Shown here piece after piece: positions 1 to 64,000 of a stretch of 64,000 nt of DNA. This DNA is from Ranitomeya imitator (Eukaryota). Location of the stretch: assembly GCF_032444005.1 (NCBI RefSeq), contig NC_091289.1, positions 131,254,001-131,318,000 of the forward strand. The letters are read 5' to 3'. Positions within the stretch are counted from its first letter, which is position 1, and every line of letters begins with the position of its first letter. A program made the translations under genes and the position numbers. Below the pieces are notes generated by a model that was not told where the DNA came from, did no database searches, and saw only the letters and a list, made by a program, of their open reading frames with translations.

Positions 1-160
1 AAAGCCACGGAAGTTGGCACAAATTGCAGGAAGTAGTATTCTAGGCAATTAATCTCCGGACATTAGCTCCGGACATTAGCTCCGGACATTAGCTCCGGAC
101 AAAGCCACGGAAGTTGGCACAAATTGCAGGAAGTAGTATTCTAGGCAATTATATATTAGA
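1..160 (-). mobile_element. 5' end of a non-autonomous Helitron-like repeat (continues left of the window)
   Basis: The reverse complement starts TCTAATATATAATTGCCTAG, as does the element at 9187. It contains the same ATTAGCTCCGGAC 13-mer repeats; bases 1-50 are repeated at 101-150. Confidence 0.6.
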
Positions 161-794
161 AGTAGTATATCAAGGACATAAGGTATGGATAATAGGTTTA
201 GTATATAGGACAGGCAGAGGCGTAGCTAGTGGTTCAGCTCAGGGTGACGAAACACCTGAGTGGGCCCCTAACCCCTGATTATAACTACAGTGGCGCCCAA
301 TAATTGTGGGTATAGGGGAACCTCAGCAGATGACCCTGCTGTAACTGATAAAAAAAAATCTTCACAAAGACCATCACTTATATTACCGCCATATTGTGAC
401 TATATAGTGGTAGATACCAGTCCTCCAGAACATGTAATAGATTACAGTACAGTTATATATAGTGACTTACAGAGGACGTTTTTTCTGATAAAGTTACTCA
501 CTTTTCACATTTCTTCCATCATGCCCAGACCGACATTGCTATTTCTCCAGCCAGGACTCATCTGCAGAGATTACAGGACAGATATATTTCACGTCTCACA
601 TTTCCAGCACCATATCTATCTAGTCCCAACCGGTACAAACTCCTCATCCTGGTACCCCAATACTGAGCAGCTGCTGCTGTGTCCCTTACTGCACCTGCTG
701 TGTAGTACAAAAGCAATGCTCCTCATACTGCTTCTCATAGTAATGCCACCACTGAGCCCCTTACATCATAAAATGTCTAAAATGTCTCCTACAC

Positions 795-1200
795 TGTATA
801 TAGGCCCCTACACTGTATGATGGCCTGTCAACAGGGCCGGTGTTAGAGAAAGTGGGACCTTGGGCAAAAGTTTAAAGTGGGACCCCAAATGCTCACATAT
901 TCCACATCACACAAACATTTAGTCTGTATTTACAGGTGCATAGTTCAGGCCGCTAAACGAGCGTGATCGATGGCATTGAAGTTGTTAGACGCCTGTTCCC
1001 GAGTTTCTTTACACCGGCTGAGGAAGTATGATGGGGCATTGGGGACAGATAGTCCTCGATACAGTATAATGCAGCTCCCATACAGCACTCCGATGGTCCT
1101 TGATAGAGTATAATGCAGCGCCCCAGAATATACTGCAGCCCCCCTCATAAAGTATACTGCAACCCCCCCTCAGAGTATATTGCAACCCCCCTCATAGAAT
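795..1200 (+). repeat. Partial direct duplicate of 2161-~2570 (left end of the hAT-like element plus its flank)
   Basis: TGTATATAGGCCCCTACACTGTATGATGGCCTGTCAACAGGGCCGG at 795 and 2161 (offset 1366); near-identical ORFs at 945-1148 and the end of 2311-2649. Confidence 0.8.
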
Positions 1201-2868
1201 AATAAATACAGCCCAAGATTTAGAACATGAGACCAGAGCTCTCACACAAGCTCATCAACAAATGGAAGAGCTACTGGCAGAGAGATTTGGACACTCCAAA
1301 ACATGAACCGACATTCCCAAGAAAAGTGGAGTTCAAGTCCAGAATCATTAAAAAAAAGTATAAATTTTATTACAAAATAAATCACATACAAAAAAATATA
1401 ATAATAAGAATTAAATAAAAAATCAATAGGTTTTTGCTTTTTCAGCGAGGGAAACAAAGATAGCACAGAAAAACGATGTGAGCCCCTAATGATACTACAT
1501 GCAAATATCAGTAAAGTGCATAGTGCATATTGAGTAAAATATCAGGACAGGGTAATAGGTATAGATAGTGTATAAGTCCCATTATGGACCCGGAATCAAG
1601 TGTTCCAAAGTTTAGAAGTCCTCCCTAGCCTTGAATTCCTTACCCACTCTGCAGCATCAGAGGGGTCCACACCATATCCCCCACGCCGTTTCGTGTCGGC
1701 TTTGTCAGGGGGCGGTGATGCAAGATATGTGAGGCATGTTCTTATAGAACCCCCAATTATCCATCAAGTGCCACTGATTGCGACGCATGTTTTCCATCCA
1801 TCCAGCTGGTAGTTACATTGCTTCCGGCGTCCACCATGGCGCTGCGGTTCACAGCTTCGTCGAGATGATGTCACTGGACCGCACGTGTCACTTCCGGGCG
1901 CCATCCGCCATGCCCCAGATGCAGACAGCAGAGGACATGCGCACTGTGGTTTACTATCAGGTAACGCATGAAAAAATGTCCACCATGGGATATGTTTCAT
2001 TAGTGCCGAAGCACCATGTTAATCCACCAATCAGTCTATCTAGAAGGAAGTCAATAAAGTGCAATTGTGCTCATCACTATGGAAAATTTCAATCAGACAT
2101 CTCTAGAAAACCCACAGAAAACACCCATAGAATACCAAAGTGTAAGAAGTGAATTATTAATGTATATAGGCCCCTACACTGTATGATGGCCTGTCAACAG
2201 GGCCGGTTTTAGAGAAAGTGGGACCATGGGCAAATCTTTAAACTGGGACCCCAAATGCTCACATATTCCACATCACACAAACATTTAGGCTGTATTTACA
2301 GGTGCAGAGTTCAGGCCGCTAAACGAGCGTGATCGATGGCATTGAAGTTGTTAGATGCCTGTTCCCGAGTTTCTTTACACTGGCTGAGGAAGAATGATGG
2401 GGACAGATAGTCCTCGATACAGTATAATGCAGCTCCCATACAGCACTCCGATGGTCCTTGATAGAGTATAATGCAGCCCCCTTCATAAAGTATACTGCAA
2501 CCCCATTCAGAGTATACTGCAACCCCCCTCATAGTGTATACTGCCGCCCCCTCAGGGTATACTGCAGTCCCCCTCATAGAGAATACTGCAGCCCCATACA
2601 CAGAGTATACTGCAGCCCCACACACAGAGTATACTGCGGCCCCACACATACAGTATAATGCAGTCCCCCTCAGGGTATACTTCAGCCCCCTCTCATAGAG
2701 TATACTGCAGCTCCCCTCAGAATATACTGCAGCTTTTCACACACACAGTATAGTGCATCTCCTCCACACACATTAAAATGCAGCCCACCTCCACACACAG
2801 TAAAATGCAGTCCCTCTCCACACACATTATAGTGCAGCTCTCCTTCACACACAGTATAGTGCAGCTCC

Positions 2869-3691
2869 TGTTATGACCTGGTGGTAAGGACAATAATGGA
2901 CCTAGTGGGTAAGAGCACACGGAATGACCTAATAGTTACTAATAATATAGGACGAGCTCTGAGACGTGGGAACTCTGCTGACAGCAATCCCTAATCCTAT
3001 CACACACACTAGAAATAGCCGTGGATTGCTCCTAACGCTCCCTATGCAACTCGACACAGCCTAAGAAACTAGCTAGCCCTAGAGATAGAAAAATAAAGCC
3101 TACCTTGCCTCAGAGAAATTCCCCAAAGGAAAAGGCAGCCCCCCACATATAATGACTGTGAGTAAAGATGTAAATTACAAACACAGAGATGAAATAGATT
3201 TAGCACAGTGAGGCCCGACTTACTGAACAGACAGAGGATAGGAAAGGTAACTTTGCGGTCAGCATAAAACCCTACAAAAAGACCACGCAGAGGGCGCAAA
3301 AAGACCCTCCGCACCGACTCACGGTGCGGAGGCGCTCCCTCTGCGTCCCAGAGCTTCCAGCAAGCAAGACAAAAATCAAAATAGCAAGCTGGACAGAAAA
3401 ATAGCAAACCAGAGAAAAACAAGCAGTAACTTAGCTTCAGCTGGGAAGACAGGTCACAAGAACGATCCAGGAGAGAGCTAGACCAATACTGGAACATTGA
3501 CAGGTGGCCTGGAGCAATAATCTAAGTGGAGTTAAATAGAGCAGCCAGCTAACGAATTAACCTCGTCACCTGTAGAAGGAAACTCAGAAGCCGCAGCTCC
3601 ACTCACAACCACCAGAGGAAGCCCATGGACAGAACCAGCCGAAGTACCATTCATGACCACAGGAGGGAGCTTGACAACAGAATTCACAACA
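2869..3691 (-). mobile_element. Solo LTR related to the Gypsy LTR at 58912-59725
   Basis: TG..CA ends; the minus strand begins TGTTGTGAATTCTGTTGTCAAGCTCCCTCCTGTGGTCATG, nearly identical to 58912; AGCTCC flanks both sides (2863-2868, 3692-3697). Confidence 0.9.
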
Positions 3692-4300
3692 AGCTCCCCA
3701 ACACACAGTATAGTGCAGTTCCACTGCAACACACAGTACAGTGCAGCTCCCTCCCAGCACACAGTATATTGCAGCTCCCCTCCCAACACACCGTACAGTG
3801 AAGCTCCCTCCCAGCACACAGTATATTGCAGCTCCCCTCCCAAACCACAGTACAGTACAACTCCACCCAACACACAGTACAGTGCAACTCCACCCAACAC
3901 ACAGTACAGTGCAGCTCCACCCAACACACAGTACAGTGCAGCTCCCTCAACACATAGTACAGTGCAGCTCCCCAACACACAGTACAGTGAAGCTCCTCCA
4001 GCACAGTACAGTGCAGCTACCCCATCACACAGTGCAGTGCAGCTACCCCATCACACAGTAGAGTGAAGCTCCCCCAACACACAATACAGTGCAGCTCCCC
4101 CAACACACAGTACAATGCAGCTCCCCAACACACAGTACAGTGCAGCTCCCTCCCAACACACAGTACAGTGCAGCTCCCTCTCAACACACAGTATAGTGCA
4201 GACACGCACACACACACTATAATAATATAATGCAGCCCCCGCACTTTCACACAGTATAATGCAGCCCCTGCGCTCTCACACACACACACACACACACACA
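3692..4300. repeat. CACAGTACAGTGCAGCTCC-type minisatellite (also ~2480-2868, left of the solo LTR)
   Basis: Degenerate ~25-30-bp tandem units visible in the sequence. Confidence 0.9.
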
Positions 4301-7300
4301 ATAATGCACATTTTATCCACACACTCGCAAAATACTCACCCCTCCTCCTCTGCAGTCTCATCGGCTCCACTGCTGACACAGCGTGTCACACGATGAAGTG
4401 ATGTCATCGTGAGCCTGCTGAGTCACAAGCAGAGGGGGAGTGATGGGAGAGGGAGTGTCAGCAGACGCTCTCTGCTCTATCACTGCTTTCAACTGTATTT
4501 GATGTCTATCATGCCGATAAGTTGAATCAGCGTTGGGAGGGGCGGTGCTGGACCCCTCAGTAGCCATGTGGTGTGCCACTGGGGGCCCCTAGGCATCTAC
4601 TTGGTCTGCCTGCCACTAATGCCAGCCCTGCCTGTCAGTAGCCTTTAAACTGTATACTGGCCCTTGTATTAGCTCCAACATTTTATATTGACCCCTGAAT
4701 TACCTCCAGCGCTGTATGATGACCCTCCTATTAGCTCCCATGCTGTTTAATGACCCTCACATCACTTCACATGCTGTATAATGACCCCCACATTACCTAC
4801 CATGCTGTATAAGGATCCCGCATTAACTCCCATGTAGTATAATGACTCCTGCATAAGCTCACATGCTGTATAATGACCCCTGCATTACCTCCCATGCTGT
4901 ATAATGATGTCAGGCATTTATTTCTTTTTTTCACATCTTCATAAATTAAGTAGCACAGCATTTAAATTTGCAGGGGCCTTTGAATTTCAAAATCTCTAAT
5001 GGGAAACATTGCAGTTAGCGTGCCTATCAATGACCATGAGTAACTCTATGGAGTCTCGTTCGGGGAACGTTCTGAGAATGAGACTCCAAAGGGTTACTTG
5101 CGGCAAGCAGAAGTGAAAGAATTCCCGTGCCTGCCGCTGAACAGGAATGAACTATGGAGTCTTGTTCTGAGACCTATCTCAGAACGAGATTCCATAGGAT
5201 TCCATGGGCGTCATAGGAAATTTCTCTATTGGATTACCATCGGAACTTCTGGATTTTTTAAAATTAATAAATGGGTAAACGACCAAGTGTGGGGGAGTCT
5301 TTATTCAAATAAAGTAATTTTTCCTCTGTGTCTGTGTTTTTTTTAACTATTCACTTACCGGGTTAGTGATGGGGGTGTCTGACAGATGGCGCCTCATTAC
5401 TAACCTCGGGCTTGATGTCAGTGGACATTACACAGCTGACATCAAACCCAAAATATTACGCCACTTGCCAATGCATCATGGCAAGCAGGTAGATCCGGGC
5501 AAATCGCCAGAATTGGCAGATACAGTATAATGGATGCAGGCTGCTATTTTTAGGCACGAGAGGGCCAAATACCCATGGACCTTCCCAGCCTAAGAATACC
5601 AGCCCCCAGCTGTCTTCTTTGCCTTGGCTGGTTATCAAGAAATAGGGGGGACCATTTATTTATTTTTTATTACTAATAAACACATTAAAAATACTAATAA
5701 ATAAATGAAAAAAATTCAGATACCCCCTTTACAAAACCAGCGCTGCTGTGAACTGATGTAACATTACTGATGTCACCTCAGTTCACAGTGGCCGGGTCTC
5801 ATGAGGGAGTGCCAGAGTGTTGAGGGACAAAGTTGTGGTTGCTCATTAGTCTGGTACTCACAGGCTATTGGGTCTTTCCCAGCCTACAAATATTAGCCTG
5901 TAGCTGCCCCAAAAGTGGAGCATCATATTTGATAAGCCATTCTGGCACTTTTCCTCAGCTCTCCTCGATTGCCCTGGTGCATTAGCAATCAGGGTAATTG
6001 TTGTTTAGCAGTAAAGCTAAGCTGTGCATAGGCACCGGCTGATGAATACTCTCATCAGTGTCCCCTGCTCTTGCTGCTATATGTTAGAGCAGGCGATGCT
6101 GATAACAGAAGTAATCATCAGCTGAAGCCTGAACAGCAGTAACATTGTCACCACTGGTCACAGCCGCTGGCTCACATGCTGTCATTTGTGTGACAGCAAG
6201 GGAACTGCGATACCTAGTGGCTGTCACTGGAATTGACTTCTGTAAGGTTACCGCCGGTTAAAGTCACTGTTTCCCATGCTGTCACACAGAGGAAAGCATG
6301 GGAACATTCACTTGAATGGGGTTTGGGCTCGGCATCACGTTCGGGTACCGTTTTGGTACCCAAACCAAACTTTTCTACAAAGACCCAAACATCCATGGGT
6401 CCGTCCATCCCTAATTGCAGCCATATAAATACATTAAGGGTATTAGTTTAATGGGGAACATAACTCATTTTGTTACAGTGCACAACACAATGCAGATTTG
6501 CTCATTGAAATATCTTAGCTTTTGGATACGCCCCCAACATCATTTTTTCAGATGAGTACCAACCACTCTAGTTTGACACTGCATTCAAATCTATGTAATG
6601 TTCTCCTGCTGGCATGTCAACAACCTTGTTCGGCACAAATCCTTTGTCTGGGTATGTGGATGTGTAAATTGGAAACAGTGAAGTAGCAGAAAATCATGTG
6701 CTTTTAGCAGCTTTTACTGTAGTCTGCATTTACTCTCCGTGAGAACTACAGAATAAACAAACCTATATAGTACCACGGCCTAAACTGTGACACTAGTCAC
6801 TACTCAATGTGATGATAGTCACTACTCATGAACATTCTGTAGGGCAGAATAGTCAAGAGGTCCTGGGTCAAAATCAACAGTGCTCGTAATAAGCAGAGGC
6901 ATGAGACAAAGTGTAGTCAGGTAACAGTCCAAGGTCAGAGAATCAGGAAGGGGTAAGTATGACCAATTGTCAAAAAAGTAAATCCCTGGTTGGCAAAGGA
7001 GATCAGAGTACAACTCAGAGTACAGAACAAGCATACACACATCACTTGAGTAAAGCTACAATTGGTAAGGTCTGACAATTAACACAGTTCTAAATAGCCA
7101 TGTAATTACCCAGAATAGATGACACCTTCATAAAATCCCACAGACACAGCCAGATAGGACAGTTTAGCTGTCAATCACAATATTAACACCTCTGCCTCAG
7201 TTTGGGAGGTAGAGATGTCACTCACAATACTGACAGCTTAGCCAGCCGTTGAATCCAAAGAATAGTAGAGATGTCAGCCACAGCGTCCCTAGGACAGTGT

Positions 7301-7620
7301 GAGTGGTGGAATCATGACATAAGCAATAGAAAACAAGCTTACTATTGTTTACAGATACAAAAATGCAGTCACCACTGGAAAAGAGGTTAATTAGAGTCCA
7401 ACATGTTGGGTCTGATTCAAAACTTTTATATCAGAAAAATAGCTTTGAAAGGGACTTTGAAAAGCTTTGAGTAGTTGAAATTTTTTTTCCAGAATGTGTA
7501 GTTGTGCAACAAAATTGCAACTTTTGTTGTTTTCATAATAGTTTGAATCAACTCCACAGAAATGGGCAGAGCTGGGGAAGAGCCGAGGTGGGATGGCCAA
7601 AATATAAACTAATACCTCAC

Positions 7621-7682
<62 letters not shown>
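7621..7682. repeat. (TA)n microsatellite
   Basis: Direct reading. Confidence 0.97.
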
Positions 7683-7690
<8 letters not shown>

Positions 7691-9186
7691 TTTTTGCACT
7701 TTTTTTCGGGGTGCAGTTGGGCCCATTTTTGTCTTGTAAACTGTGGTGTCTGTTCACATGGGGTGCATTTGGATAGCGCTGGGCAGGCCCGCCTGATCTA
7801 ATAGAAGGGTGTCACTACTAGGCTGTTAACCTGCATGCTGTGCATCTCCATTGTGTGAACAGTGCCACATACAAGTCTTTTATGTGCAGTAATATGCCAA
7901 GCTGCCACCCCCTCCATTAGTTTGGTAGGTTGTGAATGGTTGCCTCATTGGTAATTCTGCACCTGTGTTGCCACCATCTTAACCACATGGGTCCACTGCA
8001 TCCTGATAGTGCATTTGTTTGGAGGCCTAGGCAGGTAAGCATCTCTGCCTTTCTGCTATTTTTTCTGAATTTTTGGAGGATCCCTGAATCCTCTTTTTGT
8101 GCGTTTGCTGTTTAGTGATAGTAGGAATGCAAGCCCCGGACTGGGATCATTACAGCAGGGCGTTACTCCTAGCAACCAGGAAAATGACTGCTGTATGAAG
8201 GAGTTAAATAGGAGTGCAGCAAAGACCAGACAGATGTTGGTGGTAGGGGACTCTATAATTAGGAGGACAGACAGGGTCATCTGCCGCCGATACGGTGAAT
8301 GCCGAACTATGTGTTGTCTGTGGGTGCTTGGGTTCGACATATTGGTGATCGGATAGACAGATTGCTGGGTGGGGCTGGGTAAAACCCAGCGGTCATGGTA
8401 CACATTGGTACCAATGGCAAATTTAGAGGGAGGTGGAAGGTCCTTAAGAATGATTACAGGGAACTAGGAGAGAAGCTGAAGGACAGGACCTCCAAGGTGT
8501 TGTTTTCAGAAATACTGTCAGTGCCACGAGCGTCACTAGATAAGCAGTGGTTGGTTAGGGAGATAGGTAAGTAGCTTAGAAATTGGTGCAGGAAGAAAGA
8601 GTTTGGGTTCCTGGACAACTTCTTTGTCGGTTGCAGGCTCCACGGTATGGACGGGCTGCACCTCAATGGGGAGGGTGTAGCATTGCTTGGGGAAAAAGTG
8701 GTAAGATGGCTGGAGGAGCTTTTAAACTAGGATCTGGGGGAAGTGAGGATGGTTGTGTTAATAAGGGGATAGATAGAGTAGACCGAGAGAGTGAGACATT
8801 AGGCGTTAATGAGGATTTAGGGGGCTGGGATATGAAAGTAAAGCAGGGAGCTGAATAGGAGTAACAAATGTGCTAATAATATGAAATGTCTTCTGGCAAA
8901 TGCAAGAAGTCTAGCAAGCAAAATGGATGAACAGGAGACTCTTGTGACGGTCACAGAATACGATGTGGTGGGCATTACGGAAACCAGGCTTGATGAGAGC
9001 CATGACTGGGTAACAAACATAGAGTGTTACTCTACATTTAGAAAGGACAGGAAAGATAAAAAAGGTGACGGTGTGTGTATCTTCGTAAAATCCACATTAA
9101 AACCTGTGCTCAAAGAAGACATTGGGGGGAGTCAATCTAGAGTCACTATGGGTAAATGTACATGGGGATGGCAATATTGTAGATAA

Positions 9187-9854
9187 TCTAATATATAATT
9201 GCCTAGAATACTACTTCCTGCAATTTGTGCCAACTTCCTGTCCGGAGCTAATGTCCGGAGCTAATGTCCGGAGATAAGTGACGTCAACAGTGTCGAGTGT
9301 CTGATTGGTTGCCGCCTGCTGCGAGCGACCAATCAGAAACGTGCCGTACTGTGACACACTCCGCCCACCATTTTGGTGTGATTTTTGAATTTTTACCTCA
9401 CAGCAAGTTTCTACTGCGTGGAGGCGGGCCCAGTGACGTTGCTCTTCAAGCTCCTGCCGAATTTCGTCAAAAAAATGATAATACCATTTACCAAAACTAT
9501 ATATATTTAGTTGTGAAGTGGTTCAGTGACATTTTCACACCAATTTTGAACTTTTGTTTGGTGTTTTCTCCATATACTGCCTATTATTCACTGACTGTTA
9601 TACTGAGAGACTGCCGTTTATTAACCTCTTCTTTGCCACATTGGGTATATTGCTCTATTATTTGCCACATAAGGACATTGTCCATTATTGCCCAGCAATT
9701 TCTTAAATAACAAGAATTGTCAAGAGCTGGTAAGTGCAGCCATTTTTTGTTCTTTCTTACTATTATTTATTAATTGTATTATTCTTACATTTGAATAAAT
9801 AAAGTATATATGGATTCTAGACTCCTGATTCTTTAGAATCGGGCTGCCATCTAG
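9187..9854 (+). mobile_element. Complete non-autonomous Helitron-like element
   Basis: Starts TC and ends CTAG, inserted between A and T with no TSD; subterminal hairpin CCTGATTCT-TT-AGAATCGGG; removing it rejoins a CR1 reading frame (DNKIITDNQ). Confidence 0.8.
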
Positions 9855-10018
9855 TAAAATAATAACGGACAACCAGCTTGGATTCATGTAGAATAAGTCG
9901 TGTCTAGCTAACATTTTGAGTTTCTATGAGGAGGTGAGTGCAAGTCTGGATGTAGGTAATGCAGCTGATGTGATTTATCTGCACTTTGCAAAGTAATTTC
10001 ATAAACTTCCACATAATA

Positions 10019-10459
10019 TACATGCATATTAGTGCATAAATAACCCTTGTGTCACAGGTCACACTCCGTATCACAATACACCAAACCTAACCTACCTTCA
10101 CACACAACGCAAGGAAAAAAGGAGTGCTTCTTACAAATTAATTTTATTTAACATACAAATTCAAAAAATTGATAAAAATTGATAAAAAGAAGCCTCATAT
10201 CCAGCAAAAAGACTAGGCAAAAAGCAACTACCAGTGGTCACAGGAAATTTCTTGCCCCAAATACACCTAGAGCATTCAACACATAATACTGTATATATAC
10301 AAATGTATATTTAAATATACATCCAGTTTTTCTTACCATACCCCCCCCCCCAGAAGAAGAATCGGTGAAACGTGCGTTGGGGTGGGAGACACAGCAAATC
10401 CCTGGCTTACCACTGAGGTAAAATGACTATTTTTGTATTTGTATGTTAAATAAAATTAG
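10019..10459. mobile_element. About 440-bp non-coding insertion with a 12-bp target duplication inside the CR1 RT
   Basis: TTCCACATAATA at 10007-10018 and 10460-10471; CR1 coding sequence resumes after the second copy. Confidence 0.65.
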
Positions 10460-11082
10460 TTCCACATAATAACCTTATACTGAAGCTACAGAAGCAAGGA
10501 CTGAGGGAAACTATATGCAGATGGGTAAGGAATTGGCTAAATGACTGGACACAAAGAGATAAATGGTACATTCTCTAAATGTTATATAGTCAGCAGTGGT
10601 GTACCACATGGACCTGTGTTAGGACCGATTCTTTTTAACCTCTTTATTAATGACCTTGTGGATGGGATTGAGAGTAAAGTGTCAGTCTTTGCTGATGTGG
10701 GATGTTAAAATATGACCTTGACATAACAATATTGCAAAACGATCTGAATAAGATGACTGAATAGGCAGACATTTGGCAAATAAGATTTAACCCCTTTACC
10801 CTCGAAGGTGGTTTGCACGTTAATGACCAGGCAAATTTTTACAATTCTGACCACTGTCACTTTATGAGGTAATAATTTTGGAACGCTTCAACAGATCCCA
10901 GTGATTCTGAGAATGTTTTTTTCGTGACATGTTGCACTTCATGATAGTGGTAAAATTTCTTTGATATGACTTCCGGTTATTTGTGGAAAAAACGGAAATT
11001 TGGAAAACATTTAGAAAATTTCTCAATTTTCCAACTTTTGTTTCCAATTTTCATGCGCTTAAATGTCGCACAAAATACTTAA

Positions 11083-12273
11083 CCCCTTTCCGACATCGGG
11101 TGTATATTTACGCTGATGTCGGACTCCCTCCCTTTGATGTGGACTCCGGTGGTGAGCCCACATCCTTTCCGAGACATGTCCGCTGTTTTGAACAGCTGTT
11201 ATGCCCGCAACAGCCATAGGTAGAATCCACTTGCGGCTATTAACCCATTATATGCTGCTATCAATCGCTGACAGAGGCATTTAACAAGCGCCTCCGGAAA
11301 TTGTGCCAGAAATCCACCCATCGGTGATCCCCGTGATAGCGGGTCACCGGTGGGTTGGCATGTCAACCAGAAGTCTCCTGGAGACCTCTATGGTTGTCAC
11401 TGCCGGCTTGCTGTGAGCGCCGCCCAGTGGTCGGTGCTCATAGCAAGTGAGTAATTCAGCTTCATATAGGCGATCTGTTCATCGCCTGCATGTAGCTGAG
11501 CCGATCTGGTTTGGCAGCTGAAAATATAAAAAAAAATAAAAGTTCAAATCACCACTTTTCGTCCCATTTAATATAAAACAATAAAAAAAAAATCAAAAAT
11601 ACACATATTTGTATCGCTGCATTCAGAATCACCCGATCTATCAATATAAAAAAAAGATTAACCTGATTGCTAAATGGCAAAGCGAGAAAAAAAGTCAAAA
11701 CAACAGAATTACTTTTATTGGTCGCTGCAACATTGCAATAAAATGCAATAACGGGCGATGAAAAGATCGTATCTGCACCAAAATGGTATCATTACAAACA
11801 TTAGCTCGGCATTCAAAAAGTAAGCCCTCACCCAACCTGAGATCCTGAAAAATGGAGATGCTACAGGTATCGGAAAATGACGCAGTTTTTTTTAAACAAA
11901 GTTTGGATTTTTTTTTTCACTTCTTAGATAAAACCTATACATGTTTGATGCCTATGAATTCGTAATTACCTGAAGAATCATAATGGCAGGTTAGTTTTAG
12001 CATTTAGTGCACCTAGCAAAAAACAAAACAAAACAAAAAAGAGTGTGGGATTGCATTTTATTTTGCAATTTCACCGCACTTGGAATCTTTTTCCCATTTT
12101 CTAGTACATAACATGGTAAAACCAATGGTGTTATTCAAAAATACAACTCATCCTGCAAAAAACAAGCTATCATACTGCCATATTTACAGAAAAACAAAAA
12201 AGTTATGGCTCTGGGAAGAAGGGGAGCGAAAAACAAAAACGCAAAAAGGAAAATACCTCCGGGGGTTAAAAGG
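11083..12273. mobile_element. piggyBac-like non-autonomous element nested in the previous one
   Basis: TTAA|CCCCTTTCCGACATC on the left and ..AAAAGG|TTAG on the right; imperfect TSD. Confidence 0.55.
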
Positions 12274-13430
12274 TTAGTAAGCAACATTTCCCACATGTCT
12301 AATTTACACCAGCACAATTTTTGAAACATATTTTTCTTGTTAGGACGTTATAAGGGTTAAAAGTTGACCAATGATTTCTCATTTTTCCAACAAAATTTAC
12401 AAAACCATATTTTTTAGGGACCACCTCACATTTGAAGTGAGTGTGGGGGGTGAATGTGACAGAAAATACCCAAAAGTGACACCCTTCTAAAAACTGCATC
12501 CATCAGAGTATGTTTCCATGGTCAGGAAATGCTGCAGATTGGATGCTATGTACAGCTGCAGCGTCCAATCCGCAGCGGCCAGATGTTACAGCATTGTGGA
12601 GACCTGCATATACTCACATGCACCCATAAGGTAGGCGGGCTCTTATCACTTCAGAAATGCCAAACGTGTCCGCAATATATGGTTTAGGAACACTGTGCGG
12701 CTCATAAGAGATGGGGCATTTGGATTTGAGAGTGGAGAATTTGGTGAATTTCTTTTGTTGGATGAGGAGCCATTTTGTTTTTCCAGAACCTTTGTGCTAC
12801 CAGTAACGTAGAAGCCCCCTATATTTTCATTAACAGATGACAGACCTGAGTGAAGGCTTGTTTTTTTTGTGGATTGAGTTGAAATTTTTATTGGGAGCAT
12901 TTTACATATCATTTGTGATCACATTTATCCAGCACTCTACGCTGAGCACTTACTTTGGGGTTTCCATCTAAATCTCTGAGTGCTGAGTGACGTGATTCAG
13001 CTGAAACCCCCGAGGGATCCATTCATTATAATAAGGCAATAGACTTACTCTGGACTTCGTCTGGCCTCTGTTCAGTGGTGTCGTTCTTTTCAAAAGTGGA
13101 AAAAACTGTCCGACAGCACTTTTATGCAATCCTAAAAAGAGTAGACACCGCCGGATCACAGGTCAGACAGAATCCACGGTGCCTCCATCTGCCTCATTAT
13201 AGGGAATCTTCTGCCAGAGGTTCCATCTGAATCACGTATTTCAGAGTTTCACACGGAAACCCCGGGGCAAGAGCTCAGCACAGAGCGCAGGATAAATATG
13301 CGCCAAGCCTTACTGCGATCTTTGGGAGGCAGAATGAAAACATCAACAGCAGGTGAAGAACTGGTTTTGTTTATTTTTTACGCCGTTCCTCATGTGATAT
13401 AAGTAATTACCCTTACCCTAACCTAATAAC

Positions 13431-13940
13431 CCTAACCATGACGTACAAAGCCATCCAGAACCTGTCTCCTCCATACATCGGTGACCTCGTCTCCCGGTAC
13501 TTACCTAAATGCAACCTCTGATCCTCACAAGATCTCCTTCTCTACTCCCCTCTTATCTCCTCTTCCCACAATCGTATACAAGATTTATCTCGCGTATCAC
13601 CCCTACCCTGGAACCCTCTACCACAGCACATCAGACTCTTGCCTAACATCGAAACCTTCATAAAGAGCCTGAAGACCCACCTCTTCCGACAAGCCTACAA
13701 CCTGCAGTAACCACCGATCGACCAAACCGCTGCATGACCAGCTCCATCCTCGCCTACTGTATTCTCACCCATCCCTTGTAGATTGTGAGCATTCGCGGGC
13801 AGGGTCCTCTCTCTTCCTGTACCAGTTATGACTTGTATTGTTTAAGATTATTGTACTTGTTTTTATTATGTATATCCCTCCTTACATGTAACGAGCCATG
13901 GAATAAATGGCGCTATAACAATAAATAATAATAATAAATA
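13431..13940 (+). mobile_element. L2-clade LINE 3' fragment
   Basis: Encodes TYKAIQNLSPPYI..LKTHLFRQAYNL*, homologous to the C-terminus of ORF 53702-54613; ends in GCGCTAT..AATAAATAATAATAAT. Confidence 0.8.
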
Positions 13941-16900
13941 GGTGACTTTATTCTTTGGGTAGGTGCGATTACAACGATACCAGATTTATATCGGGTTTTT
14001 ATGTTTGGCTACTGTCACACACTAAAAGACGCTTTTTCTTGCAAAAAATAGTTTTTGCATCACCCAAGTTTTCAGAGCTATAATTTTTCTATATCTTGGC
14101 ACACAGAGTAATATGAGAGCTTGTTTTCTGTGGAACAAGTTGACATTTTAATTGGTAGCATTTTCGGGTGCATGACATTTTTGGATCGCTTTCTATTCTG
14201 ATTTTTGGGAGCCAGAATTAACAAAAACCAGCAATTTTGGAATTTATTTTATTTTTTTTAGGGGGGTATGCCATACCATGTTTGGTAAAATTGGCAGTTT
14301 TATTCTTCGGGTCAGTACAATTACAGCGATACCTCATTTATATAGTTTTTCTTTTTGTTTTGGCGCTTTTACACAATAAATACTATTTTATAGAAAAAAA
14401 TATTTTTGCATCACTTTATTCTGAGAGCTATAACTTTTCTATTTTTCCGCTGAAGGAGCTGTATTCCAGCTTGTTTTTTGTGGGACAAGATCACATTTTC
14501 AGCGGTCCCATGTTAATTTATATGTCTTTTTATCACATTTTATTCCACTTTTTGTTTGGCAGTGTGATGATAAAGCATTGTTTTTTTTGTGGTGTTCACT
14601 AAAGGAGTTAACAAGTGGGACAGTTTTATAGGTCGGGTCGTTGCGGACACGGCTATATCAAATATGTGTACCTTTATTGTTTATATTTTTTTCATACAAA
14701 TTTTTATTTATAGTTACAATATCTTTTGATTTTTTTATTATTATTTTTTAATTGTTTAAAATATTTTTTTTTACTTTTTTTAAGTTTTTTTTTAATTTGT
14801 CGCACTATGGGACTATCGCAGGCTGATTGCTTGTACAGCCTGAGAATGAAGCAGAAAACTGTAGAAACTGTCTGCTCTGCACCAACAGGGAAAGTTGCTA
14901 ATCATGCACTGCACATGATCAGCAAGTTTCCTAGCTCTGGTGACCTGGATGTAACTATGACGATATTGGGTCACCATGGCAGTGATCAGGACCATGCATC
15001 ACGCCGTGGGTTCTCCGATCCAAATGCAGAGGGTCTGTCAGCCTGCTGCCAGCTCCCAGAATGCAGCGATTGTGTTCGATCGCAGCATTTTGGGGGTTAA
15101 AGTGCCAGGAGCAGTGCGTGACCTCTCCTGGCACTTAGTGCTGCGTGTCAGCAGTCACAATCAGTTGACACCTGATGGCGATCGACCGCACACCACCCGT
15201 GTGTGCGGGCAATGAAAATGACATAATAATCTGTCCCTGGTCAAATTGGCCCAGGGCACATGGATGGATTATTACATCTGATGTCAGAAAGGGGTTAATG
15301 TAGATAAATGTAAAGTAATGCACCTGGGATGGAGTAATACTATTGCTGCATATACATTAAATGGGAGTATACTCAAGACTACAGAATAGGAGAAGGACTT
15401 GGGTATTCTCGTTACAAGTAAGCTGAGCAGCAGTATTCAATGTTAAGCAGCAGTCGCAAACGCAAACAAGATTTTAGGATGTATAAAAAGAGAGCTAAAA
15501 TCCCACAATCCCAACGTATTAGCACCCATTTATAAATCAATGGTGAAGCCACACCTAGATTACACGGTCTAGTTTTGGGCTCCACATTTTAAAAAGGAAA
15601 TTCCGAAATTACAGTCAGTTCAAAGATGGGCAACTACATTATTTCACGGGATGGAAGGCCTCTCATATGAGGAGAGGTTGGAAAAGTTGGGCTTGTTTAG
15701 CTTAGAAAAAAGATTCCTCAGTGGAGCTCTCATTGACAAGTATAAATATATGTGTGACCATTACAAAACACTGGCACATGACTTATTCCTTCCAAAGACC
15801 ATACTAAGGACCAGGGGGCACTCATTAGGGGTGGAAGAAAGGCGATTCCAACAGTTAAACAGGAAAGGGTTCTTTACAGTTAGAGCAGTCAAACTGTGGA
15901 ATGCCAGACCACAGGAGGAAGTAATGGCAGACACTATAACAGCTTTTAAAAAAGGGCTGGATGATTTCCTCAGTACACATAACATTGCGGGTTATAGTCA
16001 AATTAGTGATGAAATGTACAATTGGTGGAGAAAGGTTGAACCTGATGGACTTAGGTCTTTTTTCAACCAACATAGCTATGTAACTACTGTATATATTTTA
16101 TTTTGCAATGTTCCTCAACTTCATCCCTACGTCGACATTTTGGTATGGAATACGTCAATAAAATCTGCAAAAGGCAATTTCTTCTTTTTTTGCTAGTTCT
16201 AGCTATTTGCTGTTCAACATGGATATTTCTACATTTCTTAACTGTGAAACCTCAAAATTAAGATAGCCGGGCTCCTGAGACTCTATTTGTATGTTCACTT
16301 GCCTGTCAGTAGAGAAGCAGGCTTGCTTGTCTTCTTTAGACTTCAAGAGATTTGCAGTTCTGCCAAGAATACATTAAATTACACTAAATATAACCTTTCA
16401 AATTACCTTTTGGCAGTGGAGAGAGTGGCTTGTTCTGATAGCTAATATTATATATTTCAACATCTATAAATCATGATACTGAAAGCATTGCACAGTGTGT
16501 GGAGACTCAACAAGTTATGAAAAATTGGATTGGTTTTACTTATTTGTAGCTTTCCAACACACCACATTTTAAACACTACTTAACCTTCTGACTCCAATGT
16601 GCTCAATGATAAATTATGGCTAAAGTTGAGTTTGAAACCTCCCAATCTAAATGACACAGAAAAAGTGAGTTATAGGTTCCTGAATTAAACTACGGTTGTA
16701 TTCTAAAGCTCTAATTCACTAGTAAGATAGCTACAAATATTGTATAATTTCACTGCAACAAATGTACCTGAATATATGGATGAATAAATAATGATAATAA
16801 TATTATGTTAACTTATTTGAGAAAAATGCATATTTTTAGTTATTGACCATGAAAAAAATATCCCTCCTCTAAAGCATATGATATAAAGCAAATAAATTAC

Positions 16901-17587
16901 TCCTCTTTAACCCTTTATCTTATTTATTTTAGATTGATCCAATTGATTATATTGATCAAGTTATTCATTAGATTTTATACTTTAGTGCTTACCTTGGGGA
17001 AAGGGTAAAATAAAATTACATAGAGTTATCACTAGAGATAAGATCATAAATTTAATTAGAATTGAATTCTACTCAATTTTACAAAACATCCATATTTGCC
17101 AAAATGCAGACTTTTCATAAATTTGCTTCCGCTGGTTGCCAATTTTCTTAAATGTAAACGTCCAACCAAAGGTAAAAAAAATTATACTCACGTCACCTCT
17201 CACTTCTCAAACCACTCTGCTCCTCACAGTCACCTGTCCGGTCCTTGTCATATCTTCTGATCCTTGCCACCCATGCTGAAATTCCCATGCGTGTGCACAA
17301 GCTCGGGCCGCATATCATGACATCATAACATGCTTGCACAGAAACCTTGCGGTTTGTTGGGTTGCAAAATATTGAATATAACGTACAATTTTTTCATTAA
17401 AACCCCTGGTGTTAATAAGTCACTAAGCACAACCGACCACTGGACTAATATGCATAGAAACATCAAGGATTTCAATGAATAAAATGCATATTTGACTGAG
17501 AATCTTTCTTCAACAATGTACAGCAATCTGTTTATCTCCTCTTACTCTATTCTTTCCTGAAGGCAGATCAGATTGCATTTTCAACAT

Positions 17588-18140
17588 GTATATGGGAAAA
17601 ATAAGTATTTGAATCACTGCCGATTTTACATGTTTTCCCACCTACAAAGAGTGGAGAGGTCTGTAAATTTTATTGTAGGTACATTTCAACTGTGAGAGAC
17701 AGAATCTTAAAACAAAGTCTGGAAAATCAAGTTGCATGATTTTTACAAAATTAATTTGAAATTTATTGCATGATACAACAAAAAACAGAACTTACTATTT
17801 GGTACAGAAACCTTTATTTTCATTTACAGAGATCAAACATTTCCTGTAGTTCTTGACCAAGCTTGCAAACACTGCGGCAGGAATTTTGGCCCACTTCTCC
17901 ATACAGATCTTCTCCAGATCTTTCATGTTTTGGGGCTGTCTCTAGGCAACATTGAGTTTCAACTCCCTCCAAAGATTTTCTATTGGGCTCAGATCTAGAG
18001 ACCGGCTAGGCAACTCCAGGACCTTGAAATGCTTCTTACAGAGCTACTCCTTAGTTGCCCTGGTTGTGTGTTTCAGGTCATTGTCATGCTGGAAGACCAA
18101 GCCATGACCCATATTCAATGCTCTTTCTTAGGGAAGGAGG
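17588..18140. mobile_element. Tc1/mariner-like remnant
   Basis: GGGAAAAATAAGTATTTGAATCAC.. resembles vertebrate Tc1 terminal sequence; recognised from memory, no intact ORF. Confidence 0.5.
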
Positions 18141-18509
18141 TTGTTGGCCAAAATCTCGCCCACTTCACATGGACTTCTTGCACTGCAGTAGCAATATAGT
18201 GATGATATTGAGATCCCACCAAGTTTGACTGTATGCTTTTGATGCACAACTGGCTGATCCCTTCCTGGGATCAGCCCCCTGAATGGGCAGAAGTGTTCAC
18301 ACCCTCCTCCTTAAACATTTGCTTTTAGCTCAAACAATTAAGAATATTTGAGAAGCCCATCACCTGGGATTGCATGGCAGACCTCTTGTGGTGACAGCTC
18401 CCCTGGGTCTAATATCCGCATCCACGAAATGGGCCTACTGTCTGGGAGAATAATGGGTTGAGGCCCCTGAGATACTGATGAGATTAATAGAATGATTGCT
18501 TTACATTTA

Positions 18510-19066
18510 AGGTACCTTCACACTCAGTGACGCTGCAGTGATACCGACAACGATGTCGATCGCTGCAGCGTCGCTGTTTGGTCGCTGGAGAGCTGTCACA
18601 CAGACAGCTCTCCAGCGACCAACGATCCCGAGGTCCCTGGGCACAGCGGCCGGAAAGCAGAGCGGCTGACCGACGCTCACAGCCAGTGCAGGAGGAGTGC
18701 AGAGAAGCACAGCGCCGGGGACAGACAGCGGAAGGTAAGTATGTACTGTTTGTTTTTTTACTTTTACGCTGGTAACCAGGGTAAACATTGGGTTACTAAG
18801 CGCGGCCCTGCGCTTAGTAACCCGATGTTTACCCTGGTTACCAGTGAAGACATTGCTGGATCGGTGTCACACACGCCGATCCAGCGATGTCTGCAGGGAG
18901 TCCAGCGACGAAATAAAGTTCTGGACTTTCCTCAGCGACCAACGATCTCCCAGCACGGGCCTGATCGTTGGTCGCTGTCACACATAACGATTTCTTTAAT
19001 GATATCGTTGCTATGTCACAAAAAGCAACGATATCGTTAACGATATCGTTATGTGTGAAGGTACCT
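18510..19066. mobile_element. Harbinger-type MITE
   Basis: Perfect AGGTACCTTCACAC TIRs; flanks TTA and TAA; CG-rich internal palindromes. Confidence 0.8.
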
Positions 19067-19181
19067 TAACTGTTAGCAATCTCCTGTATGGTCTTATGTA
19101 TACATGAGATCCATCCAGTACATCTTCCTCTGCTTACTGTCACTGAATGAAAACATTTATTCCTGAGGTTGAACTGATGAG

Positions 19182-19945
19182 TAGTGTTGAGCATTCCGAT
19201 ACCGCAAGTATCGGGTATCGGCCGATACTTGCGGTATCGGAATTCCGATACCGAGATCCGATACTTTTGTGGTATCGGGTATCGGTATCGGATCAATAGG
19301 GATGTGTAAAATAAAGAATTAAAATAAAAAATATTGATATGCTCACCTCTCCGGCGGCCCCTGGACATCACGCTGGTAACCGGCCGGCTTCTTTGTTTAA
19401 AATGAGCGCCTTCAGGACCTGCGAATGACGTCGCGGGTTCTGATTGGTCGCGTGCCGCCCATGTGACCGGCACGCGACCAATCAGAAGCCGCGACGTCAT
19501 TCTCATTCACAAAACTCCTAATTCTCGGAATTAAGGACCTGCGAATGACGTCGCGGCTTCTGATTGGTCGCGTGCCGGTCACATGGGCGGCACGCGACCA
19601 ATCAGAACCCGCGACGTCATTTGCAGGTCCTGAAGGCGTTCATTTTAAACAAAGAAGCCGGCCGGTTACCAGCGTGATGTCCAGGGGCCGCCGGAGAGGT
19701 GAGCATATCAATATTTTTTATTTTAATTCTTTATTTTACACATCCCTATGGATCCCAGGGCCTGAAGGAGAGTTTCCTCTCCTTCAGACCCTGGGAACCA
19801 TGAGAATACCTTCCGATACTTGATGTCCCATTGACTTGTATTGGTATCGGATATCGGTATTGGCGATATCCGATATTTTTCGGGTATCGGCCGATACTAT
19901 CCGATACCGATACTTTCAAGTATCGGACGGTATCGCTCAACACTA
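19182..19945. mobile_element. hAT-type MITE with a long internal inverted repeat
   Basis: TAGTGTTGAGC..GCTCAACACTA TIRs; perfect 8-bp TSD CTGATGAG (19174-19181, 19946-19953); ~19300-19500 is mirrored at ~19535-19745. Confidence 0.9.
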
Positions 19946-21822
19946 CTGATGAGTAAGCAAACATCTAATAAAACACATCAAGAAAATCTCTAATAAAAAA
20001 CAACAATAATATCGACCTAACCAGTGCTCCGTGCTGGAAAAAGTCTGCATCCCTTAGAGCCGTGGACTCAGCTCTACGTGCATTGATCCAATAGTCTTTA
20101 GTAAGTGGCCAACCCCTCACACTCCTCATGTTTCGACTCCTTCACCTCCATTTCCTGTGCAATCGCCTTTCAAGATTCTAACACTCACTTTAAAGCACTA
20201 CGTCCAATTCTACCACTCTCTGCATCTATGGGTGCATCCAATGCATCACTGCTATTTGGGGTTCCCCACAACTAATTCCAGACACCTTGAAATAATCTCT
20301 AAGCTCACAATCTGTATCCCTTTTATGAAATTAATATCAGGTATCTCGAAATAATCTTTAGTTTCTTCTGGATTTAATTTCAAAGACATTGAACTAATCT
20401 CTAGTCATATGACACTAAAGTCAAACATCTTGAAATTATATCTACAATGTCGTAAGTCAATGTTTGTTATATCTTTCTAAATCTGCAATAAACATGTCAT
20501 CTATTATCGTTGATCAGGAGATTGCATGACAATAACAGAACACACATTGAAGCAAAACATGGCACTGGACTATCATGACTCAATTGTTAGCTTTATATAC
20601 TGCCACTTATCACTACTCAGGCGATTATTATCACCCTTATTCTACAAGAGTCAGAAGCAATAAGAAAGTTCCTGCCAGTATGCTTCTGCGCCCAGTGGTT
20701 ATCTACTCTCAGTGTCAAAAGGACAATATTATAGTCCTGAATTCAATTTCTTAATCACATGCCTATAGACAATTAAAACATATACATAAGCATAAATAGA
20801 ATCATAGAAAGTTTTTAAAATATTCAGCGTACCTGTAAAAACTGTCTGGGTTAAGTTAGGAGTGCTACAAACACTTTGTGCTTTTTTTTATGTCTCTCCA
20901 TCTCTGAAAATGTCCTTTTTTAAGGTTTCATTAGATTTTTTTTATATCTCAGTGGTGCCTCCAAAACTGTTGGAGCAGTTCTAATTCCAACTTAAAAGAT
21001 TCTGGGATTTATTTTACGGCACCTCTGAGAATCAAATAAATACACAGGATGTGATTTGCAAAGCTCTCCAAAGAAAAAAAAATGAAGATTTTATTTATTT
21101 ATCCCCTTCATGAACATAGGTATACTATGAATAAATTTAGGCTTTTCTAAAATGGGAGAAAATTCCAGAATACAAAGCTACATAATAAGTAAAGAGATTT
21201 CCGTTATCCATCTGGCTTAGTCAGTTTAGTCACACTGCTCAACAAATCTTTGTTTCAGTGAGCTATCCAGAGAATTACCACACTCTTATGTGTATGGCGA
21301 CCTATCAATTCCCTCTAGACAGATGATGTTGGGGGAGATAATGATAAAGCAGTTTATTTATATTTTCTTAACATTTTGTTATGTAAGCAGATAAGACATT
21401 TCCAGATGAGTATGGCTTACTCCACTCTCCCATAAGGAAATATAGAGAGATTGCTGTTGGCCAAATGAGCGCTTGGCCGGCAGTTATCCAAGATGTATAG
21501 GGGGGGGCTCTAGTTTGTGACCCCCATTAGGAACTGATATACATCGTTTAAGTAGATTACTAATGTGTACACCCCAATTCCTTAAGTTATCTTGGTGACA
21601 TGAATGATGCTTTGTAAACACTAAAATTTGAATCTATATTGCCCTGTCTTCGGACATTAATCGTTATTGTTCTTGAATGGCATACAAATATCCTTAAAAG
21701 GGAAAAAACTATGAAATGTAGTTACAGAAATACCATTCACGATGTTTAGAAGCTTTATTTAAACCCTTGTGCACATTGTAATTGCTGCCATGTACAGCTA
21801 TAGTAAATAAATATTAAGAAGA

Positions 21823-22967
21823 CTAGATGGAGGCCGGATGCTATCGCATCGGGAGGGTGGTAATGTCACAATGGGGGCAGGCTTTGCAGCGTTGAGAATC
21901 TTTCCCCCATGTGCTCCCCCACCTATCCACTCTCTTTTTCCCCATGTGCTGACTTCTCCCGTCTGTCCTCTCTTCTTTGACCTGTCTACCCCATGTGCTA
22001 TCCTCCTTGTCTGCTGTCTCTCTCCTTCCTGTGCTGTGTTCTCCCCTCATGCGCTGTCCCGTTTGAGCTGTCTCCCCCTATGCTCTGTCTCTCTCACCCC
22101 TGTGCGCTTTGATTGTAGAGGATACATTTTGTGAGGTAAAATATTGTTTAAAAACAGTCAGTGAAATATTTTACCTGACAAAAGAAATCCTCTGTGATTC
22201 CCTGCTGTAATGTCAGTATTATCTTTTGCTTCCTCCCCTGCCCAAGAGATGTGGTATGCTCTGTACACAGTCAGACACAGTCAATTTTTAAAATAAACTT
22301 ACGGTCGTGGGAAAACCCCTTTAATCTGGCCGGCTTCCTTTGCCTGTAGACACGTCGCACATCTGCCGCTGGGATCAGCCGAATGATTCACTGCACCTGT
22401 GCAGAATTCACGCAGGCGCAGTAAATCAGATCGCCGCCATCTTTGTGCAGACAGATAGCGGACATCACATTAAAACTGCACATGTGCTCCTCTTGTACAA
22501 AGATGGCGGCGGTCATTGAATCATTCGGCTGATCGCATTGGCGTGTTCGTGATGGTGTTCCGCTTGTGGTACTGCACAAGAGGCTGCGTTCGGTGTATAC
22601 AGTGTGTGTGTGTGTGGTGCTTACAGCATATACAGTGCGTGTTTGTGTGTGGTGCGTACGGTGCATACAGTGTGTGTGGTGCGTATGGCATATACAGTGT
22701 TTGTGTGTGTGTGGTGCGTACAGCGTATGCAGTGTGTGTGTGTGTGGTGCGTTCAGCGTATGTAGTGTGTGTGTGTGGTGCGAGGGTGTTCCGCTGGTGG
22801 TACCGCGCAAAAGGCTGGTACCACCAGCAGTTTCCATATTGAGACACCCATCACTTGGGTGTCCCAATATGGTGGTCGGTGAACTTCCGCCGCTTGGAAT
22901 TGTGGGATCCAGACACATCTGGATGGAACAGGATGTGAGGACATTACAAGATAAGTATATATGAAGA
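21823..22967 (-). mobile_element. Non-autonomous Helitron-like element
   Basis: The minus-strand 3' end has hairpin CCCGATGCGATAGCATCCGG then CCATCTAG|T; candidate 5' end A|TCTTCATATATAC at 22967 is uncertain; internal CA/GT-rich repeats. Confidence 0.5.
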
Positions 22968-24230
22968 TGACACGTAAGAGAACAGGTTTTACTTATTCTT
23001 AGAGATCAGCAATACAGCGAGTGGTCACTAAGGGCTTTTTCAATAATATTCTTTTTATTTGGGGGATTTTAACAATCTTTGGGAGAGGGGAATAGATGTA
23101 TGATCATTACAATGAATGGTAAATAATAAATATAGTAATGTTATTCATATCAAACAAAATTAATAAGTAAGATGTTGTATGGAAGAAACTGGGAAAAATG
23201 AGTTAGAACAGGAGGGGAAGGATGTGAGAAAGAAAAGGAGAAATAAGGAAGTGTAAGGGGCAAGGGATAAGGAAAGAATAAAGGGAAGAGGGGAAGGTTG
23301 GGAGAGATGAGTTGGAGACCAGGGGCAGGGGTAAAAGATCATCCTTATTAAGATAATAGTTATAGCAATACAGTTTTCAGCTAAGGCTTTTTCCGTGTAA
23401 TATATACTGTATGACGACAGAACACGAGAGCTTTTCCTATTTGGGTGCGATGTAAGCAGCTCATCTGCCTCCAACAACCATACAGGCCACAAAATCTCTA
23501 GCATTGCTAAATGTAAAAGTACAAAACTCTTGTACATGTTCTCACAGCTGTAGCAGCTAATTTATTCATACTCATGACAATAACAGAAGCGCGCGGTCTG
23601 CTTAAATATTTATACATGAACCAAAGAGTCGGCGCCGGCACGCAATGCTGGATTGTAAATGTGCCTTTAAAAGCTGCTGCTGGGGACATGACGCCGTGTC
23701 TGTTTGTCCTCGAATGTCCCCTTGTGTGACACTAATTTGATACTATCTCTTTTTTTTTAGTGAAGGAAAATACAAACCTTCATGATTTATGCATTTAGAT
23801 GTTATTTTTATTTCTCGCATACTAACACTTGACATTTTAGATCGCGATTCCTAAAGGTATAATGATAATTGGTGCTGAAAATAGATCTGACAATAATGAG
23901 TGATGGGGATTTGAATGACAAGGAATAATATATGGAAAAACAAATAACAAATGTCAGGTGCCAGGTGGAGAGAAACATTTCTGTGTAGGACGTGGACATC
24001 ATCCTTGATGCTGTAACCTCTGAAATAAGCAGTTATCACAGTGGCCAGCTCCAAGCGAGCACCGATGTCTCCTGCAGTGGTCATTGATGAAGAAATGTAG
24101 AACTGCACAGTGCCATATCTAAAAAAATGTACCACATTAAACTGCAGCTTCCAGGCAGGTCTCATTCACAATATTTCTGCTACGTGACCATGAGAATTAG
24201 GAAATCTTATATACCCTACTTACATTGAAA

Positions 24231-24657
24231 AGCAAAAGGGTAACAATGTTGACCCTTTTGACTTTCAGGCTCCATATCTCACCATCCACTTCTGCTTTGA
24301 ACATGAGACTGCCATCATTTCATAGACAATCATCTTGGATATATCATACTTAAATTTGACCTGTAACTATTTAGCATATGATTAGTTATGCAGATTTATG
24401 TCATGTCACTGCAGTGTTACTGTTTTGCTCCTAAAGATCTAAATTTACATTTTTATTTTCTTAATATTTTGTAAATCCACTTTTGGCTTTCAACACTGCC
24501 TAAATCCTTCTGGGCACACTTTGCAAGTCAAATTTATGTATAAGATATCCAAGATGATTGTCTATAAAAAGATGGCCGTCTCACGATCTAAGCAGAAGTG
24601 GACGGTGAGTTATAGAGTCTGAAAGTCAAAAGTTCTAAACAGTATTACCCGTTTGCT
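24231..24657. mobile_element. MITE-like element with ~85-bp imperfect inverted repeats
   Basis: AGCAAAAGGGTAA..CTTTTGACTTTCAG..CCACTTCTGCTT..GAGACTGCCATC is mirrored at ~24570-24657; no TSD recognised. Confidence 0.6.
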
Positions 24658-26054
24658 CTTCACCGTATATATTGCATTGTTCTTTGTTGCAACAAATAAG
24701 CTAAATTTGAAGTGACATTGTTGGATTCATTTTCACCTAGTCCTATAGTAATAAACTCCTAGTGATTGCATTGAAACAGCAACACACAGCCTAATAAGTG
24801 GCACATCGCTGGAATCAGGGTCTCTGTCCCTTCTGCTGTTCTCAGAATACATAGCAAAAACCTGCCAGCTGATTCTCTTTAATGTGTTGCAGTGGCCCAG
24901 TGAGAGTGAGACAGGTTTCTCCACCCTATTATCTAACCACTTGGGCCTTGGGTTGTTTTCCACCATAGTATCTAAGTTGTTAAGTTTATGTAATCAGGAC
25001 TAGCCTCTATTGCAGTAGAATGCTCTGTCAGTGTTCACCTGGCACCTTAAAAATCATCAGACAGGCTTAACAAACACCACGGACCTTTACGCATTATCTC
25101 CTGTACAGGGGGGACTAGAACTTACACAGGGGTCTCAGAGTTGGACCCACGACGTTAGCTGCTGGCCAATTGTGCAGACAGGTAGGAGTAGTCAGGTAGG
25201 CAGGACAGAACCAGGAAGATACAAAATCGGAAGGGACAATAATGGTCGATAAACAGACAACAGGAATGTAACCAAGCCAAGCAGGAGCTGAAAGCACATT
25301 ACTGAACCAGGCGAGATGAACGTTTAACTGGCAGTGAGAGTCAGAGCTCCAGGAGCTTAAATCAAAGACAGTCCTCACCCAAAGATCACTGAAGTCTAAA
25401 CAGCCAGGAGTTAACACCATAGCTCCTTGACTTAGAAGAACCAAAACAGGACTGCCATGTTGTTTCCTTTCTTCGCTTGCAACCAATGTGGTCACCGACC
25501 ATTGACTGAAGTTGAAACAGGGAGAATACTGTAGGTAGAGGCCTGGATGTTACAAGGAGCTAGTTAGCTGTGGATGTTTGCCGTGGAAACTAGCCAGCAG
25601 AATGGACGCCCCACCCTTAAGACTAAAAGGGGGGTCGCATGATAACACAGCACCCAGAACATTAGTATGAGTTTTATTATGTGGCATGTTAAACCAGTAT
25701 TTTAAATTCGGAGGTTTATGAAGGGTTAATATTAACAGTAAGATGCGCTTTGCATGAGCAGGTTTTTTTCTGGTTCCAGCTGGTGGTGTTTCCCGCCCTT
25801 TGTCTGTTCCCTGATTGGTGGTTATAAAAAGTGCGGGAAGAATATTTGGTATAAAAAGCAGCTGTTTCAACGGTTCCTTGTCAGTCACCTGAAGAAATTT
25901 GAAGACCCCTCCCCTCCCCCCCTCCCTTGTTATATGGTTCTCATGTATTTCTAAACGGAAAAATAACCTTCGGCACTCAATAAGGTCCACTCTAGCTTCA
26001 ATTTTCAAAAAGTAGATTTATTTTAGCACAGCCGATAAACAACAGACGTCATAG

Positions 26055-26094
26055 TTTCCGACGTTTCGGCAATTTTATGCCTTTTTCAAGGAAA
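26055..26094 (-). ncRNA. Minimal type I hammerhead ribozyme motif, unit 1
   Basis: RNA UUUCC-UUGAAAAA-GGCA(UAAAAU)UGCC-GAAACGUC-GGAAA: 5-bp helix I, 4-bp helix II, palindromic ACGU stem III, GUC cleavage triplet. Confidence 0.7.
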
Positions 26095-27475
26095 TCTATG
26101 CACAGAAAAAACATGAATATATCATTATAGTGTATACACTGCCATATATTGTCATACATTGTCAGGCTGAATAAATCTTATATAAAAATCAGAGTCAATA
26201 CATAAGAAAGTGGAACGGAAAGGAGAACATAAAAGGATCAAGGAAAACGTGTATTATATCACTAAATAAAGAACAAATGAACCACGTTCATATTAAGTTA
26301 TATAACCACTTGAAATCCAACCGTGATCCATAGGTGAAGGGTGAGCAGGAAAGACACAGGTATTACCCTGTAGTGAAATAACGAATCCCAGAGTAATTTT
26401 ATTTCCAGCGAGATACATGATGTATGTGGTATATCGTCACCAATGACCACCTAGGAGGGTACTATTGCAGGCACCAAATGTAAACATGCACAAAGAAATG
26501 AAAAGAAAAAGAAAAAAAGTCAGGATAATAAACTTTATATACCTGTAGGGGATAATTACTGCCTCATAGAGATCATGAGCAAAACCTGCTCTATATGGGA
26601 CCGGCAGAATAGGCTAAAAAACGAGACAAAAAAGTTCAGAGACTAAATATAAAGAAGCCCGGCTAGGTAAAAATCCATAGCCTGAGCCAGGTTTAAATAT
26701 TACCTATAATAGCAGAGAGATCGGCGTGTGTCCGATGTGCGTCCGGTGACCAGGAAGACGGTGTAAGAAATGCGCCGCTCAGCGGGTTTAAATGCCGAAC
26801 ACCCGTGAGGTCATATCCGGTCTCAGGAGTAAGAGGAATCCTACGCATGCGCGATCTGATCGCCGCTCAGCAAAAATGCCGAACGCTCGTGAGGTAACGT
26901 CCGGTCAGGGAAATAAGGGGAATCCCTGACTCATGCTAGCATAACGCATGCGCAGTGCGGTCCGGTGTAGTAGTGACCGAATGCAATATGTTATGAGCCC
27001 GAAACTAGGAATATTCCTAAATAGGGGAAAAAAAGGGGGAGAACCGGCGTGTACGCATAAAGGACACTATTCAAAATGCATATAAAAGTTCATACTACAT
27101 ATATAAGCTCCGTGAAAAAAAAGAAATCTCATCCAAAAACAATAGGTATGCAAAGTCCTGCCTAGGGGGTCCAGTAGGGAAAAGTTACAATATATAAACA
27201 TCAGTACACTAAACTAATTTTGTAAAGAGCAACAAGTAAAAGGCACCAAAAGAAGCACTCAGATAAAGACAAATGAGATGTGGGGAAAGTGTTGCTCAGT
27301 CGGAAAACGGACAATTGGAGGGAAGAATAACAATCATGACGGCATCTGAAAGAGGGAAATCAAAAAGACACCATGATAATCATGAAACAATTACAACGAA
27401 CTAGATATAATATATTCATATTTCGTCAATTAACACATAGAAATATATGAATAAACAACATGACAAATAACATGT

Positions 27476-29744
27476 TCATTTTTGTAAAGCCTCATACTCC
27501 CTATTCATACCTCGAGGATAGAGTGTTTGTAAGGTAAATATCCAAAAAGCTTCCCTCTCTTTTAGCCTCTGAACCCTATTGCCACCACGTCTAGGGGAGG
27601 AAATACTCTCAAGAACTTGAAATTTTAGCTGGGAAATCGAATGCCCAGCTGAAATGAAATGGAATGGTACAGGTAACATCATTCGTTTGCACCGTATGGT
27701 CGATTTATGTTGGGAAATGCGGTCCCGGATATGCTGGGTAGTCTCACCAACATATCCGAGACCGCAAGGGCACTTGATCAAATAGATCACATGGGTGGAA
27801 TCACATGTAAAAAAGCCATTAATTTGATATACTTTACCAGATCTAGGGTGAGTGAAGGTACTGCCCTTGGTGACATTTGAACATTGGGGACAGTGCAAAC
27901 AGGGGAAGGTTCCCTGCCTCTGAGTGGCCAAAAGAGACTGACGTAGTGGTGTTCTAGATGAGCCAATATCCGCTTTCACCAACAAATTTCTAATATTTTG
28001 AGGTCTCTTGTAACACATCAGTGGCGGGTTGGAGAATTCGGGAATAGAAGGGTAAGCTTTCCCTAATAGTGGCCAATGTTCCAGTATACAGCCTTTAAAA
28101 AAATTCGCATAAGGATGATATGTTGTGACAAACGAGACTCTCGCTGGTTTCTCTTCTCGATTGGGACCGAATGAAGATATCTCATTCAAAAGAGAAGGTG
28201 GATATCCATGATCGAGAAATTTTTTAGTCATCTCCACAGTGCGTTGTGTTCTCAAACTCGGATTAGTCACAATACGTTTAACACGTTGAGTCTGTGATTT
28301 GGGTAGGGACCGTTTGACATGAAAAGGGTGGCAACTCGAGTATAACAATAAACTGTTTCTATCAGTGGACTTGGTGTAGAGGTCAAATTCAAGAGACCCA
28401 TCTTCTTTGATAGTTATTACAGTGTCCAAAAAATTGACACTGTGCTGATCTTTGACTGTGGTGAATTTTAGATTAGGGATCTGAGTGTTCATATCAGAAA
28501 AAAACTTAGTAAGCGACGCCTCATCTCCTTTCCATATCAAAAAAATATCATCAATAAATCTCTTCCAATACATAGAGTGCTGTTGGAAGAGATCATTGGT
28601 ATATACAAAATGCTCCTCAAAGGACGCCATGAAGATATTAGCGTATGGCGGCGCCACATTTGACCCCATGGCGGTCCCGACCCTTTGAATGAAAAACTGG
28701 TCACCGAAGAGAAAAAAATTTTTTGTCAAAATTAATCTCAGTAAAGTCTGACAGAAGTCTTTTTGAATAGAGGAAAAATCTGTATAAGTATCAAGAAACC
28801 ACTGGACTGCTTCCATCCCTTTATCATGATCTATACTCGTATAAAGACTGTTAACATCCATGGTAACAAGATAACAACCTCCAGGCAGAGTACCCACCGA
28901 GTCGAGGCCCTCAAGAAAGTCAGAGGTGTCTTTGATGAAAGATGTAATATGACCCATGAGGGGAGTGAGAATCTTCTCAATAGTCCTAGCTAATGGTGAC
29001 AGGACAGAATTTGTCGACGCTACTATAGGACGTCCTGGCGGACGGGTCTGATGTTTATGGATTTTAGGCAACGCGTAAAACACGGGGATAACTGGATGGA
29101 GATTAAGTAGAAATTCACCTAATTTAGGGTCAATGACATTGTGTTCCCTATACATCTTAACCAAACGTTGGATTTCCCTAAAAATCTCCCAAGTAGGGTC
29201 CCTGTCAACCGGTGAATAAGTGTTCACATCGTCCAAATGTTGGCGAACCATGGAAATATAGAAAGAAGTATCCATTACGACAATTGCCCCCCCCCTTATC
29301 GGCGGGCTTAATGGTAATTGATTTATTCCCCTTTAAACTGTCAAGGGCCCTCTTCTCTAAGGGGGTACAGTTTCTCCTAATTGGTAGCAAACCTTGGTTA
29401 ATCTGAGAACATTTCCTCTGTATATCTTGTGTAACAAGCGAGATGTAAGTCTCCACTGGGTGGTGGGATTTCGGAGGGTTGTAATTACTCGGTATGGTCA
29501 AATTAAGTTCTTTCAGACTAAATGTAGTATGAGTGGTATCAAGAGAGGTTACTGATTGGTCACCACCAGGATTAAATTTGATAGTCGAAAAATGTGCTTT
29601 AAGTCTCAGATTTCTAAAAAATCTATGGAGTTCCTGATCTAACTGGAATTCCTTAAAGGAGGGTGTGGGACAGAATGAAAGGCCTTTTTGTAGGACGTTC
29701 ATTTCTGATGGGGAAAGATTGTAGGATGAGATGTTATAGACCAA
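27476..29744 (-). pseudogene. PLE ORF2 (RT-GIY-YIG), unit 1, frameshifted
   Basis: Split into ORFs 29205-29744 and 27476-29275 by a 9-C run (29287-29295) where unit 2 has 8 C (33924-33931); could be a homopolymer assembly error. Confidence 0.9.
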
Positions 29745-30487
29745 TTGGTCCCTACCTGTGACCGGGTTCTGATCCTGTTGCTGCTGTCGGCGTGTTCTGG
29801 AGCCCCTCCTCGTCGGTTTTTGTTGAACCGCCCTTTCCTTTGCTCTAAAAAAGGGGAGGTGGTACGGGGATTTGATTCGCTCTCAGAACTAGAGGAGGTG
29901 GTTAAATAATCTCTCCTAAACGGGCGACGATCCCGTAGGGTATTAGCATCTCGCCATCTATAGACATTTTGACGATGGTAATCCTCCGTATCACGTAGGA
30001 ATTTAGACCGTTTCCTATCCTGTAAAACAATCCTGAAATCATCAATAGTTTTATCAATTTTCTGTTTAAGATTATCAAATTTGTCAGTAGCTAAGGTGTT
30101 GCACAACTGCTGTTGTATAACCTCAATCTGTTTATCCAATTCACAAATGTCTTTTTGAAGATACTCAATAGTTAATAAGATAATGTCCATAGAACATTTA
30201 TTGAGGATCCCCTCAAACTTCAAACAAAAGTCCGGTTTATCCTGGAATAAAGTGGGACGTAGAGACACTCGTAAGCCCCGAGGTATGCGTTTCACTTTAT
30301 GATACTCAGCTAAAGTCACGTAATGCAGCTCCAAAGCCGTCTTCTTCCTGAGTTCACGTTCCCAATCTCTCGAACGAATCTCTTCTACAGGGGTGTGTAA
30401 AAATTCTCCAGGGATTTTCACGTGTGAGATAATTTCGTCCGCCTCCGCTTGACCGTAGGACACTGTGTTGAACGACATCATATCCAA
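29699..30487 (-). CDS. PLE ORF1, 262 aa, unit 1 (predicted coiled-coil, basic/Ser-rich tail, function unknown)
   Basis: ORF track; same protein sequence as 34335-35123. Confidence 0.8.
   Translation of the reverse strand: MDMMSFNTVSYGQAEADEIISHVKIPGEFLHTPVEEIRSRDWERELRKKTALELHYVTLAEYHKVKRIPRGLRVSLRPTLFQDKPDFCLKFEGILNKCSMDIILLTIEYLQKDICELDKQIEVIQQQLCNTLATDKFDNLKQKIDKTIDDFRIVLQDRKRSKFLRDTEDYHRQNVYRWRDANTLRDRRPFRRDYLTTSSSSESESNPRTTSPFLEQRKGRFNKNRRGGAPEHADSSNRIRTRSQVGTNWSITSHPTIFPHQK
29846..29852 (-). promoter_or_regulatory. Candidate -1 frameshift heptamer U_UUU_UUA, unit 1
   Basis: Same context as 34482-34488. Confidence 0.55.
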
Positions 30488-30691
30488 TTCTCTGTGGTGC
30501 AGCCAAACTCAATAAAGCATATAATATAAAGGTCAGAAATGGCGCACTCAATTCTTAAGGAGGTGCTCAGAAGGAACAAATATAAATCTAAACGGAAAAA
30601 TAACCTTCGGCACTCAATAAGGTCCACTCTAGCTTCAATTTTCAAAAAGTAGATTTATTTTAGCACAGCCGATAAACAACAGACGTCATAG

Positions 30692-30731
30692 TTTCCGACG
30701 TTTCGGCAATTTTATGCCTTTTTCAAGGAAA
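30692..30731 (-). ncRNA. Minimal hammerhead ribozyme motif, unit 2
   Basis: Identical to the unit 1 motif. Confidence 0.7.
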
Positions 30732-32112
30732 TCTATGCACAGAAAAAACATGAATATATCATTATAGTGTATACACTGCCATATATTGTCATACATTGTC
30801 AGGCTGAATAAATCTTATATAAAAATCAGAGTCAATACATAAGAAAGTGGAACGGAAAGGAGAACATAAAAGGATCAAGGAAAACGTGTATTATATCACT
30901 AAATAAAGAACAAATGAACCACGTTCATATTAAGTTATATAACCACTTGAAATCCAACCGTGATCCATAGGTGAAGGGTGAGCAGGAAAGACACAGGTAT
31001 TACCCTGTAGTGAAATAACGAATCCCAGAGTAATTTTATTTCCAGCGAGATACATGATGTATGTGGTATATCGTCACCAATGACCACCTAGGAGGGTACT
31101 ATTGCAGGCACCAAATGTAAACATGCACAAAGAAATGAAAAGAAAAAGAAAAAAAGTCAGGATAATAAACTTTATATACCTGTAGGGGATAATTACTGCC
31201 TCATAGAGATCATGAGCAAAACCTGCTCTATATGGGACCGGCAGAATAGGCTAAAAAACGAGACAAAAAAGTTCAGAGACTAAATATAAAGAAGCCCGGC
31301 TAGGTAAAAATCCATAGCCTGAGCCAGGTTTAAATATTACCTATAATAGCAGAGAGATCGGCGTGTGTCCGATGTGCGTCCGGTGACCAGGAAGACGGTG
31401 TAAGAAATGCGCCGCTCAGCGGGTTTAAATGCCGAACACCCGTGAGGTCATATCCGGTCTCAGGAGTAAGAGGAATCCTACGCATGCGCGATCTGATCGC
31501 CGCTCAGCAAAAATGCCGAACGCTCGTGAGGTAACGTCCGGTCAGGGAAATAAGGGGAATCCCTGACTCATGCTAGCATAACGCATGCGCAGTGCGGTCC
31601 GGTGTAGTAGTGACCGAATGCAATATGTTATGAGCCCGAAACTAGGAATATTCCTAAATAGGGGAAAAAAAGGGGGAGAACCGGCGTGTACGCATAAAGG
31701 ACACTATTCAAAATGCATATAAAAGTTCATACTACATATATAAGCTCCGTGAAAAAAAAGAAATCTCATCCAAAAACAATAGGTATGCAAAGTCCTGCCT
31801 AGGGGGTCCAGTAGGGAAAAGTTACAATATATAAACATCAGTACACTAAACTAATTTTGTAAAGAGCAACAAGTAAAAGGCACCAAAAGAAGCACTCAGA
31901 TAAAGACAAATGAGATGTGGGGAAAGTGTTGCTCAGTCGGAAAACGGACAATTGGAGGGAAGAATAACAATCATGACGGCATCTGAAAGAGGGAAATCAA
32001 AAAGACACCATGATAATCATGAAACAATTACAACGAACTAGATATAATATATTCATATTTCGTCAATTAACACATAGAAATATATGAATAAACAACATGA
32101 CAAATAACATGT

Positions 32113-34380
32113 TCATTTTTGTAAAGCCTCATACTCCCTATTCATACCTCGAGGATAGAGTGTTTGTAAGGTAAATATCCAAAAAGCTTCCCTCTCTTTT
32201 AGCCTCTGAACCCTATTGCCACCACGTCTAGGGGAGGAAATACTCTCAAGAACTTGAAATTTTAGCTGGGAAATCGAATGCCCAGCTGAAATGAAATGGA
32301 ATGGTACAGGTAACATCATTCGTTTGCACCGTATGGTCGATTTATGTTGGGAAATGCGGTCCCGGATATGCTGGGTAGTCTCACCAACATATCCGAGACC
32401 GCAAGGGCACTTGATCAAATAGATCACATGGGTGGAATCACATGTAAAAAAGCCATTAATTTGATATACTTTACCAGATCTAGGGTGAGTGAAGGTACTG
32501 CCCTTGGTGACATTTGAACATTGGGGACAGTGCAAACAGGGGAAGGTTCCCTGCCTCTGAGTGGCCAAAAGAGACTGACGTAGTGGTGTTCTAGATGAGC
32601 CAATATCCGCTTTCACCAACAAATTTCTAATATTTTGAGGTCTCTTGTAACACATCAGTGGCGGGTTGGAGAATTCGGGAATGGAAGGGTAAGCTTTCCC
32701 TAATAGTGGCCAATGTTCCAGTATACAGCCTTTAAAAAAATTCGCATAAGGATGATATGTTGTGACAAACGAGACTCTCGCTGGTTTCTCTTCTCGATTG
32801 GGACCGAATGAAGATATCTCATTCAAAAGAGAAGGTGGATATCCACGATCGAGAAATTTTTTAGTCATCTCCACAGTGCGTTGTGTTCTCAAACTCGGAT
32901 TAGTCACAATACGTTTAACACGTTGAGTCTGTGATTTGGGTAGGGACCGTTTGACATGAAAAGGGTGGCAACTCGAGTATAACAATAAACTGTTTCTATC
33001 AGTGGACTTGGTGTAGAGGTCAAATTCAAGAGACCCATCTTCTTTGATAGTTATTAAAGTGTCCAAAAAATTGACACTGTGCTGATCTTTGACTGTGGTG
33101 AATTTTAGATTAGGGATCTGAGTGTTCATATCAGAAAAAAACTTAGTAAGCGACGCCTCATCTCCTTTCCATATCAAAAAAATATCATCAATAAATCTCT
33201 TCCAATACATAGAGTGCTGTTGGAAGAGATCATTGGTATATACAAAATGCTCCTCAAAGGACGCCATGAAGATATTAGCGTATGGCGGCGCCACATTTGA
33301 CCCCATGGCGGTCCCGACCCTTTGAATGAAAAACTGGTCACCGAAGAGAAAAAAATTTTTTGTCAAAATTAATCTCAGTAAAGTCTGACAGAAGTCTTTT
33401 TGAATAGAGGAAAAATCTGTATAAGTATCAAGAAACCACTGGACTGCTTCCATCCCTTTATCATGATCTATACTCGTATAAAGACTGTTAACATCCATGG
33501 TAACAAGATAACAACCTCCAGGCAGAGTACCCACCGAGTCGAGGCCCTCAAGAAAGTCAGAGGTGTCTTTGATGAAAGATGTAATATGACCCATGAGGGG
33601 AGTGAGAATCTTCTCAATAGTCCTAGCTAATGGTGACAGGACAGAATTTGTCGACGCTACTATAGGACGTCCTGGCGGACGGGTCTGATGTTTATGGATT
33701 TTAGGCAACGCGTAAAACACGGGGATAACTGGATGGAGATTAAGTAGAAATTCACCTAATTTAGGGTCAATGACATTGTGTTCCCTATACATCTTAACCA
33801 AACGTTGGATTTCCCTAAAAATCTCCCAAGTAGGGTCCCTGTCAACCGGTGAATAAGTGTTCACATCGTCCAAATGTTGGCGAACCATGGAAATATAGAA
33901 AGAAGTATCCATTACGACAATTGCCCCCCCCTTATCGGCGGGCTTAATGGTAATTGATTTATTCCCCTTTAAACTGTCAAGGGCCCTCTTCTCTAAGGGG
34001 GTACAGTTTCTCCTAATTGGTAGCAAACCTTGGTTAATCTGAGAACATTTCCTCTGTATATCTTGTGTAACAAGCGAGATGTAAGTCTCCACTGGGTGGT
34101 GGGATTTCGGAGGGTTGTAATTACTCGGTATGGTCAAATTAAGTTCTTTCAGACTAAATGTAGTATGAGTGGTATCAAGAGAGGTTACTGATTGGTCACC
34201 ACCAGGATTAAATTTGATAGTCGAAAAATGTGCTTTAAGTCTCAGATTTCTAAAAAATCTATGGAGTTCCTGATCTAACTGGAATTCCTTAAAGGAGGGT
34301 GTGGGACAGAATGAAAGGCCTTTTTGTAGGACGTTCATTTCTGATGGGGAAAGATTGTAGGATGAGATGTTATAGACCAA
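32113..34380 (-). CDS. PLE ORF2, intact 755-aa reverse transcriptase plus GIY-YIG endonuclease
   Basis: KGLSFCPT, YALPKIHK, PGRPIV, MDVNSLYTSI, GTAMGS, RFIDD, NFLD; Cys-rich linker CLHCPQC; VIYLIKCPCGLGYVGET nuclease motif. The called start is TTG, not ATG. Confidence 0.95.
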   Translation of the reverse strand: MVYNISSYNLSPSEMNVLQKGLSFCPTPSFKEFQLDQELHRFFRNLRLKAHFSTIKFNPGGDQSVTSLDTTHTTFSLKELNLTIPSNYNPPKSHHPVETYISLVTQDIQRKCSQINQGLLPIRRNCTPLEKRALDSLKGNKSITIKPADKGGAIVVMDTSFYISMVRQHLDDVNTYSPVDRDPTWEIFREIQRLVKMYREHNVIDPKLGEFLLNLHPVIPVFYALPKIHKHQTRPPGRPIVASTNSVLSPLARTIEKILTPLMGHITSFIKDTSDFLEGLDSVGTLPGGCYLVTMDVNSLYTSIDHDKGMEAVQWFLDTYTDFSSIQKDFCQTLLRLILTKNFFLFGDQFFIQRVGTAMGSNVAPPYANIFMASFEEHFVYTNDLFQQHSMYWKRFIDDIFLIWKGDEASLTKFFSDMNTQIPNLKFTTVKDQHSVNFLDTLITIKEDGSLEFDLYTKSTDRNSLLLYSSCHPFHVKRSLPKSQTQRVKRIVTNPSLRTQRTVEMTKKFLDRGYPPSLLNEISSFGPNREEKPARVSFVTTYHPYANFFKGCILEHWPLLGKAYPSIPEFSNPPLMCYKRPQNIRNLLVKADIGSSRTPLRQSLLATQRQGTFPCLHCPQCSNVTKGSTFTHPRSGKVYQINGFFTCDSTHVIYLIKCPCGLGYVGETTQHIRDRISQHKSTIRCKRMMLPVPFHFISAGHSISQLKFQVLESISSPRRGGNRVQRLKEREAFWIFTLQTLYPRGMNREYEALQK

Positions 34381-35123
34381 TTGGTCCCTACCTGTGACCG
34401 GGTTCTGATCCTGTTGCTGCTGTCGGCGTGTTCTGGAGCCCCTCCTCGTCGGTTTTTGTTGAACCGCCCTTTCCTTTGCTCTAAAAAAGGGGAGGTGGTA
34501 CGGGGATTTGATTCGCTCTCAGAACTAGAGGAGGTGGTTAAATAATCTCTCCTAAACGGGCGACGATCCCGTAGGGTATTAGCATCTCGCCATCTATAGA
34601 CATTTTGACGATGGTAATCCTCCGTATCACGTAGGAATTTAGACCGTTTCCTATCCTGTAAAACAATCCTGAAATCATCAATAGTTTTATCAATTTTCTG
34701 TTTAAGATTATCAAATTTGTCAGTAGCTAAGGTGTTGCACAACTGCTGTTGTATAACCTCAATCTGTTTATCCAATTCACAAATGTCTTTTTGAAGATAC
34801 TCAATAGTTAATAAGATAATGTCCATAGAACATTTATTGAGGATCCCCTCAAACTTCAAACAAAAGTCCGGTTTATCCTGGAATAAAGTGGGACGTAGAG
34901 ACACTCGTAAGCCCCGAGGTATGCGTTTCACTTTATGATACTCAGCTAAAGTCACGTAATGCAGCTCCAAAGCCGTCTTCTTCCTGAGTTCACGTTCCCA
35001 ATCTCTCGAACGAATCTCTTCTACAGGGGTGTGTAAAAATTCTCCAGGGATTTTCACGTGTGAGATAATTTCGTCCGCCTCCGCTTGACCGTAGGACACT
35101 GTGTTGAACGACATCATATCCAA
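34335..35123 (-). CDS. PLE ORF1, 262 aa, unit 2
   Basis: ATG start at 35123; overlaps ORF2, which lies in the -1 frame. Confidence 0.8.
   Translation of the reverse strand: MDMMSFNTVSYGQAEADEIISHVKIPGEFLHTPVEEIRSRDWERELRKKTALELHYVTLAEYHKVKRIPRGLRVSLRPTLFQDKPDFCLKFEGILNKCSMDIILLTIEYLQKDICELDKQIEVIQQQLCNTLATDKFDNLKQKIDKTIDDFRIVLQDRKRSKFLRDTEDYHRQNVYRWRDANTLRDRRPFRRDYLTTSSSSESESNPRTTSPFLEQRKGRFNKNRRGGAPEHADSSNRIRTRSQVGTNWSITSHPTIFPHQK
34482..34488 (-). promoter_or_regulatory. Candidate -1 frameshift heptamer U_UUU_UUA, unit 2
   Basis: ORF1 codons 212-214 are CCT TTT TTA; the -1 frame is open from a TGA at 34521-34519 through the heptamer into ORF2. Confidence 0.6.
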
Positions 35124-35327
35124 TTCTCTGTGGTGCAGCCAAACTCAATAAAGCATATAATATAAAGGTCAGAAATGGCGCACTCAATTCTTAAGGAGGT
35201 GCTCAGAAGGAACAAATATAAATCTAAACGGAAAAATAACCTTCGGCACTCAATAAGGTCCACTCTAGCTTCAATTTTCAAAAAGTAGATTTATTTTAGC
35301 ACAGCCGATAAACAACAGACGTCATAG

Positions 35328-35367
35328 TTTCTGACGTTTCGGCAATTTTATGCCTTTTTCAAGGAAA
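35328..35367 (-). ncRNA. Minimal hammerhead motif, partial unit 3, with a helix I mismatch
   Basis: As unit 1 but GUC-AGAAA (plus-strand T at 35332). Confidence 0.6.
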
Positions 35368-36050
35368 TCTATGCACAGAAAAAACATGAATATATCATTA
35401 TAGTGTATACACTGCCATATATTGTCATACATTGTCAGGCTGAATAAATCTTATATAAAAATCAGAGTCAATACATAAGAAAGTGGAACGGAAAGGAGAA
35501 CATAAAAGGATCAAGGAAAACGTGTATTATATCACTAAATAAAGAACAAATGAACCACGTTCATATTAAGTTATATAACCACTTGAAATCCAACCGTGAT
35601 CCATAGGTGAAGGGTGAGCAGGAAAGACACAGGTATTACCCTGTAGTGAAATAACGAATCCCAGAGTAATTTTATTTCCAGCGAGATACATGATGTATGT
35701 GGTATATCGTCACCAATGACCACCTAGGAGGGTACTATTGCAGGCACCAAATGTAAACATGCACAAAGAAATGAAAAGAAAAAGAAAAAAAGTCAGGATA
35801 ATAAACTTTATATACCTGTAGGGGATAATTACTGCCTCATAGAGATCATGAGCAAAACCTGCTCTATATGGGACCGGCAGAATAGGCTAAAAAACGAGAC
35901 AAAAAAGTTCAGAGACTAAATATAAAGAAGCCCGGCTAGGTAAAAATCCATAGCCTGAGCCAGGTTTAAATATTACCTATAATAGCAGAGAGATCGGCGT
36001 GTGTCCGATGTGCGTCCGGTGACCAGGAAGACGGTGTAAGAAATGCGCCG

Positions 36051-36763
36051 CTCTCTGCTATTATAGGTTTTGCTCATGATCTCTATGAGGCAGTAATTAT
36101 CCCCTACAGGTATATAAAGTTTATTATCCTGACTTTTTTTCTTTTTCTTTTCATTTCTTTGTGCATGTTTACATTTGGTGCCTGCAATAGTACCCTCCTA
36201 GGTGGTCATTGGTGACGATATACCACATACATCATGTATCTCGCTGGAAATAAAATTACTCTGGGATTCGTTATTTCACTACAGGGTAATACCTGTGTCT
36301 TTCCTGCTCACCCTTCACCTATGGATCACGGTTGGATTTCAAGTGGTTATATAACTTAATATGAACGTGGTTCATTTGTTCTTTATTTAGTGATATAATA
36401 CACGTTTTCCTTGATCCTTTTATGTTCTCCTTTCCGTTCCACTTTCTTATGTATTGACTCTGATTTTTATATAAGATTTATTCAGCCTGACAATGTATGA
36501 CAATATATGGCAGTGTATACACTATAATGATATATTCATGTTTTTTCTGTGCATAGATTTCCTTGAAAAAGGCATAAAATTGCCGAAACGTCGGAAACTA
36601 TGACGTCTGTTGTTTATCGGCTGTGCTAAAATAAATCTACTTTTTGAAAATTGAAGCTAGAGTGGACCTTATTGAGTGCCGAAGGTTATTTTTCCGTTTA
36701 GATTTATATTTGTTCCTTCTGAGCACCTCCTTAAGAATTGAGTGCGCCATTTCTGACCTTTAT
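36051..36763 (+). repeat. Inverted copy of the PLE terminal region lacking a 118-nt GT..AG segment
   Basis: Reverse complement of 35992-35162 minus 35976-35859; 831-118=713 bp matches the observed length; CTC microhomology at the inversion point. Confidence 0.9.
36558..36597 (+). ncRNA. Minimal hammerhead motif in the inverted copy
   Basis: TTTCCTTGAAAAAGGCATAAAATTGCCGAAACGTCGGAAA read directly. Confidence 0.7.
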
Positions 36764-37620
36764 CTCATGTATTTCTGTCGTGACGTTTGTTTGTGGGAAA
36801 ATCGCCCGGTCTTCCGGGTGGATTCGTCGTTGTGGTATCATTTTCAGTTATTAAGTTTAAATGGTTTATTCTTTTGTAATGGAGTATACTAAAATTTGAA
36901 AAGTAACTCAAAATAAACGCCACGGCCATTTTATTCCAAACTAATTTGGTAGTCATGTGTGAGTTATTGGGATGTTTTTGGGGGGGTTTGTGTTACCATG
37001 TTACGGTTCATTCTCTAGGTATATAAGTGTTGTAAAGGGGTGAAGAGTGTCCCATATCTCAAATATACCATTTTTTTGTGAAATTGATAGAACGAGTGGC
37101 ATCGTTATAACCTATATGAGGGGTCACGTGTTCTGGCTCTTCTTTCAGGTTCCTGGCTCTATTGACATTAGGGATCGTTAGATCCATTTTTTTTTACCAA
37201 GTGTCTTTATAAAGAACCTGATAGCACAATATTGTAACGTAAAGACATGACTGTAATACTGATGACACCGATGCGTTTGGTAAAGAAATCTGCTTTGTTC
37301 TTCTTCTGTAATCAGAACTTGAGGTTTTCTGCTAATTAGATGTTGGTGCCCAGGGGTGGGCCGAGCACTGCGCCCTCTCCTCCATCTGTGATTCCCCAGC
37401 CCCTCCATCTGTGGCTGACAGGTTACTGCAGAGATTTCATACAGAGGGGGCAGATCATTCACAGCCTGGAGACAGGGGCCGGGGAATCACAGACAGGGAG
37501 AAGACCCCGTGCACAGTCCGGCCCCTGTGCACCCAACTGTGAAAAGCAGGAAACTTCAAATAGTGAAAGGTATCAATGTAATCTGTGTTACCGCGCCATC
37601 ACAGCCATTACTTTGCATTA

Positions 37621-38298
37621 AGGTACGTTCACAAATAATGATTTCGTTAACGATATTGTTGCAACGTCACGCTTTTTGTGACATAGCAACGATCCCGCTA
37701 ACGATCTCGTTATGTGTGACAGCGACCAACGATCAGGCCCCTGCTGGGAGATCGTTGGTCGCTGGGAATGATCAGGACCTTTTTTTGGTTGCTGATCACC
37801 CGCTGTCATCGCTGGATCGGCATGTGTGACGCCGATCCAGCGATGTGTTCACCTGTAACCAGGGTAAATATCAGGTTACTAAGTGCAGGGCCGCGCTTAG
37901 TAACCCGATATTTACCCTGGTTACCATTGTAAAAGTGAAAAAAAAAAAAACAGTTCATACTCACATTCCGATAACTGTCACGTCCCCCGCCGTCAGCTTC
38001 CCTGCACTGACTGTCAGCGCCGGCCGTAAAGCGTTTACAATGGTAACCAGGGTAAATATCGGGTTACTAAGCGCGGCCCTGCACTTAGTAACCCGATGTT
38101 TACCCTGGTTACCCGGGGACTTCGGCATCGTTGAAGACAGTTTCAACGATGACGAAGTCTTTCCCCGGATCGTTGGGCGCTGGAGAGAGCGGTCTGTGTG
38201 ACAGCTCCCCAGCGACCACACAACAACTTACCAATGATCACGGCCAGGTCGTATCGCTGGTCGTGATCGTTGGTAAGTCGTTTAGTTTAACGGTACCT
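37621..38298. mobile_element. Harbinger-type MITE (same group as 18510-19066)
   Basis: AGGTAC..GTACCT termini with TTA on both sides (37618-37620, 38299-38301); shared internal motifs CAGCGACCAACGATC and TGGTAACCAGGGTAAA. Confidence 0.75.
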
Positions 38299-39729
38299 TT
38301 ACAAAACCGTGCTGACTGGTTCTATTTAAAGGATTGGTTACCTACACATCTATGGCCCATGTATGCAGAGGTCACATAGAATATCAGCAAGGGGTGAATA
38401 TAGCACTTAAGAAGAGATGACTCTTAGCTTACTTAACTCTTCGCATTGTACACTTTTTAAATGGTAACCTAAAGTAACGCTTTTTACATGATGTGTCATT
38501 AATGAGAGAAATCTGACAAAGCTATAATGTTTTTCATATTCTTTTATACTTTCAATTGTGCTTCTTTTGGAAGATTAAGAAAAAAAAAAGTGAATTGAAG
38601 CAAAGCTGCTGCCACTTACAAGTCAGTCATTGGGATATTGCATTCTTTATTACTGTTATCAAGGTAAGACCAATCATAAGCACTAGGTGGCAGTATTGCC
38701 TAATCTATAGTACAGGAATGCCATGTAACTGCCTAGTGAGAATGTCTGGTGCTGCATTCTGCCCATCTGACACCTCCAAAGAGCTGAACTTCACAAAACT
38801 GGATGGAAATATATTATCTGCACAATGAAATTTTATCTATATAAAGGGGAAGGAAACAGTACAATGTACAAGCAAACCCAGAGTAGTCATTAAATAGTGG
38901 GAGTTTAACAAATGCTTCATATTCACCTGAGAATAGTGCGACATTAGTACAGAGTTCACAATTATCTACCAGTATAGTTATTTCTCAGGATTTTCTGATA
39001 ATGATGGCTCATCTGGTTTCTAGTAAACTTGCCCTATTCTAGTCTGTTTGCAGAGTAAATTGGATTGTGAACCTCACTGGGGAAAACAAGTGAGAGGCCA
39101 AAACAACTGAAAGGAGTTGTTCCAAGTTTGGAAGTTATTCCCTATACATGGGATTGGGGGCCAACTTTCCAATCGCTTGAGGTCTGATTGCTGCCCACCC
39201 CAATCCCAAGAGTGGGCTCTAAAGAGCCCCGACTGAAAGGAACAGGGACTGAGCATGTGCACATCCACACCATTCATACTCAGTAGAACAGGAGATAGCC
39301 ACCTCCCAACAGGCATGAATTGAGAAGAGGTACGCATGCTCGACTGCCTGTCCAAGGATTTTTTCATCTTTTTTTTATTTTAGCTTTAAGCACATTGTAG
39401 TAAGACAGTTATTAGGAGCCTGTTTAGATCCTGCTCACTTTACAAGAACCACACTCCAGGTCTGTGTTACCTCTTGCATGACTCCAATAGCTCTATATTC
39501 ACACTTCCCAACCACGTCAACCAATCAGGTGGTCCTGAGTTTGGGAAGTTGTCCCACTGTCCCAGCTTGGGGTATATCCTGGTTTGGGGTATGTCCCTAA
39601 TTTACTTATACATGTGTCAAGGCAAAAAGATCTAGCCAAATATAAGGTAGAGCAGAAAGCCAACAAGTACTTCCTGCACCGTTAAGTGTGGGCAAAGTCT
39701 GAAGATCCTGCAGAGTCCCCTGAGTCATG

Positions 39730-40045
39730 TGTGGTGCCCCGGGTCCTGGTCGTCACAGTAGCATTGCTTTCCTCACGGGGAGAGTGATGTTACATTTAGA
39801 GGCAAGAAGGGATAACTGTAACCAGGTAACCACAAGCATGCAACACATTCACACTCCAGACCACCAGGGGGAGCTTTTGATCCTATTTACTAGGTGACTC
39901 CCCATATATATGGTAGTTTTGGAGGGAAAGGTCAGAACAGTTCTTGCCAGGAAACAGACTGGATCAGTCTGAGGCAGAAGAGGGTTTACAGAGCTGTGTA
40001 GCCGCAGTGGTGCAGTTCCTGGAAAGAGAGATACAGAAAGCCGAA
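39730..40045 (+). mobile_element. Possible LTR fragment abutting the truncated transposase
   Basis: Begins TGTGGTGCCCC like amphibian Gypsy LTRs (recognised from memory); no second end or TSD found. Confidence 0.3.
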
Positions 40046-40052
40046 TATATGC

Positions 40053-40853
40053 ATGCAGAAACTTCAGGAAGTTGTGATGCCTGAGCCCAAACTGGAGGAT
40101 TGGCTCAAAATCGCCACTGGTTTCAAAAATACTTGTGACTTCCCTAACTGCATTGGAGCTGTGGATGGGAAACATATCAGGGTGCGTAAGCCGCCGAACT
40201 CTGGTTCCCAATTCTACAATTACAAACAGTTTTTCTCTGTAGTTCTGTTAGCAGTTGCTGACAGTAACTACAGGTTTATAATTGTAGACATTGGGGCCTA
40301 TGGGCGAACTGGAGACTCTAGGGTCTTCAATTCGTCCATAATGGGTCGGCGGCTACGTGACAACCAGTTGAACCTCCCATCACCACAACAACTCCCAGGC
40401 TCCAATGCGGAAGCAGTGCCTTTTGTTTTTGTTGGAGATGAGGCCTTCCAACGGACGAGGCACGTCATGAGGCCTTACCCTAGGCGCAACCTTGACCACC
40501 GGCGGAGGGTGTTTAATTTGAGACTTGCAAGGGCACGGAGACTGGTTGAGTGCGCCTTTGGGATTCTTGTTGCCAAATGGCGTGTTCTTCAGTCTGCCAT
40601 CCAGCTGAGTGAGGCTACAATCAATGAAGTGTTCAAAGCCTGTGTAATTCTACATAATTTCACAAGAATACATGATTGTTCCTCTCCAAATTTTGAAGAT
40701 CACCTCATGAACAATGTTAGTAGGCCTACCCCATATGTCCCTCCTTCGCGCCGTCCACTTTCTGGTCTTAAAGTTCGTGATGTCTTTACAAATTATTTTT
40801 TGAGTCCTCAAGGTGCTACTCCCTGGCAAGACTATGCATTTTTGCATGTTTAA
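40053..40853 (+). CDS. PIF/Harbinger (HARBI1-like, DDE_Tnp_4-type) transposase, C-terminal catalytic part only
   Basis: FPNCIGAVDGKH, VGDEAF and RRLVECAFG supply D, D, E; the N-terminal part is absent. Confidence 0.9.
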   Translation: MQKLQEVVMPEPKLEDWLKIATGFKNTCDFPNCIGAVDGKHIRVRKPPNSGSQFYNYKQFFSVVLLAVADSNYRFIIVDIGAYGRTGDSRVFNSSIMGRRLRDNQLNLPSPQQLPGSNAEAVPFVFVGDEAFQRTRHVMRPYPRRNLDHRRRVFNLRLARARRLVECAFGILVAKWRVLQSAIQLSEATINEVFKACVILHNFTRIHDCSSPNFEDHLMNNVSRPTPYVPPSRRPLSGLKVRDVFTNYFLSPQGATPWQDYAFLHV

Positions 40854-41214
40854 TTATTTGGATCTATGAAGTATGTGTTAACCAATTTAAAAACTCGGTC
40901 TGTTGTATTTAATTATTTCACATATGGTTGTCAGCATATCATGTGTGTGTGATGGTAGAATGATTCGAGCGCATCCAGACTTTGATTGGTAGTAATATAA
41001 CTTTTTACTGTAGAACATTTGTTATGTTTTTTTTTTTTTTGCCCATAACCAGATTTTGGCATCAAATTGGCCTTTTTTAGTGGCAACAAAATTATTTACA
41101 ACATCCACAATTAAGACTGCTATGTATGCACAATCTAAACCAATATTGTGGATAAAAGAATATAAACCACAAAAAAAAACAAGGAAAATTTAAAAAAAAA
41201 ACATACAAAAATAA

Positions 41215-44200
41215 TTACAAGTCCTGGTAGGTTGGTGCAGGAGATGTAGCTTGCTCAGGGTCAGCATCAGGTGGCCTTTGTAGGCCCAATTGTCCAGCAC
41301 CCTGTGCAGATGTTGTAGTGGCCTGAGGGACATTAGCCCAGCTATGATGCTGGAAAGTTTGAAGAGTGGGCCGAGGATTTGGGACATACCCCTGCTGTTG
41401 CTGACCATATGTCCGGGAATCATACCCCAACCCAAAATGACCATATTGTCCATACCCAGGTTGGGACCAGCCTCCAGCACTAGGTGAGGACAAGTGGCCA
41501 TATTGGGTTGTTTGATGATATCCAGCCATATGTTGCTGAGGTTGCCACTGTGGGTTCGTTGTGGGTTGGGGTTGAGGGGTTGGCTGACGTTGAGGGGGTG
41601 CTTCAGATCCTTGTTGAGCAGCCAGGCCTTGTAATCTCTGAAGCCGCAGAATATTTTCAGGTGACATCTGCCACTGTTCAATCATCTGCAAGAGATTGTA
41701 TGGGTTATTTGGGGGGGTGCATGCGTCAATAAGGATCTGAAAACACCCTCTCAAACGCAGCCTCAACTCCCGCTCTATGGACCTTAAGTACTGGGCAAGG
41801 CTCCTTGTAAATCCCTCCTCCCCATCATCCTCTCGAAACCGTGCCAAATAGTTCATGACCCCAGCATCAACATTTCGCCGGCTTTGGATCAGCTCTCTCC
41901 TGCGGCGTGAACGCTGTGGTCTGACTGCAGCCTGTGGGGATGGATCCAGGGCAACAGTTGGGCTGCTGCTATTTCCAGGGTCATCCTGGCTAGGTGGTGG
42001 TGCTGCTGCTGATGATGCTGCGGCGGAAGATGCAAACTCTGGGGCCTCTGGGTGTGGTTCTGATGCAGATGGAGCTGCCTGGCCAGATATGGAGGATCCA
42101 TGAGGGATGGAGCCGGAGGGAGCAGCAGATGGACCAGCCACCTCTTCACCTTCCCCAACTGGGTCAATGACCAGCTCTGACTCAGACCCTGTCTCCCTGT
42201 CAGTGAGGTTAGACTGAGTTCTGAAAACGAAAAATTTATATTTAATCAAAATTTTAATGAAAATTTGTATCAAAAGACTTAACAAAAACAGTGAGTGATG
42301 TTTGTACTTACGGCCTGAGGTCCATGCTGGGGTTAAGGAAGGTTAGGCGGTCGAAGTAGACGTATTTTCTTTTTTTAGGAGGTGCCCCGGCTCCACTTTT
42401 CTCCCGCTGCTGCCTCTCCCTCCTATACTGGTCACGGATACTCCGCCACCTTGTTGTAACATCACCCACTAAAACAACAAAAAATAAACACATTCATTAC
42501 ACCATTATGTAGATTGCTCACACAAGGTGAAATTGAATACACAGATTTAAGTGTAGCATACAAATAGGCATTTGTGGAGCACATTTAATATTAAATTTAA
42601 AAACCACACACACAATTATCAAGCAAGGCCACAAGGACAGAGTCCCCTAACCTCTATCACAGAAAAGACAATTAATGGGAAACACTGTTAGTAAGGGTAC
42701 CGTCACACAGTGCAATTTTGATCGCTACGACGGTACGATTCGTGACGTTACATCGTCGCACAATTATCGCTCCAACATCGTAGATTGCGGTCACACTTCG
42801 CAATGCACGGTGCTGAAGCGATAATTTCATGACGTATTTGCGATGTAGAAGTCGTATGGGACAGTCGTACGGTCGTGTCACACAAGACGATTCAGAGCAC
42901 ATTTTGCATAATCTGTGCGTGACGTTGTTCATTAGGGGCGTGTTGTGCTGCTAGCTAGTGTGCTGATAGGCCACAGGTTCTGTGCATACAATTGGTTGGA
43001 AAATTTGTCACCTGAGCGCTATTGTTCCCAATGCCACCTCACTGCTTTCAAAATTTCCTTTCTTCACTTCGTACTTGGACACTTGGTGGACCTGGACATC
43101 GGATTTTTGTACTTCTCAGAATATACCACGCTTTGCGCCGCAGCTTCGAGGTATGTAAACCGCTTGGGCGTGGTGGATGGAACGCTGTATGGTCAGCATG
43201 AGTGCTTCGTTCCGCCGCTGAAGCGAAGCGGATGGTACGCTGTTGTGACTGGAGGGCTACAGCGTGGCAGATGGTACGCTGTATGGTCGGCAGGAGCACT
43301 TCGTTCCGCCGCTGAAGCGAAGCGGATGGTACGTTGTTGTGACTGGTGGGCTACAGCGTGGCAAATGGAACAATGTATGGTTGGCATGAGTGCTTTGTGC
43401 GACTGCTTGTATGTATGTGGTGGTTCGCTGCGACAATGTGTGTAATGTGTTTATTGTGCGACTGCTGTAGCGAAGCGGGTGGTACGCTGTTGTGGGTTAT
43501 GATGGCCTAGGGCTAGGGCGTGGCAGGTGGAACAATGTATGTTCGGCATGAGTGCTTTGTGCAACTGCTGTAGTGAAGCGGGTGGTACGCTGTTGTGGGT
43601 TATGGTGGCCTAGGGCGTGGCAGATGGAACAATGTATGGTCGGCATGAGTGCATTGTGCGGCTGCTGTAGCCAAGCGGGTGGTACGCTGTTGTGGGTTAT
43701 GGTGGCCTAGGGCGTGGCATATGGGAAAATGAATGCTGTTTTTCAAAGTGGCGTTTGCACCTCTGTGACCTTTTTTTCTATTTTTTGTCCACCTTTCGCT
43801 GTTGCTGTTTTAATATACTATTTGTCAAACGCCTAACTTTATTTTTTTTTATTTTTACAGATGTCAAATCGTATAGAATTTATACGCGAGTTCCTGGAGA
43901 TCTACCAGTCTTTTCCATGCCTTTGGAAGATAAAATTGCCTGATTATTCAAACAGGGAAAAGCGTAAGGCCGGATATTCAAAGCTGATCGAATTATACAA
44001 TCTCCATGCACCGGAAGAGCAAGCCACAGAAACAGTAGTAAAGAAGAAAATTCAGGCGCTGCGCACGGTCTGGAGGAAGGAGCTCAATAAGGTCCTTCAC
44101 AATTCCAAGTCTGGGTCTTCAACAGAAGAGGTTTATGTCCCGAAGCTATGGTATTTTGATTACCTTAATTTTCTTCGGGACCAAGAGGTGCCACGGTCAT

Positions 44201-47200
44201 CAACGTGTTTGCGGTTGTTGGCATCCGTGGAACCGACAGTACCTCAGAACCACGTCGAGCTGGACTCACAAGGGCAACCAGTAAGTACATCTTTGCAGCA
44301 CTGTTTCACCAATGTGGCCTATAATTAAATATTATTTTTCAGCATTTTCTCCATCTGATTATACCATGAATTCGAAGTTTTATCATTTTTCTGTACAGAC
44401 CATAACCCTGTCGCAGAAAAGTATTACATGGCGACCTTCTTAACCCATACCATCTATATATAGCAACTTTTCACATGTATACGAATATATATTTTTTATG
44501 CGGTTAGGGTGGTGTACCTCGTTTCTTTTTTGTTTTTAATATTTTCCTTTTTTATTTTCTCCCTAGGAGGAGAGTGCACAGGACAGTGGACAGGACAGTG
44601 CACAGGACAATGCACAGGACTGCTCCACAAGTCAAATAGTGGAGGCTGCACCTGCACGGAGTCAATGGAGGCAGGGTTCAAGGAAGCGGAAAGCCACCTC
44701 GGACGTCTCCCATGAACTGTTGAGCATGGCCAAAAATGTGTTGACGCGCAAAACCAGCCCTGCTTTGGAGGGTTTTGGACTCTACATCGCTGATAAACTT
44801 TCTACAATGGAAGCAAGGCAGCGAACTTTAACCGAGCGTCTTATTTTTGAGGCTGTTAGTAAGGGATTGGATGGCAGTTTGGATGAAAACACACGGTTGG
44901 TTTCTTCCCGTCCAATCGAGCGGCCAGAGTCCGCATATTGTCCACCATATTGGCCACAAACACCATTACGGCCCAATTTCCCCGTGTCCCACTTTGGCCC
45001 GTCACCCCAAAACTCATACCCGACAATGCCGTCTCACATTTCTTCGCCCATCAGGCACCTTCATGTTCGCAACGAAGATTCGGTGTATCACGATTTGTGA
45101 TTTTTTTTTTTTGTTTTCTTACGGATTTTTAAATTGTAATGTTGTTAAGAATTGGTTCATAATAAAAACTTTTCATTTAACTTCACTCTCAACAGCTTGA
45201 TTGGTGGGATATATATATATATTTTTAAAGTAACAAACTTTTTTTAGCTGTACAACACACAACCAAAAATGTTCAGACACTTGGTTTCTATTTTGGCCCC
45301 GCCGCCAACTGTTGGCACATGTCCCGAAGCTTCTGCAGCTCCCCCATTGCCACATTCTGCTGCTCCTGAATCCGCGCCATAGTGTGGATAAGCCTTTCTA
45401 TTCCGGCTTCCAGATCCTCCTTGTTCACACTGACGTCAGCTGTGGGTCAAAAAACATAACATTAATAACACAGTAGTCTCCCGATGTGTCTTTGCTTCTG
45501 TGAAGGAAAAAAACAAAACTGTCAGCATATATGGCAATACTGACTGCGGGGGGGGGGGGAGGGGGGAGGGGGGAGGGTTTGGGGGTGAAAGAGGGGGCCT
45601 GCAACCAAATCAAAATCACTTTATTGTGGGAACCTACTAGGATGTTGAGGCACGGAGGGCACTTCGGGATCAGAGTCCGTGTCGAATGCCTCGTGCTGTC
45701 GGCGGCGGCGCTGTTTCTTTGCCTCTGTGAAGGTTAAAAAAAAAAAAGGTCTGTCAGCATATATGGCAACACTGGCTGCCGGGGGAGGGGGGGGGGGGAA
45801 GAGGGGACCTGCAACCAAATCCAAATCACATTATTGTGGGAACCTACTAGGATCTGGAGGAGTTGAACCTGAGGGCTCTGGGACATCAGAGGCGGTGTGT
45901 GATGCCTCGTGGCGGCGGCGCTGTGTCTTTGCATCTGTGAAGGGAAAAAAAAAAAAAAAAAAAGGTCTGTTAGCATATATGGCAACACTGGCTGCCGGGG
46001 GAGGGGAGGGGGAAAGGGGACCTGCAACCAAATCCAAATCACATTATTGTGGGAACCTACTAGGATCAGTTGTCGTTGACCCGGAGGGCACTGATCCAGA
46101 AGAGGCTGTGCGGGATGCCTCGTGGCGGCGGTGCTGTGTCTTTGCCTCTGTGAAGGAAAAAAAAAAAGGTCTGTTAGCATATATGGCAACACTGGCTGCC
46201 GGGGGGGGGAAGGGGACCTGCAACCAAATCCAAATCACATTATTGTGGGAACCTACTAGGATCAGTTGTCGTTGACCCGGAGGGCACTGGGACAGTTGAC
46301 CCGGAGGGCACAGATCCAGAAGAGGCTATGCGGGATGCCTCGTGGCGGCGGCGCTGTCTCTTTGCCTCTGTGAAGGAAAAAAAAAAGTTCGGTCAGCAGT
46401 TAGCTGTGCCACATAGTACTTTTCACCGTTCATATTGCCCCAAAGCTGTGGCACATAGTGGCTCTGCAACGTTCAAACTGTCCCATAGCTGTGCCACATA
46501 GTGGCTCTGCAACGTTCAAACTGCCCCATAGCTGTGGCACATAGTGGCTCTGCAACGTTCAAACTGTCCCATAGCTGTGCCACATAGTGGCTCTGCAACT
46601 TTCAAACTGCCCCATAGCTGTGCCACATAGTGGCTCTGCAACGTTCAAACTGTCCCATAGCTGTGGCACATAGTGGCTCTGCAACGTTCAAACTGTCCCA
46701 TAGCTGTGCCACATAGTGGCTCTGCAACGTTCAAACTTCCCCAAAGCTGTGGCACATAGTGGCTCTGCAACGTTCAAACTGTCTCATAGCTGTGGCACAT
46801 AGTGGCTCTGCAACGTTCAAACTGCCCCATAGCTGTGCCACATACTTTTGGGTACCTGCGTACTGACCTCTGCGACTCTTCTGGCGAAGCTCCTGCAGGC
46901 GCTCTGGGCTTTTGGACTTGAGATCGCCCCATTTTTTAACAATCTGGGCCTTGCTGCGAGTTATCCCAAACCGCTTCCTGAGGCCCTCAGACACCACACG
47001 GACAACTTCCTCCTTGTGCTGGTTGCGGTGCAGCACCAGCCCTGTTGTTTCGTACTGCATCCGATCCATTGTTCCAATAAGGAACTTGAGCTCTGGGATG
47101 CCCATAGGAGGATCACGGCGACTGGCAGCCATTATCAGGATGTCAGGGAACCAAAACAAGCTAGCGCAGGCACGCCGGAACGCTGTAACGTCATCACGCC

Positions 47201-50200
47201 GTCATAGACCACGAGCGTACATTACGTGCCGCTCCGGCGTTATATAACCATCCTTCGAACGGCATTTACTATGTGCGTTCCTTCCGTACCGCTCAGCCGT
47301 CACAAATGTGACGCTGTCCATAAACGGCAACGCTATTGCGATGCCGATCGTGCGGCAGGACGGCGGAGTCAAGCTCCTCCTCTGGGCATTGACGTTCAGG
47401 GTCATTCAATCTAAAATGGCGGCGAGATTGCGTTCTGCTCCTCTGGGGCAGCCAGAGCTCCTTTTTTTTGTTAGCAAGATGGATGCCCTGGATTATGAGG
47501 GTCTGGAGAGTCGGCCTGCCCACCCAAACATCCACAAGCGGGAAGTGCTTGGCCGCATTAGCAGAATGATGAAGAGGAGGTTTGGCGTCCACCGCAGTCA
47601 GCTTCAGCTGCGGAAAAAGTGGGCTGACCTCCGCTACAAAACGCCACAAATGTTTGCTGAGTTGCGTGCGGAGGCAAGGCGAGGCAAGTACTAGTATGGG
47701 GGGATTGGGAGATGCATGGTGTCAGGAGGGGGGGGGGATTGGGAGGGAGGCTTGCACTCATGGTTGCCAACGTGACCTCAAATGAATTTAAAAACATGCC
47801 CCGTTTTTGTAAAATTTAGTTATTTTCCAAGCAGAATATGCGTTGTCCGTGAGAAAACTTGTCGGGTTCCCTAATCTCAACCACCATCTTGAAATTATTA
47901 AGATGTCCGTAATTTTTAGTTTCTCAATTTACCAAAAATATTATCTGAGGAGGTTGGCCTACAGATGAAATAATACGTTTTCCAAAGACAGGCAGACCAT
48001 TGAACACCAGAGCCCACAGACATGTCAGAGTATCGCACCCCTGTAAAGTGTGATCTCTATTTTATGTTTCAGTATATTGTAAGCTTTGATCTGCAGCACT
48101 CAACATTTGTGTGTAAACATTGTGATTCTTTACTTTAGGTGTAGAGAGACAGCGGCGGCAAGTGATACCAGCCATTGCCACCAGTACCCCATCTTCTGAC
48201 ACCAGTGGGAGCCCACAGTCCGGGACATCACGTAAGTTCACAATCATTGATTGCATTTTTTTTAACATCATACGGGACATAACAGGGTAGCTGAAATATT
48301 TGAAGACATTACCGGCGCAGTAATGACCAGGCGGCCTACCACACCTCCACCATCTGTTGCGACCATGCACCCTCGCACCCCTGTGAAGTGTGATATAAAT
48401 TTTCAGTTTCAGTATATTGTTAGCTTTGATCTGCAGCACTCTACATCTGTTTTTAAAGATTGCGTTTGTTTACTTTATGTGTAGAGAGACAGCGGCGGCA
48501 ACGGATACCAGCCATAGCCAGCAGTACCACACCTTCCGCCACGAGTGGGAGCCCAGAGCCCGGGACGTCACGTAAGTTAACAATCATTGATTGCAATTTT
48601 TTTGTACCTGCATACGTGTCATAAGAGGGTTGCGGAAATATTTGAATACATTTCAGACGCAGTAATGACCCAGCGGCCTACCACGCCTCCACCATCTTTA
48701 GAGAGCAGGCGGCCTCGCACCCCTACACCACCCTCAACACCTCCCTTCCGCCACTCTTCTTCCTCCCCCGGGTCGGCGGCATTCTCCCCAGAAGCTAACA
48801 TACGTAAGTGACCAAAACAGCGAGCGCTTCACAACGGCGTGTTCCATAGTTAACCAGATCTGTTATTATTTCCTTTTAGGTGCTGCAGCAGTGGCCAGAT
48901 CTCTGGGATGGGAAATTAGCAGCTCTGGTTCTGGCAATGAGGAACCGGCGTCCCTTCTCCGTAAGTATCAAGATAATACGAGTGGTTTTCTGCTGGATGT
49001 CACAATAGACAACTAAAACTGTAAAATTTAATAAAATAAACATCGCCCTGTGGGGCCAGACCAAATTGAAATTTACAACACACTAAATTTGGTCCTGCCC
49101 CAGAGGTCGAGATGTATTTTCAGCGGAATCACCGTTAGTTCTCCAACCTCTTCTATCCACAGAACCATCCACCGTGAGAGAGCTCATGGCGAGACAATTG
49201 CGCCTGGAGCGGACAGCAGCGCTCCTGCAGCAGACAGCAGCGCTCCTCCAGGCTCAAGTAGAGCAGCAGGGCGTGACGCTGCAACACCTGTTGGGCCGTG
49301 GAAGGAGATAATTTTTTTTTTTTTGGTTATGTAATATTTTGTTGTTAAATAGTTAAATACCAAGAAATTGTTACAAAAAAACAAAAAATCTTCGCATTCT
49401 TTCTTTAATGTTTACCGAGCTATGAGGGTTAACAGCACCATTTTATAGGCATCTCATTTAAAGTAATTTAGAGAGGTTTATATGATTTAAAATACGATTA
49501 TGTGTGGGTAAACCATTGATTGGGTGCATGCATGGCAGAGCTTGAAATGGAAGGAAGTCGCCATTTGACTTTGGAATGCAATCTAGACCGATCGCTGTAA
49601 CGTACTATCCCGTCAATGGGGATTATCGAGTCACAGGACACCTTGACGGAATAGGACGTCATATGAGTTGCCCACTTTATCTAAACTGAACAACCAAGAA
49701 TTACGGGAGTAATAAATACAATTTAATTTTATTACACAAAAGACAGTGACCTACTCGCCATATTAAATTGTGGACACGAAAGCATAACCTACATATTGTT
49801 GAGTAAACAGCAAAGCAAAAAGAAATATTTTTTTATACGGCGCGATCCTGCCAGGGTACAGCTCCAGAACCATTAAAGTACTGACAGTATTTTTCGCGAC
49901 AGTCCCTTGCATCGTCTGCCTGTCTGCCAGATCCAAGTGCTTGAAGAGCTGTTAAATTATCAGGTTGTGTACGCCATTCCCCGGGCACAATATCTCCGGT
50001 TCTTGGGTCCACTGCATCAATAAACGAAGGAGGAGAATAGGAGCTCGTATCATGACGTCTCAGGAAATTATGGAGCACACAGCATGCCAAAACCACAAAG
50101 TCTATAGACGGCAGCTTCAAGTTGATAGCTGTGTGGAACACTCTAAACCAATTCGCCATAATCCCAAAGGCATTTTCAACCACACGACGGGCCCTCGACA

Positions 50201-52666
50201 ACCGGTAATTATAGATTCTGCGCTCCGGTGTGAGTGTTCTCTGCGCAAATGGCTTCAGCAAATGTGGATGAAGAGGGAAAGCTTCGTCTGCGATGAAAAC
50301 AAAATTGAGGTTTGCTTTTGTGTCTTCATTTAGTGGCAACTGCAGTTGATTGTTCCTCAAGCTTTCCCCAAATGAAGTGTGTTCAAAAACTCCACCGTCG
50401 GAGACTCGACCATTCATGCCAACATCCACATCGACGAACTCATAGTTCGCATTGACAAGGGCCATGAGGATCACACTGAAATATCCTTTGTAGTTGAAAA
50501 AAAAGGATCCAGAGTTGGCTGGTTGCGTGATGCGCACATGCTTTCCATCTAATGCACCACCGCAGTTTGGAAACTGCCACAGCTCATCAAAATCGGAAGC
50601 AATCCTCTTCCAGTCATCCGCCGTCTTGGGAAACTGCAAAATGAGAAGGAAACATGTACAAATTAGGTCAAATATATTGTTGTGCACATACACTCTCATG
50701 TGGACATCCTAGAGTGATTGAGGCGCAGTATGGATTAGTATAACAAAGTCAACAGCCCTGAGTATGCAGGCAGCCATTTTATCAGATGGCTTCGGTGACT
50801 GAGAGGGGGTGCTAAACAATATATCGAAATTATATAATCAATAAAATAACGTTGGGAGCAGCAAATAAAAGAAGGGTGGCGCAGGGTTGGAGCACCACAT
50901 ATCAGAATGGAGCCGCAAAATGGTTGCATCACATGTCAGAATGGAGGCGCAGGATCACAGCAGCACATGTCAGAATGGGGGCGCAGGATGGGAGCAGCAC
51001 ATGATAGGATGTAGAACATATACCAATAGAAATGCGCGCAACCAGGGTGTAGAACGGGTTAAATAGCTAGTATAATATATCGACATAACACAGCAGCCAA
51101 AAAAATATAGTAGTACCTCGATATAATGCCTTAAGCTCTGCACAATGGCCTCGCATGTCTCCGGAATCACAACGCTCAGGAAAGGTCTGGAAACAGCTGC
51201 GGAAAACTGCAAATCCTGAAGAGACCTTCCTGTTGCCAGGAACCGCAGTGTCACCGCCAACCTTTCATCCACGGGCACGGCTGCACGCATCGGCGTATCA
51301 CGCCTTTGTATGAGTGGCGTAACAGCGGACAGTATTATTTTGAAGGATTCCTCTGACATCCGAAGGTAGTTTCGGAAATCATGAGGGTTATTGTCACGTA
51401 ACTCTCTTATGAGACCCATGTGTGACAATGTGGATCTTTTCTGCAGCCAGCTCCGGGTCCACATGCGACGTTTTCGTTTAGGACGTCTCTCCTCTTGGAG
51501 ACGTGCTGCCTCAAACACCAGGGCAGCAGCAACAACAGAACTCTCATCGGAAGTGAGCATACTTCCTAAAAAGAAAACAAACGTACAATAAATACACGTG
51601 CTTACAAAACAATGTTTTGACCATTGATCTAATAACTATATATGTTACTACTGGCATTAAATGGGGCAGTCAACCATCTCGATCTGTAAAAGGATTAATT
51701 AATTGGGCCACGCTACAGCTGTGTACCTGAGGTTCTCTGGCCTACCCTACTCTCCATAAAGGAACAATCGACCACGCTCCAGCGTTTATCCCCGTTGAAG
51801 CGCAACATCTGCTACGCTGTAGCGTTATACATACCTTTTGCGGTAAAAGTCTGTAGTTATAGTAGTTATAAAAGTCCAGGGAATCCAGCGAATTTAGGAG
51901 TTCTGTTTCCAGCACGTGCTACAGAGAGAAATGAATAGAGCGCTCGACAGCTCCGGTTTTATCCGCTGGGAACAATAGTCCTTTGTTTGTCGAATGAGCG
52001 CACAGTATTGTACCGCCCAATCAGCACACGGGAGGTGGAGAATTTAGCGCTCCTACGTAGCCAGCTCCTCCGCCCTTTACATCGTATACAATATCGTGCA
52101 CACCTTTGTTACACTATGCGATCATGCCGCCACAGCGGGACACTAGACGACGAAAGAAAGTTTCAAACGATGTGCTACGACGTACGATTCACAGCGGGGT
52201 CCCTGATCGCAGAAGCGTGTCACACACTGCGATATCGTAACTATATCGCTCGAACGTCACAAATCGTGCCGTCGTAGCGATCAAAATTGCACTGTGTGAC
52301 GGTACCCTTAGGGACACCTATTCAAAACATTAATGAAATCCTTTTATCAGGTACAACACCATGTATCTACTGGTGTGCTTTCTAGTTCTTTCATGAATAT
52401 TTAAGACATTCTTGATGATAAATTATAAGTAGTAAAGGCCTGCTGTTTCACAAGAACATTACATTTCAAACATGGGTGTACTTACTTATCTGTCGTTGTG
52501 CCTCACGTGGCTGCTGGTCATAATGTGGGAAGAGGGACCCACAGACACTCCTCCATGCAGCCTCTTTTTGTGCCCTGTTGGCATAATTTGGGTCTCTTTG
52601 GTCCCAGATGACAGGCCTCCCTTGGACCAAAATTATCAGCATGTCCGTATTGACAATGTTTGCCAT
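41215..52666 (-). CDS. Outer-element MADF protein, about 447 aa; exons 52666-52486, 42468-42312, 42220-41215
   Basis: GT-AG junctions join in frame (..QRQI-M-GDVTTRWRSIRDQY.. and ..DLR-P-TQSN..), rebuilding a MADF domain; BESS-like helix and Q/G/Y-rich tail. Confidence 0.8.
43160..43720. repeat. Degenerate ~70-80-bp tandem repeats upstream of the inner MADF ATG
   Basis: GAAGCGG(A/G)TGGTACGCTGTTGTG..GCGTGGCA..TGGAACAATGTATG..GGCATGAGTGC recurs about 6 times. Confidence 0.85.
43861..45100 (+). CDS. Inner MADF protein, about 317 aa; exons 43861-44280 and 44567-45100
   Basis: FLEIYQSFPCLWKIK..YSNREKR..KKKIQALRTVWRKEL..YVPKLWYF; phase-0 intron GTAAGT..CCCTAG joins both track ORFs; BESS-like FGLYIADKL. 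Confidence 0.85.
45288..47132 (-). CDS. Myb/SANT-like plus coiled-coil protein A, about 262 aa; exons 47132-46868, 46367-46257, 46147-46061, 45934-45848, 45724-45638, 45439-45288
   Basis: RFGITRSKAQIVKKWGDLK; all predicted introns are GT-AG phase 1; internal exons of 111/87/87/87 nt keep the frame to a TAG; heptad-like last exon. Confidence 0.75.
46402..46845. repeat. 43-bp minisatellite (about 10 units) in intron 1 of Myb gene A
   Basis: AGCTGTG recurs at 46444, 46487, 46530 and onward to 46831. Confidence 0.95.
47133..47415. promoter_or_regulatory. Putative bidirectional promoter between the two Myb genes
   Basis: 283-bp CpG-rich spacer between divergent ATGs; several ACGT/TGACG motifs. 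Positional inference only. Confidence 0.5.
47416..49311 (+). CDS. Myb/SANT-like plus coiled-coil protein B, about 258 aa; exons 47416-47683, 48139-48231, 48657-48803, 48880-48960, 49124-49311
   Basis: RFGVHRSQLQLRKKWADLR; exon lengths 268+93+147+81+188=777 nt give an open frame to TAA; first donor is GCAAGT, the others GTAAGT. Confidence 0.75.
49833..51560 (-). CDS. Intact PIF/Harbinger transposase, about 414 aa; exons 51560-51117 and 50633-49833
   Basis: N-terminal FRNYLRMS..ERLAVTLRFLATG; phase-0 GT-AG intron; catalytic GALDGKH, FIADEAF, VENAFG. Confidence 0.92.
50707..51070 (+). mobile_element. Possible small Helitron-like insert in the transposase intron
   Basis: Ends ..GAACGGGTTAAATAGCTAG|T after GCAGCACATG repeats; the hairpin is imperfect and the 5' end is a guess. 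Confidence 0.35.
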
Positions 52667-53300
52667 GCTGAATATCACTCCGTGGAGGTGTGCAGCAGAC
52701 TTCCGGGTTCACTGTCCGGCTTTTTCAGCTAATTAGCATGTCTCACCTGCCTGATTGAGTCCTTTGGACATTTCCGGACATCTGCCAGTCAGTTGCGTAT
52801 TTCTCGCAAGGCACACGCATGGTCCGTATGCATTCCGTATTATACGCTCTCCCATAGACTTGCATTGGCGTATTTTTTGAGCGATACGCTGACAAACGCA
52901 GCATGCTGCGATTTTGTGCGACCGTAGAACACCGTATATTACGGATCCGTTATATACGGCTGATAGGACTAGACCCATTGAGAATCATTGTGCCGTATGT
53001 TATGCGAGTTTTACGGACGTAGTTTCTGCGCTCTTACGTCCGTAAAACTCGCAAGTGTGATGCCGGCCACATACTGTGTACATAGCAGTGTATTTCTATC
53101 AATATCATCTGCTCGTGAAGTCAGCGCCTGCAACACAGATCAAGTACACAAAATGCTCTCATTTACATCAGCAGAGCTTGTGGCTCAGTAGCTTAAGTCT
53201 CTGTCTATAATGTTAAGATTGTGGTTTAGAGACATGAGGAGACTCACAGAAAACAAAATGAAGTTTTTGTAATTGCTTAAGCCCGAACAAAAAAAAAAAA

Positions 53301-55690
53301 TAATAATAATAATAATTTTTATTTATATAGCGCCAACATATTCCGCAGCGCTTTACAAATTATAGAGGGGACTTGTACAGACAATAGACATTACAGCATA
53401 ACAGAAATACAGTTCAAAACAGATACCAGGAGGAATGAGGGCCCTGCTCGCAAGCTTACAATCTATGAGGAAAAGGGGAGACACGAGAGGTGGATGGTAA
53501 CAATTGCTTTAGTTATTCGGACCGGCCATAGTGTAAGGCTCGGGTGTTCATGTAAAGCTGCATGAACCAGTTAACTGCCTAAGTATGTAGCAGTACAGAC
53601 ACAGAGGGCTATTAACTGCATAAAGTGAATGAGAACATGATGCGAGGAACCTGTTTTTTTTTATTTATTTTTTTATATATAAATAGGCCACACAGGGATC
53701 GTTAGGTTAATGCATTGAGGCGGTAGGCCAGTCTGAACAAGTGAGTTTTTAGGGCATGCTTAAAACTGTGGGGATTGGGGATTAATCGTATTAACCTAGG
53801 TAGTGCATTCCAAAGAATCGGCGCAGCACGTGTAAAGTCTTGGAGACGGGAGTGGGAGGTTCTGATTATTGAGGATGCTAACCTGAGGTCATTAGCGGAG
53901 CGGAGGGCACGGGTAGGGTGGTAGACTGAGACCAGAGAGGAGATGTAGGGTGGTGCAGAGCCATGGAGTGCTTTGTGGATGAGGGTAGTAGTTTTGTACT
54001 GGATTCTGGAGTGGATGGGTAGCCAGTGTAATGACTGGCACAAGGTAGAGGCATCGGTGTAACGGTTGGTGAGGAATATGATCCTGGCAGCAGCATTCAG
54101 GACAGATTGGAGTGGGGAAAGTTTGGTAAGAGGGAGGCCGATTAGTAGAGAGTTACAATAGTCCAGACGAGAATGAATAAGTGAAACAGTAAGAGTTTTT
54201 GCAGAGTCGAAAGTAAGAAAAGGGCGAATTCTAGAAATGTTTTTGAGATGCAGGTAAGAAGAGCGAGCCAGTGATCGAATGTGGGGGGTGAATGAAAGGT
54301 CAGAATCAAGGATGACCCCAAGGCAGCGGGCATGTTGCTTTTGAGTAATGGTGGAACTGCACACGGAGATGGCAATGTCAGGCAAAGGTAGGTTAGTAGA
54401 GGGAGAGAACACGAGGAGTTCAGTTTTTGACAGGTTTAGTTTCAGATAGAGGGAGGACATGATGTTAGAGACAGCGGTAAGACAATCACTGGTGTTTTCT
54501 AAAAAGGTCGGCGTGACAACAGGAGAAGAGGTGTATAATTGGGTGTCGTCAGCATATAGATGGTACTGGAAACCAAATCTACTGATTGTTTGTCCAATAG
54601 GGGCAGTATACAACGAGAAGAGGAGGGGGCCTAGGACTGATCCTTGAGAAACCCCAACAGTAAGGGGAAGGTGAGAGGAGGAGTGTTAGGTCTCGAGTTC
54701 CCACTTCTGCACAGGGGGAATCTCGAGCCATCTCCGCTGCGGTCTCCCATTCTTATCCAGCCGCAGTGGAGTCTGCTCAGCAGGGACGTCGGTCCCAGCG
54801 TCTTGCTCAGTCTCACTCTGTACAGAGAGTTACTGCTGCTTCTTCAGGTTCTGCCATTAAAGCCAGTGCTGGTCAGCAGCGAGCAGACTTCTCTGGGACT
54901 AAGTCCTTGTCTGCACACACTGAGCATGCCCAGAGCAAGATCTCCCGGTGGAGATCGAGGGTCATGTGCTCAGGCCCTGCAGCACATTCCATTGGTCCTC
55001 TTGGCAGGTCTTGGAAGGGCAAAGTTTTTGTGGCCACTTCCTGTGCTGCAACTATATAAACTGCGCATGACCGCACGGCCATGCGCTAGTGTACATTTGC
55101 TTACGTGTGTTTGTTGTGAGTGCAAGTCGTCCTTGGATACCCCTTCCCTATTGAATGTCTGTTTGCGGAAGGTGTATGGTTGCTATCTAGCGCCCGACTT
55201 ATCCTACAGCACAAATCACACATTTCAGCGTCCAGTTGCTGTGACCGCCAGTACGGCGCCGTGCACTTCCTCTGTGCTTTCCTTATCCAAGCCTGGGTGG
55301 TTAGTGGCGTTCGTCAGTGCGGCACCGCATGCACTCTTGTGCCCTAAATATTGTTATTTTCCTTACACACCCAGTTGCGGTGTTGTGCCAGCAAGGGTCT
55401 AATCGGACTTCAATCCTAGTTGGGGTTGAGTTCGCTGACTACTTGCTCGCGCTCTATGTGCGGTACCGCGACCCTGTGACGCAACAGGATCGCTTCCTTC
55501 ACGCTGGGTGAAGTCTAACCCACGTGTGCATACTTATGAGTACCGCCATATAGTCCGTCATTACTTGGCAGCAGGTTCCATCTCTGCACGGTGGACCCCG
55601 GGCTGCGAACGCACCATACTCTATCTGTATCATTATTTGGTGCGTTCCGCTAGCCCTAACAAGGAGGAACCAGCAAAACAATAGGAAACA
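53301..55690 (-). mobile_element. 5'-truncated L2-clade LINE; RT C-terminal ORF 53702-54613
   Basis: [43 protein letters not shown]; (ATT)n tail at 53301; interrupted by a solo LTR. Confidence 0.92.
54684..55661. mobile_element. Solo LTR (second family) inserted in the L2 RT
   Basis: TGTTAGG..CCTAACA ends; perfect 5-bp TSD AGGAG (54679-54683, 55662-55666). Confidence 0.92.
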
Positions 55691-55727
55691 AAAATAGGAA
55701 CAAAAAATCACAGAGATCAGAGTTTAA

Positions 55728-56055
55728 AGGGAAACTGTCACCTGAATTTGGAGGGAACAATCTTCAACCATGGAGGCGGGGTTTTTGGGTTTTTGATTCA
55801 CCCATTCCTTACCCGCTGGCTGCATGCTGGCTGCAATATTGGATTGAAGTTCATTCTCTGTCCTCCGTAGTACATGCCTGCACAGTGCAATCTTGCCTTG
55901 CGCAGGCGTGTACTATGGAGGACAGAGAATGAACTTCAATCCAATATTGCAGCCAGCATGCAGCCAGCGGGTAAGGAAAGGGTGAATCAAAAACCCCAAA
56001 ACCCCGCCTCCATGGCTGAAGATTGTTTCCTCCAAATTCAGGTGACAGTGTCCCT
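55728..56055. mobile_element. T2/Kolobok-type MITE
   Basis: TTAA|AGGGAAACTGTCACCTGAATTTGGAGG..CCAAATTCAGGTGACAGTGTCCCT|TTAA; largely palindromic. Confidence 0.85.
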
Positions 56056-56462
56056 TTAAGCCCTAGGAAACCTGATCACAGGAGGGAGCAAATAATACAA
56101 TTTCATTTATGCACTGAGCAGATAGAGGCCACACACCCCGAGGAGGAGGTATCCAGTGATAGAGATGTCGGAGAGGTTAGTATAGAAGCAGGACAGTCCC
56201 GCTGAATCCGGGACGTTTGGGAGCTATGAATGTGTATATAGTAGCGTTATGTTTGTATAGCAGAGCTGTGTGTATATATGGCAGAGCTGTTTGTGTGTTT
56301 TGATGTAGCATCGTTTTGCATGTGTGTATATATGAGCTGAGTGTGTTTGCTTGCTGTGGCAGAGCTGTATGTGTCCATTATCTGTGTACATTGTACTGTG
56401 TAGCGAGGTGTGCGGCGGCGTCTTACAGTGTGGTAAGCTCTGTGGGTGTATTATGTATAGAG

Positions 56463-56774
56463 TAGTGATGAGCGAGTATACTCGTTGCTCGGGTTTTCCC
56501 CGAGCACGCTCGGGTGGTCTCCGAGTATTTGTTAGTGCTCGGAGATTTAGTTTTTGTCAATGCAGCTGCATGATTTACAGCTGCTAGCCAGCCTGAGTAC
56601 ATGTGGGGGTTGCCTGGTTGCCAGGGAATCCCCACATGTATTCAGGCTGTCCAGCAGCCGTAAATCATGCAGCCAAGGCAACGAAAACTAAATCTCCGAG
56701 TAGGCCAAAATACTGTGAGATCACCCGAGCGTGCCCAGGGAGACCCGAACAATGAGTATACTCGCTCATCACTA
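56463..56774. mobile_element. hAT-type MITE
   Basis: TAGTGATGAGCGAGTATACTC TIRs; 8-bp flanks GTATAGAG and GTGTGGAG (6/8). Confidence 0.8.
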
Positions 56775-58110
56775 GTGTGGAGGACTATGGGGACATCTAA
56801 CGGTATAGAAAGCATTGTGAGGACCATGAAAGTAGAACAATACTTCTTGGAAAATTAAATGTGCTCTTCTAGGAGCAATATCTCTGTGTAGGCACACGTA
56901 ACGGACTGGGCGAAGTCAGGGAAGTATCTTAGCATAAAATAATAATTGCCGTGGCCTGCTCCACAGTGTCCCTCTTTATTTTTTTTCAGTGGGAATGTAT
57001 GTAAATACCTCCACCATCTACCATCTAACAAATGGTAGATGGATACACCTTCCTTGGCCAGGCCCTTCTCCTAAGAGCCATGTTTCTCATTACCCTTGCC
57101 ACCTCTCAAGGATCCATGTTTCTCTCTTATCTGGCTTCAATAATGTTCCCTGTTTCTCTGACACATCTTTTCAGTCTGACAAATGTTATAACTTGACAAC
57201 CAGGTCACTTTTCGGGCCTCCAGGTAAAGAGACTGCTGCTTAAAGCTCCTCACTAGTCACTACTGAACTGGCTTCAATTACACCCCGCAACTAGACCCAT
57301 CCATTGCCTGTCCAGGTTTTGAGCTCTGCACTGTTTCCCCCTCACTGGGTTCCTTCAGGCTGCCATTAGCTTAACAGCCACAGAGCTAGACCTTGATCAG
57401 ATTAAACGTTACACATGAGAAACCCACCCAAACTACTGCAGGCTTTTCTTCCTGCAACTTACCCAAACACACCTTATGTAAAGGTGTTCCTAGGCCTCAT
57501 GTCACACCTCAAAAGTTCTGGCCCTCAGTTAATCTCTTCAATGGTCAGATGGCCTCCAGACCAGCACAATTCCTAACATCCAAGGCTACTACCAGCTTCC
57601 AGCTCAGTGCAACCTCCCAGATGGAACTGTCCCCAGCCCGGCTTATGGCACTTTCTATGGCTTTGCTATAAATACATAATGTGATAATTAACCTTTAATT
57701 CACTGAAAAATAATAATAAACTGCATGTCTTTCTTTTGTGTAATAAATTACAAGTTATTAGATTGCTGATTTAGTTTTGACTTTTTTTTTTAAATTAAAA
57801 TGGACTTCTGTGTCATATAAGTTTTTGACTTTCTAGTCTCTTCAGAAAAATATGGTAGTTTAAATTAGTAAAATGTATATCTGTTATTATTTAATTTAAC
57901 ATAGCATGCCCCCTTTAGACCCTGAAGCAGCAGGGGGTGCCGGAATTCATGAACTCAGAATCTTGCAGAACTGCAAACTTGCAGAACTTTCAGAAAATCG
58001 GGTGCTGAATAGAAATGAGCTAAAATTTAAGATAGAATTTAGGATTAACATACCATAAGTACAAAAAGAGTTACTTTTGATTATTTATATCAATATTTAA
58101 ATATTAATTA

Positions 58111-58911
58111 CTAGATTGTGGCCCGATTCTAACGCATCGGGTATTCTAGAATATGTATGTAGTTTATTTATGAAGATTTCAGAATAATGCAATGAATACA
58201 CAGGATTCGGCCGGCTGGGCGCGACTAATTAGCAAAGCGTGGTTCAAATCCTGCGCCAATTCGCGGCCAGACTGCGTCTGTCGCTGATTGTTTGCGGCCG
58301 GCCGGGCGCAACCAATCATTGAAGCCAGGGTGAGCTCCAGGTTTTTGAGGGCCCCAGGCGAAAGAGTCTCACAGCCCACACAGCATATAGCACAGCTTAC
58401 GTAGTATATAGCACAGCCACGTAGTATATAGCACAGCCATATAGTATATAGTACAGCCACGTAGTATATAACACAGCCACGTAGTATATAGCACAGCCAT
58501 GTAGTATATTGCACAGCCACTTAGTATATTGCACAGCCACGTATTATATAGCACAGCCCACGTAAGGTATTGCACAGCCACGTAGCATATTGCACAACCA
58601 CGTAGTATATTGCACAGCCACGTAGTATATAGCACAGCCCATGCAGTATATAACACAGCTCACGTAGTATATAGCACAGCCCACGTAGTATATAACACAG
58701 CCCACAAGGTATATAACACAGCACATGTAATATATAGCACAGCCCATATAGTATATAGCACAGCCCACGCAGTATATAACACAGCCCACGTAGTATATAA
58801 CACAGCCACGTAGAATATAGCACAACCACGTAGTATATTGCACAGCCACATGGTATATAGCACAGCCCACATAGTATATAGCACAGCGACATAGTATATA
58901 ACACAGCCCAC
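58111..58911 (-). mobile_element. 3' part of a Helitron-like element with a CACAGCCACGTAGTATATAG minisatellite (58370-58911)
   Basis: Minus strand ends in hairpin CCCGATGCGTTAGAATCGGG then CCACAATCTAG|T; interrupted by the Gypsy element. Confidence 0.65.
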
Positions 58912-59727
58912 TGTTGTGAATTCTGTGGTCAAGCTCCCTCCTGTGGTCATGAGTGGTACTTCGGCTGGTTCTGTCTATGAGCTTCCGCTGGTGGATGTGA
59001 GTGGGGCTGCGGCTTCTGAGTTTCCTTCCTCAGGTGTCGAGGTTAAGTCGTTAGGTGCTGCTCTATTTAACTCCACCTAGTCCTTTGTTCCTGGCCTCCA
59101 GTCAATGTTCCAGTATTGGTCTGGCTCTCTCCTGGATCGTTCTTGTGGCCTGTCTGCCCTGCATAAGCTAAGTTCTGCTTGAGTTACTTTTGTTGCTATA
59201 TTTTCTGTCCAGCTTGCTATATTGGTTTTTCTTGCTTGCTGGAAGCTCTGAGACGCAGAGGGAGCACCTCCGTACCGTTAGTCGGTGTGGAGGGTCTTTT
59301 TGCCCCTCTGCGTGGTTGTTTGTAGGTTTTTGTGTTGACCGCAAAGCTATCTTTCCTATCCTCGGTCTATTCAGTAAGTCGGGCCTCACTTTGCTAAATC
59401 TATTTCATCTCTGTGTTTGTATTTTCATCTTAACTCACAGTCATGATATGTGGGGGGCTGCCTTTTCCTTTGGGGAATTTCTCTGAGGCAAGGTAGGCTT
59501 ATTTTTCTATCTTCAGGGCTAGTTAGTTTCTCAGGCTGTGCCGAGTTGCATAGGGAGCGTTAGGCGCAATCCACGGCTACCTCTAGTGTGGTATGATAGG
59601 ATTAGGGATTGCGGTCAGCAGAGTTCCCACGTCTCAGAGCTTGTCCTATGTTAGAAACTATCAGGTCACTTTGTGTGCTCTTAACCACTAGGTCCATTGT
59701 GGTTCTGAATCACCTGTTCATAACAGT

Positions 59728-59737
59728 ACTGGAGGCC
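59728..59737 (+). promoter_or_regulatory. Self-priming type primer-binding site
   Basis: ACTGGAGGCC is the exact complement of GGCCTCCAGT at 59093-59102, which lies 22 nt after TATTTAA (59064-59070). Confidence 0.75.
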
Positions 59738-59861
59738 CAAAGTACTAATGCTTCTCAATAGAGGGAAAAGAGAAGTTCTGAGACCATTTTTTTTCCTTTG
59801 CACTGTGTTTTGTCTTTCTTTTCCCCTTTACATCAGGGTGGTTTAGAACACAGGTGTAGAC

Positions 59862-62800
59862 ATGGACATTCAAGGTCTGTCCTCTTTGATGGATAATCTC
59901 GCTATAAGTGTTCAGAACATTCAAGATTTAGTGGTTCAGAATCCTATGTTAGAACCTAAAATTCCTATTCCTGAGTTATTTTCTGGAGATAGAGCTAAGT
60001 TTCTGAATTTCAAAAACAATTGTAAACTATTTCTGGCTTTGAAACCCCGCTCCTCTGGTGACCCAGTTCAACAAGTAAAGATCATTATTTCTTTATTACG
60101 TGGCGACCCTCAAGACTGGGCATTTTCCCTTGCGCCAGGAGATCCTGCATTATGTGATATTGATGCGTTTTTTCTGGCGCTCGGGTTGCTTTATGATGAA
60201 CCTAATTCAGTGGATCAGGCAGAGAAAATCTTGCTGGCTCTGTGTCAGGGTCAGGATGAGGTAGAGATAAATTGTAAGAAATTTAGGAAGTGGTCTGTGC
60301 TCACTCAATGGAATGAATGTGCTCTGGCAGCAATTTTCAGAAAGGGTCTCTCTGAAGCCCTTAAGGATGTCATGGTGGGATTTCCTATGCCTGCTGGTCT
60401 GAATGAGTCTATGTCTTTGGCCATTCAGATCGATCGACGCTTACGTGAGCGTAAAACTGTGCACCATTTGGCGGTATTAACTGAGCATAAACCTGAGCCT
60501 ATGCAATGCAATAGGACTTTGACCAGAGCTGAACAGCAAGAACACAGACGACGGAATGGGCTGTGTTTTTACTGCGGTGATTCCACTCATGCTATCTCCG
60601 ATTGTCCTGAGCGCACTAAGCGGTTCGCTAACTCTGCCACCATTGGTACGGTACAGTCGAAATTTCTTTTGTCCGTTACTTTGATCTGCTCTTTGTCATC
60701 CTATTCTGTCATGGCATTTGTGGATTCAGGCGCTGCCCTGAATTTGATGGACTTGGAGTATGCTAGGCGCTGTGGGTTTTTCTTGGAGCCCTTGCAGTAT
60801 CCTATTCCATTGAGAGGAATTGATGCTATGCCTTTGGCCAAGAATAAGCCTCAGTACTGGACCCAGCTGACCATGTGCATGGCTCCTGCGCATCAGGAGG
60901 ATATTCGCTTTTTGGTGTTGCATAATCTGCATGATGTGGTCGTGTTGGGGTTGCCATGGCTACAAGTCCATAACCCAGCATTGGATTTGAAATCAATGTC
61001 TGTGTCCAGCTGGGGTTGTCAGGGGGTACATGGTGATGTTCCATTTCTGTCTATTTCATCATCCACCCCTTCTGAGGTCCCAGAGTTCTTGTCGGATTAC
61101 CGGGATGTATTTGATGAGCCCAAGTCCAGTGCCCTACCTCCGCACAGGAATTGTGATTGCGCTATCGATTTGATTCCTGGTAGTAAGTTTCCTAAAGGTC
61201 GACTGTTTAACTTGTCTGTGCCTGAGCACGCCGCTATGCGGAGTTACGTAAAGGAATCCTTGGAGAAGGGTCATATTCGCCCTTCATCGTCGCCATTGGG
61301 AGCAGGGTTCTTTTTTGTGGCCAAGAAGGATGGTTCGCTGAGACCTTGTATTGATTACCGCCTTCTAAATAAAATCACGGTCAAATTTCAGTACCCCTTG
61401 CCGTTGTTATCTGATTTGTTTGCTCGGATTAAGGGGGCTAGTTGGTTCACCAAGATAGATCTTCGTGGTGCGTATAATCTTGTGCGCATTAAACAGGGCG
61501 ATGAATGGAAAACAGCATTTAATACGCCCGAGGGCCATTTTGAGTACCTGGTTATGCCATTCGGGCTTTCTAATGCTCCATCAGTGTTTCAGTCCTTCAT
61601 GCATGACATCTTCCGAGAGTACCTGGATAAATTCCTGATTGTATACTTGGATGATATTTTGGTCTTCTCGGATGATTGGGAGTCTCACGTGAGGCATGTC
61701 AGAATGGTGTTCCAGGTCCTGCGTGCGAATTCTTTGTTTGTGAAGGGGTCAAAGTGTCTCTTTGGTGTTCAGAAGGTTTCATTTTTGGGTTTCATTTTTT
61801 CCCCTTCTACTATCGAGATGGACCCTGTTAAAGTTCAGGCCATTTATGATTGGACTCAGCCGACATCTCTGAAGAGTCTCCAAAAGTTCCTGGGCTTTGC
61901 TAATTTTTATCGTCGCTTCATCAATAATTTTTCTAGTATTGCTAAACCGTTGACTGATTTAACCAAGAAGGGTGCTGATGTGGTCAATTGGTCTTCTGCT
62001 GCTGCGGAAGCTTTTCAAGAGTTGAAGCGTCGTTTTTCTTCTGCCCCTGTGTTGTGTCAACCAGATGTTTCGCTCCCGTTCCAGGTCGAGGTTGATGCTT
62101 CTGAGATTGGAGCAGGGGCTGTTTTGTCACAAAGAAGTTCTGATGGCTCGGTGATGAAACCATGCGCCTTCTTTTCCAGGAAGTTTTCACCTGCTGAGCG
62201 TAATTATGATGTTGGCAATCGAGAGTTGCTGGCCATGAAGTGGGCATTCGAGGAGTGGCGTCATTGGCTTGAAGGAGCTAAGCATCGCGTGGTGGTCTTG
62301 ACTGATCATAAGAACTTGAGTTATCTCGAGTCTGCCAAACGGTTGAATCCTAGACAGGCTCGTTGGTCGCTGTTTTTCTCCCATTTTGACTTTGTGGTTT
62401 CGTACCTTCCGGGCTCTAAAAATGTGAAGGCGGATGCCCTGTCTAGGAGTTTTGTGCCCGACTCTCCGGGTTTGTCTGAGCCGGCGGGTGTTCTCAAGGA
62501 GGGGGTAATTTTGTCTGCCATCTCCCCTGATTTGCGGCGGGTGCTGCAAAAATTTCAGGCTAATAGACCAGACCGTTGCCCAGCGGAGAAACTGTTTGTT
62601 CCTGATAAATGGACGAGTAGAGTTATCTCTGAGGTTCATGGTTCGTTGTTGGCTGGTCATCCTGGAATCTTTGGTACCAGAGATTTGGTGGCTAGATCCT
62701 TTTGGTGGCCGTCTCTGTCGCGGGATGTGCGTTCATTTGTGCAGTCCTGTGGGATTTGTGCTCGGGCTAAGCCCTGCTGTTCTGGTGCCAGTGGGTTGCT

Positions 62801-64000
62801 TTTGCCCTTGCCAGTCCCGAAGAGGCCCTGGACACATATCTCTATGGATTTTATTTCGGATCTCCCCGTCTCTCAAAAAATGTCGGTCATTTGGGTTGTT
62901 TGTGATCGCTTCTCGAAGATGGTCCATTTGGTACCCTTGTCTAAATTGCCTTCCTCCTCTGATTTGGTGCCATTGTTCTTCCAGCATGTGGTTCGTTTAC
63001 TTGGCATTCCGGAGAACATCGTTTCGGACAGAGGTTCCCAGTTTGTTTCGAGGTTTTGGCGAGCCTTTTGTGCTAGGATGGGCATTGATTTGTCTTTTTC
63101 CTCGGCTTTCCATCCTCAGACAAATGGCCAGACTGAACGAACCAATCAGACCTTGGAAACATATCTGAGATGTTTTGTTTCTGCCGATCAGGATGATTGG
63201 GTGTCTTTTTTGCCTTTGGCTGAGTTCGCCCTTAATAATCGGGCCAGCTCGGCTACTTTGGTTTCGCCGTTTTTCTGCAATTCTGGTTTCCATCCTCGTT
63301 TCTCTTCAGGGCAGGTTGAGTCTTCTGACTGTCCTGGTGTGGATACTGTGGTGGATAGGTTGCAGCAGATTTGGACTCATGTGGTGGACAATTTGACATT
63401 GTCTCAGGAGAAGGCTCAACGTTTCGCTAACCGCAGGCGCTGTGTGGGTCCCCGACTTCGTGTTGGGGATTTGGTTTGGTTGTCATCTCGTTATATTCCT
63501 ATGAAAGTTTCCTCTCCTAAGTTTAAGCCTCGTTTCATTGGTCCGTATAGGATTTCTGAGGTTCTTAATCCTGTGTCTTTTCGTTTGACCCTTCCAGCTT
63601 CTTTTTCCATCCATAACGTATTCCATAGGTCATTGTTGCGGAGATACGTGGCACCTGTGGTTCCATCCGTTGATCCTCCTGCCCCGGTTTTGGTTGAGGG
63701 GGAGTTGGAGTATATAGTGGAGAAGATTTTGGATTCTCATATTTCGAGACGGAAACTTCAGTACCTGGTTAAGTGGAAGGGTTATGGTCAGGAAAATAAT
63801 TCCTGGGTCTTTGCCTCTGATGTTCATGCTGCCGATCTGGCTCGTGCCTTTCATTTGGCCCATCCTGGTCGGCTTGGGGGCTCTGGTGAGGGTTCGGTGA
63901 CCCCTTCTCAAGGGGGGGGTACTGTTGTGAATTCTGTGGTCAAGCTCCCTCCTGTGGTCATGAGTGGTACTTCGGCTGGTTCTGTCTATGAGCTTCCGCT
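59862..64000 (+). CDS. Single gag-pol polyprotein (>1379 aa): Gag, CCHC knuckle, protease, RT, RNase H, integrase, chromodomain
   Basis: Manual translation found no stop; frame checked at 61260 and 63921. Motifs CFYCGDSTHAISDC, VDSGA, YLDD, DAS, H-C-C/DDE integrase, GPY, YLVKWKGY. Absent from the ORF track because it has no stop inside the window. Confidence 0.88.
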   Translation, partial: MDIQGLSSLMDNLAISVQNIQDLVVQNPMLEPKIPIPELFSGDRAKFLNFKNNCKLFLALKPRSSGDPVQQVKIIISLLRGDPQDWAFSLAPGDPALCDIDAFFLALGLLYDEPNSVDQAEKILLALCQGQDEVEINCKKFRKWSVLTQWNECALAAIFRKGLSEALKDVMVGFPMPAGLNESMSLAIQIDRRLRERKTVHHLAVLTEHKPEPMQCNRTLTRAEQQEHRRRNGLCFYCGDSTHAISDCPERTKRFANSATIGTVQSKFLLSVTLICSLSSYSVMAFVDSGAALNLMDLEYARRCGFFLEPLQYPIPLRGIDAMPLAKNKPQYWTQLTMCMAPAHQEDIRFLVLHNLHDVVVLGLPWLQVHNPALDLKSMSVSSWGCQGVHGDVPFLSISSSTPSEVPEFLSDYRDVFDEPKSSALPPHRNCDCAIDLIPGSKFPKGRLFNLSVPEHAAMRSYVKESLEKGHIRPSSSPLGAGFFFVAKKDGSLRPCIDYRLLNKITVKFQYPLPLLSDLFARIKGASWFTKIDLRGAYNLVRIKQGDEWKTAFNTPEGHFEYLVMPFGLSNAPSVFQSFMHDIFREYLDKFLIVYLDDILVFSDDWESHVRHVRMVFQVLRANSLFVKGSKCLFGVQKVSFLGFIFSPSTIEMDPVKVQAIYDWTQPTSLKSLQKFLGFANFYRRFINNFSSIAKPLTDLTKKGADVVNWSSAAAEAFQELKRRFSSAPVLCQPDVSLPFQVEVDASEIGAGAVLSQRSSDGSVMKPCAFFSRKFSPAERNYDVGNRELLAMKWAFEEWRHWLEGAKHRVVVLTDHKNLSYLESAKRLNPRQARWSLFFSHFDFVVSYLPGSKNVKADALSRSFVPDSPGLSEPAGVLKEGVILSAISPDLRRVLQKFQANRPDRCPAEKLFVPDKWTSRVISEVHGSLLAGHPGIFGTRDLVARSFWWPSLSRDVRSFVQSCGICARAKPCCSGASGLLLPLPVPKRPWTHISMDFISDLPVSQKMSVIWVVCDRFSKMVHLVPLSKLPSSSDLVPLFFQHVVRLLGIPENIVSDRGSQFVSRFWRAFCARMGIDLSFSSAFHPQTNGQTERTNQTLETYLRCFVSADQDDWVSFLPLAEFALNNRASSATLVSPFFCNSGFHPRFSSGQVESSDCPGVDTVVDRLQQIWTHVVDNLTLSQEKAQRFANRRRCVGPRLRVGDLVWLSSRYIPMKVSSPKFKPRFIGPYRISEVLNPVSFRLTLPASFSIHNVFHRSLLRRYVAPVVPSVDPPAPVLVEGELEYIVEKILDSHISRRKLQYLVKWKGYGQENNSWVFASDVHAADLARAFHLAHPGRLGGSGEGSVTPSQGGGTVVNSVVKLPPVVMSGTSAGSVYELP

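What the first reader, a model, noticed from the sequence alone, without database searches (positions are those of the whole stretch)
42695..52307. Four-gene Harbinger transposon: transposase, MADF and two extra Myb/SANT-coiled-coil paralogs
Seen: one TIR pair encloses MADF(+), MybA(-), MybB(+) and transposase(-), arranged as two convergent pairs, with 15 predicted coding exons that all join in frame. Known: PIF/Harbinger elements normally carry two genes, a DDE nuclease and one Myb/MADF partner, and domesticated relatives act in chromatin regulation. Inference: the two added proteins may serve in target selection, complex assembly or anti-silencing. I am not aware of this layout being described but cannot search.
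Basis: partly seen in the sequence, partly recalled or inferred. Interest (0 to 1): 0.85.

Follow-up and report, generated by a model that had tools for sequence, protein, structure and literature searches.

The report
Four-gene Harbinger transposon in poison frog
This is a young, complete Harbinger jumping gene of a Ranitomeya poison frog that carries four working-looking genes instead of the textbook two, because a frog-specific lineage of these transposons acquired a third DNA-binding-type gene long ago and duplicated it here.

Summary
Window 42695-52307 is one PIF/Harbinger DNA transposon with 58-nt terminal inverted repeats (56 of 58 match).

It holds four intact spliced genes:
- a DDE_Tnp_4 transposase (2 exons, 414 aa, 96-97% identical end to end to R. 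imitator protein clusters of 74 and 8 members);
- a MADF gene (2 exons);
- two head-to-head paralogs, MybA and MybB (6 exons each, all introns phase 1). Each encodes a NAIF1/MSANTD-type Myb domain, a disordered Ser/Pro/Arg linker and a C-terminal leucine-zipper helix.

RNA-contig joints and NCBI gene models support most junctions. No repeats or duplications bound the Myb pair.

The Myb family is found only in frogs. It lies beside Harbinger transposase and/or MADF genes in R. imitator and Anomaloglossus. In Xenopus laevis it sits inside a three-gene element with its own inverted repeats and a TAA duplication. So the third gene is old in this lineage, and the fourth most likely arose by inverted duplication in the poison-frog lineage.

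Not tested: function, dN/dS and a copy census.

The scan already reported this element type elsewhere in this genome (s1-294663, s1-274988). I found no paper describing it. I rate it a new variant of a known kind.

The parts
42695..42749 (+). Left terminal inverted repeat; the tip reads GGGTACCGTCACAC. It is preceded by TAA (42692-42694).
   Evidence: (58 nt, 97% complementary, counted with the flanking TAA/TTA).
52253..52307 (-). Right terminal inverted repeat, followed by TTA (52308-52310).
43168..43735 (.). Left subterminal tandem arrays (94-bp unit x2.4 and 97-bp unit x2.9) upstream of the MADF gene. A 21-nt motif from them recurs once, inverted, at 51799-51819 near the right end. This is a candidate binding-site array and is unproven.
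   Evidence: Tandem Repeats Finder; pair I6; 3 matches against 0.01 expected.
43861..45100 (+). MADF gene, 312 aa. Exons 43861-44280 and 44582-45100.
   Evidence: Pfam MADF_DNA_bdg E 9.4e-15. Frame intact. An RNA contig joins about 44281 to about 44580 (X10 record 9). 51% identical to the MADF gene of the X. laevis element. A BESS motif was not detected by Pfam.
45288..47132 (-). MybA gene, 262 aa. Exon 1 is 46868-47132 (Myb domain). Four tandem-unit exons follow: 46257-46367, 46061-46147, 45848-45934 and 45638-45724. The last exon is 45288-45439 (leucine-zipper helix). All introns are GT-AG and phase 1.
   Evidence: The RNA joint 45638>45439 is seen in 3 runs. The Myb domain is 86% identical to R. 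imitator XP_069617890 (P0001); the whole protein is 56%. Heptad register.
46401..46844 (.). 43-bp minisatellite (10.3 copies) in MybA intron 1.
47133..47415 (.). 283-bp spacer between the divergent MybA and MybB start codons. Presumed shared promoter region (inferred).
   Evidence: RNA contigs of about 94% identity span it together with both first exons (records 5, 20 and 26).
47416..49311 (+). MybB gene, 274 aa. Exons: 47416-47683 (Myb domain, GC donor), 48139-48231 (48145 is an alternative in-frame start), 48485-48571, 48657-48803, 48880-48960, and 49163-49311 (leucine-zipper helix). All introns are phase 1.
   Evidence: GT..AG RNA joints 48231>48485, 48571>48657 and 48803>48880. 94% identical over exons 3-6 to R. 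variabilis P0223 and 86% over exons 2-6 to R. imitator P0224.
49833..51560 (-). Transposase gene, 414 aa. Exons 51117-51560 and 49833-50633. DDE residues appear to be present by eye.
   Evidence: Pfam DDE_Tnp_4 E 3.5e-31. The model aligns over residues 1-414 at 96-97% to R. imitator P0100 and P0101, clusters of 74 and 8 members. 61% identical to the X. laevis element's transposase.

Best explanation
Window 42695-52307 is a young, apparently autonomous cut-and-paste DNA transposon of the PIF/Harbinger superfamily. It belongs to a frog-restricted lineage whose standard gene set is three genes, not two: a DDE transposase, a MADF protein, and a protein I call 'Myb-cc'. Myb-cc has an N-terminal NAIF1/MSANTD-type (Myb_DNA-bind_5-like) trihelix domain, a disordered Ser/Pro/Arg-rich linker with basic clusters, and a C-terminal leucine-zipper helix.

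In the poison-frog lineage (Ranitomeya) the Myb-cc gene was most likely duplicated in inverted orientation. The two copies then diverged to 44% identity in the Myb domain and acquired different tails. This gives the four-gene layout MADF> <MybA MybB> <transposase.

Likely mechanism (inferred, not shown): the transposase cuts at the inverted repeats and inserts at TWA sites. MADF and Myb-cc are sequence-specific DNA-binding partners that recognise subterminal sites and bring the transposase to the ends and into the nucleus, as the single Myb-like partner does in zebrafish Harbinger3_DR. The zipper tails let Myb-cc dimerise, here possibly as an A-B heterodimer, which would help pair the two ends.

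Shown: the anatomy, intact frames, splicing of most introns, the fold class of the Myb domain, and recurrence of the gene set within terminal repeats in distant frogs.
Inferred: every functional role.
For: - Ends and uniqueness.
- Domains: 42 of 48 family members hit PF13873 at E<=0.1; the Bufo member passes Pfam's threshold for PF13873 with 44 bits.
- Fold: the AF2 model of the MybA domain has four helices. Its 16 best Swiss-Prot AFDB matches are all MSANTD3, NAIF1, TSNARE1 or MSANTD4, with probability 0.91-0.98, TM 0.59-0.67 and human NAIF1 at rmsd 2.8 A. These are the known Harbinger-Myb-derived genes (PMC9392472).
- Architecture: a MybB-type ortholog folds as a helical domain, a disordered middle and one long C-terminal helix at residues 188-224. 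Both tails show a heptad register with 10 hydrophobic a/d positions.
- Gene models: all frames are open, spliced RNA joints exist, and independent NCBI models match.
- The pair is not nested: no inverted or direct repeats at its borders.
- Recurrence in gene neighbourhoods: R. imitator has transposase, a 2.7-kb gap, MybA and MADF in the same order and strands as here. Two Anomaloglossus loci have a transposase followed by Myb on the same strand; the third gene is a MADF gene at the P0005 locus and a 156-aa gene with no Pfam hit at the P0007 locus. Two further R. imitator loci have Myb convergent with MADF.
- X. laevis: the element L001:6427-12188 has TIRs and TAA on both sides and holds transposase, MADF and one Myb-cc gene. 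Its transposase is 61% and its MADF 51% identical to ours, against 41% for the unrelated two-gene Harbinger next door.
- Other copies keep the pair: RNA contigs at about 94% identity from three studies span MybA exon 1 through MybB exon 1 without gaps.
- Tree: MybA, MybB and the dendrobatoid three-gene-type Myb form one clade (SH-aLRT 92), apart from the Xenopus, Hyperolius and Bufo types.
- Range: 78 clusters, and every named one is anuran.
Against: - No functional data exist.
- dN/dS could not be computed, because no DNA of other copies could be fetched. The few listed differences in RNA contigs are 5 synonymous to 13 non-synonymous, which is not distinguishable from neutrality.
- The window's own Myb domains miss Pfam's cut-offs, and Foldseek E-values are weak at 0.4-1.
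- MybB is not called as a gene at the other fully annotated R. imitator locus; there is only a gap of the right size.
- MybB intron 1 (GC-AG) and MybA intron 1 lack a clean RNA joint.
- RNA contigs also cover introns and the spacer, so part of the signal is unspliced RNA or DNA. The contigs cannot be assigned to this copy.
- The flanks TAA and TTA are not an identical duplication.
- The candidate subterminal binding motifs are only weakly supported.
Confidence: 0.8

Rival explanations
1. The Myb-cc proteins are carried and selected by the transposon, but they are regulators, not core transposition cofactors. They might act as dominant inhibitors or titrators of the transposase, as anti-silencing or chromatin-directed factors, or as targeting factors. 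In that case MADF alone would be the true partner.
For: A neighbouring Harbinger of another family in this window has only a transposase plus MADF and no Myb-cc. Two genes suffice in all described Harbingers (PMC13668399). Family members have been fused to KRAB repressor boxes in Bufo and Phyllobates, and relatives of this domain class are host chromatin or transcription factors. The linker exons evolve fast and vary in number.
Against: NAIF1-type Myb proteins are the proven transposase partners in vertebrate Harbingers (Sinzelle 2008, as cited in PMC9392472 and PMC13668399). The gene has stayed linked to the transposase across Xenopus and the dendrobatoids. Nothing here tests the activity either way.
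Confidence: 0.3
2. Only one Myb-cc paralog is functional. The other, most likely MybA with its unstable tandem-exon tail, is a recent redundant duplicate drifting toward loss, and its open frame simply reflects the youth of the copy.
For: MybA-type proteins were found only in Ranitomeya. The tandem exons vary in number and sequence between copies. An RNA joint 45790>47242 in two runs suggests copies with most of MybA deleted. A hybrid between the A and B types is annotated in R. variabilis.
Against: The MybA and MybB Myb domains are only 44% identical, yet both keep the family's near-invariant residues and complete six-exon frames. The duplication is therefore old relative to the age of this copy. 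Both types are present in two Ranitomeya species. The MybA last intron is spliced in three RNA runs.
Confidence: 0.15
3. The Myb pair is a passenger: either a separate nested element or captured host genes, with no relation to the Harbinger that surrounds it.
For: Nested insertions do occur here: the whole element itself sits inside the intron of another Harbinger's MADF gene. Pfam does not recognise the Myb domains directly.
Against: There are no terminal repeats or duplications at the borders of the pair, only poly-T matches. Homologs are linked to Harbinger transposase and MADF genes in three frog families, including inside one TIR/TSD-bounded Xenopus element. The domain is of the Harbinger Myb-like class.
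Confidence: 0.05

Closest known systems
Harbinger3_DR of zebrafish (two-component system: transposase plus Myb-like protein; Sinzelle et al. 2008, as cited in PMC9392472 and PMC13668399)
   Same: It has a DDE_Tnp_4/HARBI1-like transposase, terminal inverted repeats, a TWA-type target, and a separate gene for a NAIF1-class Myb/trihelix protein.
   Different: The element here also has a MADF gene and two diverged copies of the Myb gene. Each Myb gene has a multi-exon disordered linker and a C-terminal zipper. That makes four genes in 9.6 kb.
PIF/Harbinger elements with a MADF partner (insects: PMC9710019; Caenorhabditis Turmoil/Harbinger-1M_cIno: PMC13668399)
   Same: A transposase plus a MADF-domain protein lie inside one TIR pair, with TTA/TAA targets.
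   Different: Those elements carry only these two genes. The frog lineage adds the NAIF1-type Myb-cc gene or genes.
Domesticated vertebrate genes NAIF1, MSANTD3, MSANTD4 and TSNARE1 (PMC9392472)
   Same: They are the best structural matches of the MybA domain, and the domain is N-terminal in most of them (in TSNARE1 it aligns at residues 119-206). Pfam family PF13873 is hit by most relatives.
   Different: Those are single-copy host genes without ends or a transposase. Sequence identity is only 12-19%. The frog proteins sit inside mobile elements.
Three-gene Harbinger of Xenopus laevis (L001:6427-12188; a locus fetched here, noted earlier in the scan as s1-274988)
   Same: It has the same three gene families inside one TIR pair. 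Its transposase is 61% and its MADF 51% identical to ours, and its Myb-cc belongs to the same family.
   Different: It has one Myb-cc gene only, and the order differs: the transposase and MADF genes are interleaved on opposite strands and Myb-cc lies downstream. It is 5.8 kb and has a perfect TAA duplication.

Membership tests
PIF/Harbinger superfamily of DNA transposons | Transposase of the DDE_Tnp_4 (HARBI1/PIF) type | tested here: met
   Pfam PF13359 E 3.5e-31. The nearest named relatives are annotated 'putative nuclease HARBI1'.
PIF/Harbinger superfamily of DNA transposons | Terminal inverted repeats enclosing the genes | tested here: met
   58 nt, 56 of 58 complementary, unique in the window.
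PIF/Harbinger superfamily of DNA transposons | 3-bp target-site duplication, TWA | tested here: inconclusive
   The left flank is TAA and the right flank is TTA. Both are TWA but they are not identical. The Xenopus relative has TAA on both sides.
PIF/Harbinger superfamily of DNA transposons | A second gene for a Myb/SANT/MADF DNA-binding partner | tested here: met
   MADF E 9.4e-15, plus two NAIF1-type Myb genes.
PIF/Harbinger superfamily of DNA transposons | Canonical two-gene content | tested here: not met
   Four intact genes. Papers give two as canonical (PMC13668399).
Pfam Myb_DNA-bind_5 (PF13873; NAIF1/MSANTD type) | Score at or above Pfam's gathering threshold (21.7 bits) | tested here: inconclusive
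   The window's MybA and MybB show only weak Myb_DNA-bind_4 hits. Of 48 family members, 42 hit PF13873 at E<=0.1. X. laevis P0089 scores 19.8 bits. Bufo P0014 scores 44 bits and passes.
Pfam Myb_DNA-bind_5 (PF13873; NAIF1/MSANTD type) | Helical trihelix-like fold matching NAIF1/MSANTD | tested here: met
   The top 16 Swiss-Prot AFDB hits are MSANTD3, NAIF1, TSNARE1 and MSANTD4, with TM 0.59-0.67 and probability 0.91-0.98. E-values are weak and the model's pLDDT is 72. The best PDB TM-scores are to the Zeste and GT-1 DNA-binding domains and are not significant.
Frog Myb-cc family (defined here) | N-terminal Myb domain, disordered linker and C-terminal amphipathic helix; linked to Harbinger transposase and/or MADF genes | tested here: met
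   Linkage was seen at 6 of the 9 loci whose neighbours could be read.

The most novel reading that the evidence does not exclude
Frog Harbingers have evolved a transposition machine with more than two components. A leucine-zipper Myb protein of the NAIF1 class is an obligatory third subunit beside the transposase and MADF. In Ranitomeya it has split into an A/B heterodimer, with each half recognising different subterminal sites so that the two ends are told apart and paired. This would be a natural example of a eukaryotic DNA transposon increasing the complexity of its transpososome, and a living model of how HARBI1-NAIF1-type host modules are assembled.
Probability: 0.25. Interest if true: 0.78.

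Novelty: new variant of a known kind. Interest (0 to 1): 0.62.

Why it matters
PIF/Harbinger elements are the textbook two-gene DNA transposons. They are also the source of several vertebrate host genes (HARBI1, NAIF1, the MSANTD genes, TSNARE1) and of the plant genes ALP1 and ALP2.

A lineage that has kept three genes from Xenopus to poison frogs, and four in Ranitomeya, shows that the partner repertoire of a DNA transposon can grow and diversify while the element stays mobile. The family looks young and abundant, with about 80 near-identical annotated transposases, so a living system may be available to ask two questions: what a second and third DNA-binding partner contribute, and how such partners are later domesticated. 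KRAB-Myb fusions of this same family already exist in toads.

It also matters for annotation. NCBI currently names these transposon genes as 'serine/arginine repetitive matrix protein 2-like', 'anion exchange protein 3-like' and 'histone H3.v1-like'.

Tried and rejected
- **Nested-element reading.** I searched the borders of the Myb pair (45050-45300 against 49300-49850) for inverted or direct repeats and found only poly-T matches. Rejected.
- **Other copies in the window.** The terminal 31-mer and the 450-700-bp ends match nothing else in the 64 kb. A six-frame profile search finds no further Myb-cc.
- **DNA of other frog copies.** Three look-ups failed because only the longest isoform is on record. 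So I could not make a census or measure dN/dS.
- **Selection from RNA-contig differences.** The counts were 5 synonymous and 13 non-synonymous. The exon-versus-spacer contrast is unreliable because the table is truncated (300 differences are not shown). Left as inconclusive.
- **Solved-structure sequence search.** The family profile found nothing meaningful. Foldseek against the PDB found no significant match.
- **BESS motif.** I suspected one by eye in the MADF protein tail, but Pfam does not detect it. Not claimed.
- **Ends of the outer Harbinger.** None found.
- **Rfam.** No RNA family anywhere in the window.
- **Subterminal motif GTCACAC.** It occurs 5 times in the two ends against once in the 8.5-kb interior. 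The 8-mer form is not enriched window-wide. Kept only as a weak lead.
- Full-length MybA and MybB proteins of the window could not be passed to the search tools because spliced products have no reference. I therefore skipped exact look-ups of those products in transcript assemblies.
Full report
**Observation**

The region holds a perfect-looking element. The arms 42692-42749 and 52253-52310 are 58 nt long and 97% complementary. The 31-nt tip occurs only at these two places in the window, where none is expected by chance. The element proper starts at GGGTACCGTCACAC (42695) and ends at its complement (52307). The flanks are TAA on the left and TTA on the right. Both fit the TWA target of PIF/Harbinger elements, but they are not an identical duplication, and I could not resolve why. 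Pfam finds a MADF domain at 43861-44328(+) with E 9.4e-15, and DDE_Tnp_4 at 49833-50699(-) with E 3.5e-31.

**Gene models**

I built models from open frames, splice signals, RNA joints and homologs.

- **Transposase(-).** Exons 51117-51560 and 49833-50633, 414 aa. It aligns over residues 1-414 at 96-97% with the R. imitator proteins P0100 and P0101.
- **MADF(+).** Exons 43861-44280 and 44582-45100, 312 aa.
- **MybB(+).** Exons 47416-47683, 48139 (or 48145)-48231, 48485-48571, 48657-48803, 48880-48960 and 49163-49311, 274 aa.
- **MybA(-).** Exon 1 is 46868-47132. Four exons lie in 213-bp tandem units (46257-46367, 46061-46147, 45848-45934, 45638-45724). The last exon is 45288-45439. The product is 262 aa.

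All Myb introns are phase 1. All are GT-AG except MybB intron 1, which needs a consensus GC donor.

**Expression and splicing**

Thirteen public runs (nine listed as probable RNA, four of unknown kind) hold 11-27% of the sampled words of 45200-49400. I laid the contigs of four runs from four studies on 43850-49849. They gave these joints:

- the MADF intron (one contig joins about 44281 to about 44580);
- MybB introns 48232-48484, 48572-48656 and 48804-48879, all GT..AG;
- the last MybA intron, 45638>45439, which is GT..AG on the minus strand and is seen in three runs.

The first module of MybB has a decayed second exon that transcripts skip. MybB intron 1 and MybA intron 1 have no clean joint. 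Contigs also cover introns and the spacer, so part of the signal is unspliced RNA or DNA. Contigs range from 90% to over 99% identity, so they come from a family of copies and cannot be assigned to this one.

NCBI gene models give independent support. R. variabilis P0223 is 94% identical to my MybB exons 3-6. R. imitator P0224 is 86% identical to exons 2-6, including the exon 2-3 junction. P0220 is a full MybB-type protein. P0001 and P0009 are MybA-type proteins of R. imitator.

**What the two Myb proteins are**

Their first exons are 44% identical. A profile search of 1.84 billion cluster representatives finds only 78 clusters. Every cluster that carries a name is from a frog: Ranitomeya, Phyllobates, Anomaloglossus, Xenopus, Hyperolius or Bufo.

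The window's own domains miss Pfam's cut-offs, but several lines place them:

- 42 of 48 family members hit Myb_DNA-bind_5 (PF13873) at E<=0.1, and a Bufo member passes the threshold with 44 bits.
- The AF2 model of the MybA domain (pLDDT 72) has four helices.
- Its sixteen best matches in the Swiss-Prot AlphaFold set are all MSANTD3, NAIF1, TSNARE1 or MSANTD4. Probabilities are 0.91-0.98, TM by query is 0.59-0.67, and human NAIF1 aligns at rmsd 2.8 A. Foldseek E-values are weak, 0.4-1.
- These are exactly the host genes that PMC9392472 derives from Harbinger Myb-like genes.
- The language-model atlas also puts PF13873 and TSNARE1 clusters first.

A MybB-type ortholog folds as a confident helical domain (residues 12-95), a disordered middle, and one long C-terminal helix at 188-224. 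Both window tails have a heptad register with 10 hydrophobic a/d positions, VLLIALL in MybA and QLLLLQL in MybB. The linkers are Ser/Pro/Thr/Arg-rich, and MybA's linker has basic clusters.

So the element carries both known classes of Harbinger partner: MADF, and the NAIF1-type Myb in two diverged copies.

**Is the pair a passenger?**

No inverted or direct repeats other than poly-T lie at its borders. The gene family travels with Harbinger genes elsewhere:

- At another R. imitator locus the order and strands are transposase, a 2.7-kb gap, MybA, then MADF. This is exactly as here, with the gap where MybB would lie uncalled.
- In Anomaloglossus baeobatrachus, two loci have a transposase followed by Myb on the same strand. 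The third gene, on the opposite strand, is a MADF gene at the P0005 locus and a 156-aa gene with no Pfam hit at the P0007 locus.
- Two further R. imitator loci have Myb convergent with MADF.
- P0224 fuses a piece of MADF exon 2 to MybB exons 2-6. This needs MADF and MybB on one strand, as they are here.
- RNA contigs at about 94% identity from three studies run without gaps from MybA exon 1 through the spacer into MybB exon 1. A diverged copy or subfamily therefore keeps the head-to-head pair.

In Xenopus laevis I could read the DNA (L001). TIRs starting AGGTGGCCATACA, at about 6427 and 12188, are flanked by TAA on both sides. They enclose a transposase, a MADF gene interleaved with it on the other strand, and one Myb-cc gene. 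Its transposase is 61% and its MADF 51% identical to ours. The unrelated two-gene Harbinger next door in this window is only 41% identical.

In the domain tree, MybA (with P0001), MybB and the dendrobatoid three-gene-type Myb form one clade (SH-aLRT 92) that is unresolved inside and separate from the Xenopus, Hyperolius and Bufo types.

The simplest history is this. A frog Harbinger lineage has long carried three genes, and in dendrobatoids the Myb-cc gene was duplicated in inverted orientation. MybA keeps the ancestral position and strand. MybB keeps the ancestral type of tail.

**Age and abundance**

The TIRs differ at 2 of 58 positions and all four frames are open. The closest transposase clusters hold 74 and 8 distinct annotated sequences at 90% identity or more in R. 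imitator. The family is young and numerous, and plausibly still active, although activity is not shown.

**Mechanism (inferred)**

By analogy with Harbinger3_DR, I expect the transposase to cut and paste at the TIRs, and the DNA-binding partners to bind subterminal sites and recruit or import the transposase. The zipper tails suggest dimerisation, possibly of A with B.

Candidate binding sites are the left arrays at 43168-43735. A 21-nt motif from them recurs, inverted, about 500 bp from the right end. The motif GTCACAC occurs five times in the ends against once in the interior, but this support is weak.

A regulatory role (inhibition, anti-silencing or targeting) is equally untested, and I give it 0.3.

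**What could not be done**

The visible differences in RNA contigs are 5 synonymous and 13 non-synonymous, which is uninformative. The argument for selection is therefore qualitative. Two six-exon paralogs have diverged to 44% identity in the domain while keeping open frames, the family's near-invariant residues and the same architecture, as do relatives in frogs as distant as Xenopus.

**Literature and earlier scan notes**

Five full-text searches found no description of a Harbinger with three or four genes. Recent papers state two genes as canonical (PMC13668399, PMC9392472, PMC9710019). Repbase could not be searched.

Within this scan, the same kind of element was already reported on other DNA of this genome: s1-294663 (four genes) and s1-274988 (third gene, also in Xenopus). 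My tests agree with both. I reached the Xenopus element through my own profile search, and I add three things: the NAIF1-class fold assignment, the gene-order comparison, and the inference that the fourth gene arose by an inverted duplication.

**Verdict**

It is a new variant of a known kind, of moderate to high interest to transposon biologists. The functional reading remains open.

Noticed in passing
window 40053-40853(+), 41215-42285(-), 42308-42493(-), 52466-52678(-): The four-gene element is itself inserted in the intron of a MADF gene on the minus strand. The N-terminal MADF exon is at 52466-52678, the C-terminal MADF exon at 42308-42493, and the tail at 41215-42285. That gene lies tail to tail with a second Harbinger transposase ORF (40053-40853), which is 41% identical to ours. 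So this is a Harbinger nested in an older two-gene Harbinger of another family. I could not find the ends of the outer element.
   Followed up: partly
window 45439-46367: In the 213-bp tandem exon-plus-intron units of MybA, the intron parts are 97-100% identical between the first three units, while the exon parts are only 79-97% identical. Exons diverging faster than their introns suggests either diversifying change of the linker or homogenisation or constraint of the intron sequence. The number and sequence of these exons also differ between copies (P0001 and P0009).
   Followed up: partly
P0098, P0099, P0224, P0014, P0006 (proteins of R. variabilis, R. imitator, Bufo bufo and Phyllobates terribilis): Several annotated proteins are mosaics. 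P0098 joins an A-type Myb domain to a B-type tail. P0224 joins a piece of MADF exon 2 to MybB exons 2-6. P0099 joins an acidic host-like N-terminus to the MybA tail. Bufo P0014 (also present in B. gargarizans) has a KRAB box plus two Myb_DNA-bind_5 domains, and Phyllobates P0006 has KRAB plus Myb. These may reflect exon shuffling helped by the all-phase-1 introns, read-through transcripts, or domestication. NCBI product names for these transposon genes are misleading (for example SRRM2-like, anion exchange protein 3-like, histone H3.v1-like).
   Followed up: partly
L001 6427-12188 (Xenopus laevis, CM030341.1): In the Xenopus three-gene element the transposase and MADF genes are interleaved on opposite strands. 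The last MADF exon (7460-7924) lies in transposase intron 1, and transposase exons 2-3 (8061-8869) lie in the MADF intron.
   Followed up: partly
window 42692-42694 and 52308-52310: The flanking trinucleotides are TAA and TTA, not an identical duplication. TTAG occurs just left of the TAA (42688-42691) and again at the right flank (52308-52311). Possible causes are a point change, or recombination between two copies.
   Followed up: no
window 44450-44649 and 46450-46849: RNA-contig word depth is very high over the 12-bp repeat at the start of MADF exon 2 (44568-44620; 160-2000x) and over the 43-bp minisatellite in MybA intron 1 (up to 720x). These repeats are probably present in many transcribed places in the genome.
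   Followed up: no
window 45790-47242: A joint that skips 1451 bases (45790>47242) appears in two runs. It suggests deletion derivatives that lack most of MybA.
   Followed up: no
window 53702-54613(-): A 303-aa ORF with a reverse-transcriptase-like motif (YADDT), judged by eye, lies just right of the outer Harbinger region. It looks like a non-LTR retrotransposon fragment.
   Followed up: no
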